This document shows, piece after piece, positions 1 through 64,000 of a DNA stretch of 64,000 bases; position 1 is the first letter of the stretch; every line of letters begins with the position of its first letter. A program made the translations under genes and the position numbers. Where the stretch lies: contig OX597821.1 of the NCBI GenBank assembly GCA_951406725.2, positions 54,250,001 to 54,314,000 of the forward strand. Reading direction: 5' to 3'. Source of the DNA: Octopus vulgaris (Eukaryota). The notes below the pieces were generated by a model. That model worked only from the letters and a program-made list of their open reading frames with translations. It did not search any database and was not told the origin of the DNA.

Positions 1-175
1 TCGATACAGCTTGGCACCAGTGACGTCGCAACTCATTTCTACAGCTGAGTGAACTGGAGCAACGTGAAATAAAGTGCTTTGCTCAAGAACACAACACGCA
101 ACCCGGTCCGGGATTCGAACTCACAACCTCACGATCGTAAGCTCGACGCTCTAACCACTGAGCCATGCGCCTCCA
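1..175 (-). mobile_element. tRNA-derived SINE, 5' part (family C)
   Basis: The minus strand reads GGAGGCGCATGGCTCAGTGGTTAGAGCG...GAGTTCGAATCCCGG, with Pol III A and B boxes, then a body TTCTTGAGCAAAGCACTTTATTTCACGTTGCTCCAG shared with 31725-32015 and 56390-56600. Confidence 0.85.
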
Positions 176-214
176 TAAGTATGTATATATATATATATAT
201 GTATGTATATATCA

Positions 215-420
215 TTTGCCATGATAGATCGCTAGCCACTACACATACATTATTTTCTCTCTTTATTTTCTCTCCTTGCTTCTTTCTGTGTTCCGTTCTG
301 TGGAAGAGTGCAGGCTCAAAATGTTAAAGAATTTTTCACTTCTTGAGCATTATATTAATACATCTGTTTGTTGTCTACACCACCATTCTTCATCATTTGC
401 TTTTTTGTGAATTCTCCCTA
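215..420 (+). mobile_element. short (TA)n-flanked repeat with decayed hammerhead-like motif (PLE-related)
   Basis: Homologous to 8890-9075 in opposite orientation (CCATGATAGATCxCTAGCC...CATCTGTTTGTTGT). Contains CTGTGGAA-GAGT-GCAG-GCTC-AAAA-TGTT at ~298-325. Confidence 0.6.
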
Positions 421-605
421 TGTATGTATATACATATATATGTATGTATATATATATATATATGAAAAGGATTTGAAAAGCCCACTCGATTGGGAGAAAG
501 CGCTAATCCGAATGATATGATCTGAATGATATGATATATATGTAAAAAATGTAATATATAAATAAATATCTATAAATATGAACCATCCGATCTGATTACC
601 TCATT

Positions 606-653
<48 letters not shown>

Positions 654-662
<9 letters not shown>

Positions 663-779
663 GAAGGAGCTTCTACAGGACTAGAACTGTTTCATTCAAG
701 AGAAATCTTCAGGAAGCTTCCTGAAGATTTCTCTTGAATGAAACAGTTCTAGTCCTGTAGAAGCTCCTTCTATATAATA
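654..779. repeat. perfect 126-bp palindrome with no spacer, axis at 716/717
   Basis: TATTATATAGAAGGAGC...AGGAAG|CTTCCT...GCTCCTTCTATATAATA is self-complementary. It lies between (TA)n tracts at 614-657 and 852-884. Confidence 0.95.
715..765 (+). ncRNA. type I hammerhead ribozyme-like motif (mirror copy on minus strand at 668-718)
   Basis: Stem I AGCTTC/GAAGCT, core CTGAAGA, stem II TTC-TCTT-GAA with a non-canonical U.U closing pair, GAAA, stem III ACAG/CTGT, cleavage triplet GUA at 757-759. Confidence 0.65.
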
Positions 780-848
780 AATTAATTTTACTCTACTATG
801 TATTGAGTACCTTATTTACTGTGGTTAACCCCGAATCAACCCGGGACC

Positions 849-888
<40 letters not shown>

Positions 889-1332
889 GTGACGTATATT
901 TGCCATCTCAATATGGCTACCCCTAAGGGTGGATGCTACTGTAGTTTTTAGCCCCAGGAGGACACACTCCTCCAGCTGGCCATAGACACACTTTCTGTGT
1001 CCTGTCAGTATTTGCAAAGGGAAGTCATCCTTCCCGTCTTCAACTTATGATACACACGGACTCGAGTTTCGAGGTATTGACCTCTCGTCAGCGTGTGACA
1101 ATCATAGTTGTCGGCGAGAATTAGATTTCCTTCACAAATACTTATACTTTTTCCAGCGTCCACTGTCGCTGATATTGAAAAAGTGAAATCAAACGACTTC
1201 CCTTTGCAAATACTGACAGGACACAGAAAGTGTGTCTATGGCCAGCTGGAGGAGTGTGTCCTCCTGGGGCTAAAAACTACAGTAGCATCCACCCTTAGGG
1301 GTAGCCATATTGAGATGGCAAATATACGTCAC
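889..1332. mobile_element. 138-bp inverted repeat with HHR in the spacer (Penelope-like inverted pLTR structure)
   Basis: Arms 889-1026 and 1195-1332 are reverse complements. The 168-bp spacer carries an HHR. The element is flanked by (TA)n on both sides. Confidence 0.85.
1053..1097 (-). ncRNA. type I hammerhead ribozyme, canonical core
   Basis: Minus strand CACACG-CTGACGA-GAGGT-CAAT-ACCTC-GAAAC-TCGA-GTC-CGTGTG: 6-bp stem I, 5-bp stem II, short stem III with palindromic loop, GUC cleavage site. Stem I extends via CAACT(T)ATGAT/ATCATAGTTG. Confidence 0.92.
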
Positions 1333-1754
1333 AATGTGTTACCGCTACTGTATATAACTCACTTTGATATTTATCATTGTTATATATATACACATATATA
1401 TATATGCATATATATATACATACATATACATATTATTCAAATCTTTATACTTCCAACATTATCACACCCCATGAAAGTTATTATAATAATAGTAATAGCA
1501 AATTAACCCCTAGTAACAATTCTAAGAGCTTTATGTATGTAAATACCAATAATACCAGTGATAGCACTAATAACCCAAACTTAGCCAGAAACAATATAGA
1601 TAACATAGCTAATTGTAATGAAGACAATGATGTACTGAGGATTCCCCAGGTATCCCATGTGCAGCCATTAGATGTTAGTTGCACAACATCTAATGGTAGA
1701 ATCTAAGAGAGTAGCAATAATATAAATTTATGTAATTATACAAATGATAATAAC

Positions 1755-1854
1755 TTGAGAAATGATAACATAACACTTAATAATACTTCTAGGAATTTGA
1801 ACAGTACCATGTATGAAGACAGTACAAATATGAATAATAGGAGAAATGGTAATG

Positions 1855-1912
<58 letters not shown>

Positions 1913-2340
1913 TAATAATAATAATAATGATAATAATAATAATAATCGCAGTTGCAATTGTAGGGAAAGATCTCTCTGCCTACTATCAGGTCAATGTTTA
2001 GTAAGAAATATTGTTTATAAATGTGCAATACTGACAGAAAATGATAACTTTGTTTATATAGGGTACTCAGTAGATATGGAAAAAAATGAATTAATCATTT
2101 TTCATCCTTTAGAAATAAGCATAAAGCTCTTTATCTATGAAAATCTGGGAACTTAAAGACAATAATATCGATTTCAGTCTTAAATGGGATTTAGTACATA
2201 GAGCTCAAACATACATAAATAGCTGATATGGATGTTGTATGAAATTCTTAAATATAAAGATAAGAACAACTTGATTAATAATAAATTAGATCTTAGACTG
2301 TCAAGTGTTCGTAATATTAAGCGTGCATTTAAATACGTTA
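1755..2340 (+). pseudogene. Penelope-like GIY-YIG endonuclease remnant preceded by an (AAT)n Asn tract
   Basis: Translation RSCNCRERSLCLLSGQCLVRNIVYKCAIL...VYIGYS (Cys cluster plus the IVY...YIG motif), then frameshifted IDFSLKWDLVHRA and LINNK segments typical of PLE EN C-termini. Confidence 0.8.
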
Positions 2341-2675
2341 GAAGCTAGTAATTATTTAGTATAGTATATACATATTTTATTTTTGCTGACTAAAAAATTT
2401 GTTTTAACTCATTTGATCTATTAACTCTTAGTAATCATAATATATACCTACCCAGTCCCAGTGGTGAATCTATTCTATCACGATTAATATAAATATACTA
2501 TTTTTTCCTAATGAGTCCTTAATTTTCAAATCTCCCTTAATTATAAAATATACCCTCTATGACCTGTTACTATCATACCTCAATCCTTGTTCTTTGGTGC
2601 ATTTTAAATATATTTTCTTAACCTATTTCTAATGATAAATTCAATTCTATTTTATCTCTACTATAACCCGGTATA

Positions 2676-3115
2676 TCATCATCATCATCATTTAGCATCC
2701 GTTTTCCATGCTAGCATGGGTTGGACAGTTCAACTGGGGTCTGTGAAGCCAGAAGGCTGCATCAGGCCCAGTCTGATCTGGCAGTTTTTCTATGGCTGGA
2801 TGCCCTTCCTAACGCCAACCACTCTGCGAGTGTAGTGGGTGCTTTTTACGTGCCAGCCGCACAGGTGCCAGACGGAGCTGGCAAACAGCCACGAACGGAT
2901 GGTGCTTTTACGTGCCACTGGCACGGGGGCCAGGCGAGGCTGGCAATGGCCACGAACGGATGGTGCTTTTTACGTGTCATCAGCATGGAGGCCAGTTGGG
3001 GCAGCGCTGGCAACGGCCACAATTAGATGGTTCGCTTACTTGTCATCGGCACTGGTATCACAGCCGCAATTTCCATTGATGTTGATCAACTTCGATTTTG
3101 GTTCTGCTTTCTAAT
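2676..3115 (-). mobile_element. RTE-type LINE 3' end or RTE-tailed SINE with (ATG)n tail and internal ~62-bp tandem units
   Basis: (CAT)n-TTAGCATCCGTTTTCCATGCTAGCATGGGTTGGAC...CTGGATGCCCTTCCTAA. The same tail is contiguous with RT-coding sequence at 6698-8240. Confidence 0.75.
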
Positions 3116-4208
3116 ATCTGATTTGATACTTATGCTTATTTCCATTGAGTATTAATTATTAATTAATATTCTAATTATAACTATTTATATAACAATTCCA
3201 TTATAATATTTTCTTTATTTTCATTTTATATTGCCCTATTTCCTTTTTATATATCTTAGTATAGTATCTATTATTGGCTTACTTTTACAAAATCTTTTTA
3301 AAAAAGAATTTTTCAATATAACTTTTTTTTTGCAATTTTTTATTATAGCTTTTAGTATAATTCTTCTTTGAAATATTTTCTTATATTTCCTCGTATATTT
3401 TATAAATCTTATATCTTAAATTCTTATATCTTAAGATTTTATATACTCTTCATATGTTTTTCATAATTTTTGTATGTTTTATTAATACTTTGACAATTTT
3501 GAAATTTCTTTCATATATCCCACTGTGTACTGTGAACCTAAAATTATATATTTTTTACATATATATTAAATATTTTATGTTTTATATTTTCTTGCTTTTG
3601 CATATATATCCTTTACATTTTTTTATATTTTCTTATATTATATTCTATATTTATATTTGGTTATATTTATATTTTTATTTTTTATTTCCTTATATTTTTA
3701 AAGTTTTTATAGCATAAAAATTTGAATGCAATTTATAATATCTAATCTTTTTCATAAAATTCGTTATATGCTTCAACCTTATATAATCATATATTAAATT
3801 ACATGTTAACTCCTTTAGTTATATCTGGAATTTCTTTCTAGGCTTTATATATCAATATGTTTACATTTTGCTTTGACAGCATAAGTAAATCAAGGTAAAA
3901 AATTACTCCTTCAATTTATATCCCACCTATAATCCTTTAAGAGGTATTCCTTTTTACAGTTCACTTTTTATTCCCCTTTCATATGACAATCAAAATATGC
4001 TTTATTAGCCATCCCTATCCCCTCTTCTCTTTCTATTATCCCCATTTCTCCTTCAGACATTCTCGTTTACCACCCCATGACATACCCCTTTGGTGTTGAT
4101 ATAGCCAGATGTAAAGTTCCATTTCCTCAGATTGTAGAATGGTCTGTCATGATACTAATTAGTTTATGACTCCTTAAAGATCTAATTTTAGATGTTTTGA
4201 AGACTACT

Positions 4209-4431
4209 TGGCAGAAACGTTAGCACGCCAGGCGAGATGCGTAGCCGTATTTCGTCTGTCCATTACATTCCGAGTTCAAATTCCGCCGAGGTCGACTTTG
4301 CCTTTCATCCTTACGGGGTCGATAAATTAAGTACCAGTTACGCACTGGGGTCGATGTAATCGACTTAATCCCTCTGTCTGTCCTTGTTTGTCCCCTCTGT
4401 GTTTAACCCCTTGTGGGTAGTAAAGAAATAT
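4209..4431 (+). mobile_element. SINE family B (Meta/MESC-like central domain)
   Basis: TGGCAGAAACGTTAGCACG...GAGTTCAAATTCC (B box)...GCCTTTCATCCTTACGGGGTCGATAAATTAAGTACC. Many copies in the window. Confidence 0.8.
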
Positions 4432-5011
4432 ACATTTTCCCTATTGTCTTCAATGTATAGATAACGGGGTCACTACTCTCCTCATCTCTCCCCCTACTGT
4501 AGCCTATGCTAGTTTCTGTCTCATCTATCAATGTACTGTTCTTTCTTCATTTTGCCAAAAAATTTAGCTGCAGAATCATTGTAAATATTTATCCTCTATT
4601 GATGATATGAATATGTTTAAATATCTAACTTGTTCTTTTTGCTTGAGGTTTATGCAATCATCTGATGGGAACAGTATTCTTTGTAATGATGTAATGTTTT
4701 CATTGATCGATTAAAGAAGACACTTATACCTCTTTGTTACATATTTATATTTTACTCACCTACCCTGGAATCTCCACTTCTGAAGTATTTGGAGAGTATC
4801 TTTATATAAAGTACATGTCTGAACAAACAAGAGTGGATTTATTCACTAAGTTGGACCATGCCATCTGCATACACTGCATGAAGATCGAGTAGAAAAATTT
4901 ATATGTAGCGTTTGATGCTCAACTAATATTGCTTATAAATAAATTCATCCTAACGAGGTGCCTCAATTTAAGTGCCTAATTCAACTGAATCTAAATTACA
5001 TTATATACATA

Positions 5012-5198
5012 TCATCATCACCATCATCGTTTAACGTCCGTTTTCTATGCTAGCATGGGTTGGACGGTTCGACCAGGATCTGGGAAGCCAGGAGGCTGCA
5101 CCAGGCTCCAGTACGATCTGGCAGTGTTTCTATGGCTGGATGCCCTTCCTAATGCCAACCACTCCGTGAGTGTAGTGGGTGCTTTTTATGTGCCACCG

Positions 5199-5200
<2 letters not shown>
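5012..5200 (-). mobile_element. RTE-type 3' tail repeat
   Basis: Same (CAT)n...CTGGATGCCCTTCCTAATGCCAACCAC motif as 2676-3115. Confidence 0.75.
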
Positions 5201-5238
<38 letters not shown>

Positions 5239-5306
5239 TTATATGTATGTAACTGTATATGTATGTATACATATATATGCATATAGACACATGTATATAC
5301 ATACAT

Positions 5307-5357
<51 letters not shown>

Positions 5358-5365
5358 TATATATG
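5201..5365. repeat. compound (CA)n/(TA)n microsatellite
   Basis: Read directly from the sequence. Confidence 0.9.
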
Positions 5366-6289
5366 CGTACCTGTTTTCTCCACAACACTCGTTCATCTAT
5401 GATTCTTGCAACTATGGCTTTATACTGCTGCTGCAATCATATGAGAGCAGAATCTGTATAGTTTAATCTCTCTATATTTCCAGTAACCTCTACCTCCCAC
5501 TGGAAGCACTTTCTTTTAAAATCCATCTATCATTCTCAGCATCATCACTTCCCACTCTATTTTCCATGGATCACCTCATTCTGCACCTTCAGTTATCTCT
5601 CTCTCTCTTCTCTTTGTTACATCTTAGGAGTGCCATGCCTAATCTTTAATACCCTCTCATATATGCTATTATTTTCCATCTCTGTCACCGTACATCTCTC
5701 TCTATCTCTTTCTCTCCTTCCTACTCAATCTTCCAATCCTACACACCACCTTATTTTTGTCTTATCTCTCTGCAGGCTTTTTATTCTGCCAATTTCCATC
5801 CTTCCTGTACTTCTCTTTCTTGAACAACCCTTATATCTTCCACCTCACCTCTGTCTTGATGTTTGCCATCGATCACATCCTCACCCTTCTTCATTGCTCA
5901 CCTCTACTTCATCTATAACTATCTGCTACTCTCCTCTCACACTCTTATAAACCTCCCCACTTACCTGCCCACTTACCAATTCTCTGTCCATATTTTATCT
6001 TATACTTATCTTCGTAATCCATCAAAGTATTCTGTGAAATGTTGTCACCACCACCACCTTTGTTTTCCTTTCAGCTACTCCCACACTCTTTTATATGATA
6101 TGGGTAGGCATGTATCATCTCTACAGTAATATGCATACACCTGTCCTCCAAGCATATTTTTATCCATCACCACCTGAAATGAAGTCACCTCTCTCAATAC
6201 TATGGGCCCACTACGTCAAGGGGAGTTGACTTGCAAATTATTTCATAAAACAACTGTTGCTGGTCTCAAAAAAAAAAGGAAAAAAGCTC

Positions 6290-6447
6290 CCAGGACAAAG
6301 TGTAAGTTGACTGGCATTAGGAAGGACATTGAGCTATAGAAACCATGTTAAACTAGCCTTTGCAGCTAAACCCAGTAATTTTGTTTGTTGGATCCAGTCT
6401 AACCATCCAACGCATGGCAGTAAGGAATATGGACATTATATGATGAT
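6290..6447 (+). mobile_element. degenerate RTE-type 3' tail repeat
   Basis: GGCATTAGGAAGGACATTGAGCTATAGAAAC...AACCATCCAACGCATG...(GAT)n. Confidence 0.6.
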
Positions 6448-6459
6448 GAAGATCATGAT

Positions 6460-6544
6460 ATATGTGCGTGTATGTATGTATGTATGTATGTATGTATGTG
6501 TCTGTGTGTGTATGTATGTATGTGTGTATGTATGTGTATATGTA

Positions 6545-6579
<35 letters not shown>

Positions 6580-6697
6580 ATGGATGGATGGATGGATGGA
6601 TGGATAGATGTGTGTGGATGTATGTATTTATGTATGTGTGTGTGTATGTATGTATGTATGTATGTATGTATGTATGTATGTATGTATGTTTATATGT
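6460..6697. repeat. compound (TATG)n/(GT)n/(GGAT)n microsatellite
   Basis: Read directly from the sequence. Confidence 0.9.
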
Positions 6698-8240
6698 ATC
6701 ATCATCATTTAATGTCCATTTTCCATGCTGGCATGGGTTGGACAATTTGACCAGAGCTGGCAAGCTGGAAAAGTGCACCAGGTTCCAGTCTGATTTGGCT
6801 TGGTTTCTACAGCTGGATGATCTTCCTAATACCAACCACTTTACAGAATGCACTGGGTGCTTTTTACATGGCACCATTTTGGGTGATTTTATGTGGCACC
6901 AGCACTGGCCAATCTTTTACAGAAGGGAAAGAGGAATCAACAGTTCTACTGTAGAGAACAGGTCTTCTTGAATGCTCCAAGGCACCAGATATCTTAGTCC
7001 ATTGTCATCTCTTCCATAACGCTAATTGTCCTTAGATCACTCTTCAGTACTTCATCCTATGTCTTCTTGGGTCTTCCTCTTCCATGAGTTTCCTCCATTT
7101 TGAGTGATCAATACTTCTTTATGGAGTAATCTACATCCACAGCACCACATGACCAAATCAGTGCAGTCTTCTGTCTTGCACACTGCATCTAATTCCTCTT
7201 CTATCAACACACTAGCACTCTGTTGCACATATACACTTACATTGCACACCCAGCTGAGCATGCTAGCCACATTCCTCTCTAGCGTTCACATATCCTCTGA
7301 ATTTAGGGCCCATATGACACTACCACATAGAATTGCTTTTCGAATACATGCATCATAATCTTTGGTTGCCAACAGAGGTAAAAGCTCTCTGGAGTTTTTA
7401 TATCCTAATCTTATTCTTGCCATTACACTTTCTGTACATCCTCCCCCACTATTAATTTGGTCCCGTAGATATCCTCTGCCTCTGAAGAGCCTCCAAGGTA
7501 TTTGAGAAAATTAATTTCCCAAGTATCTGTAGTTCTTATGGTTCTTGTGCATCTTCCACTTACGAACACTACTTTCTCTGATTACCTTCCTGTTACTCCA
7601 TTGCACCACTTGTGTGACATAGCTTGCTCTGGGTACACTGAATGAACTTCCTGCCTACACTTTTCCTACATATTAAAAAGAGACATTTACCTGAAGGGAG
7701 TAGGGTCATGTCTGTTTTCTTGCTTACTGAAACATTAGTGTTTGCTAAGTTAATATTAAGGCCCTTAGATTCCAGGTTTTACTACCACACCTAGAATTAT
7801 TTTTCCTTGCAGAATCTGCAATGAGAGAAAGATTATCAGCACATAGCAGTTCCCATGGGCAGCCTGTTTTGAATTCCTCTGTTGTACCTGAAGGACAATG
7901 ATGAAAAGGATGGGACTGAAGATTGAACCCAGATGTACACCTACCTGTACACCAATTTTTTCACTGTACCCTCATCTTACTGATAGCATCTCTGTACATA
8001 GCCTGCACAGTTTTCACAAGTCACTTGTCTACGTCTAGCCTCCTCAGAGCCCACCATATCACACAGTGGGAAACTCTATCAAAGGCTTTCTCTAGATCAA
8101 CAGACACCAAGTATAACAGCTCATTCTTAGCTAAATATTTCTTTTGAAATTGCCTGACTATGAAAATAGCATCAGTAATGCTTCTCCTCAGGGCAAGGCC
8201 AAACTGTATTGCATCTAGCCTAATTTGATTTCTAATTAAT
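6698..8240 (-). mobile_element. RTE-clade LINE, 5'-truncated, degenerate RT plus 3' tail
   Basis: Minus-strand peptides QFGLALRRSITDAIFIVRQFQKKY...VDLEKAFDRV, PWELLCADNL (YADD-like), LESKGLNIN and GGGCTESVMARIRLG, ending in the (ATG)n tail. Multiple stops and frameshifts. Confidence 0.85.
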
Positions 8241-8481
8241 TGGGTTAGATAGAAAGAAATGAAGAAATTCTCTCTTAATTTATTTTCATACAAGTAGAGA
8301 AACTTTTCAAAGGAAATAAGCAAAAATAAAATATTGCCAATATTCTATTTTATTTTACTTTATTTGGTTCATTCTGGTTCATTTCATTTCCTTGGAACAT
8401 TTGAAAATGTTCTTTACCTATGTATAAAAAAATTAATGAACAATTCTTTAATTTCTTCTGTTACTATTATTATTCCTCATA

Positions 8482-8878
8482 TCTTTATATATAAAAGTCA
8501 AGTTGTGTGTCTGTCTCCTACGATTTAGATTCCGAACTACTCCCACATTTTGCGGTGCAGTTTAACCAAAACCGGGTATCTTATAGTCGTGATTCATATG
8601 GAGCCCTTCTGGGTATTAGCACATGTCTACGATGAGTCTACGATTTAAAAAAAATTTACCATCATTTTTTTTCCATTTTAATGCCTTTTTTCGCTATTAT
8701 ATAAGGGAAGTAACTCTCTAAAAATGTCTACGATGAGTCTACGATTTAAAAAAAAATTTACCATCATTTTTTTTCCATTTTTAATGCATTTTTTGCTATT
8801 TTTTGGCTATAACTCTCTAAAAATGCTTATATAGTTATTTCCCTTACAAACCCGAGCAACGCCGGGCGATACTGCTAG
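8482..8878 (+). mobile_element. non-autonomous Helitron
   Basis: 5' TC start (TCTTTATATATAAAA), 3' hairpin CCCGAGCAACGCCGGG then CTAG, inserted between A and T, with an internal ~100-bp tandem duplication (8623-8822). Confidence 0.8.
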
Positions 8879-8889
8879 TATATATATAT

Positions 8890-9075
8890 CGCGAAAATTT
8901 ACAGAAAAAAAAACAAAAGAGAAAGACAGGTGTGTAAACAACAAACAGATGTATTAGTTTAATGCTCGGGGAGTGAGAAAGTCTTTTATGTTTTGAGCCT
9001 ATGCTCTTCGACAGAAAGGAACACAGAAATAAGCAGGGAGAGAAATTAGAAAAAGGTTTAGGGGCTAGTGATCTA
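8890..9075 (-). mobile_element. short repeat with decayed hammerhead-like motif (same family as 215-420)
   Basis: Minus strand CTTT-CTGTCGAA-GAGC-ATAG-GCTC-AAAAC-ATA-AAAG at 8981-9019. Confidence 0.6.
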
Positions 9076-9219
9076 TCATGGCGAACCATAATCAGCCGAA
9101 ATTGCGAAGATGATCTGGTTCTTGACTGATGACTGAGAGTTTCGAAAGACCCGTCCGTGTTTTTTGTCGTCTTCTAAATGTTTCACGTTCTTGTCCCAGT
9201 TTGTGTATTTTTTTACTTT

Positions 9220-9259
<40 letters not shown>

Positions 9260-10309
9260 CACATATACACACAGAGAGTATATAAGAAGTATATGTATAT
9301 ATATAAATACAAATGCACATGTGCATGCACACACACATACATAAATATAGATAGATAGAATTGTTTGTGTAGGGTTGGAATGTGTGTATGGGTTTTATAT
9401 GTGAATGACTTTTGGGGTGTGTTGGCAGGATGTCTAAACACTTAGACCTTTATTTTGATGTTTATTTATCTGTGCATTCATTTTTGTATTCATCAGCTAA
9501 ATTCTTTGCTGGGTTCTCAGGATATGACAGTAGGTAGATCAGAGGTAGAGAACATAGTGATTATGGTCGTGATGCATCCCGTAGATATGAAAAAAATATA
9601 CATTCTTTCTTCATGTGAACAGGGCTAAAACTCACTTCTGCAGTTTAGGTAGATGTCCAGATGCTAAAATTTTTTTGATATATTTTTATTTTCCTCAGTT
9701 AAATATAATGTACTTTTTCTACCACTATTAGAATACTCTTTGCACTTCACTTAGATTTTTCTATTTATGTTGTAGTTCATGTTTATTTCCATTAACAAGT
9801 AGACATGCCTGGCCAGGTCTGTAGCATTTTTGTCTCTAGGGGATACTGAAGGAGGAGTTATGGTTATTGAATCTTGTTCTGAAGGAACCTTCTTCTTCTG
9901 TCACATACTACATACTTTCACATGCTTGGCTGCCCATTTAGGCCTTCTGATGTTACCTCTACCTCATACATGACCGTTTCCATGTTGCAGTGGTTGTTAA
10001 TAGGACATGTGGTGTTACCACTACATAAGCAATATATATATATATATATACATATAAGAGGGATGACCACTATGTGGGCAACCCTTATGCTGGACGTAGA
10101 TCCGCTATGGTCTTACCACTAAGAAATGTTCTCAAGAAAAATTTAGCAAACACCAGAATGTAAGCAAGCAAGTCAAATGAAAAGTAACAAAATACAGATT
10201 ATGGTGGTTATGCCTCTCATATATATAGTGGTCATCATTTTCATATGTATATAATACAATTTACTGAACTTTCAGATTTTAATATGTTAGACCACTGGTG
10301 TTAAATTGA

Positions 10310-10456
10310 TTTCAGTTTCCGTCTACCAAATCCACTCACATGGCTTTGGTAGGCCTCGGGCTATAGTAGAAGACACTTGCCCAAGGTGTCATACAGTGGG
10401 AATGAACCTGGAATCATGTGGTTCATAAGCAAGCTACTTACCACTCAGCCACTCCT
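10310..10456 (-). mobile_element. tRNA-derived SINE family A, 5' half
   Basis: Minus strand GGAGTGGCTGAGTGGTAAGTAGCTTGCT...GGTTCATTCCC...CACCTTGGGCAAGTGTCTTCTACTATAGC. Confidence 0.8.
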
Positions 10457-10487
10457 ATGTTAAGATTATCTCTACAAATTTTCTATA

Positions 10488-10957
10488 GAAATTATAGCCA
10501 ACACTGATTTTACAATGTTTTGTGTCCGAGACGTCTGATATAAACAACAATGAGTTCAAAGATGAAAAGTGGGTAATGGGAATATATGACATATTTCAGG
10601 AGTATTTGCTCCTTCATCAGCACCCATTCAACCCATTAATCATCTGCGAACGTATTGCTTAAATAGACACTAAATTATAGCCACCGCTGATTTTGTTACA
10701 GATCATTAATATTTACATAACAACTTCCAGGACTGGCTTAATATGTAAAATTGGTAAATGCATTAATGTTACACTGCTATATTTACTGTCTATTTAAGCA
10801 ACGAGTTCATGAATGATTAATGGTTGAGCTTGATGAAAAAGAAAAAAGCTCCTGGCATATAGCATATATACCCATTTTTCATCTTTGATCTCATTTTTAT
10901 TTACATCAGGCATCTCAGATATGAAATGTAACAAAATCAGTGCTGGCTACAATTTCC
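10488..10957. mobile_element. diverged inverted repeat carrying an HHR (old PLE-type inverted pLTR)
   Basis: GAAATTATAGCCAACACTGATTTT...AAAGATGAAAAGTGGGTA...TTGCTTAAATAGACA is mirrored by TGTCTATTTAAGCAA...TACCCATTTTTCATCTTT...AAAATCAGTGCTGGCTACAATTTC. Confidence 0.7.
10575..10628 (-). ncRNA. type I hammerhead ribozyme-like motif
   Basis: Minus strand AATGGGTG-CTGATGA-AGGAG-CAAATA-CTCCT-GAAA-TATGTCAT-ATA-TTCCCATT. Core and stem II are intact, stem III is near-palindromic, stem I is imperfect. Confidence 0.7.
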
Positions 10958-11741
10958 ATAACAAGTGGTGTAATAGCACTGCTAACACAGCAGAACGCCG
11001 AATTGACTTATAAAAACGTTTAATATACTTTGTAGTATATAGAAATACAGTACCCTTACAGGTCATTAATACCCATAGTTATGCTTATTGCAAATACTTT
11101 TAAACTTGTCAATAACAGATATGCTGTTGTTTCATAAAGGGAGCTCTATAATAATTCTTACCCTGAGTAAAATATTATTTTGAGTTATTTTTACTAATGA
11201 TCCCAAAAAGGAATCATTAGTTTTTGTTGTATTAATAAGTTTACTTCTCCCTTACCTTTTGTCTCAGATAAATTCAAACACCTTAAGTTCATTATTTAAT
11301 GACCATCCCTATCTATCCCTTATCCTCAATTCCTTTCTCTACCCACACTCTTTCCAAAATGAATTTTGAAAAGTAATAATTGTCAGGTCGTTTTAAAATG
11401 TAAAGATATAAAGACAAGAAGAATGTTGGCTATACAGTGTTGAATATACTGTATTCAATATTGTAAGAGGAGCACCAACAGCTGGAAAGAACATTTGGAC
11501 AGACAGTAAGAAATTTAGAAAATCCTCAAACTATTTTAAGGTAGTTTCAGCATGAAGAAAGACAATGAGACACAGAGAAAAGGTGCAATATATTCATTAG
11601 AGAATAGATATCTCTACACACAAAACACATGAACCAAAGCATAAATAATACTTAAATGTTTTGTCATTTTGCTAATACTTGGATATATATATGTATATAA
11701 TCCAATTTAACTCACAAAAAATACAAACAAAGTATAATTAT

Positions 11742-11897
11742 ACAAGATATTTCACCAACTAAATTATATTGTATAAAAATGTTTTAATTTCTGCTCCTTT
11801 CAAAAATATGCTATCATATATAAATTATAATTTATATATGAAATTATTTTTATACAATATTTTTATGCAATATAATTTAGTTGGTGAAATATCTTGT
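11742..11897. repeat. 39-bp inverted repeat around an AT-rich spacer
   Basis: ACAAGATATTTCACCAACTAAATTATATTGTATAAAAAT versus ATTTTTATGCAATATAATTTAGTTGGTGAAATATCTTGT, with 1 mismatch. Confidence 0.8.
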
Positions 11898-12519
11898 TCT
11901 TATTTTACATGTAGACAATTCTTAAGTCTGGTAGTATTTTAAGAAATAATGAGCTAGAAATACTTCTAAAACATATCTAATTTAATAAATATCTAATCCT
12001 GTATATGTAAATATGACTGTTTATTTGTGTAAATGTGTAAATTGTATGTATATAGGAGTTTATTTGTGTAATCATTTATTTTGTCATTGTAAACTCTGCT
12101 GAAATTGAATGAGACATCCACCTGGGAAACTCAATGCAGTGATTCAGCATGATAGAAATAGTAGCTAAATTACAGCCTTTTCTAACAAGTGGAGTAGCCA
12201 CATATATTATTAATCCATTACAATGAATGTCCAATGTAAGGGTTGCAGCAAATATATCCAACACTTTACCCTGACAATATATCTATATCCACATTTAAAC
12301 AAAGCCTAAACTGAGAGAGAGAGAAAGGTGCAAGGAAGAAGAAGAAGAAGGAGGATGAGGAGAAGGAGGAGGAGAAGGAGGAGGAGGAGTACAAGAAGAA
12401 GAAGAATTTATTTATTAGTTCCATTGGCTGGAAGAAATATAGGATGGGTCTTCTATACTCAAGAAAACTGTCCTTCACAGTAGAAGTGTTAAAGCTACAT
12501 CTTCTGATGAAGGGGATTG

Positions 12520-12780
12520 GCCTGCACGAGTCCTGAGTCAGTGCCACATAAAAAGTACTTGTGCCAGTTCCGCATAAGTGTGTTCTTGCCAGTGCCATGT
12601 TAAAAGCACCCATCACACATTGTTAAGGGGTTGGTGTTAAGAAGGGCATCCAGCTGTAGAAACCAAGCCAAATCAGATGGGAACCTGGTGCAGCTCTCCA
12701 GCTTGCCAGCTCTGGTCAAACCATCCAACCCATGCCAGCATGGAAAACAGGCATTAAAGGAAGATCATGATGATGATGAG
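12520..12780 (+). mobile_element. RTE-type 3' tail repeat
   Basis: AAGAAGGGCATCCAGCTGTAGAAAC...CCATCCAACCCATGCCAGCATGGAAAAC...(GAT)n. Confidence 0.75.
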
Positions 12781-15700
12781 GCCCACATCACTTGATTGGA
12801 ATTAAAAGATGCGTTTTCATCAGTTCCAAACACTCTCATTAGATCACAACAGTTTTTAACCATTCTCTTTTTGAAACCAAATGTCAGCTGTTGAAGTACT
12901 CACTTTTCACACCTTCCAGCACCCAAAGTTTACCACCATCTTCTGTAAGGAATTATAACCACAGTCAAATTGTGTAGCAATCTCAGGGATTATGATACAC
13001 CACTCTGTATGAATTGATTCAGTTATTTGCTGGTGATTCATCTCTGTATTTGCAGTTGATTATCTTCCGCTGTATGATTTGTCATCAACGCTGTCTTTCC
13101 CTACTTCAAACTTCCTCATACATCTGTGCCCATTACTTTAATCACTAGTGTCATATTTGTAAGCTTTCCGTGGATATCAGACAGTCTGTGCCAAACCTTT
13201 GTCAAATACTCTATGATAGCACTTTGCTTCTGCTTGAAATTTATGATTTTCTTGCAAGGAAGATCAGGCAGGAGAGTAGAAGAAGAGTTACTCTATCAAC
13301 ATGAGCAGTTTGAATTATGTCAGTTAATACAAAGTTACGCCCACTTTTCTATTAGTTTCAGTTTAACCTTCATTTGTAGTTGTGTGTGAGTGTGTGTGTG
13401 TGTGTGTGTATGCATGTATATGTATAGATGTATGTGTATATATATATATGTGTATATATGCACACACACACACTCACATATATATATGCATATATATATA
13501 TATATATATATATAGATAGATAGATAGATATAGATAGATAGATAGATATATTAACAGTAAGCATATGTGTATATATGTATATTGATGTATATATATATAT
13601 ATGTATATATGTATGTATATATCTATACCTATCTATCTGTCTATCGGTCTATCTATCTATCTATTTACCTTCCTATGCATGCATGTATGTATGTATGTAC
13701 AAGATACATTGAAAAATATAGGAAAATCCAAAATAGGTTTATAGTCAATGAAAACCAGTTGGATAAATAACGTTGAAACTACATTGTTTGTCAGAAACAA
13801 AGAACAATATCAAAGTAAAAAAGCAACAGAAATTCTTATTTTGATTGAAAAACTTTGTTGTTTAGGAAATCATTGAAATTTCATCTGTAAAAGTAATTAA
13901 TATTTGTAGCTTCAGGTTGTTAGAAGTTTAGTTGAAACAAAAACCTATGCCAGATCAACAAAACTGTACCATCTTTCTATTTTCGCTTTTTTTTTTATTA
14001 TTAAATATCACAGAAAGATATTAAAATTAATAAGATTATCGAATCTAGGAGTTTCAGTTTTGTTTGTTGATGTGTCAGACTATTGGCAAAGGATTTGTTG
14101 GATCCAATCACATCACAACACAGTAAGTAGTCCAAGATCCAACAGTTATTGCTGTCTCAGTCTGTTGTACTGTAACTAGGCAACAGGCATTATTAATACA
14201 ATTTCTAAGTGTAAACCAATGTTTTGAATATCTTATTTGCTGATTTTATTCCTGTTATGGTGAACTACACTCATTGCAGCATTCAAGCATAAGTGAGAAA
14301 ATGCCTATGTCAAAAGAAATGGACATTCCCATTGACATTAACAATTTTTCGCTCATTCCAAGTCCATTTATTCATTCCCACTAGTCCTTTCATCATCCCC
14401 ATCTACTCCTTCCACAAATCTCTCTTCACTCCTCCTTCAGTCCTCTCTTCACTTATGCCACTGCCCTCTCCTCATTCTCCATCACAGTCCTCTACTCCCA
14501 CTCACCACAGTCCTCTCTTCACTTGTACAGTAGTCTTCTCTTGTCTTCTATCAGTCCCTCTCGTCATTTCCCTTATAGCCACCTTACTCTACCTCTACTA
14601 TCAGCCACTTCCCCACCACCAATCCACAAAAGAACAAACCACTAAAATCTCTATTCCTATTGAAGTCATTAAAATGTCAGGTAAAATGCCTTACACCTCG
14701 CTTCCAAAGTTCAGATTCTACCATGGTCAACATTGCTTTCCATCTTTATGCAGATGATAAATACAGTATCTATACTAAGCAGTACAATGTAGAAAGTTGT
14801 ATAGTTTAGTTGTTACAACACTGGTGATGTTTACATTCCTGTTCTCTATATTCTAACTTAAAATTCTGCTGCAGCCAACATGGGTGGCAGACTTAACTTG
14901 TTGGCCTGTTTCAACTAGCATCTAAACTTTAGGTGCATTTAGCAGAGTACATTCTGTTACCAATATTTAGGTCCCAATCCCGATTTGAAGATATTTTATT
15001 GTCTTCCTCCCATGAATCTCAGAAGCCTTTTAAAATGTCATGGGTACAGTTCTTCCTACTAACTAAAAGACAACAAAAAGTCCTCATGTGGTTCTGAGTT
15101 GTCAGCCCCTAGGAAAAAGATGTATGCACTAATTGATTTGAATGTCATTCTGACCAGCTACAATGGATGCTAGTAGGGTATTTTGACCCCTATCTGAAAC
15201 TGTTATATCATCATTAGTCTTTAATGGTTTAGTAGCTTAACTCCAGTTCAATGTAATTCTGAGTTTGATTCTGTGCCAAGTAGTTATATATCTAATAAAA
15301 GATTTGCAGAACAGAAATAAAGGACATACAAACTACATAGTAATTAAATTTGTTATAAAGAAGAAACAGAGGATTTCAACAATTCAGAGATGAGACAAAA
15401 TAGAGAAGTACAAACAGAAAGGCCAAGTAATGATAGATACAGTGGAGGAACCATGCTGGAAAATGGTCAATGGAAGTAAGAGAATAGAAGGGTGATTTGC
15501 AACAGTGAAGAAGCTTGAGTTAAGGAAGATAACGTAGACTTGTTCTATTTGTTATTTTTAAGAAATGGCTCATCTATAGTAAGGAGCATTATAGAACTTC
15601 TTTTTGTTTTCTTCTCCCATTTTTCTTTTCTTTCTGTCTTTTGAAAAAGGGCTTCTGCTCAAAATATCAAACTTATTTTTTGTATTTATAATATAAAATT

Positions 15701-17524
15701 AACTACCATGTAGCCTAGTTTGTTGTTTTTGTTACTTTTGTTGTACTTTCTTTCTGAAATCTATTTGACTTGGTTGCTTATCAAATAATGTTGATTTCTA
15801 AAGTTAGTAAAGATTGATAAGTGATATAAGTCAGTTTAGTCAAGGGTAGTATCAATCCCAGACTTAAGAAATCCAATATCTGAGAAGACTATTAAGTTTT
15901 ATGGTAGCAACTATGATAACATCCAAGACAGTTTGTTCTGCGTATTTGGTTAACTTATGGCATGTATGAAGATGTCTAGCTTTTGGGACAAAGATCATCA
16001 GAATTCTTCACTTTCCATACTATTCACATTTAGATTCCATCTCTATATTCTCTTGAAGAAATATGATATCGACTTTGGTCGGTTTTTCAATTCAGAATGT
16101 AGAATTTCTAAAGTATTAATGACTTAGTCTAACATACCTCGATTTATAGCACTCTGCTGATTTAATTCTGTAAAACTTATTTGAATATAGCATTGAAATA
16201 AAACAGGAACTGTAAAGTGTTACTCTATTTTTGTATATAATGTGTATTTGAATAAGTATGTATGTATGTATGTATATATGTATGTATGTACATATGTATA
16301 TATGTACGAATGTTTACACACACATTTAATATTCTATTATAGTAATTATATATTTCATCAACTTTTCTAAACATGACACACAATAGATGTCTATGTAGAA
16401 GGAAATATGTAAAGTCTCCCTCTCATGTGTCCACATTCTGCTATCAATGTTGTTCAAGTGTCATTGTTTTCACAGTAACATTCAATGTCATATTGTAAAC
16501 CTAGATTATTCACTATTCTCTGCAAGTGTCATTATTTTGACAAGATTCTATCACATTTTTGTATGGTTTTGATATACGAAATAAATGTTTATGTCTATGT
16601 TTTTATGTTGGAGTTCAATATACATATGTATATACGCACTTATATATACACGTACTGTGCACACACATTTTCTCTGTGTGTGAGTATCTATGTATATATG
16701 TATATACACACACATACACACACACTCACATGCGCACGCACACACACACACACACACACATACACACACACACAAATGTTTCTATTTAATCTCCTTACCA
16801 GCAACCATCATGTAGATTCTATGTTTCAATCTAACTTCCATCTCTTGCTTTCTGTCTGTCTGTCTGTTTCTCTCTCTCTCTTCATCCTCCCTCCCTCTGT
16901 TGTTTCCATTACTCTGCTTCTCTGTTACTCTCACACTCCTCTCACACTCTCTGATTCTTTTTCGTCACTCTCTTTTCTATTAACCTCTCACTTTTTGCTC
17001 TCTTCCCAAAAAGTTGTGTAGGAAACAAACAGGTAATACAGAGAAGGTGGGAAATTCACTTTAGCCTCACTTAGTAGGGTTGAGACAAACTTCTTTCGCT
17101 GCTGAATAACCAAGAAAGAAAATTATTGCTTAGCATGGCCTTTTGACTTTTACTGGTAGTTAGACAAATTCTCTATAACCAATGGCACTACAAAATGTTC
17201 CCAGTGCATTCTGTAAAGTGGTTAGTGATAGGAAAAGAATGATTATCATAATGTAATCTAAATGCATTAAAACGTACACCCTATCAACCAAAAGATGTTA
17301 TTTAGGGGTCATTGTGTTGCATTGCCAAATACATCAGTTAACTTTAAACAAATGTCCTTTTTTGCATTTTTCAATACTCAAACCACCACACAAAATCCAT
17401 AGTTTGTATTACATTATTTATCTATACAATACTCAGCATAATTGTATTGAGTGCTATATATGTTTTGATATGGTAATTAAGTTTCATACAAACTCTCTTT
17501 CAATCCCTTTCTCTACCCTCTCTC

Positions 17525-17562
<38 letters not shown>

Positions 17563-17780
17563 TCTCCTTCAGTTTTCCCTAAGACATTGTCACCATTATT
17601 TTTCTCTCCTTCCAGTTTCACCACAAACACTCCTACCCTCTCTTCTATTATGTGAGTAACTTTGTAGCTCCCCTTCAGCAAAAAATTTGTTCTGTTATGA
17701 ACCCTTCTCTCTCACCTTAGCCCCTCATCCCAGGATCTGAACTCAGAAAGCATTTATTTCTGCACTCTAACATTTCTGAA

Positions 17781-17965
17781 TAATGATGATGATGGTGGTG
17801 ATGGTGGTGGTGATGGTGGTGATGATGGTGGTGGTGATGATGATGGTGGTGGTGGTGGTGGTGGTGATGATGGTGATGGTGATGATGGTGGTGGTGATGA
17901 TGATGGTGGTGGTGGTGGTGGTGGTGATGGTGGTGATGGTGATGATTATGATGATGGTGATGATG
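17781..17965. repeat. compound (GAT/GGT)n trinucleotide repeat
   Basis: Read directly. It accounts for the poly-His and poly-Val/Met ORFs. Confidence 0.9.
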
Positions 17966-17989
17966 GGAATATTTAAAACAACAATAAAA

Positions 17990-19260
17990 ATAATATCTAG
18001 AAACCACACAGATATGAAGTTTGGGGTAAATAAGTGTGTAAGCTTAATGTTGTAGATCTTAAAAGATTAAATATGGTGGAATAAAGATAAATCAAGATGG
18101 TATCAAGAGATCACTGGGAGACAATGAAAGATACAAGTGCCTATGGCTGCTGCACAATGATAAGGTGACGGAAAGGAAAATAAAACAGAAAGTCTCCAAA
18201 ACATGTAAGAGAAGTATTAGGAAGGCACTCAAGACAAAACCAACTGGAGCTAAATGGCATCAAAATAGTCAATACATGGTTTGTGCAAGGGTTGAGATAG
18301 TCTGCTTCCATTTTAAAGCTGACAAAGGCAGAGTTACAAGAAATGAACAGAAGAAATAAAAAATAGCTCACAATGCATAAAGCCAGCCTTAAAGTAATTG
18401 TGACAGGCTCTACTTAACAAGAAATGAAGGCAGCAGAGACTTATTAAATGCAGAAGACACCATCATTGCTGTGATATTGAGTTTAAAGAACTGTGTTGTG
18501 CATAATGAAGATAGAATATTATCTGTGACCAGAAATATTGAAGAAGTTACTGAAACAGTGAAAATATTCAAGAACAAAGAAAAGCAGAATGATAGGACAA
18601 ATAGCTAGAATTAAAAGGAAAAGGAATGAAAAACTGAATTCCTTATTAAAAGCCACCCAGAAACAAGCCATCAGAATGAATTTGATAAAGCCAAACATTA
18701 ATAAAACCCAGGCTCTGTTGGAAATGGGGGATGAAAGTATTAGCCCTCCCTTAAGTGAGTGTAGTAAGCTAGAACAAAATGTATAAACCTCAGCAGCATC
18801 ATTGAAAGTGTACTGGGATGTTAGCCAAGTTTGTGCATTTGAAGTGATAGAAAACTGATATGAACATAAGCTATGTGCTGTGTTGGTGAATAATTAGAGA
18901 CTTTCATGGGATTTCATTGTAGAGACTAACCATGCTATTGAAGCAAGGAAATAAAATATGATCGTAGAGGACAACAAAACATGTCTAAGGTCACAGATTT
19001 TACAATACCATATGATAATTGAATGAATATCAAGGTAATTGAGAAAACTAAGAAATATCAAAAATTACCAGAGAAATGAAGAGATTGTGGGACACGAAGT
19101 TGAAAATGTTCCTGTGGTGATTGGTGCTTTTTTCCAAACACCAAAGCTCCTGCCTAAAAGAAAACTGAAGAATACTGGGATTGAGATACATTGTCAACTT
19201 GCAGAAACATACCATCTTGTCTTTTGTAAGAATTCTCAGAAAGATTGTTGAGATTGTAAG
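17990..19260 (+). mobile_element. highly degenerate R4/Dong-type (RLE) non-LTR retrotransposon
   Basis: Scattered peptides DMKFGVNKC, LKATQKQAIRMN, ESISPPLSECSKL, DFIVETNHAIEAR, DFTIPYDN and VPVVIGA are collinear with the better-preserved copy at 47211-48011. Confidence 0.7.
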
Positions 19261-19684
19261 TGACTTGTTATCACCAAACTTCAGGATAACATGTCTACTA
19301 ATCTAAATTAGCACATAATAGCTTTTGTAGTATCCAGCAACCCACAAATCTATATTTCTGAATGTCTTGTAGCCTTCAGATCCTAAATGCAAAAATAGGG
19401 AAAAATTAACAGAGAACAAAAGAAGCTGATATACAATAGATGGGAACATAAAACTTAATTGATTAAAGGGAAAATGACGAAAGAAAAGTATTGTATGCTA
19501 TGATAATATCTCCCCCCACAATGCAACAAATTATATAAGACTTATAGATCACTCCTTCAAAGGTTGCCTGCACCAACACTGTAGCTCATTTTTGTCACTA
19601 TAAAACACCATTGTACAAGCAAAGTACAATGCGATGTATTGTGGAATTTTATGTTTTGGTGCAACAAAATAAACAATATATTAT

Positions 19685-19835
19685 TGAGCTAGCAAAATCA
19701 TTTGCACATTGGACAAATGCTTTGTGGCATGTTGTCTGTTTTCATGTTCTGAGTTCAAATTCCGCCAAGGTTGACTTTACCTTTCATCCTATTGGGATCA
19801 ATGAAATAAGGGCCAATCAAGCACTGTGTTCAATG
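19685..19835 (+). mobile_element. SINE family B
   Basis: TTCTGAGTTCAAATTCCGCCAAGGTTGACTTTACCTTTCATCC. Confidence 0.65.
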
Positions 19836-19843
19836 TAACTGAG

Positions 19844-21700
19844 TTAGCCAACAAGGAAATAGAAAATCTTGTATTCACCGAAAAAGGCTGTGAGTTCCCA
19901 CGGGTCAGAGAGCCTGGTTTTGCTAATGGCCGCCACATCCACACTGTAAGACCTCAGGTCGTTTAAGAGGTGACCTTGTTTCCGAGGCGACCCGAGACCC
20001 CTGACATTTATGCAATCAATTCTGAGCACAGCCATGTCAAAACGATTTACAAAGGAGAAAAACTCTACCTACAACTGTTGTCTGGTGGGATGGCCCCCTT
20101 GTGTTTCCATGTGGGTATTTCCACGAGATTTTTATATAATTTTTTTGTGAAACTTTTCTCAAGCGACCCAACATCAGTTGTGAATTTTGTTTTGATGATG
20201 TTCTTGTTCTGTTGTGTGATTTTGAAAATCAGTATGTGTGCTGGTAGTGTGTTGTGTGTGGGGATGATAAAATCTGCCATTGTGGTGTATGTGCTTTCTT
20301 TTAGATATGTCCCTAGTTCTTCATTCTTTTTGTTTATTGCTGTGATGTTTGAGATGGTGGTAGTGTCTGTATGTGTTATAATTTGTGTTGGTGTTTGAGA
20401 TGGTAGTGCTGGAGGTGCTGTTGTTGTTGTTGTTGAATGTTGTGTGTGCATCGTTAGGAAACTCCGCTTCTTTGCACCTCTCCACCTTTTCAATTGTCTC
20501 TTTTGTTCTTTTCTTTGTTTTCTTTTTCAAGGGAACTGTGTGCCACTCCCCCTTCTCAGTATCAGTATTTGCACTGTCCAAGCTGATTTGGTCAGGAAAG
20601 GGGATGTCTTTGGGGTTTGCTTTCGTTTTTTGTAGTGGGACTTCACCTGCTATTTCTGGTGGTGGTGGTGTTATTGCTGGTGGTAGTGGTATTGGTGTTG
20701 GTGTTAGTAGCAGTGGTGGTTGTGGTGGGAGTTGTATTCTGGCTGGTGTCTGTGATGTTGGTGTTGGTCTAATGATGGTTGGAGGTGGTGTTGCTGTTGC
20801 TGATAATAGTGGTGTGGGGGCTTTTGGTTTCAGCCTCCACTGCATCTGTTGTTGTTGTTGCTGCTGCACTGGAGTTGCCACTGACACTAGTGTTCTTTGT
20901 TCTGCCTCCTTCCCTCCCTGTATTTGGAGCAATTGACCTTTAAGTGCTTATTGCTCCCACAGAAGTAGCACTTGGGTCGTCTTACCTCCACAGCAACGTG
21001 GAGTCTTGTGCTATCTGGCAAATTTACAGAGTTGGGTATGGCATTTATGCTTTCTCGTTCAATTGAATGAGTAACTGCATGCCCATACCCGAACAGTTTT
21101 GGTGGTGCAATTTATGCACTTCTAGTATTGTGGCAGTGTCCTAGCCAGCATATATTTAGTTCAGGTGGCACTTGGTCTATTTTATTTTTGTGATGCGCCG
21201 ACCAAGGTATGTTGGCACAAGCAGTAATTCTTCGGTGTTATGGGGCACTGTGGAATGCTGCCTTGCCTCCTGCTTGGCTGGAAAGTGAACTTCCACAGTG
21301 CCAAATCACTTTCCTTTGGTCATATATGTTTTTCTTTGACCATATTGGTCTTAAAGCAATCTCCAACAGCTGTTGAGTTGCCAATTCTATCTTTTACAGT
21401 TTTGTATTGAATATTTTGTATGTGATTGTTTTTCTGTTGGTTGCATTGATTAATTCTTGTGCGGTGTTAAGGAAGACATTGTTTCCTTCCTTCCTTAACA
21501 ACTCCTTTGAATTTCTTATATCACCAATTGTTACATTGATTTCTTTGGCTGTTTGTTCTGCCAAGGATGTGAAACCTTGTTGTTGTTGTCGTAGCTGCCT
21601 ATGTTGGTGATGGTGGAGGTGGTGAGAGCAGGGAAATGCTCATTTGAAAGGCGGTTCAAGGAAAAGCCTTCACTTCCCTCTCTAGCATTGCACATGCTGG
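19844..21700 (-). mobile_element. Tx1/L1-like LINE 5' half: gag-like ORF1 remnant plus start of ORF2 APE endonuclease
   Basis: ORF1 zinc knuckle VEVRRPKCYFCGSNKHLKVNC (CX2CX4HX4C, ~20929-20992) followed by a Pro/Gln/Thr-rich tail. ORF2 starts at 20035 with MAVLRIDCINVRGLGSPRKQ...VDVAAISKTRL (APE N-terminus) and is truncated after ~60 aa. Confidence 0.8.
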
Positions 21701-21829
21701 AATACTGCTTCTCATTCTCTTCTATGCCTTTTAAGGTGTGGAGTGGGTAGAGACAGTTAACTTTTGAAATTACTTTTTTGCAGTCGTTTGACTGCAGAGG
21801 GTGTGACGCATAAAGAAGAGAAGAGCTTA

Positions 21830-22031
21830 CACTCCTCTCATAGACATTTTTGTAAAATTTTGAAGTGAAATATGGAAACTGAAAATTGAAAATGAAAAAT
21901 TCGCCCTAAAAGGGGCCCAGTCGGCTTGGCTAAAGAAATAGTGAAAAATTCGGCGAGATACTACAAAATTTTCTATCAAAATTGGGCAAAAACTCACAGC
22001 TTCCGAATACATGTCCTTCTGCTTTGAAGCC

Positions 22032-22091
<60 letters not shown>

Positions 22092-22125
22092 AAGAAGAAG
22101 AAGAAGAAGAAGAAGATGAAGAAGT
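21830..22125 (+). mobile_element. probable retroelement 3' UTR ending in (AAT)n then (AAG)n
   Basis: A CpG-containing unique segment ends abruptly in (AAT)n, like Dong-type 3' ends. Family not verified. Confidence 0.35.
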
Positions 22126-23679
22126 ATTATCAAAGCTGACTAATTTTCAATCACTTGAAGTCCTATACCATAGACGTTTTTATTAAATACATTATCTATG
22201 TATGTTCTGAATGTGACCTTCTAGTAGTGGACATCCTTCTCCAGTCTAAAACAAAACCAGAAGTCAGAGATATGAGGAATTATTAATATCAAATAATAGA
22301 ACACGTAACTGAATCTGGGTTAAAGCATTAGTTTCACTGAAGCTTCTGTCAGTGATCTATGATAACTGCCTAAATTAACTAAGACCTCTCTCATTGAGAA
22401 GACAAGGCAATGGTAATTTCAATGTTCTTCTTTCTTAAATATTGAACAATTAATTATAATCATTAATAGTTTTCTTTAAAACTAGTACAATCCTTTATTT
22501 TTCAGTGCTGCCACAGCTGGCGTCTAAGTTTTGAAATCTTGATGGGACTTTAACGATAGTCTTTTGTTCTTCTATTTGCCTTAATATCATTTCATTATGT
22601 TCTATATGAGATGCTCTGTTACAAGCATAAATCAACTGTTTTTGTATTGTTAATAATAAATTAATTAATATTTTACAGTAAATATTTAATTAATATTGAT
22701 TAATTAATTATGGGTTAATGATTTGAAGTTAATTAGTGTTCATTTTCCAGTTATTATTTTTGATGTGCTTTTTTGAAAAAAATCTATTTTCCTTATTTTA
22801 TTTTTGGAAAAATTTATTTTTCTTTTGTGAAGAAAATTCTTTAAAAAATTTGTTAAGACTGCATTATTGCAACATAAGCATTAACAACAAACAAAAGGAA
22901 GTATTCCTTACATGAACCTGAGCGTTTGGGTTTTTAAAAGAAGATCAGAAGTTGTGTTGTTCATTACTTGATAAAGGTTTCAAGAAATTATGAGTAACAG
23001 TTTCTAACAGGAGTTAAAATCTTATCCTGGGCTCATCTCCCTGTCATTCAGCTCAAAACCATCCATCTGATCTTTGTGTACCTTTAGTGGGCACTAATCT
23101 ATTACAAGCATTCAGGCTAGGTGCCTCATCATGATAAATTGCTGTAATACTCCCTATTTCAACAATCTATGTCAAGAAGTTTATATAAATATCATACATG
23201 CTACTATTCTATAAGTCATACAATATAAACTTTATAGACACTACAACATTACAACTTTTTATAAAGTTAAAACATGTGTTTCCTTGTAACTTATAGTTTT
23301 ATACCTTAGTGAAAGAGATTTCTACAAGCCATTGTTATTTTTTATGAGGGTATTTTGATACTTATATCAAAAATAAGAAGCTATATCAGATTATAACAAA
23401 TTTGCATCAAAATATGCCAAAATACACTTATAGGTAAGAATTTAATATCAAACTTTATTTAAGTATGTGTTAAACTACATAACCCATGCTAGCATGGAAA
23501 GTGGACGTTAAGCGATGATGATGATGATCAAACTATACCTAAACATGTATTGAACTATCCATAAACTTATGTAAAACTGTATTAAAAATATATATTAAAC
23601 TATATTTAATTAGTACTAAACATAATAAATAATAAACTTGAGCAAAACTGTATCAAACTATACTTAAACATTTATTAAA

Positions 23680-25000
23680 CAAGTCTTTCTCAACCTATTT
23701 TTATCCAGGGCCCTTCTTGAAGCACTGCTTCAGAATCCAAGACCTGACTCTTTTCTCAAATGAGGAAACATCACAAAAGGATACAAAATAATTTATCATG
23801 TAACACAAATAAATAAACTTTCTGATATAATAGACATAACTGAACAAGAACTGCATGAAATTTAAAATTTAATATTTATTATGACTATTGCAATCCTTGA
23901 GGCTGGTGTTTGCTAACTAACTCTATGATGTTGGGCAACAGGTTAGATAATGACTCTTGAAGATAACGATTTTGTTTTAAGAAAATTTCATACTCAACCA
24001 ATTACAATGAAGGAAATATAATGAAATATATTTGAGCATTTTTCCACAGTGTCACAAGTTCATTTAGCAGATCACTTTTGATTCCAAAACTCATTGAATT
24101 GATGGTGTGCAATTATATCAGCCTTGACCAATGAAATCCTCTTGAATCTCTGTCAAAACTTGGGTAAGTTTTATTTTAAGTGAATATTGAACCCAACTGA
24201 GATATTAAACTCTAAAGAGCCATTAAATGTTTCTTGTATATCTTTATGCATCTATTTAAGATTATTCATGTAAACAATAAAGTCATTGCCTTTCAATGCA
24301 CCAGCAGTTATTTTCAGATTTGGAAATTGTGAAAAAATTTCAAATAAACTATTGCTTCCAGACTTTCTTCAAGGCTACTCTTTTTAGCCTGTAATGTAGT
24401 AGTTAAAAGATAGAGTTTTTTCTTTTACGATATTTGTCAGAAAAATTATAATCTATCTTAGCATCAACAAGTTCTTCATTCACTTTATCAGACATAAAAA
24501 TCTATGGTGGATCTGAATGTCTCAAAATGTTGAAGATAGTTTCTCTGAGAAAGTACCCACTCCTCAGTATGCTGCAACAAAATTCAGTTTTTATCATTTG
24601 TTTCATTCAGCTGTCAAGCATGGGAATTGATGACGTTTACTATATTTATGACAACTGAAAGTGAAAGACTAAGATGTCTTCCAAGATTTTTGCAACTAGG
24701 TGTTCCCTGGGAATCATGCAATGAATAGGAATCAAAGTCTGTATAATCTATTTTTAAGTAAGGTTGTACATCCTTTATAATAATGAATCATAGAAGCAGT
24801 ACCATCAGTTACACACTAAATTATGTTCCCTTTGGAATATTGCTTATACTTCTTAGCTAGTCTTCGATGTCTTCAAAAATTTACAGTTTCTTAACGTATC
24901 TTTTAATCTTCTCAGCAAACACTATCTCTTCTATCAGTTCATTTCTATTCTGGATTCAGTTCCTTTGTGCAGAACTTTTGGAAAATGTCTTCAACATAAG
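23680..25000 (-). mobile_element. hAT (Buster/Charlie-like) transposase remnant
   Basis: Minus-strand peptides CVTDGTASM, IHCMIPREHLVAK, LLQHTEEW (cf. HTEVRW) and C-terminal PNIIELVSKHQPQ. TIR-like CAAGTCTTTCTCAACC at 23680. Confidence 0.75.
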
Positions 25001-25344
25001 ACCTGGTCTATCAATGCCTTGTAAGAAAATTTGGTAGATGGAAGCTGTAAGTATTTGTATGTACATATTTTTTTTTTTGCTTGCTTGGTAGTAAGATCGT
25101 AAAGGAAAGTATCTTCTTTTAACTATCATACTTTAAATCTTAAGGAAGTTTTGCAGATTTTTATAATCCTAGATATCAAGATCATTTGTAGCATATGAAC
25201 TAAGGATTTACATTCTCTCCCCAAAATCTCAAATTCAGCCATACTTTGCTCCAGATGGGTTGGTATGTATCCTGTTACTTTAATAATAATAGGTATGAAG
25301 CTGAAAGTGTATCTTAGGGACTGGATTTGCAAAAATATATGTAT

Positions 25345-25560
25345 ATATATATTTTTGTCTGTCCTCATCACCACTTGACAACCATTATTGGTTTGTTTAC
25401 ATCCCTATAACTTAGCAGTTTGGCAAAAGAGACCACTAGAATAAACATCAAACTTTAGAAAGAAATAAGTACAAGAATTGATTTGTTCCACTAAACTGTT
25501 CAAAGCATTATCTCAGCAAGGCTACCATTCGATGACTGAAATAAGCGGAGGACAAAAGAG
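25345..25560 (+). mobile_element. SINE family A, 3' half
   Basis: CACTTGACAACC...TAACTTAGCAGTTTGGCAAAAGAGACC...GATGACTGAAA. Confidence 0.7.
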
Positions 25561-26149
25561 ATAAATTAATGTGATAAAATGTCTCAATGCTGAATTGCTG
25601 CTTAGTAATTACGTTATCAAATCTAATTATTATATATTATTTAACATAATAGTATTTGAAGTAGTTTTGCATACAACAAATACTTGTTTTAGTATTATAT
25701 AAGCTCTATGTGATTTTCAGCTAACTTATCTAACTGACACTCTTTAGTGTGAACTTCATAATAACTGAAAACATTTGTCTCTTGCCAAAAAGAAAAACAT
25801 TTATGAACTCAGATTATATCTAATGTGTACATACGTTACCAATAATCTATGCATTTATTACACCTTCCCTGTGTACTACTAATTCATTAGCAGTCTTTGA
25901 GAATAGATCAACATCTTTTAATCCATAAGAATGATGCACTCACACCTTTAATGAGTAATATTGAAGTTTGTCATATAATGACAACAGAGTTAGCTTGTAA
26001 CCTTTTGAACTGTGTTTTTAAGAATATTATGATGTTTCAATCTAAGCACCTTCAGTTTGTCTCTTATGTTCTTCATAGAATTCATTAAAGACTGTCAAGA
26101 GCCATTATTTGACTAGAATTTTCTACTTACATTAATAGCAATGATAACA

Positions 26150-27270
26150 AGATCAAAGGTTTAAAAGCATATATATATTTACCCCATCCTCTCACAGATC
26201 TAATCAGAATGAAATCAAAGACCGTATTATGGAATTTTTGCAGAAAGTTGCAACTTACAGAAGAACTACTTTACTATAATAATGATGATTCACTTGTTAG
26301 AAACAAAAGCAATTATCTTTCATCTAAAGGTAGGAATAAAATACTTGATGGCTTTTGTGACCACATTCTGAATTTCTTTTGAAATATCTTACACAGACAG
26401 AGAATTAACTCAAAATCTCAGCACTATCGAATGGAAAAACCTAATTGAATTACAAAATGATAAAGAACAGACAATCAAAGAAGCTGATAAAGGAAGTGCT
26501 GTAGTACTGATAAACACAGAAGCCTACGAAAATCTAGAACTACTCATGATAGAAAATAGTGAGAAATCCTTCATCCTTACTTCACCTACATGCAAATTTT
26601 AAATGTAAACCTTGGCTTTTCTATGGTTTACCAAAATCCACAAAAGCCAGATAATTAACGAAGCCTGCAAAAAATTATCAGACATATACATTAATGTCCA
26701 ATCACCAAGAGATTCAAAATTATGACCCATTATAGCTGGCCCATCATGGGAAACTCATTGCTTAAGCAACTTTCTGGATATTGTACTGAAACCCCATTCT
26801 CAAATACTCTTTACACATGAATTAATCAAAAGTAAAAAAAATCAACCAAAATTACTGACAGATGCAAAATTACACCCAATGACAACAGAACCAAGAGTTA
26901 AAAGATGCAGGTGACTTAACTGTGGAATTCAATTTTAAACCAGGTGAAAAATTTGGAATTAGAACTGAGTTCACTTGTGCATCTGAAAACTTAATCTGCA
27001 TCATAACTTGTTCAAGATGTGGTCACAACTATATAGGGTAACTAAAAATGTCTCTCCAATGGAGAACAATACTCTATAGGGAAGAAATCCATTTCTCAAG
27101 ATATAGACAGATACCACTAAGTGAACTCATAGAAAGATGTGCAAGGAATCTCCAACCAAACTTCAAAATTTTCCTTATATACCAATACACTGGAACAACT
27201 ATACAGATATGGTTAAATAAAGAGACTACACTTATAGAAAAATATTAGCTTCACCTTAATATGAACATAT
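26150..27270 (+). pseudogene. internally deleted Penelope-like element (RT N-terminal part plus GIY-YIG)
   Basis: Peptides IKEADKGSAVVL, FYGLPK.HK, PIIAGP and CLSNFLDIVLKP, then directly FTCASENLICIITCSRCGHNYIG and PNFKIFLIYQ. The RT catalytic core is missing. Confidence 0.85.
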
Positions 27271-27374
27271 AATTTTTGAATATGTAAATATTTTAACTCA
27301 TAAACATATATCTTTTTAATTTACTTATGTATAAAAAGAAAAGAAAGGGTTATTACATTCCCTGCTTCTAATAA

Positions 27375-27575
27375 TCCTTTCTACTATAGGCACAAGGCCT
27401 GAAATTTCGTGGGAGTAGGTAAGTCAGTAACGTCAACCCCAGAGCTCAACTGGTAATTATTTTATCAACCCAAACACAATGAAAAGCAAAGTCAATCTTT
27501 GAATGTAAAGACAGACAAAATGCCACTAAGCATTTTGCCATGTGTGCTAGCAATTCTGCCAGCTCACTGCCTTAA
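27375..27575 (-). mobile_element. SINE family B
   Basis: Reverse complement of GGCAGTGAGCTGGCAGAATTGCTAGCAC...GACTTTGCTTTTCAT. Confidence 0.65.
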
Positions 27576-27797
27576 CTCTTGCTACTTCTAATAGTAACAA
27601 TCACGAGTTATATCCTCTAAAATCTATTGAGCATCTGATTCATTTAAAGAATACTTGTTCTACCACTAACATGGAATGAAGACTTTTATGATAGCATGAA
27701 ATTATAACATTGTCACTAACAACTTAATCATGATTAACATAAGTGAATTTGGTCCAGTATATAGATATCTTATTTCATGAATATATATATATTTTTA

Positions 27798-27995
27798 TCA
27801 TCATCATCATCATCGTTTAACGTCCGTTTTCCATGCTAGAATGGGTTAGATGGCTCAACCAGGGTCTGGAAAGCCTTCTGGCTGCACCAGGCTCCAGTCT
27901 GATCTGGCAGTGTTTCTACAGCTGGATGCCCTTCCTAATGCCGACCACTCTGTGCTTTTAACGTGCCACCAGCACGGAGGCCAGTCAAGGTGGCA
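27798..27995 (-). mobile_element. RTE-type 3' tail repeat
   Basis: (CAT)n-CGTTTAACGTCCGTTTTCCATGC...CTGGATGCCCTTCCTAATGCC. Confidence 0.75.
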
Positions 27996-28308
27996 TACTT
28001 TCATATATTTTTCACAACATAAAATTTCTGTACTTTTTCCTTCTTTTTATATTTATTACACTTTGCTACCTGGAATTTTTCTCAAACTCTTTTACCATGT
28101 GTGTGTGTGTGTGTACATACACGTGCCTGTTCATGTTTGTGTGTGTGTGTGGGGGGGGGGGGGCATGCTTCTTCTTTCTTTGTTACCTATTTAATTAAAG
28201 ACATACCAGCGTAAACCACGAGTTTCCTATTGTTATTGAATCCATTTTCTTCTCTTATATATATATATATATATATACACATACACATACATACATATAT
28301 ATATATAC

Positions 28309-28363
<55 letters not shown>

Positions 28364-28384
28364 CATGCATACATATATATATGT

Positions 28385-28755
28385 GGAGGAGCAATGGCCC
28401 AGTGGTTAAGGCAACAGACTCACGGTCGTAGAATCACAGTTTCAATTCCTAGACCAGGCGTTGTGTTTATTTATTCAGTGAAAACACCTAAAGCTCCGCA
28501 AGACTCCAGCAGGGAGGGGTGGGAAACCCTGCTGTACTCTTTCACCATAACTTCCTCTCATTCTTTTCTTTCTGTTTCTGTTGTGCCTGTATTTCAAAGA
28601 GCCAGCCTTGTTGTACTCTGTGTCACGCTGAAAACTATGTTAATGGAACACGTGTCTGTGGAGTGCTCAGCCACTTGCACGTTAATTCCATGAGCAAGTT
28701 GTTCCGTTGATCGAATCAACTGGAAACCTCATCGTGGTAACCGACAGAGTGCCAC
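28385..28755 (+). mobile_element. tRNA-derived SINE
   Basis: GGAGGAGCAATGGCCCAGTGGTTAAGG...GTTTCAATTCC (A and B boxes). The body CTGTGGAGTGCTCAGCCACTTGCACGTTAATT is shared with 31725-32015. Confidence 0.7.
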
Positions 28756-28764
28756 TATATATGT

Positions 28765-29180
28765 AGGCACAGGAATGGCTATAGGTGCAAGAGTGGCTTA
28801 CATGGTTTTGGGTTCATTCCCATTGCATGGCACCTTGAGCAAGTGTCTTCTACTTTAGCCTCAGGTCAACCAAAGCCTTGTGAGTGGATTTGGTAGATGG
28901 AAACTGAAAGAAACCTATCGTTTGTATGTATCCATGTATGTGTATATACATATGTATATGTTTGTGTGTCTGTGTTTGTCCCCCCACCATCACTTGACAT
29001 CTGATGTTGATGTGTTTACATCCCCATAACTTAGCAGTTCAGCAAAAGAGACTGATAGAGTAAGTACTAGGCTTACAAAGAATAAGTCCTGGGGTGGATT
29101 TGCTCGACAAAAGGCGGTGCTCTAGCATGGTCGCAGTCAAGTGACTGAAACAAATAAAAACATAAATGAATAAAAGAATA
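28765..29180 (+). mobile_element. SINE family A, near full length with central microsatellite
   Basis: GGTTCATTCCC...CACCTTGAGCAAGTGTCTTC...GAAACTGAAAG-(TATG)n-...GTGCTCTAGCATGG...GACTGAAAC. Confidence 0.8.
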
Positions 29181-30639
29181 TATGTAATATCTATAAAATT
29201 CAAGTTTTCACCGTGTGTGTGTTTACAAAAATTTGATGTACCTCAATAACTTTTACATCTTTCATTTGATTTCTTTAAAACATTTTTACACAGCTGCTTC
29301 AGATCCCAGACCAAACATAGGCTACTTAGATTTTTTAAAAATTGATACTGGAGCCTCTAGGGCAATGGGAAACCAACAATAGATGATTCCTATTCATTTA
29401 CATTAATCAGCTGTTTAATAATCTGTAGGGTCTTACTCTTTTACTCTTTTACTTGTTTCAGCCATCCGGCTGAGGCCATGCTGGGGCACCGCCCTTATAT
29501 ACTTTTAAAATCTTTTTATAAAAGTGAACGGATTTTGTCTATTTATTTATTTCCACTGTCCATCAGCAATGATGATTAAACTGACTAGGAACACTGAATG
29601 CATACATTTCTACAATTCTCCACCGATTTTCACCAAACTTTATACATACAATTCTTATGTTCCAAGGATGGCCATACATTAAACATTTTTGCCCAGAACT
29701 CCTGTGTAAAAGGACCTAAATGATTTATTTATTTATTTTGACTGTCCACCTATCATGGTGATTAAATGGACTAGCAAAACTGTATGCGATGAATATCCAA
29801 TACCAAACAATCTTAATCTCCATATTTAAACTACATTAATATTTGGCAAGCTTACTTTTACCTATTCAGAGTTACCTGAAAGGTGATGTTCCCTTCCCTC
29901 TATTTGTTGATACCTTAGTTTACCTTTGATACTGTTGTTTCACTTTAAGCATACTTATTTACCCATCCATTATAATATTTTGACTGTTGCCCATTGTTTC
30001 AAATACATTTTAGCATTGTCATTCTAGCCTTTTTTTAAACAATCACATATGAGTCATCCCAAAGAATCAACCTTTATGTAAGAGTTTTGCTTCCACTAGC
30101 AAAAGCTATGCATATCTTTTAGAAAGCTCCATACCAATTTAACTTTATGCAGCATTCACTGTTAGTTTATGTGCAGGCTATGTGGGAAGATAGAATACAG
30201 GGGCCTTTGTCAGCTTATCTCTCCAAAAAAATAGCGCTCTTTGCTGTTGAAAAATAAACTGGCAGAGGGGAAGTTTCAACATCTTCTTTCAATTTCATTA
30301 CACCATTTATGTAACTGTTTCTGACAAGAAATTTCGCTTTCATGCATAACAACTATATTTTGCAATCATTATCCATAATCTACTCCCAGAACACTTCAGT
30401 AGCTCTACTTTGCATTGCTTGCAAACTTATATGTTCTTTGATCATTAAAATGCAACAGCCTCCACGATAACCAGCCTTCAATTTCATTTTCCGTTCTGAG
30501 GTTAATTGAAAATGTAGATTGCCATGTGACTCAAAAGCCATCTTAGTAGTTCAATTATTTGGTGAAAAAAATACCACCAAAGCAACTTAAACCATCCAAA
30601 GGACAGGTTCATTTCCTAATTTATATATATATTAACTAC

Positions 30640-30805
30640 TCTGCTGAATGGTTGGTGTTAGGAAGGACATCCAGCTGTAAAAGTCATGCCAACAGAAGTC
30701 TGGTGCAAGCTTCTGTCTGGCTGGCTCCTGTCAAACCATCCCACCTATGACAGCATGGAAGGTGGACATTAAACGATGATGATTGATGATGATGATGATG
30801 ATGAT
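30640..30805 (+). mobile_element. RTE-type 3' tail repeat
   Basis: GGTTGGTGTTAGGAAGGACATCCAGC...GGACATTAAAC(GAT)n. Confidence 0.7.
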
Positions 30806-31724
30806 ATATATATGAATGTGCATGTGTGTGAGAGAGAGAGAGAGAGAGAAAGTGTGTGTGTGTATGTGTGTGTGTGTCTGTGTCTGTGTCTGTGTATGTA
30901 TGCATGTATGTAATATAGGGAGAAAGAGAACAACAGTTATGTAAGGGAAATATGCTGAATAGTGATGATGTATAGATGAAAACCTTGTGAGCAGAAAATC
31001 CTATTGGCAGTTCTCTAAGTAATCTATTTAGAATACCAGAAGCAAGTTAAAATATAGTTCAGTATAGCATAAATGTAAAGGTTAGGAAAATTATGATATC
31101 CTATTAATGATAATCTAATTTTCTAAGAGGATATGAGAACACTAAGCACTACCTGGATTACTGAAAAACATAAAGGTTTGAGTTCAATTAATATAATAAC
31201 CTGTGTTAGTGGCAGTTAGCCAAATTTAAGAAATTTAACATTCTATTAAACTAATATCTATAATATTATTATTCTTGTCATATTAAGTAATGGGCTTTTA
31301 ACAAACTTAACAGTAGAGCCAAATAAAAGATATAATCAAAATGATTAACATAGCTATGTCTTACATGGGCAGAAGAATAGAAATTTGTACAGGAAGGAGC
31401 AGCTGTAGATATAAATGCCAGTAATGGATCAGTACTTTATTTTATTGACCTTAGATGGTTAAAAGGCTAAGCAAACAACAACATGATTTGAATGAAGAAC
31501 ATAAAGGAATATAACAAAATACCCCTGGGCATTAATAATGCTTTTAGTAATTTCGTCTTTAGAATAAAATGAAATACATAGATAGAAAATGTAATATATT
31601 GAAACAATGTTATAAAAATCTATAAATTTATACATCAAAACAGAAATAAGAACATTTTTAAAATATGGAATTTACACAGGTCCCACTACATATTATTATT
31701 AATTTCTGTGACAAAGGGCATTAC

Positions 31725-32015
31725 AGTTGGTCCAACCAATGGAATAACCTGCTCAAGAAATTAATTTGCAAGTAGTCAAGCACTCCACAGACAAGAGTAC
31801 CTTTAATGTTAATTCTTAGGAAGATCCAGTGTGACAAAGAATGTGACTAGGTTGGCCCCTTGAACTACAGGTACTACTCATTTTTGCCAAGTGATTGGAC
31901 TGAAGTAACATGAAATAAAGTGTCTTGCTCAAGGATACAATTTGCTTCCAGGAATTGAACTCGTGACTTTACAATCATAAACCAAATACCTTATCCACTA
32001 AGCCACGTACCTTCA
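31725..32015 (-). mobile_element. tRNA-derived SINE family C
   Basis: Homologous to 1-175 (TGAAATAAAGTGTCTTGCTCAAG...GGAATTGAACTC...CCACTAAGCCAC). Confidence 0.7.
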
Positions 32016-32234
32016 CATACATATATATATAGACAACACAAGTTATCAAGAGCCACTGAAACAGTTGTACTTCCAACTCCCGCATATCTTCATTTAATTT
32101 TTAGCCAATGAAGCTTTTAAAAGTTCTCTTCCTTTTCCAGCCTCTTTTGTGAGGAATTTTCATTAATTCAATAAAAATTTTTGTGGCTCATAATATATGT
32201 ATGGTAGCCTGCATTTAACTCTGTGTGTGTGTGT

Positions 32235-32483
<249 letters not shown>

Positions 32484-32787
32484 TATTTGTTCATTTACTT
32501 TACATCCATTTTTCTTCCATGATTGTATCAGATTCATAAATACGTTATTTTAGACAATGGCTTATATTTTACGGCTGGATGCCCTTTGTGCGGCTTACCA
32601 TAACCTGTTTTTCAGTTGATAAGCAAAATATCAACATTCATGCACATTCATGCATACACATGCATGCACATGCATGAATGGATAGATGAAGTGAAGGAAA
32701 GAAAAGGGGAGGGGATGATGGATGGATAAATAGAGGGATTGATAGAACCTTGAAAGATGGATGGATGGATGGATGGATGGATGGATG

Positions 32788-32839
<52 letters not shown>

Positions 32840-35779
32840 TAGTCTGGCATGCAGTTGCCTGAATACCCTCACCTTCTACCAAATGCTATAACCTCACTAT
32901 CTTTTGCTGCCTGACCATCTGCCCATATTCTTTACTTTTTACTTAGATTCTTCCAACTTCATTTCACAATCTTCTGACATATTTCTCATATCTTCAAAGA
33001 AGAGTCCTGCCCATTAAATATGTGAACTTTCTTCCTCTCATACCACACAAACCAATCTTATGTGATGAATGGAATCAAAGATTTTTCTGTTCCCTGACAC
33101 TGACCATCACCATTTTCTTTATGCTGGAATTCAGTTTTGTCTTTGCAGTTCTGAGTGGATCAGGTTAAAATAATGGTTGATGTTTTCTTGGCATTGAGGT
33201 TAATGTGATCGATAAATGACTTTGCTCTCATGAATTTGAACCCAAATACAGCTGTTTGTGCCCCCTGGAGAAAATGTACAGCTCTGCTTGCTATAGTGTA
33301 CTTGTCTATGATTAGAATTCTAAACCAATTTTATGAATGAATGATTAGCAGGAGGTGGGTTATTCAGCTATAAAACAATTACCCCAGCAAACCATAGGAA
33401 AATGGATAACAAAAATAAACAGCAGAAGAAAACATTATGAAGATCATTTATAAGAATTCTAGATTTTTCCTGTGATATTTCCTTTAATTATAAAACCAAT
33501 GGATTGTAAAGAATTTCACATGGATCAGGTCTTCAGGTTATAAGACAAGGTTTTTCTGCTTTTTTGTTTTGCTTTAATTTCTCCAGTAAATTGTCTTAAC
33601 TTGTGAGTGAGTGAGTGACTCTCTCTGTGTGCATGCATGCATGTATGCCAATGTATGCATGTGTGTGCTTTACAGAGAGGATAGCTGAATGTATACAGAG
33701 ATAGTTGTATTGAAATATTTTTGGTTAATGTCAGAGAGCAGCCTTACTGGACCTATGGTCGTTGAAGCAGAAGCAATTATATGAATAGAGAAAACAATTT
33801 TCACCTGTTTCATAACAAGTGAATAGTTTAAGTATTTTATAACTGAAAGAGGTTTTTATCATCAAAGCAGAAAATAATTGAATATACATACATATATATA
33901 CATACATACATTCATGTGTGTAAGTGTCTGTATGTGAAGGACTGTGTGTGTGTTTGTGTGCCTGTGCATACTTTACAGTCATTGTGCCAATTAAAACAAA
34001 TACAGGTAATTGTTTTTTTAGTATTAATTAATTTTAATTAATAAATTTATTAATTAATTAACAGCAAAAAAATAAATTACATCCAGTGAATGGGTGTATA
34101 TATGTTAGTGTGTGTGCATTTGAGTATGTGTGTACAGACCTACATATGCACACATACATACATGTATGCATACACATACATGCATAAATACATCCATGCA
34201 TGCACGCACATATGCACACATACACACATACACACACACTCATACATGTATAGCAATATCTTGATTAACAAGCTTAATGTGTTCCACTTTTTTATATTGT
34301 TATCAGAAACTTCATAACTAGAGAAAGGTTCTATTAATTAATGAAAGAAATATACACTTATGTAAAATGCATTAAGTCTACACTGACCTTACATATGTAG
34401 AAAAAAGATCTTGTCAATGAAACTGCCTGTAATTTAATCAAAAAATATACACATTTTTTACAACACCCCAACACATAAATCATCGTCCTTGTTCTAAACA
34501 AACATGGACATGTTACCAAATGCAGCATTGCCTTGAGCATGAAATTATCTGACAGTAATGTTTGCCAGCACAGCAGAAATGTTCAACATGCCAGTTTGTA
34601 AACAAATCTTTTGTAAGAAAGCTTTTCTTCTGAATTTGCATGTCACTCGTAGACTAGATTTGGAGATACATTTCATTGTATATATTGTATATGTTTGATA
34701 AATGGGAGGTTTCAAGTCTCCTGTGATATTTGCTTCCAAAAACGACGTCAGAAAATCTTTTGTGGCATTAAACCTAGTAATCTTATTTTCCTCTTCTGAG
34801 ATAGATGTTTCCAAAGAAAAATATGAAACAAAAAATCTCCAAAGTGTAGCCAACACTGATCTACATTCACATCTATAATTTGTGGATATTTGTCTCTTTC
34901 TTTGATGACTTTATTTCTGAGAGATATCCTGATGCAGCCAGGATATTAACACTTGTGGATTCCTCTCTTCGTTGAATGGTATTGAAATAAGATTTTTTTT
35001 TAACTCCATAAATTGTCCACTAGAAACAACAATTGTTTTAAGTGAATTCCTCAAGTTCCTGTTTCAGTTGATTAAATAAATTTAATTCTTTTTGTTGGAT
35101 AAGGGCTTAGGTTTGTGGTGACTCTGTGGCATATCACTTCCCATTTCAATTCTTAACATTTCACCATATTTTCCATGATTTTAGTGCATGTTCATGTTAG
35201 TTTAGAACAGTCATGGGTAAATTGTGACTTGCATGACTTTATGAATGGTATGCTGAAACGAAAAGTTACCTCAAAATTTTTAGTTTTGCCTTTCACCTCA
35301 TGATGATCCATTTTACATAAGGCTTGCTTCTCAGAAAAGAAGCCTGGAGTAGAAATATTATACTAACTTGAATTTTACATTGCAGATTTTTCTTGGAGTG
35401 GTTCATGAAGGTTTTCGACACTGACAGTAGAAGTTCTAATGATTCCACAACATTTTTCTTTACTCCCTCTTCTACTCTTTTAGATTCATTAATTTGCTAA
35501 CTAAAAACACTGGTTTGTATTTATGTAACATGGTGCTATAAGACGTTTATTGAATTGTTCTTTAAAAGTAATTACAGCACTTTCAGAAATAGCAAAATGT
35601 GTAGTCCAATATTGCACAAGCAAATGCTTGAGAAAACAAAGGCAAATGTGACTGATTGATTGCTTTGTTGCATGTGCACTAGAAATGCAATTTGTTCATA
35701 CAAGGAGTTTCAAATTTAGGTAGTGATTCTGGTGATGTTCAAGCAAAGAGAATGGTTTTTGTTGCTAACTTGTTGTAAT

Positions 35780-35985
35780 ATTGGTTTCAAATTTTGGCGC
35801 AAGACCAATAATTTCAGGGGAGGAGTAAGTCGATTACATCGACCCCAGTGCTTATTTATGAACCCTGAAAGGATGAAAGGTAAAGTCGACCTAGGCAGAA
35901 TTTGAACTCAGAATGTAGAGACTGACAAAATACAATTAAGCATTTTTCCCAGCATGATAACTCTTCTGCCAGCTCACTACCTTAA
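35780..35985 (-). mobile_element. SINE family B
   Basis: GTCGATTACATCGACCCCAGTG...GAAAGGATGAAAGGTAAAGTCGACC...TTTGAACTCAGAA. Confidence 0.75.
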
Positions 35986-36524
35986 ATTTGTTGCAATATT
36001 AAGCTTCATTCTGGTAGAGATCCATTCTCAGAGGCAACATCAATTTAGAATTGGAATGTATATTTATGAGCATGTATTCATACGTATTTATAAATATACA
36101 TAGTTATATGAATACATATACCCTAGATACATACTCAGACATATACATACCCATGTCATGCAAATATGTACTTGTTTTTTTTATATGTGTGTGCATGTGT
36201 GTGCTTGCTTTTATGAGTATCTATAAAACCAGGCTCACACTGAAATATTCAAATATATGTGGAAACTTCTAGATTGGTGACACTAATCTGTTTCATAAAT
36301 GTAAATTCAAAATGAGTAATGATTTTCAGAAAAATTGAAAAATATATTAGAGATTTCAAAACAAACACTCATTCAATAATGTATTATCTTTTATTTGTTT
36401 CAGTCATTGGGCTGTGACCAGGCTGGGGCACTGCCTTGAATGGCTTTGTTCTTATTTTTAAATTTGTTACTAATTCTATCGGTCCCATTTGATGAACCAC
36501 TGAGTTACAAAGAATTAAATAAAA

Positions 36525-36668
36525 CCATCACATTATTTACACTTTACATTTGACAGATATTTGTCCACATCTTGCTTGTTGTTAACACAACGTTTCCACT
36601 GATATACCTTCATCAGGTGTCTTGGGGAAATTTCAAACCTGAGTTCTCATTCCTAAGGTATTTTTTGA

Positions 36669-36736
<68 letters not shown>

Positions 36737-36810
36737 TCACTACCTGGAATCGAACTCGGAATCTTGGGGTTAGTAGCCTGCACTCTTAACCACTATGATA
36801 TTTGCCCATG
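36525..36810 (-). mobile_element. tRNA-head + (TAA)n + hammerhead-core element
   Basis: Minus strand head CATAGTGGTTAAGAGTGCAGGCTACTAACCCCAAG...GAGTTCGATTCC (36731-36800), then (TAA)n at 36670-36730, then ACAC-CTGATGA-...-GAAAC-GTT-GTGT (36585-36620). Confidence 0.7.
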
Positions 36811-39271
36811 GCATAATGGTTATCAAGTGGTGCGCCCCCCACCTCACACCTCATATTTATATGACAAGCTTTTACACAGTTTCCATCTTTGAAAGTTTTC
36901 CAAGGCATAGGTTAGCTGGAGCTGAAGTAGAAGAGGTGCCATGTAGTGAGACTGAATCCACAATCACGTGGCTGGAAAACTGGCTACTTTACCACATGTC
37001 CATGACTGCACCTCAAACATGATCTATCAAGAGAGATATCCTAGAGAATAAAACAATTCTTGCAAGTTTAAAGGTTCTCCCTTTGGCTTGTGCCTGATAT
37101 CTTTTGTGTTTTTGTTATTGTTGCTGTTTAGCAGACCTGTGTTCAAAGGTATTTCCTCGTTAGTATTCTTTCATTTGATATAGGGCTGCATTACCTAATA
37201 TGCCCCTTCCTTATTTAAGGAGGCAGTGAAGAATTCAAGGGAAATTTATCTGCTATTTTAACAGGTGGCATATAACTGGTTTTTGTTGGCTCCTAGTTAA
37301 TACTTTGTGTCTATCCTAGATGTGAAAAAGGAGGCTAAATTAATATTGTGCTCAATGACCAGCTGTGAGATCAGAAATATTCCTCTCGTCGTCACTACCA
37401 ATATGCTAATGGCTAAATCTATTATGGATACAAGAAGTATAATTTCCTGCTGAAAATGATGGCAGATTTGTTAGCAGCCATGTGTGATTCAAAGACTTAC
37501 AAGGATGAACTTAATTCCTTCACCTAGGAAAAAGATATATCTTGAATACAGCTGCAGCAGCTGTGCTTCTCATATTCTTGTTACATCAATAGAAGATAAA
37601 TTCCAGATTTACTGACTCAAGTTGTTTATAAAATGATTACCTAGCTTGCTATTAATGATAACAACACCAAGAAAGGTAGCTTAAAATAGGACATTGCTTA
37701 ATAAAGTAAACAACATATACATCTAAATATATGCATACAGAATGTGCTAAGAGTGTAGATTAATAAAATCATGAGAGCATTTTATTTCTCCTCTCTCTTT
37801 ATATTCTGCATTCAAATCCCACTAAGATCAACAATGATTTTCATCTTTTCTAAGGTTGGTAAAATAAAGTAGGCATCCAAGATGGTGAATTGACAGAATT
37901 GGTGGAGCATTGAACTAAATACCTTGAGATATTTACTCTGTTTATTTATGTTCTGAGATCACCAGTGATTACACTGTAGTACACTCGGAGAACATCCGGG
38001 GCATGGAAGAGAAAAACTTACTGAACAGACAACTGCTGATATTTAATAGAAAACCTTGCATGTATACTGAGTAGAGACTATATGAAATGGATTGAAATAG
38101 AGTGGAGATTTATGAGTAGCACAGCTTGGATATACCTACCTCTGATAGTAACCAACCTCATGTTTCATTGATTCTTGAAGGATCAAAAGAAACAGTAATT
38201 TCAGTTTGATAAGAGCACAGAAAAAAAAAACTAAGACTCAAAATTTGTTGAGTGAACACATTGGAGTGTCAATACTTTCTCTCCAGCAACATGACAAACC
38301 TAAATGATCACTCAATCTGCTAGAAATAAAGCCAGATTTCCAACAAATTTTTGGCTACATCTACTTCATACTCAGATAATGTTGGATATAGCTAAGTTAT
38401 CAGTGAAAATACAAATAATTATATTTTTTTAAAAATAAGGAAACTATAACCTAATATTTCAGATACAGAATCTCTATAATCAAATACAGTCTTCACATTC
38501 TATCTATTCAATGAAAAAGTAAATATTAAATAATTCTCAGAACTCTAAATTATTCTACTACTAGGTTAGAGTTTAAAATACATTAATTTTAAAAAGAACA
38601 TATTCTTAATCATACTTCATTTATCAAAACTAAACCATATATCTTATGTGTTTTAAATACATTCATTCACTTAATGCACAGTCTGGCAAAATATTTTCAT
38701 TTATCTTACATGTACAATTAGTGAAAACAGATTTCCAAACACTGCACTACTCTTTGGAAAGCAGATGACATAATGGCTAATGTAATCTTAGGTACAAAAT
38801 ACAAGAGAAAAATAAGGGCTGTTTATAGTGGTCATAGGTCTGTTGCGTCAGGTCTGAACTAACTAAACAGCAGTAACAACTACACTAACCCTCCCTAGAA
38901 TACTGAAATAGTGCCACAAATAAACTGCAATAAGTCTGAAGTAGTTTTGTTATCATGAAAAATACCATCACAGTTTTGGATCAAAATGAGAGTTAAATAA
39001 ATTATTGGGAAACTAGTGATGTTAGCTAGTCACATATTGAAAATGAAAATGGAGGAGAGATTTATCGGATGATTAATGATGTTATATTTCAGGTGAAAGT
39101 AAAATGGTGAGATACACAATCTTTATAACAGAGTAACAAGTGGAAATAAGGGAGAACACATTTCAAACTTAAAATTTCAGTAGTCTTTCATTCTTCATCT
39201 TACACAATACCTTATTGTCTACAGCCTCATATATATATATGTATGTATGTATATATATATATATATATATA

Positions 39272-39702
39272 TAAAGAATAAAATATTTTGAATGGTACAA
39301 CAATGCACTATAATACAAAAAATGGACTATATACCTGTTGTCATTTAGTTATCCATAGTCTGATGATATTTCAGAATAAATTCCCTTTAATTATTCTTAG
39401 CTGGAGTCGCTTCTATAATCGGTTTTCCAACAGCTTTTCTTTTTTCGGAAGCATCTCAGCAGCAGTCTCATGAAGCTCCTTCCGGAATTCCTCATGAGAA
39501 GTGCCTGAGGTCGGCTATGTCTCAATCTCGTGTGTGTTGATACATCTGTAGCACTGCTTCTAAGTTATGTGTTATACGTGCAGCTTCTTTTTTCTTTTGT
39601 CTTTTTTTTTGTTGACTATGGATAACTAAATTACAACAGGTATATCGTCCATTTTTTGTATTATAGGGCATTGTTGTACCATTCAAAACATTTTATTCTT
39701 TA
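39272..39702. mobile_element. 89-bp inverted repeat element between (TA)n tracts (PLE-like architecture)
   Basis: Arms 39272-39360 and 39614-39702 are reverse complements with few mismatches, around a 253-bp spacer. Confidence 0.8.
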
Positions 39703-41076
39703 CAAACAATACACAATGCTTCAAGCGAACTACAATACTCTTGTATATATATATATATATATATATATACTTCACTATCACTAAAAGTGACCAAAGGGTA
39801 CAATGAGTACCAGCATTATTAGAAATAGGAGTAAAAGACTCCTTTGCCACAAAAAGTCACATGTTCTATTTGGATTGTTATTGCACTCTTTGGTCACTTT
39901 TAGTCACAGCGAATTATTTTTTTTTCTCTTAAAATCATTTCTGAGAGTAAAGAGGTACACAAGATACACCTCAACATTTTGTCTTTATATATTCCTGAGT
40001 TCAATTCCTGCTTCATTCACCTTTGGATTTTGTTCTTCTATACATCAGAAGGTTATAAAAAGAGAGTAAAATTCACATATCTGTGATTGGATTGACTCAA
40101 AAAAGTTATATTTTATGAAACATTCACGGAAATACAAGAGAGTATAAGAAATTATTGGTAGAACATTCGATAAAATATTTCAGTATTTAGTTGGAACCGT
40201 TTCTACCTTGATTTTAAATTCCTCTGACATAGATTATAGCTCAGCCAACAAAAAAGGCAAAGTTCTATATATGCATGAAATTATACTAATTGGTAGAGAA
40301 ATATAAGTGCAGCCCACTAGCAAAGAAGCAAATTTGGAGGGAAAACTGATAATTATGGTAAACATGTTATAGATAAGAAGAATGACCCATCAGTATTGTC
40401 TTTGGGATGTAACAGATGGGAACCCTGAATGTGAGACAGAAGTTAGTTGAGATTTTGGAATAGTCTGTTCTCCTCACAAATTTCTTTTTAGAAATGCAAA
40501 AATACACATGGAGTTCTAAACAGTGGTGGTCATGCAACTGAAATTTAAATCCTACTATATATATATATATATATATGCTTATCTATATATACACCTGTTT
40601 GTAAAGTAAGGTTCTTAACCTCCACTCCTAGGTATGGGTATTTGACAATAATTACATAGTATTTTCCAAACATTTTCCACAACCTATAAATATAAACTCT
40701 TTGATTCCCATAACATTATGGTTAGATACGTATACTTAGCTAATATTACTTCCATCATATCATATTACAACTAAAGCAAACAAGCACTCATGCAATTTTC
40801 ACCCCATGCTTCAATCTGTAACTGCCAAAGCTCACCAACTTCTGTTTGGAAGGTTTCTGCTTTTCAGTTCAATGGCTTCATGAGACACCATATGAGTACA
40901 AAAGCCAATAACTTTAAATGAAGATACATGCAACACATGCACACCTTAAAGTTGAGAGACAGGGGAAACTGATGTCACAAGAATCATGGTAACAGTTTCC
41001 TAAACATTACATGGAATATCTCTGACATGGTTTCTCCTTCCTCACTTAGATTTCATAATTGCAAAACTTGCTATTA

Positions 41077-41884
41077 CACTGGTCATCACAAGTTTTGGTA
41101 CAAAACATGCTGGTGCTGATTCCAAAAATGACCTTAATTTTTCATGGTTAGCTACTGTTTTTTGCTGTACTGAAATTGCTCATTTTTGGAAAATAGATCA
41201 ATTTATGATCTTGGATGATCACAAAATTTAGTTAAAAAAGTTAGTAGAAACTCATGAATTTTCAGGTAGGCCAAGCAATTTATGTCACCCACCTAAATAA
41301 ACTATTTTTATATGCAATGATGTTAAGAGCATTCTTCTTCGACTAGGTACCCACAAATATGATCCTGATGAATGAAGATTGTTCAAACGTGGCTGACTAG
41401 TGTTGGAGTATCAAAATGGACTTAAGTAGCATTGAACATGACAGACAATCAAGAAAAAAAATTTTACCATAATTCTTATGTTCACAAAGGTTTTAATTCT
41501 GCTGTTAGTTTATTTAATGATTTGATGAAAATACTTGTTGGTCTTGGTATATTTAATCATGTTATTTTTAATGATTTAGGGTCTGATTGTTATTTCAAAA
41601 ATATTTTTTCTCAAGCAGACCAATATTTGTTGGTTTAAATTCGAATTGGGAGGTTTCTATGATTTTACTTTGGGAAATGTTGCCATCGATCAATATCAAA
41701 TATACAGAAAACAAATGAAAAATATGATTTTTTTTTTACAAAAGTGAAGCACTTTCTGTATAGCAAAAACAGTAGCTAACCAAGAAAAAGTAAGGTTATT
41801 TTCAGATTCAGCACCCTCAAATTAGATAAAAAAGATGTTTGGTGTTTCGACACAATTTCAAAAAATTTCTTTTGTTGACCAGTG
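41077..41884 (+). mobile_element. Chapaev3-like (CMC) DNA transposon, internally deleted
   Basis: Termini CACTGGTCA...TGACCAGTG flanked by a 3-bp TTA duplication, subterminal inverted motif GGTGCTGATTCCAAAAAT/ATTTTCAGATTCAGCACC, and residual peptide HKYDPDE*RLF. Confidence 0.7.
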
Positions 41885-42682
41885 TTATGTGAGAATGTAT
41901 ATATTACAGCAGCCTGTAGTATCTTTCAATTAACAGAAAAAAACTTATATATCCTATTGTTGTCACTTGAGATACACTTTGTTGATGAATTCAAGCTACA
42001 AGCTACTGACAACCTAGAAATAACATGTTAGACCAAGTTATCTCATGCACTATAGCAGGTTGCATAATCCCTGTTGCCTGTAGAAAAATTACAGCCTGCT
42101 ATCATCTGGCAACTATGCATATCTTGTAAACTCATATGTACCCTGATGCCATCAAACCAATTACTTTTCCATGAAATGTCCCATCCTACTGAATAACAAG
42201 TGAGACCAACATTCTGTCTGCCTCACCACATGTAAGATACTGTGAAAAAACTTGTGTTGCCAAGACATTTAAAACATCCACATAAGCTTAAATGACTGAT
42301 GAAGGCCTAGATATTCTCAGTTAGAAACCGTTTTCAGTTTTTTCAAAATTTCTCAAAAACTCTGACTCAGAATGGCCGGTGATGTGAATGTGTTCTACAC
42401 TCACAAAACTTCAAGTAATGTGGAGCTGAGTCAATGGGTTATAAATAAATAGACATATAGAGATGGGCATATGTAAGTGTGTGTGTGTGTGCATATATGA
42501 GTGTCTGTGTGTTTGTGTGTGTGTATGTGTGTGTCTGTGCTTGTGTGTTTCTGTTATATGTATAAATGCATATATTTATTGTGCATTTTATACCATATTA
42601 CTGCATTCTAATTAATTTTATATATCTTAAATGTATCTCTATGTGCTATGCTTGTGCTGCATATGTAGCAAATAAATTATTA

Positions 42683-42714
<32 letters not shown>

Positions 42715-43419
42715 GTTGTTGTTGTAGATATTGGTTGTGGTCGTGGTGATGGTGGTGGTCGTGGTGGTGTTTTTGTTGTATGGGGAAGGGAACAGAGGAC
42801 TGAGTCAAAGCTTCATAAATAGAGTAATGTGTAGTTGTATTACATTATGAAAAGAAAGACAAAGATTTCTTTATTCCACTTTTACTATTGGAAGGTTTTT
42901 CTGGTTTGTTTGAGGTACTACCCCATTATTCAGAAGAAAGGTATATCTTTAGGATATTTTTAACTATTTACATAGTTTTGGTGTATCATTATTCGCAATA
43001 TTTACACAGATTGTTAGGTAGCCATCTCAGTGGTAGCAGGAAGAGTTATCTGCCACGGTGATGGCCGCAGTAGTCTAAATAATGTAATTAAACACATCTC
43101 CAGTTAATAAAAAAATGGAATTTAAAAGAAAGTCGTACAATGGAATGATCAAAGAGAGTTTCAAGGTTAAACATTTTCAATTGTACAATGGAAAACACTA
43201 AATAGAATAGTGTTGGAAACGTTAATTTGAATAGAAAAAGAAGAATGTTCAACAACAATTACAACAATAGCATTCCATCTTCTGCAGACATTGTTGGTCA
43301 AACGGAATAATTCATCTTTAGCTAATTTGAGGCAAATGAGAAAGAGAGGTTGAGATATGTCACAAAAGAGAGAACCTCATTACCTGTTGAATTTAGCCAA
43401 GGAAAGCTACATAAGTTTA

Positions 43420-44150
43420 CTTTACAAAGAGGATTTCATATGTCCTTGAAAAGGAAGCTGGAAGAAGCCCTAGTCAATGTGCATTATGACGTGGGTTTAT
43501 GATGAGGCAAGGTGTATGGAGCCATGCCTGGTATTTAAGTCTAATAATCATGCAATTATGTCTAATAATAGAGCTGGTGCCCCACACACCTACCCACAGA
43601 TGGAGATCTTAGTATGTGAGTACCAAGAATACAAGGAACATGACCAAAGGTTGGCTGGGCCCAGTCTTTCTTTCTCCACTTTATTTTCAGCAGTATCCCA
43701 ACAATTTCTTTACTCCTTTCTAGTCCCAAAATTTCCTAATCTCTGCAATACAAAGGAGTGGTATAGTAGTTCATAATCTCTGGCTAGTTCTGTGCTTAGT
43801 GTTCTGTTAAATAGTGGTATTGAAGGCACTGAGAATAAAAAGAACATATTTTCTTCTACTCTGGCTATGTTAAAAGCTGTGATTAGTGCTGTAATAGAAA
43901 CAGTGATAGCAGTAAGTATGGGCTTCACTTTTGAGAATAACTATTTTCTTTTCTTGTTTGCACACTTTGCTATAGTAAGGGCATGTGGAGACTGCACAGG
44001 TGACTGACAATCCTGTGTGGTAAGGTTTGGTTTGCAAGAAATTGTAGGTCTTGATAATCAGTGATGTCCACAAACTGTATTCTATTCATAAAGGAGAGAA
44101 GAAATCTCCCAGTCTGGAGAGGCAGAGCAGAATAACCAGTTACTACACAT
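43420..44150 (-). mobile_element. very degenerate LINE remnant (CR1/Jockey-like?)
   Basis: Weak resemblance of minus-strand translations to LINE thumb-domain motifs. No intact motif. Confidence 0.25.
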
Positions 44151-45242
44151 GCAGTATAGTAAGGCACTTGAGAGCCTTTTTTCCCCCCGAAGAAGAAGGA
44201 AAGGAAAGGAAAAGAAAAGAGATCAATAGACAGCAGCATCAACAATAGCAGACACCAGAGGCTAAGACCATGGCACTGATTACTAGCATTTCTGGAGCAT
44301 GGTCAGAGAGAAAGCAAACAAATCCTCTCCTCTCATCTCATCCTCATTGCGATATAGTTTTGATGATACTGTGCCCCAATAAAACAAGACGCCCAGTACT
44401 GGCTAGAAGCTATGGGAAACAGTAACAGTCCATCATCTGGCAGAGAGGGGAGGTGATGGTGACTGGAGATGGACAGTGAAAGCAGTAAGGAGACTAGAAA
44501 AAGAAAGTAGCAAGTAAAAAGACTTTGTGTAGATGTAAACAATTTCAATGCTGCTGTGGCATTTGAATGCTCTTAAAAGAGTTTCATTATAAGGTACAAT
44601 CCATTTCTTGCTTGTTTTTCCTATCTTATAAGCTTCAGCTCTTCCCATTGCAACTGATCTTCATCTATAAAGAGGTAATCTCCCTGTTTTTCTACCTTTT
44701 GATTAAGATGATAAAGATTAATAGTTTGAGTGGTTGTATAATGTCAACATAACGTGACAGTCCTGTAAAGGGAATCACACCACCACTATATAGCCCTAGG
44801 AAGCATCGACGCTTCCTGTCGGCTTTGACACATTTCCTGTGTCTTTATATTTGCAGAGGAGAGGCAAGCACCACCCCCACCAGCTAGGACCAGCAACCTG
44901 AAAATTCAATATTTCTGATTAATATCTTATTTTAAATAAAGCAGTAATTTTCCCTTCTAAGGAAAAAATAAATCAAGTACCTGTGATTCAAAAATATCTC
45001 ATAAAAATATGGGAAGAATTTCTATTTTTCAAGTCCATGGTACTCGTATAAATGATTAAGGGTAAAAAAAGAAAGGTAAGAAAAAAGGACAGACAGTGGT
45101 ATTAGACATGACTCTTTGAAGTGTCAACATTTTCAACTTTATTTTTTTCGTCTTCAAGTGGGAAATGATTATTTTATTTGTAATTTTTATCATCTTAATC
45201 AAATAGCAAGAAAACAGACAAACTTTGAGTGTGAGTATGATA

Positions 45243-45442
45243 CTCTTTCACTCTTTTACTTGTTTCAGTCATTTGACTGTGGCCATGCTGGAGTACCGCC
45301 TTTATTCGCGCAAATCGACCCCAGGATTTATTCTTTGTAAGCCTAGTACTCATTCTATTGGTCTCTTTTGCCGAACCACTAAGTTACGGGGACGTAAACA
45401 CAACAGGTGATTTGGGGGGGACAAACAGACACACAAACATAT

Positions 45443-45485
<43 letters not shown>

Positions 45486-45643
45486 TGACGGGCTTCTTTC
45501 AGTTTCCGTCTACCAAATCCACTCACAAGTCTTTGGTCAGCCCGAGGTTATAGTAGAAGACACTTTCCCATGGCCTCATGCAGAGGGACTGAACCTGGAA
45601 CCATGTGGTTGGTAAGCAAGCTACTTACCACACAGCCACTCCT
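45243..45643 (-). mobile_element. SINE family A, full length
   Basis: Minus-strand head GGAGTGGCTGTGTGGTAAGTAGCTTGC, B box GGTTCAGTCCC, central (TA)/(GT) tract, tail GACTGAAACAAGTAAAAGAG. Confidence 0.85.
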
Positions 45644-45659
45644 TAATATAGATATATAA

Positions 45660-46045
45660 GTGCAGGCATGGCTGTATGGCAAGAAGCTTGCTTCCCAATC
45701 ACTGGGTTCCAGATTCAGTCTCACTGTGTGACACCTTGGGCCTTGTGAGTAGATTTGGTAGATAAAAACTAAAAGAAGACTATGTGTGTGTGTGTATGTG
45801 TGTGTGTGTGGGGGGTGTATTTGTGTGTGTGTGTCTTTGTGTTTGTCCTCCCACTATCGCTTGACAACCAATATTGGTATGTTTATTTCTCCCATAAATT
45901 AATGGTTTGGCAAAAGATATTGATAGAATAAGTACTAGGCTTACAAAGAATAAAATCTGGAGTCAATTTCTTTGACTAAAATCCTTTAAGATGGTGCTCT
46001 AACTTGGCTGCAGTCAAATGATTGAAATTTATAAAAGTATAAAAG
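45660..46045 (+). mobile_element. SINE family A
   Basis: GCAGGCATGGCTGTATGGCAAGAAGCTTGCT...GATTCAGTCTC...GGCTTACAAAGAATAA...GCAGTCAAATGA. Confidence 0.8.
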
Positions 46046-46094
<49 letters not shown>

Positions 46095-46224
46095 CTATAT
46101 ATACATTCATTTTATTTTTTTCCCTTTTCTTTGATATATTTTCTATTGCATATATAAGCACTTCTGACAATGAAGAAATTCTCCTTCTTCTTCTTCTTCT
46201 TCTTATTATTATTATTATTATTAT

Positions 46225-46830
46225 TGAGTGAGAGAGAAGTGCATGCCATCTAAGTGACACGGTAAAATATATGAAGTCCAGTATACCCATCATGACTACC
46301 CATCTGATAAGGGTACACTGGGCACATGCATCACAACCATATGTGTGCAACATGGTGATCTCATATCAAGATAAACAGCACATAACCTTGCAGGTGGGGC
46401 CCAGTTAGAATTTTCTTCAGGTCCAGTAACCCATCCCGCTCAAAAGGTCCCTGAATAAGGGATGTTTAAGGATGTTGAACAAAACACCCATGTTTGCAGA
46501 GGTGAATTATTCAAACCTCAAAGAAACCCTCTCAACACATGGCTATGATGCTCCCCCACTACTTCTGTTCATGACCAGAGATGCACATATTGTCAGCCAC
46601 TAAGGGACATGCTCAACTGGTTAAAGTCAAACAACTGACAAGCAAATCTGTGGTATTGAGCAGAATATTTGCTGTAGCCCATCTTTTATACCAAGACAAA
46701 ACATGTACATGATAACACTTTAAATCATTTAAGGTCAAAAGCCATGAGAGCCATTGCCTTGGTCCTGAATCGTGGAAAAGATACTGCATCAGGGAAAAAA
46801 TTACTGCATCAGGGCAGTACTGTTATTTTT
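46225..46830 (-). mobile_element. probable non-LTR element 3' UTR abutting (TAA)n
   Basis: A unique ~600-bp segment starts exactly at the end of an (ATT)n tract, in the same arrangement as the adjacent Dong-like 3' ends. Confidence 0.4.
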
Positions 46831-47046
46831 TTTTCTTCCTTCTTTCTTCAAATTTTCTCCTATTTCTCGCTGAGTGTTTTCCGTACACCTAGGGCAGAGA
46901 AGCTCATTGTATGCATTCCCAGATTACACATGCAAATTCACAGATAAAATGTGTATATTAAAAAATTAATAGATAAATAAATTCATAAATGGATGTTGTT
47001 TTCACAGCGATAATGCTCTTCTCAGTACATGTATCATCCCAGTTAA
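46831..47046 (-). mobile_element. R4/Dong-type extreme 3' fragment
   Basis: Minus strand LTGMIHVLRRALSL* matches the C-terminus GTEHILRRTLSIQ* of the neighbouring copy. Bounded by (TAA)n. Confidence 0.6.
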
Positions 47047-47047
47047 C

Positions 47048-47107
<60 letters not shown>

Positions 47108-47155
47108 TATTATTATTATTACTATTATTATTATTATTATCATAATTATTATTAC

Positions 47156-47210
<55 letters not shown>
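47047..47210. repeat. (ATT)n microsatellite
   Basis: Read directly from the sequence. Confidence 0.95.
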
Positions 47211-47213
<3 letters not shown>

Positions 47214-48010
47214 TAGTTTTATTTTTATAGCGTGCTTTCACTTCACTACCGAGCGCAGCTCTGTGTGCCTTGGGTATGTGCTGTGATTTGTTGTGATGCT
47301 CTGATGGTTATTGTATGGAAAGTGTTCTGCGTAGGATGTGTTCAGTGCCTAGTAGTGCAATTTTCTGTATGTTATATGTGTTTGTAAGTCCTGGTGTTTT
47401 TGTTATGTATTTGTCTGAATATTTTTTTATCATGCCTAATGCACCTACTATGATAGGAATTGTTTCTGTTTTCAGATTCCACATTCTAGTTACCTCTATT
47501 TCCAGGTCTTTGTATTTTGAGAGTTTCTCCATTTCTTTTAGAGACACGTTGTCATCAGCCGGTATTGATACATCAATTAGAAAGCATTTTTTTCTTCATG
47601 ATCTCTGACAACTATATCTGGTCTGTTGGCCTTAATTTCTCTATCTGTGTGTATCGGCATATCCCAGAGTATGGTTGCTTTCTCGTTTTCTGTGACCTTT
47701 TCTGGTGTGTGCCTATACCATCTTTTTTCTGTCGTTATTCCATAATGTTGGCATAGCTTCCAATGTATGTAGGTTCCAACTCTGTCATGTCTGTGAATAT
47801 ATTCCTTCTTAGCCAGGACTGGGCAGCTAGAGATAATATGATTTATTGTTTCTTGTCCATCTCCACATATTCTGCAGTTACTTGTAATATTTCTTTTCAT
47901 TACATGTTTTTGGTAATTTCTGGTGGGGAGGCTTTGGTCTTGTGCTGCAATTAAAAATCCCTCTGTTTCTGCTTTGAGTCCTGAGCTTCTCAACCAATAA
48001 GCTTCTCAGC

Positions 48011-48011
<1 letters not shown>
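47211..48011 (-). mobile_element. R4/Dong-clade non-LTR retrotransposon, 5'-truncated (CCHC plus RLE domain)
   Basis: AAQDQSLPTRNY, CRICGDGQETINHIISSC (CCHC), RHD, RPDIV...LIDVSIP...EKLSKY (PD-(D/E)xK) and IIVGALG, with one frameshift near 47590. (TAA)n on both sides. Confidence 0.92.
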
Positions 48012-48065
<54 letters not shown>

Positions 48066-48099
48066 TATTATTATTATTATTATTATTATTTTATTATTA

Positions 48100-48313
48100 A
48101 GGTGTTGAACTGGCAGAATCATTAACATGTCGGTCAAAATGCTTAGCATCATTTGATCCATTTTTATGTTCTAACTTCAAATTCCACTACGGTTGACTTT
48201 GCCTTTCATTCTTTTTGGGACCAATAAGATAAGTACCAGTTGAACACTGGAGTTGATGTAATTGAATTATCCCTCTTCAGAAATTGGTGTCCTTGAACCA
48301 AAATTTGAAACCA
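48100..48313 (+). mobile_element. SINE family B within (ATT)n
   Basis: TGGCAGAATC...TTCAAATTCC...GCCTTTCATTC...AAAATTTGAAACC-(ATT)n. Confidence 0.75.
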
Positions 48314-49094
48314 TTATTATTGTTGTTGTTGTTGTTGCTGTTTTACAATAAGAAGAGTTCAATATGATGTGTAGTAAATAGAGATTGAGTCTGTTTATTA
48401 AAGTGAGCAATATTTTTAATAATATGTCTGTCTTCCTCAGGTTTAAAATGAGAAATAAAAACCACACAAATATAGACAGAAATTCAAAATTTGAACAAGA
48501 ATATCCTATTTTCGTTTCAAGACAAAAAAGACGTCATCAAACTTCACTTGTTCATAACAGGTAACAAGGGAAAAGGAAAAATATGAAGAAGAAAAAAGGA
48601 AGAAAGCAGGAAAGAAAATACTTTGTCAAAAAGTTTTGTGTAAATGCATTGGAATTCTCTTGCCATTTTGTTCATTCCTTCAGGGCATGATGCTAGTAAC
48701 TCACAAATATATTTATCCTCCTGTGTTTTGGGGACTGAAAGTGCATAGAAGCTGGAATATTTTCTGAAAACATGTACTTTCAGATGTTCCTCAACTTTAC
48801 ACTGTTTGATGAGAATGTTCAGAAAGTTCCATGAATTACTCTTGTTATGCCTGGTGCATACCTTCATCCACTGAATCTTTGATTTAATTTTTTTATATTG
48901 TGCAACCAACATGCATCAAGGTGTGTTCAGTGTATTAGGTTGCATACAACTAAATGGAAAACATTATGGGTCATATTTCCTGTATAAGTCTTAACATTTC
49001 TGTCATAATTTGTGATGGAGTTGATCTGACTCATAGTGATGCACAATGAAAGGATTTGCCTCTCGTGCTGATTATAGCAGTCAAAGTAAATATA

Positions 49095-49315
49095 TGAGGG
49101 GGTGCTAAAAAGTTCCAGACTTTGTTTGAGTATATCAAGAAAGGCTTGGCTGGAGGTCCAACCTTTGTGAGTTCTTTTACAGAGCTTAGATAAACTGAAG
49201 GACCATGGCAATAAGTGTGTGAATCTGAAGAGGGGAATATGTTAAGTAAAATTGCAATTAACTGATCCCCCTGTTTTCTTCTACCCAATGCCAGAAACTT
49301 TTTAGCACCCCCTCT
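49095..49315. mobile_element. Tc1/mariner-type MITE
   Basis: TIR GAGGGGGTGCTAAAAAGTT / AACTTTTTAGCACCCCCTC with TA on each side. Confidence 0.85.
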
Positions 49316-50137
49316 TAATGATTGAATTCCTTTAGTGTTTAGCTGGGAATGAAATTCCATCGCATTTCAAAAACGTTGATTGAAAGTTACTGACATATTT
49401 CAGAAAAATATCCTCATTTCAAGCAAATATCTACTCATCTACTTATTGTAATCTTTAAACATTGTACCTCTAATTGTAATAAAAACTTCATTGATGTAAT
49501 TTATTAGAGTATTTATTAATGTTGTGCCCTTAAACAGTTGCATAACAGGTAAATTAAACTAAAGATTCAACGGACATAAGTATGACACCAGACATAATAA
49601 TAGTACTTCAGCAGAACTTACAGAACACTTTACATCAAACAGCTGTAAATTTGAAGAATACCTGAAAGTACATTCTCAGAAAATATTCTAACTCCTGTGC
49701 AAATTCAGTCCTCACAATACATATGGATAAATAGATTTGTGAGTTACTAGCATCATGCCCTGGAGGAATGAATGAAATGATAAGAGAATTCCATTATATT
49801 TACACAAAACTATTTAACAAAGTAGTTTCTATTCTCCTTTCTTTTTGTCATCTTCAGTCTTTCTTTTTCCTTGTCACCAGTTACAAGCAAAACTTAATGA
49901 TGTTATTTTGAGAATCCTGTTCAAATTTGAGTTCTTATATTTCTGTGTAGATTTTTATTTTTCATATGAAATCCAAGGAAGACAGGCATACCATCAAAAT
50001 ATTGTTCAATTCAATAAACTGTCAGTCTGTATTTATTACATATTGTATCACACTCTTCTTATTGTGCGTTTAAATTTGTAAAAAGTTACATCAATCTTCA
50101 TAGATCATCGTCATTATTATTATTATTATTATTATTA

Positions 50138-50168
<31 letters not shown>

Positions 50169-50179
50169 CATTATTATTA

Positions 50180-50385
50180 AGGCAGCAAGCTGACAGAATT
50201 GTAAGAATGCCGGGTGCAATGCTTAGTAGCCTTTCATCTGTCTTCACATTCTGAGTTCAAATTCTGTCAAAGTCGACTTTGCCTTTCGTTCTTTCAGAGT
50301 TCATAAATTAACTACCGGTTGAGCACTGAAGTCAATACAATTGACTTACCCACTCCCACAAAATTGCTGGCCTTGTACCAAAATG

Positions 50386-50423
<38 letters not shown>

Positions 50424-50820
50424 TGCTAAGGTGGCGAGCTGGCAGTATTGTTAGCATGCTGGATGAAATGCTTAGCGATATTTCACCCTTGCTACATTCT
50501 GAGCTCAAATTCTGCTGGGATAAACTTTACCTTTCATCCTTCTGGGGTCGATAAAATATGTACCAGTTGAACCCTGGAGTCGATGTAATTGACTCATCCC
50601 CTCGCCCAAAATTGCTGCCCTTGTAGCAAAACTTGAAACCATTATTATTACTATTGTTATTAGGTGGTAAGCTGGCAGAATTGTTAGCACATCAAGCAAA
50701 ATGCTTAGCAGCATTTCTTTCAGCTTCATATTCTGAGTTCAAATGCCACTGAGCTCAACTTTGCCTTCCTTCCTTTTGAGGTTTATGATTTGAGAACCAT
50801 TGAAGCACTGGGATCAATGT
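50180..50820 (+). mobile_element. three tandem SINE family B copies separated by (ATT)n
   Basis: Heads at ~50180, ~50429 and ~50662 (GG.GG.(G/A)AGCTG(G/A)CAG), each with a B box and a CCTTTC(A/G)T core. Confidence 0.8.
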
Positions 50821-50848
50821 GTGCCTACTGTAGAAATGTTTATTACTA

Positions 50849-51415
50849 TTTGGTTGTCCGGAAAGTTTGTGCCGATTTATAGTAGCTTACATTTCAACTT
50901 ATTTTAGAACATGGTTGAGTTCATAAAAAAGGATTTGACTACACCTCCATTTAGGGGACAGTTTAGGCTATCTTTTCGTGGAAGAAAGTTTATGTTCCTA
51001 TAACCTGTGTTAATTCTGTAACTCTTTAAAATGGAAGATAAGAAAGTTCATTTTCGGCATTTGATGCTTTGGGAACCAGACCAAAAATTGCTGCAGCTCG
51101 GCTGGGATGTGTTACCCCACCCTCCATATTCACTAGATATTGTTCCTTTGGATTTCAACTTATTTGGGTCTCTGCAGAATAGTCTTAATGGTAAAAATTT
51201 CAATTCCTTGGACGACGTAAAAAGATACCTTGATGAATTCTTTGCCATGAAACCACCTCAATTCTGAGAAGAGGGTATTTTCAAGTTAAAGGAAAGATGG
51301 AGATGCATTGTGCAACAAAATGGTTCATATTTGGTTGACTAAAAATGTAATGGCAAGTATTCATTGACCTTTTTCTTTCCTTTAAAAATCGGCACGAACT
51401 TTCCAGACAACCCAA
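50849..51415 (+). mobile_element. mariner transposon, internally deleted
   Basis: TIRs GGTTGTCCGGAAAGTTTGTGCCGATTT / AAATCGGCACGAACTTTCCAGACAACC. The N-terminus MEDKKVHFRHLMLWE is fused to the C-terminal LGWDVLPHPPYSLDIVPLDFNLF (YSPDLAPxD motif). Confidence 0.92.
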
Positions 51416-53729
51416 TGTTTTCATTTGTCAAATTTGAAAAGAAATCTGGTGATAGGAAATGAGCATCATAAAAGCCTATGGCCAGAAAAGCAACAAAGCT
51501 TGACAATGGAATTACATCTAACATCTTGATATGATCTATTAATTTCATCGTTGCTCCTTTTTGTCATTCATATGCTGTTTAACAAGATGTGATTAGCTTT
51601 AGTCGTCGTCAAACTATAAACTAGTCATTATTTATATAAATTGCATACCATATCCTAATGATTTTATTCTATTGTTCTTTTAAATGTTTAACAGTATACA
51701 TAATTACTCTGTACATTCTTTAATAAAGCAATATATATAAATTAAAATATGAACTATATATGACTATATATTAAGAAATGTTTAAAATGCTGATTTATTT
51801 CCAGTCATTTTCTTTTTCAAAGAATAATATCTTGTTTTAAATCTAAGAAAAATATTTTCCTAAAGTAGATGATAATATTCAGATTAAATTTAATTACAAA
51901 AGCAGGGTTTGGAAAATTATTAAATTTGAAAATTTTAAATTGATCTTAATTTTCTCAATTCCGCAAATATCTTGACTATATCAAATATATTAATTAATAA
52001 TCATTGTTTTAATTATAAGTCTGAAAGTTCTATTCATTACAATTGGTGGATATTTTATTCAAGTATTTAATTATCTTATCATTTATTCTGAGGATCAGAA
52101 GCCCTCAAACCTTTTAAAGCTTCTTGCCATAAAATTCCTAAATGAGTAAAGTGCATAGTATGGAGTGTGTAGTAGTAGTAGTAGTAGTAGTAGTAAGAGG
52201 AGGAGGAGGAGCAGCAGCAATAGCAACAGCAGCAGTTGTTGTAGTTGTAAATATTTAGCCTTAGATCAGCCCTTAATAAAAGCCATTCCAACTGAAACCA
52301 TCCTGTCTTTTACAGAGGTTATAAGACAAAGTAATATGTCATCCCTTGTTTCTTAAGGTTCTGATGTATGATGGTAATTAGTGATGGTAATGAGTGATAA
52401 TAATGAGTGGAGATGGTGGTAATGAGATCCTATTGAGTTGTCTTTTATGCAGCCTTGATTCCCAGAAGTGTAATTTCTCTCACACCTTTGATCAACAATT
52501 TCCCAACCCAAGCAGAAAGCTTCTGCAATGTTAATTTATTTGCTATAAACAGCATTTAAACCTCATATCCCATTTAACTGAAGCAGAATGAGTATGAAAA
52601 GAAGAGATGAAGTGGTCACAACTGGAATATCTTTGACCTAGGTCTGCTTGATCATGGTTGACAAAACAACATCAGTGGCACCCTGCAAACTTGAGTCATA
52701 TTTGATTAGAGAGACAGAAACTAGTCATGTGCAATCAAACACATGAAGATGAAACTTTTGGTGAGTGACTATAAAATCTCCTTTCGTTTAAATGTCATCA
52801 TGTTAGTTAACATTTTAACACCAAATCATTCATAGAGGAATGTAAAATTTTCTAAATGCTCAGCTATTATAAATGCAGCTACTTGTTTGGTCACCAGTTA
52901 ATGGTACATCATGAACGTTTTGGGGAATTTTAATTCTGCCAGCTTAATATCTTTTATTTACTTAAAATCTCCTTATCTGCTATTGACTGGAAAATTATTC
53001 CTTTGACCTTCACAGAATGTCAATTGTGATAAATTGTAGTTCTATCCAAGAAGACATTTGTTTCTCATCTCTTTATCATTTCCTTTAAAATACAATCTCT
53101 ACGAAACCTACTGGTGTTTACAGAAGAAAAAAATAAGCATTAATTTGAAATTATTAAAATATCCAAGATTGAAAAGTGTGTGAAGTAAAGCTGAATGGTT
53201 AAATACGAATTCTTAGCAGCTCCATTTCACACATAGTTTGGCAATTAACACAGCAGTTAAATAATTTGATAAATGCTTGGTGACAAATGCCTGCAGAGAA
53301 TGCTGATATATATAGTTTGATCTTTTGGTGTTACCACTTTCAGAATTTCTTGAAACTATTATCATCGAACTGTCATACATATTACTGACATTCACACTTA
53401 CTCACACAAATACATTCATAGTTTTCAGATGTTTAATTGCATTATATTGGTAGAAAGCCAACACCACATATTCATACAATGTAAAGGGCATCTGCACTGA
53501 AACAATAGAATCCAGTGACATCAGATATGATAATCTGAGATGGTAAAATACTAAGGCTAAAACAAGTTCACGAAAGGAAAAGGTCTAACATGTGGACCAG
53601 AAACATTGGTTAAACAGAGGTGAGCTATTAAGTAGATATTGAGTATCTTCATATATCAAAAATTACACCAAAAAGATTCTTACCTACAAACAATGGTTTT
53701 TTATGTGTAAGAATTGAAACGATTGTATG

Positions 53730-54070
53730 TAGGCTCCAGTCTGTTTTGGCTTGGTACTCTTCCTAATACTAACCACTGCACAGAGTGTACTGGGTGCTTT
53801 TTTTATGTCACCAGCATAAGAGACTTTCATGCATCACTAGCACAGGCTAGGACTATGATTTCACTTAGCTTGACATGTCCTCTCAAGGACAGCAAATCGC
53901 CAAAAGTATCAATCACATGTCATTGCCTCCATGAGACTCAATTTCTAAAAATCATTTTTCATCACCCCGTCCTATATCTTTTGGGGCCTACCTCTTCACA
54001 GGTTCCTTTCACAGAGATCAGAACTACTTTAAGCAGCTACCCCCATTCATTATTCATCACATGACCAGAT
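53730..54070 (-). mobile_element. degenerate RTE-type 3' region
   Basis: AGGCTCCAGTCTG...CTTCCTAATACTAACCAC...GGGTGCTTTTT followed by sequence similar to 6960-7160. Confidence 0.55.
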
Positions 54071-54138
<68 letters not shown>

Positions 54139-54143
<5 letters not shown>

Positions 54144-54387
54144 TATATTAAATTAGAGATAAAACCACTATTAGGCAAATCGTACAATGAAAAACTTAAG
54201 CCAATACATAAGATTATTTAATTTATATTATTTAAATATATAACAAAATTATTAAAAAAATATAATTAATTTTAATAATTTTGTTATATATTTAAATAAT
54301 ATAAATTAAATAATCTATGTATTGGCTTAAGTTTTTCATTGTATGATTTGCCTAATAGTGGTTTTATCTCTAATTTAATATAATATA
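54139..54387. repeat. ~120-bp-arm AT-rich hairpin (12-bp spacer) with unique tail, nested in microsatellites
   Basis: TTAAATTAGAGATAAAACCACTATTAGGCAAATC...ACAAAATTATTAAAA is mirrored with about 2 differences. The layout matches 654-850. Confidence 0.9.
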
Positions 54388-54468
54388 ATATTTTACTATA
54401 AAATTGGATTCAATCCTAAATCTGATTTTTCCCTGTAAGTTTGGATCTATTCCCTAATATTTATTATT

Positions 54469-54507
<39 letters not shown>

Positions 54508-54639
54508 TATATATATCAAGACTTAAACAAAATATTGTTTACTACAGAGCAAAAATAAAGAAATTTCATTTTAGAATCAGGTATGTATAGGAGAGAGAAA
54601 AACATTTAGTTTTTGTAATAACTTATACATATATATATA

Positions 54640-54749
54640 GGTGCAGGCGTGGCTCTATAGGCATAAGCATGGCACCTTGGACAACATCAGTTTTCAAGTG
54701 ATGGTGGGGGACTGAACATAGACACAAAGACACACACACCTAAATATAT

Positions 54750-54821
<72 letters not shown>

Positions 54822-54900
54822 TCTTTTACTATAGCCTCAGGCCAACCAAAGCCTTGTGAGTGGACTTAGTAGACAGAAACTGAAAGAAACCCTTAGTATG
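54640..54900 (+). mobile_element. SINE family A 5' half, interrupted by an inverted piece of its own 3' half
   Basis: GGCACCTTGGA | CAACATCAG...(TA)n | GTGTCTTTTACTATAGCC. Other copies read CACCTTG(G/A)GCAAGTGTC contiguously. Confidence 0.7.
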
Positions 54901-54911
54901 TATGTAAGTAT

Positions 54912-55007
<96 letters not shown>

Positions 55008-55012
55008 TATAT

Positions 55013-55491
55013 ATGTTATCTTTCGTTTTCAAGACAGCAGGTGTGAATTCAAGTGCTGATATGCAGTCATTGAGTCTCTCATATGTAAGTTGTTAAATGG
55101 GGAGCATTATGGTGTAATTTTATAAAAATTGTGAATGCTTAAAAGCTTTGAGGTTTATCAGTAATACCGATACAAAAACGATAGGTTGTTTACTATAGAG
55201 GTAGTAAGGCAGTTGCTGCAAACATAGGAAGTCCATAATGTATATTTTTATTCTCTTCTTCTTTTACTTGTTTCAGTCATTTGACTGCAGCCATGCTGGA
55301 GCACCACCTTAAAAGGATTTTTAGTTGAAGAAATTGACCCCAGGACTTTATTCTTTGTAAGCCTAGTACTTATTCTATCAGTCTCTTTTGCTGAACTGCT
55401 AAGTTATGGGGATGTAAACACAACAACATCAGTTGTCAAGTGATGGTGGGGGACCGAACATAGACACAAAGACACACACACATAAATATAT

Positions 55492-55590
<99 letters not shown>

Positions 55591-55592
55591 AT

Positions 55593-55679
<87 letters not shown>

Positions 55680-56158
55680 ATATATTTATGTGTGTGTGTC
55701 TTTGTGTCTATGTTCGGTCCCCCACCATCACTTGACAACTGATGTTGTTGTGTTTACATCCCCATAACTTAGCAGTTCAGCAAAAGAGACTGATAGAATA
55801 AGTACTAGGCTTACAAAGAATAAAGTCCTGGGGTCAATTTCTTCAACTAAAAATCCTTTTAAGGTGGTGCTCCAGCATGGCTGCAGTCAAATGACTGAAA
55901 CAAGTAAAAGAAGAAGAGAATAAAAATATACATTATGGACTTCCTATGTTTGCAGCAACTGCCTTACTACCTCTATAGTAAACAACCTATCGTTTTTGTA
56001 TCGGTATTACTGATAAACCTCAAAGCTTTTAAGCATTCACAATTTTTATAAAATTACACCATAATGCTCCCCATTTAACAACTTACATATGAGAGACTCA
56101 ATGACTGCATATCAGCACTTGAATTCACACCTGCTGTCTTGAAAAAGAAAGATAACAT
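55013..56158. repeat. ~500-bp-arm near-perfect inverted duplication with (TA)n spacer
   Basis: 55013-~55510 is the reverse complement of ~55660-56158 (SINE 3' half plus ~240 bp of unique flank). Only one mismatch was noticed, near the outer end. Confidence 0.93.
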
Positions 56159-56389
56159 TAGCCTATACAGTTCTATCAAGTTTGACTGAATTTTAAAATA
56201 ACACTTCTGGGAAAGGAAAACAATGTGAAAGTAGGGAGCAAAAATATAGAATTTGAAATTTTTGGAAAGAAAAATAATTTGCTACAATTTTCCTTTCCCT
56301 TGTGATCTAGGTCTTCAAGGGACATCGTCATCAACCCCTGAACATTATTGCTTTGAGACCCAGAACTCATAGGACATGTTATTCAGTTT

Positions 56390-56600
56390 CCATGGCATGA
56401 TAAATGATGAAGATCACAACATCTCCCTGCATTGGGATGCCAGTGTATCTCAGGGTTATTTGTTTGCATTTGTGTAGACTGGAGCAGAGGGAGATGAAGT
56501 GTTTCGCTCAAGAACACAACACATCACCTAGTTTGGTAATGAAAACCATGATCCCACAATTGTGAGAGCACACCCTAAACTCTAAGTCATGTGTCTTCAC
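56390..56600 (-). mobile_element. degenerate tRNA-derived SINE (family C-like)
   Basis: GACTGGAGCAG...GAAGTGTTTCGCTCAAGAACACAAC, similar to 1-175. Confidence 0.55.
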
Positions 56601-57196
56601 TCTTTAAGGGTTATTCATGCCAAAATTCTTTCATACATTTGGAAACAAAAGGAACTTAATGATGACAATTAAAATAATGTTGATTATCAAACTGATAATT
56701 AATCAGGGCTGAACAGGGGCTAAATAACAATGGATAGAGTACTTCCATTTTTGTTTATTTTTATTTTCATTTCAGTCACTCACTGAAATACAGCTTTACC
56801 AACAAAAACAGAGACATGTTTTTGAAGGTGTACATTTTGATAATGTTCATATAAAATTTTCATCATCATTATCATCATTATTATCATCATCATCATCATC
56901 ATCATTACCATCAACTTCACCATCATCATCATTTAATGTCCAATTTTCCATTAAAATTTGTTTTTATTCAAAAAGAAAAGAAATTCGTAACTTTTGAATT
57001 ATTCATTATCTTGCTCATGATAATTGCAAAATATTCCAAGATTATGTTTAGCTCACAACAATTCTGATCAAAAGAATTCTGGATGGTATTGTGAAATGCG
57101 TGTCACTTCTCTTATCTTACATTCATTAACTTGTGCAGTGATCATGAGTATATTATTGAATAATTAAACAGGAAAGGAATTTTCTTACTGAATCTC

Positions 57197-57248
<52 letters not shown>

Positions 57249-57964
57249 TCTCTCTCACACACACACAAACATACATACCACATTGGCAAAGAAAAGCAAG
57301 GACGAAATCTTATGATCTGATGGTCTCAGTACTGGAATTGGCATGGATTTATCTCCTTGCTAGTGATATAACCAAGTGAGTATTTTGCACCAAAAGCCAA
57401 TATAAGTATTTCTTTCATGGTAACTACTGCAGTGTAGTTTGTTTTAACAGAACATCCATGTTCATATGGGGAGATGTATTACATCTTGGTATTTATACCG
57501 TCTTCCTCGCTAATAAATATTTTTTAACAAGCTCACTGGCTAATCATGACATGAGTCAGTGTTCTGGCACTATTTTTCAATATATATATATATATCACTA
57601 GGAGGGAGATGAATCGCTGCTATATCTAGCAGTTGAGCGTTCATCATTGACAAGACTGAGGACAGCTGAAATCACATGATCTGGTAGTTTTGGTATTAAT
57701 ACTGCCTTTGTCAATATATATATAGAAAGAGAGGGAGAGAGAGAGTGAGAGAGAGAGAGAGAGAGAGAGTGAGTGAGAGAGAGAGTGAGTGAGAGAGTGA
57801 CAGAGAGAGAGAGAGAGAGGGAGAGAGATGGACAGATAGATAGACTGACAAACACAGAAGTATGTTGCAGTTTTCTGTCTGACCATCTCTTGTCCAACTC
57901 ATGCCAGCATGGCAGGAGGACGTTAAACTATGATGATGATGATGATTATGACAGACAGACAGAC

Positions 57965-58027
<63 letters not shown>

Positions 58028-58229
58028 GATAGAGAGAGAGTAATATCATTGGGTCAGGTCTCTTGGCAAGCTGACATCTAGTGCATCAGATTTACTGGTC
58101 CAGTTTGTCTGCATGAATCTTTACTAAGTCCAAGAAACCTTCACATACGGGACATGAATGAAGTAACCCTTCTCTCCCTTGTATACTGAAAGAAGGTCCT
58201 TTCACCATTTTAGCAGCTGCCCATGAGCC

Positions 58230-58700
58230 TTAGCTGATGGATGCTACTACTGGTGACCTGATAAGGTGCTCAAGTTTGTTATGGAGGTGATGACAATAGT
58301 CATGAAGCCTACCAAATGCCATCCCAAAAATGGAAGTTATCCCTTTTCTCAAAGCTAAAGAAAAGCCCAATTGACTGAAACATAAGTGACTATGTATACA
58401 TTGCTCAGCTCCAGACTGACACCGGGGAGTGGATCTTGTAGAAATGTTAAAATTCCCTGAGTACATTGTACCAATTTCACCATGCCAAACATAATTATCT
58501 ATGCAAATTCCACCAAACAGGTGATAATGTGGGAGCTGACTCCCTGAGATCACATAGTGAAGGTTCGTGATAGAAGCTTGCCAAATACTAGTAGTTAGTA
58601 GACCAGTGCAGAAACTAAAGCAGGTAGACACACTGTGAGGCAACTGGGGTAAGTTGTTGGAGCTTTGTGAGGCATTCACTCTGTAAGGTTCTGACTAAGC
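58230..58700 (-). mobile_element. degenerate LINE APE-domain remnant
   Basis: Minus-strand YSGNFN (GDFN-like) and FSQL motifs. Weak support. Confidence 0.3.
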
Positions 58701-58929
58701 TTTGAGTTACAGGAGCAGCAAAGAGGAAAGTTGTAAATTCCATCATCAAGGGAAGGCTGCAGAGAAGGTCACTAGGAGGCTTTATGTTGAGGAGGCAGAT
58801 TGGGATTTGAGCTAGAACTTGGTCAACCCTGGTTTGTTCATCTGGGTAAGGTAGCCTGATGATAAAAGTCTGAGCCCTTTAAAATGCAGAAAGATACATA
58901 TATGTATGTTTAAAAATGCAGAACATATG

Positions 58930-59095
58930 TTTCTTTATTACCCACAAGGGGCTAAACACAGAGGGGACAAACAAGGACAGACAAAGGGATTAAATCGATT
59001 ACATCGACCCCAGTGCGTAACTGGTACTTAATTTATCGACCCTGAAAGGATGAAAGGCAAAGTCAACCTCGGCAGAATTTGAACTCAGAACATAA
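58930..59095 (-). mobile_element. SINE family B
   Basis: Close reverse-complement match to 4265-4430. Confidence 0.8.
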
Positions 59096-59609
59096 ATGCA
59101 TACATTCATCCATCAATCCATCCATCCATGCATACGTACATACATACATACAGACAGACTTGCATTTCCAGTTTTAGCATACATATTGCAGAAGTGCAGT
59201 GTGGTTAAAAAGTTTGCATCTCAACCACATGGTTTATGGTTCAGTCTTACTGCATGACATCATGCACAAATATCATCTTTTCTATTATAGTCTGAGGTGA
59301 ATAAAGCTTTGTGAATGGATTTGGTGGAGAGAAACTGAAAGAAGCCCATCACACACACACACACACACACACAAAGCGATGTAACCACACATGTACTTTT
59401 CTCAGACTACACTTTTCCTTATCTCCAGACATTTCCTCTTTCCTCTTTCTGACAAGGAGCCATGCTTGAAATGTCATACACCGTCATTTTTCCATCTTAG
59501 ACTGAGTGTCAACCTAATTCATTCACTGTGTACATCCTTTTAACTTTCATCAATCTATCCATCTATTTATCTCTCTTTCTCACACTCTTGCACTATCTAT
59601 CTGTCTCTC

Positions 59610-59648
<39 letters not shown>

Positions 59649-59775
59649 ATCAAAATGTTTCCCATAAACAAATGTAAATGATATATATATCTTTTCATCT
59701 TTTACTTCTTTCAGTCATTAGACTGTTGCCATGGTGGAACACAACCTTGATATATATATGTGTATGTATATACAT

Positions 59776-59825
<50 letters not shown>

Positions 59826-60018
59826 TAGAGTGTTACCCCTCAGCAAATTTTCAACTCAATGCAAAAATGGATGAAATATTACTAAACAAATTGTCTTGCA
59901 TGCAAATAGCTTTGGCAGTTAACAACCTTACTCCCACCATCATCGTGACCCCCACCACCACCAACAGCAACAACAATAATAGTCTTTTCTTTATCAACCA
60001 CAAGTGAAGCTAATGTGG

Positions 60019-60088
60019 AGTGTGAAAAACACATTTACAAATTATGAAGGCAAGTGTGAAAAACACATTTACAAATTATGAAGGCAAG
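60019..60088. repeat. perfect 34-bp tandem duplication
   Basis: AGTGTGAAAAACACATTTACAAATTATGAAGGCA occurs twice in tandem. Confidence 0.9.
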
Positions 60089-61139
60089 GATGTTAAACAA
60101 AATATGGAAGAATATGTTTGGAATATTAAAAGTAGACACATATATAAACATATACATGCACATAATTATATATGCACATGGATCTAAGCACACATATTTG
60201 CTTGGAAATAAATAAAGATGATAACTACAAAACACACAATAAATATAAGATATAAGGTAAAAAAAAATGAAGCATGAAAGATTAGGTTAATTTAGGATAC
60301 TTGACAACTGTTCACTTTATCCTTTCTGAAATTATCCTTGAGTGCAACCAATTGCACAATTGAGCATTTTCCTTTTGTATTTTTATAAAGAATTTTGGTA
60401 TCTTCACCCATAATTATTCTTTCTTCCTTATTACATGATTAAAGTGTGATACTATAGGCTGGTACTATTAAGAACAGGATATTTGCTCATCTACTGGTGA
60501 AACTAGCCATAAAGATATTTGCTTTGCTATCTCCAATGCTTTAGTTGGCAGTACACTAGAAATTGTGATTTGTTGATCTCTTTGCTAAGGTAGGATTCAC
60601 TTCAGCAGATATACCAACTAGGTTTTCTACCATGTAACGTTAATCGTATGCATTATATTGGTACCTTTTACTTGGGACATTTCCAATATTACCCTGTGGC
60701 CTTCAGGATCATTAAGTCCATTTTGATGTCCCTTGACCACAAGTTACCCTTTGTTAACACTACTTTAACTACTCTCTCCAAACTATGACACATGAGTTTA
60801 TGATGTGCTCAATGTCTCTTGCAGTGACCCATGCATTTCTTTGTCCAGTGTACTGGGCACAAATTTATAACAAAAGTATGTTTGACAATATGAGCCTGTG
60901 TTTTGTGTTTTATCTACATTTTCTATTACTCTTACCCTTTTCATTTGAGATAATTTCTCCTGGATTGTTCTGGAATGCTTGTTGTACAACTTAACATAAG
61001 AAGATATTTCATCTAGTTACAAAAGTATGTTAACAGAGATTTATAATTTTTCTCTTTCTCATCTGTATTATCCACTATGGTAAAAAAAAAAAATACAGTT
61101 GCGTTTTACAAAATTATCTCGCCTACATTTTTTTCTTTT

Positions 61140-61382
61140 TTTGTGGCCAGTGTCAGAGATACATAAAAGGCAACCATGCTGGTGACATGTAAAAGGCACC
61201 TGTGTCAGTGACACATAAATGGCACTCAGTACATTCTGTGAGGTTGCTGGCATTAAGAAGGGCTCCTAACAATAGAAACCAAGCCAAATCAGATTGGAGC
61301 CTGGTGCAGCTCTCCAAATTACTAACTCAAGTCACACCATCTTACTCATGCTAGCATGGAAAACGAATGCTAAATGATGATA

Positions 61383-61417
<35 letters not shown>

Positions 61418-61460
61418 AATGATGATGATAATGATGATGATGATGATGATGATGATGATT
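61140..61460 (+). mobile_element. RTE-type 3' tail repeat with expanded (GAT)n tail
   Basis: GGCATTAAGAAGGGCTCC...CATGCTAGCATGGAAAAC...(GAT)n. Confidence 0.7.
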
Positions 61461-63379
61461 GGCCCCAAAGTCTTTCTGAGAATTTAGAGGTAGGTGAAGG
61501 CTTAGTTGCTTTATGAATGACCTGCAGTATTTGGAATTATATTGGTGTTGCTACTGTAGTTGTTGATGTTGTTGTCACAGTCTTCTAAATTACTTATTTG
61601 AGTATTTGGAATATTTTCGTCTATTAATTAATCACTATATTCATTTTCTTCTTCCTCTTGCAGATATAAATTATGCTCTGATTTTGTGTTGTTTCCTTTT
61701 TAGGCACAATTATTTGCAGGAGCCATTTTTGGATCATAAAATGTAATGTGTGAAAATAAAAAATTTAAAAGTTTGTGAAACAAACCTCTTTATAGTATGT
61801 ATAGACTGCAAATTTCCCTTAAGCTATCATAGCACTTTTTAAAAGTACATCCAAAAATGTTCATTTAGTAATGTTTGAAATAAAACGTGCTTTGAATGGC
61901 GAATCAAAAAAGATGCCTTCACACTATGAGAGTCAAATACTATTGTAAATAATGATAATGATGGTGTTAATAATAATAATGATAATAATAATAATGGTTT
62001 GATACAAAAAAAAATGAAATATACTGAAATAAAAATGGCTATAACAAAATATGTACATTTAAAATAGTCTGTATGATGGTGATATATATATATATAATAT
62101 ATAATATATATATATACATACATACATACAAATAATAAATATATATATCTAAATATATATATAATTGTGTGTGTGTGTGTGCAAATATGTTAAATATATC
62201 TGAACATTGATATGTTTTGTAAATAATATAAAAATAAATGATATCAAACATATTTATAACTCGTTTCAGATATTATTTATCACCTCATAGCTGGCATTAA
62301 ACACAAATTGATACATTAGCTGGACAAAAGGTTAACATAATATTTCACACATTGTCATCAACACTTTAAATGAAATATCATTTAACTTTAATCATTTGCA
62401 ATAAATATATTTATACATATGCATGTATGCAAATGTATACATACATACACACAGACATGCACATGCACACACACACAAATATACATGAAAAATGTTGTGC
62501 ATACAAAAGAAGCTGTCAGGCTCAAAGATCGTAGCTTTTTTTCTTAGCAGAAACATCTCTAGTTTTGGTTAAGTAAGAAGTCGGCAATCTTATGGTTATG
62601 GGTTCAGTTCTGCTGCATGTACTCTTTACAGTTAGAACTATCTTCACAAACTAGTATAGTCGTTTGAGTAAAAATAAGTAGCGTGCACATCTGTATGTAG
62701 TAAACTTAAACTCAAAGGCAGTTCAATAGTCCTTTCTGGCAAGTGAGCATCCTAATCAAAGGTTATTCTGAATCTTCTAATATAATAATGAGCATAGTGT
62801 TTTTATATATCTGTATATATATATATATATATATTTATCTAGAATCACACTGGATGCAGAATGGGAGAGACAATAGTAATTCAGTGAAGGAAAAGTAGTG
62901 AGAGTAATATCCCTGACTGAGAGGGAGTGAGAGAAAGTAATAGCAATGAGAGAAAGAAAGGTGTGATAGATGAATAAGGAAGGAAGGGATGAAAAAAGTC
63001 AGCATTTCAACTCTGTGTGAGTACAAGTGTGTATGCAAGTATGTGTACAAGGGAAGTTTGTCAATGTTTGTATGTGTGATTATTTTGTACCTTATTTTAT
63101 ACTTTATTTATATATAAAATACTACAATTAGCCATCATTATTGATGGCACATGGTCAGTTAGTTGTAAATACCAAAGCTAGGATGTCAACTTGAGAGTAA
63201 CACTACAAAGGTTCATAGCTTATTATCTATCTCTGTATTCAAACACTTGATGTCATTAGATACAAGGATAAAAAGTGGAAATAACAAGGGACTGGGGGAT
63301 ATGGAAATTTGCTGTACTTGATAAGATGAGTCAAGCTAAGTAAACGCAGTCTTCCACACGTACAGGCTTGTCTTTTAGG

Positions 63380-63585
63380 TTCCGGTGCCACTTAAAGAGC
63401 ACCTATGCCAGTGTCGCATTGACATGCTCATGTTGGTGCTACATAAACACACCCTTGCTGGTGGAATGTAAAATGCACCCAGCACATTCTGTTAAGTAGT
63501 TAGCATTAGGAAGGGCATCCAGGCATAGAAACCATGTCAGCATAGAAAGAGGACACTAAATAACGATGTTGATGATGATGATGGG
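63380..63585 (+). mobile_element. RTE-type 3' tail repeat
   Basis: TAGCATTAGGAAGGGCATCCAGGCATAGAAACC...(GAT)n. Confidence 0.6.
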
Positions 63586-64000
63586 AACCCAAACATAAAT
63601 TGCACTAGCATTCCAGTAAGTTGTACTTCTTGCTTGGAAGGAGTTAGTGGTGATGGAAGAGAGGCATATTAGTGTTATTTGTGCTGATAACAATAACAAC
63701 AACAACAGCAATGGCAAAAACGAAAATGAAAATAATGATGTGGTCAATGGTATGGATAATAATGATGAAAATGATAACAAAAGAGATAGTGTAGATGATG
63801 ATGATGATGATGACAGCAGCACAACAGTAACAATGATAATGATGAGGTACACAAGATTTTTTATTGGGATGGAATATACATTTGCTGGGAATGGTTTTAT
63901 AAAAAAAATTATTATTTTGTAATGTTTAACACCTAAGACTATGAGTGAAATTGAGAGAGAGAGGTGGAGAGAGAAAAAGAGAGAGAATCAAAGAGAAACA

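What the first reader, a model, noticed from the sequence alone, without database searches (positions are those of the whole stretch)
889..1380. Textbook hammerhead caged between 138-bp identical inverted arms
Seen: an HHR with all catalytic nucleotides (CUGACGA, GAAAC, GUC), perfect stems I and II, a palindromic loop 3 (ACUCGAGU) and an extended bulged stem I. It sits in the loop of a 138-bp inverted repeat with no mismatch noticed. CpG retention and arm identity point to a young insertion. Established: a palindromic short stem III allows PLE, newt and cricket-type HHRs to cleave as dimers. Inference: this is probably the most active ribozyme in the window, cutting minus-strand RNA between 1059 and 1058.
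Basis: partly seen in the sequence, partly recalled or inferred. Interest (0 to 1): 0.7.

Follow-up and report, generated by a model that had tools for sequence, protein, structure and literature searches.

The report
Penelope-pasted hammerhead retrozyme, head-to-head copy
The self-cutting RNA motif is really there, but the mirror arms around it are two back-to-back pieces of one 352-base repeat found hundreds of times in this animal genome, likely pasted in by a Penelope-type retrotransposon enzyme that starts copying at two fixed points, and this lone copy is predicted to cut poorly without a partner.

Summary
The type I hammerhead (1053-1097, minus) and the 138-bp identical arms are real. 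The arms are not a cage. The locus is two 5'-truncated, head-to-head pieces of a 352/353-bp non-coding tandem repeat, a non-LTR retrozyme with 439 exact ribozyme cores in the genome, inserted in (TA)n. In 88 young insertions, 123 of 131 outer ends fall at two fixed sites about 43-46 nt apart. Of 43 head-to-head copies, 38 use one site on each arm and none uses one site twice; among 28 older ones, one does. This is the Penelope-like 'tail' signature. Rare variants are often shared by all units and both arms, pointing to one template. An intact, young (TA)n-targeting Penelope-like element has the same two-end geometry, and one insertion joins its end directly to a retrozyme arm. A natural tandem dimer folds by default into a double hammerhead; the single copy here is predicted to misfold, so 'most active' is unsupported. 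Cleavage, expression and circularity were not shown. The scan noted this pattern before in this genome and another. Verdict: new member of a known kind, with genomic evidence for a mobilisation route the papers read only infer.

The parts
884..1194 (-). Arm A: unit positions q217-352 + q1-175 of the 352-nt retrozyme monomer (q1 = first nt after GUC); outer 3' end at fixed site A
   Evidence: 100% identical to the natural unit of L012
1195..1381 (+). Arm B: unit positions q33-219; outer 3' end at fixed site B
   Evidence: 1 mismatch (1333, CpG>CpA) to the L012 unit
1053..1097 (-). Type I hammerhead: stem I 6 bp, CUGACGA, stem II GAGG/CCUC with loop UCAAUA, GAAA, short stem III, GUC
   Evidence: Rfam RF00163 32.2 bits, E 1.9e-6; descriptor hit
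1041..1110 (-). Extended, bulged stem I around the ribozyme
   Evidence: Fold
1060..1067 (-). Palindrome ACUCGAGU (2-bp stem III + loop); predicted 8-bp duplex between two ribozymes
   Evidence: Dimer MFE and cofold -10.7 kcal/mol
1058..1059 (-). Predicted cleavage site after GUC (C17 = 1059)
   Evidence: Sequence; not tested biochemically
889..1026 (-). Left 138-bp arm of the inverted repeat (part of arm A)
1195..1332 (+). Right 138-bp arm of the inverted repeat (part of arm B)
1338..1381 (+). 44-nt one-sided 'tail' between sites A and B
   Evidence: matches the PLE tail described in PMC8557442 and PMC11167929
1194..1195 (.). Head-to-head (5'-to-5') junction of the two arms, q217 against q33
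852..883 (.). (TA)n target run, left flank
1382..1430 (.). Degenerate (TA)n target run, right flank

Best explanation
The locus is two 5'-truncated, back-to-back pieces of a 352-nt hammerhead tandem repeat (a non-LTR retrozyme) sitting in a TA microsatellite, likely written in one event by a Penelope-like RT-endonuclease that would prime from both cut DNA strands, one at fixed site A and the other at fixed site B about 44 nt further on. Inferred cycle: tandem arrays are transcribed; two neighbouring ribozymes pair through the ACUCGAGU palindrome and cut at both GUC sites, releasing a 352-nt monomer that is probably circularised; the Penelope-like protein nicks (TA)n and copies that one RNA from both nicks, reading through the ribozyme junction, and the two cDNAs are joined 5' to 5'. 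The 138-bp arms are the stretch copied by both primers. This copy holds one ribozyme, cannot release a monomer by itself, and would cut only in trans or weakly. Shown: family, tandem unit, two fixed ends, one of each per inverted copy, TA target, shared variants, one chimera. Inferred: cleavage, circle, identity of the enzyme.
For: 439 exact 33-nt cores in G000, many spaced 352-353 bp apart. Of 88 young insertions (47 BLAST-ranked, 41 picked by core in genome order), 131 outer ends fall as 70 at A (q168-179), 53 at B (q213-221), 8 elsewhere; 116 of 131 run into TA repeats. Head-to-head copies: 38 of 43 A+B, 5 with one odd end, 0 A+A, 0 B+B (L146 and L148 are one duplicated insertion). In the core-picked set, 16 of 16 two-canonical-end copies are A+B, p about 4e-8 if ends were independent. 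Target duplications of about 11-13 bp at three non-TA sites, L035, L068, L175. Rare substitutions covered by two or more segments of one insertion: 20 in all segments, 5 in some, 115 in one; several span both arms, e.g. L069 8/8, L072 6/6, L076 4/4. 5' ends do not pile up at the cut site, 3 of 131, so most templates were joined across it. A young 781-aa RT + GIY-YIG element (11 copies with 762-781 of 781 residues identical) inserts in (TA)n with two ends about 38 nt apart, short + tail in its inverted copies L244, L283/284, L302/303. L067 joins that element's 3' end (94 nt, 99%) head-to-head to a retrozyme arm with no TA spacer. In PMC11167929 a PLE starts reverse transcription at two internal sites that bound the genomic tail.
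Against: No sequence homology between the unit and that element or the other PLE loci screened (only short chance-level hits, apart from separate retrozyme copies lying nearby), and no hammerhead found in it. The chimera is 1 of 137 retrozyme sites examined (88, 49), a search with it as query found no second one among 40 scored candidates, and plain co-insertion into one TA run also occurs (L294, 1 of 30). In the chimera both ends are the short type. Among 28 older head-to-head copies 15 are A+B, 1 is A+A (L214) and 12 have an odd or eroded end. Patchy variants in L069 show some later tandem shuffling. 'Rare' means rare in the 88 sampled, so homogeneous source arrays could explain shared variants without a circle.
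Confidence: 0.85

Rival explanations
1. Same Penelope-type insertion, but the template is an uncut linear multimer from a homogeneous genomic array; the ribozyme and any circle play no part in copying.
For: cDNAs read through the cut site, which an uncut transcript allows. In PMC11167929 unprocessed RNA was the main substrate and ribozyme mutants inserted normally. In 10.64898/2026.07.22.740005 only 1 of 9 tested frog dimers cleaved.
Against: Variants shared by every unit of 5-8-unit arrays and by both arms need one unit to be iterated at some stage. The dimer folds by default into the active double form. At L221/L222 both arms begin exactly at q1 with stuttered copies of the first ~18 nt between them, and L226 begins at q1, a likely trace of a cut RNA end.
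Confidence: 0.35
2. The arms are terminal inverted repeats of a MITE-like element, or a selected cage that holds and regulates the ribozyme.
For: A transcript across the locus would form a 143-bp duplex with the ribozyme in its loop.
Against: The arms are ordinary unit sequence; arm lengths and junctions differ at every locus; 45 of 88 insertions have no inverted arm; the exact window layout was not found elsewhere; the cage does not change the ribozyme's predicted misfolding, 6.8 kcal/mol with or without arms.
Confidence: 0.04
3. The family spreads at the DNA level (satellite-like amplification, fold-back repair) and the inversions arise after insertion.
For: Some patchwork variants within L069 fit local duplication or conversion; 10.64898/2026.07.22.740005 discusses unequal crossover for retrozyme arrays.
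Against: Cannot give two fixed outer ends, one of each per inversion, 5' truncation, TA targeting and target duplications at dispersed sites on many chromosomes.
Confidence: 0.06

Closest known systems
Metazoan non-LTR retrozymes (Cervera and de la Pena 2020, PMC7229834: abstract, passages, sections 14 and 17 read; Li, Clavereau and Pollet 2026, 10.64898/2026.07.22.740005: parts 1-3 of 5 read)
   Same: Non-coding tandem unit of about 350 nt (mussel 350-390, axolotl 331/353), type I hammerhead, GC under 50%, strongly self-paired, short palindromic stem III suited to dimer cleavage, coexists with PLEs.
   Different: In what I read, those papers infer PLE mobilisation from co-occurrence, shared ribozymes and pLTR similarity; they do not describe head-to-head insertions with a one-sided tail ('inverted' occurs 0 times in PMC7229834). 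Here no pLTR homology was found, and expression and circles were not shown.
EN+ Penelope-like element insertions with inverted copy and one-sided tail (Craig 2021, PMC8557442: passages; Frangieh 2024, PMC11167929: parts 1-2 of 4)
   Same: 5' truncation, partial tandems, inverted 5'-truncated copy, tail on one end only, AT-rich or (TA)n targets, two fixed initiation sites downstream of the ribozyme.
   Different: This element encodes no protein; its tail is 43-46 nt against the 30-40 described; its ribozyme is canonical (6-bp stem I, 4-bp stem II), not the minimal PLE type.
Newt, cricket and schistosome-type canonical type I hammerheads, Rfam RF00163 (PMC4209133: passages)
   Same: Conserved core, helix I 6 bp, helix II 4 bp, 1-2-bp helix III with a palindromic loop that impedes monomer cleavage and works as a dimer in tandem repeats.
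   Different: Score 32.2 bits is under the gathering cut-off of 34; the window copy has no tandem partner.

Membership tests
Type I hammerhead ribozyme (RF00163) | Conserved core CUGANGA / GAAA / NUH with three helices, stem I open | tested here: met
Type I hammerhead ribozyme (RF00163) | Rfam gathering score (34 bits) | tested here: not met
   32.2 bits, E 1.9e-6, full-length match
Type I hammerhead ribozyme (RF00163) | Mg2+-dependent self-cleavage at NUH | not testable with these tools
   Only folding and two loci with 5' ends at q1
Non-LTR retrozyme | Type I HHR in short (150-450 bp) tandem repeats, dispersed in many copies | tested here: met
   352/353-bp unit, arrays of up to about 7 units, 439 exact cores
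Non-LTR retrozyme | GC under 50%, highly self-paired monomer | tested here: met
   GC 0.43; z = -6.3 against 60 dinucleotide shuffles
Non-LTR retrozyme | Target duplications longer than 4 bp when present | tested here: met
   About 11-13 bp at L035, L068, L175; not readable in TA runs, including the window
Non-LTR retrozyme | At least two consecutive complete HHR units ('active' in Li 2026) | tested here: not met
   Not met by the window locus (one ribozyme); met by 43 of 87 sampled insertions of the family
Non-LTR retrozyme | Expressed as linear and circular monomeric RNA | tested here: inconclusive
   No holder on record as RNA; contigs of four guessed-RNA runs cover the unit and its head-to-tail joint, which tandem DNA also gives
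Non-LTR retrozyme | No LTR, PBS or PPT | not tested
   No LTR layout seen in the loci; PBS and PPT not searched
Penelope-like element, insertion signature | 5' truncation, inverted copy, one-sided tail, TA-rich target | tested here: met
Penelope-like element, autonomous | RT + GIY-YIG ORF flanked by pLTRs | tested here: not met
   The unit is 352 nt and non-coding; no family copy found as the pLTR of a PLE ORF
Non-autonomous derivative of a local PLE pLTR (Li 2026 model) | Sequence homology to a PLE terminal repeat | tested here: inconclusive
   None in 59 PLE-bearing loci screened (L101-L144, L237-L251), out of thousands of candidates
MITE / TIR DNA transposon | Fixed terminal inverted repeats shared by family copies | tested here: not met
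   Inverted arms vary in length and are absent in 45 of 88 insertions

The most novel reading that the evidence does not exclude
A single ligated 352-nt retrozyme circle is reverse-transcribed in trans by the young 781-aa (TA)n-targeting Penelope-like protein of this genome, which shares no sequence with it; the enzyme primes both target strands on that one RNA at two obligatory, mutually exclusive sites and rolls round the circle, so that arrays and inverted arms record circRNA retrotransposition, and the L067 chimera names the driver.
Probability: 0.4. Interest if true: 0.7.

Novelty: new member of a known kind. Interest (0 to 1): 0.48.

Why it matters
The locus itself is an ordinary, probably dead-end copy. 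The family matters more: animal retrozymes are thought to be moved by Penelope-like elements through circular RNA, but the papers read give this as inference. Here the insertions carry the tail signature that PMC11167929 calls unique to PLEs, a likely single template for both arms, and one chimera with an intact local PLE. That gives a defined RNA, two defined priming sites and a candidate enzyme, so the route can be tested with the in vitro assay already published for an anole PLE.

Tried and rejected
Whole-window Rfam scan listed only microsatellite and hairpin noise. Expression: no RNA holder listed; guessed-RNA contigs cover the unit but cannot show strand, ends or circles. Polymorphism: four runs laid on 884-1380 gave only short family contigs, no listed piece bridging 1194/1195, so nothing can be said about this site in other individuals. 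Classic L1-style twin priming: the window's arm A starts at q217, exactly at site B, but only 2 of 16 core-picked A+B copies have arm A starting at q196-235, so I take it as chance. Excess of 5' ends at the cut site: 18 hits with a non-C before q1 against 4 at control q11, but 15 of the 18 keep all or part of the ribozyme with C17 changed to A or T; only 3 arms at 2 loci start at q1, and a looser pattern added none of 2: not a significant excess. The GIY-YIG remnant at 1944-2159 and its long-ORF relatives showed no pLTR link to the unit. A second chimera was sought and not found. The HHR-like motif at 10620 (minus) got no Rfam hammerhead match. Lunse et al. 2017 (PMC5785218) is not held; only its title was seen in a reference list. 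Searches for a prior description of tail or inversion signatures in retrozymes found none; most subscription papers, Repbase and Dfam were not searchable, and I did not open any supplement (PMC7229834 Fig. S9 and PMC8557442 File S1 may bear on mechanism and on whether these families are catalogued; bioRxiv supplements are closed).

Full report
Observation. The minus strand at 1097-1053 reads as a canonical type I hammerhead with a 6-bp stem I, 4-bp stem II (loop UCAAUA), 2-bp stem III with loop UCGA and the triplet GUC, C17 at 1059. Rfam RF00163 scores it 32.2 bits, E 1.9e-6, below the curated 34. A descriptor of that stringency gave 0 hits in 30 shuffled windows. The arms 889-1026 and 1195-1332 are identical; the inverted match runs 143 bp with one CpG-type mismatch at 888/1333.

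What it is. A search of the own genome (2.8 Gb, 227 contigs) returned 246 matches from 40 scored of 3036 candidates, many at 99-100% identity and 352 bp apart. The exact 33-nt core occurs 439 times, and a related CUGAUGA pattern 338 times in older subfamilies about 75-93% identical to the unit. Taking a natural monomer from L012, cut site to cut site (q1-q352), the window is q217-352 + q1-175 on the minus strand (884-1194) joined 5' to 5' with q33-219 on the plus strand (1195-1381), between TA runs. The 'arms' are simply q33-175 present twice. The unit is non-coding, 43% GC and strongly self-paired (z -6.3): a non-LTR retrozyme as defined in PMC7229834. The host looks like a cephalopod; that is a recalled resemblance and comes from no call of mine.

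Insertion geometry. I mapped 47 sites ranked by BLAST (biased towards the window's layout) and 41 insertions in 40 regions taken in genome order from the core list, C1 to C3:20.1 Mb, skipping 6 sites already held. Of 131 outer 3' ends, 70 lie at site A (mostly q173), 53 at site B (mostly q216 or q219) and 8 elsewhere; 116 run into TA repeats. Of 43 head-to-head copies 38 are A+B, 5 have one odd end, none is A+A or B+B; L146 and L148 are one duplicated insertion. For the 16 independent core-picked copies with two canonical ends, chance pairing gives p about 4e-8. In 49 further, mostly older sites, 28 are head-to-head: 15 A+B, 1 A+A, 0 B+B, 12 with an odd or eroded end. Three non-TA sites show target duplications of about 11-13 bp. 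PMC8557442 describes for PLEs an inverted 5'-truncated copy and a 30-40-bp tail often on one end only; PMC11167929 shows the tail lies between two internal RT start sites and calls it unique to PLEs. The 44-nt stretch 1338-1381 is that tail.

Template. Both arms of an insertion nearly always carry the same subfamily markers (L073 and L164 differ at one marker). Of rare substitutions covered by at least two segments, 20 are in all segments, 5 in some and 115 in one; the 115 are mostly later mutations, the 20 point to one unit iterated through an array and into both arms. 5' ends are spread over the unit, with 3 of 131 at the cut site against about 2 expected, so most templates were continuous across it: a ligated circle or an uncut multimer. 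Sequence alone does not separate these. Two loci begin exactly at q1; at L221/L222 both arms do, with stuttered copies of the first ~18 nt between them, which suggests an RNA that physically began at the cut. This is suggestive only.

Driver. A GIY-YIG search showed many 781-aa open frames. Eleven copies share 762-781 of 781 residues and carry RT and C-terminal GIY-YIG matches; the cysteine motif before the endonuclease suggests the Neptune/Nematis type (PMC8557442), not tested by a tree. Its 3'-end motif occurs 731 times. It inserts in (TA)n with a short end and a tail end about 38 nt apart; of 30 ends, 26 are short, 3 carry the tail and 1 continues into a tandem copy (after moving L303, which a SNP had misfiled, and L284 to the tail class), and its inverted copies pair short with tail. 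L067 (G000:C4 near 141.754 Mb) has this element's end as left arm and a retrozyme as right arm, joined without a TA spacer through a short re-copied PLE piece and a few bases of microhomology. Against over-reading: it is 1 of 137 sites, no second case surfaced, the two RNAs share no sequence homology and I found no hammerhead in that PLE, and other PLE families exist.

Ribozyme activity. In a natural tandem dimer the unconstrained MFE is the double hammerhead, with the 8-bp palindrome duplex as stem III: -152.7 kcal/mol, against -132.9 for two single ribozymes. A single copy prefers a rod pairing GAC with GUC by 6.8 kcal/mol, with or without the arms and in the circle. This fits PMC4209133: short palindromic helix III impedes monomer cleavage and works in tandem, which would also protect a circle. 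The window has one ribozyme, so it cannot release a monomer; 43 of 87 sampled insertions have two or more in tandem. It is the only intact canonical hammerhead found in the window, but that does not make it active. No listed run is on record as RNA.

Novelty. The element is a new member of a known kind. The geometry is known for PLEs. Six paper searches found no description of this footprint in retrozymes; supplements, Repbase and Dfam were not seen. My reading was written down before I consulted the scan's notes; those notes report the same pattern for a 352-nt family in another genome and for several families in this one. They are unchecked and add no support. Interest 0.48.

Noticed in passing
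window 651-851: A second young non-coding family inserted head-to-head in the same TA run: 66-bp perfect palindrome plus a ~70-nt one-sided tail; 100% identical copies elsewhere, many inverting at nearly the same point just before a CUGAAGA...GAAAC motif. Its end also flanks the retrozyme at L003.
   Followed up: partly
window 1707-2330 (+): Decayed PLE fragment: Asn-rich linker, cysteine motif and GIY-YIG start; thousands of related candidates, long frames up to 813 aa, mostly broken.
   Followed up: partly
window 10580-10630 (-): Decayed hammerhead-like motif, CUGAUGA with a 5-bp stem II and loop CAAAUA, stem I rich in G-U; no Rfam match.
   Followed up: partly
L067:1863-2330: Chimeric head-to-head insertion of the young 781-aa PLE's 3' end and a retrozyme arm, both at their short ends.
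   Followed up: partly
L222:1293-1717: Both arms start exactly at the predicted cut site with three stuttered copies of the unit's first ~18 nt between them.
   Followed up: partly
L215-L232: Copies with a changed cleavage triplet show GUA or GUU, never GUG (0 of 18 hits had G), and several older ones have a CCGAUGA core.
   Followed up: no
L237-L247: The young PLE has an upstream coding-like region and a long 3' region with repeated GATTGG and TGACGTC motifs, possibly an internal promoter; no hammerhead found.
   Followed up: no
window 26595-27010: Old fragments (71-81%) related to the young PLE's coding region.
   Followed up: no
window 1-176 and 2675-3060, 5014-5203: Pieces of other abundant interspersed repeats (SINE-like by recall); 2675-2863 recurs at 5014-5203.
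   Followed up: no
window 47577-48005 (+): 142-aa frame resembling the C-terminal zinc-finger/endonuclease part of a non-LTR retrotransposon (resemblance recalled).
   Followed up: no
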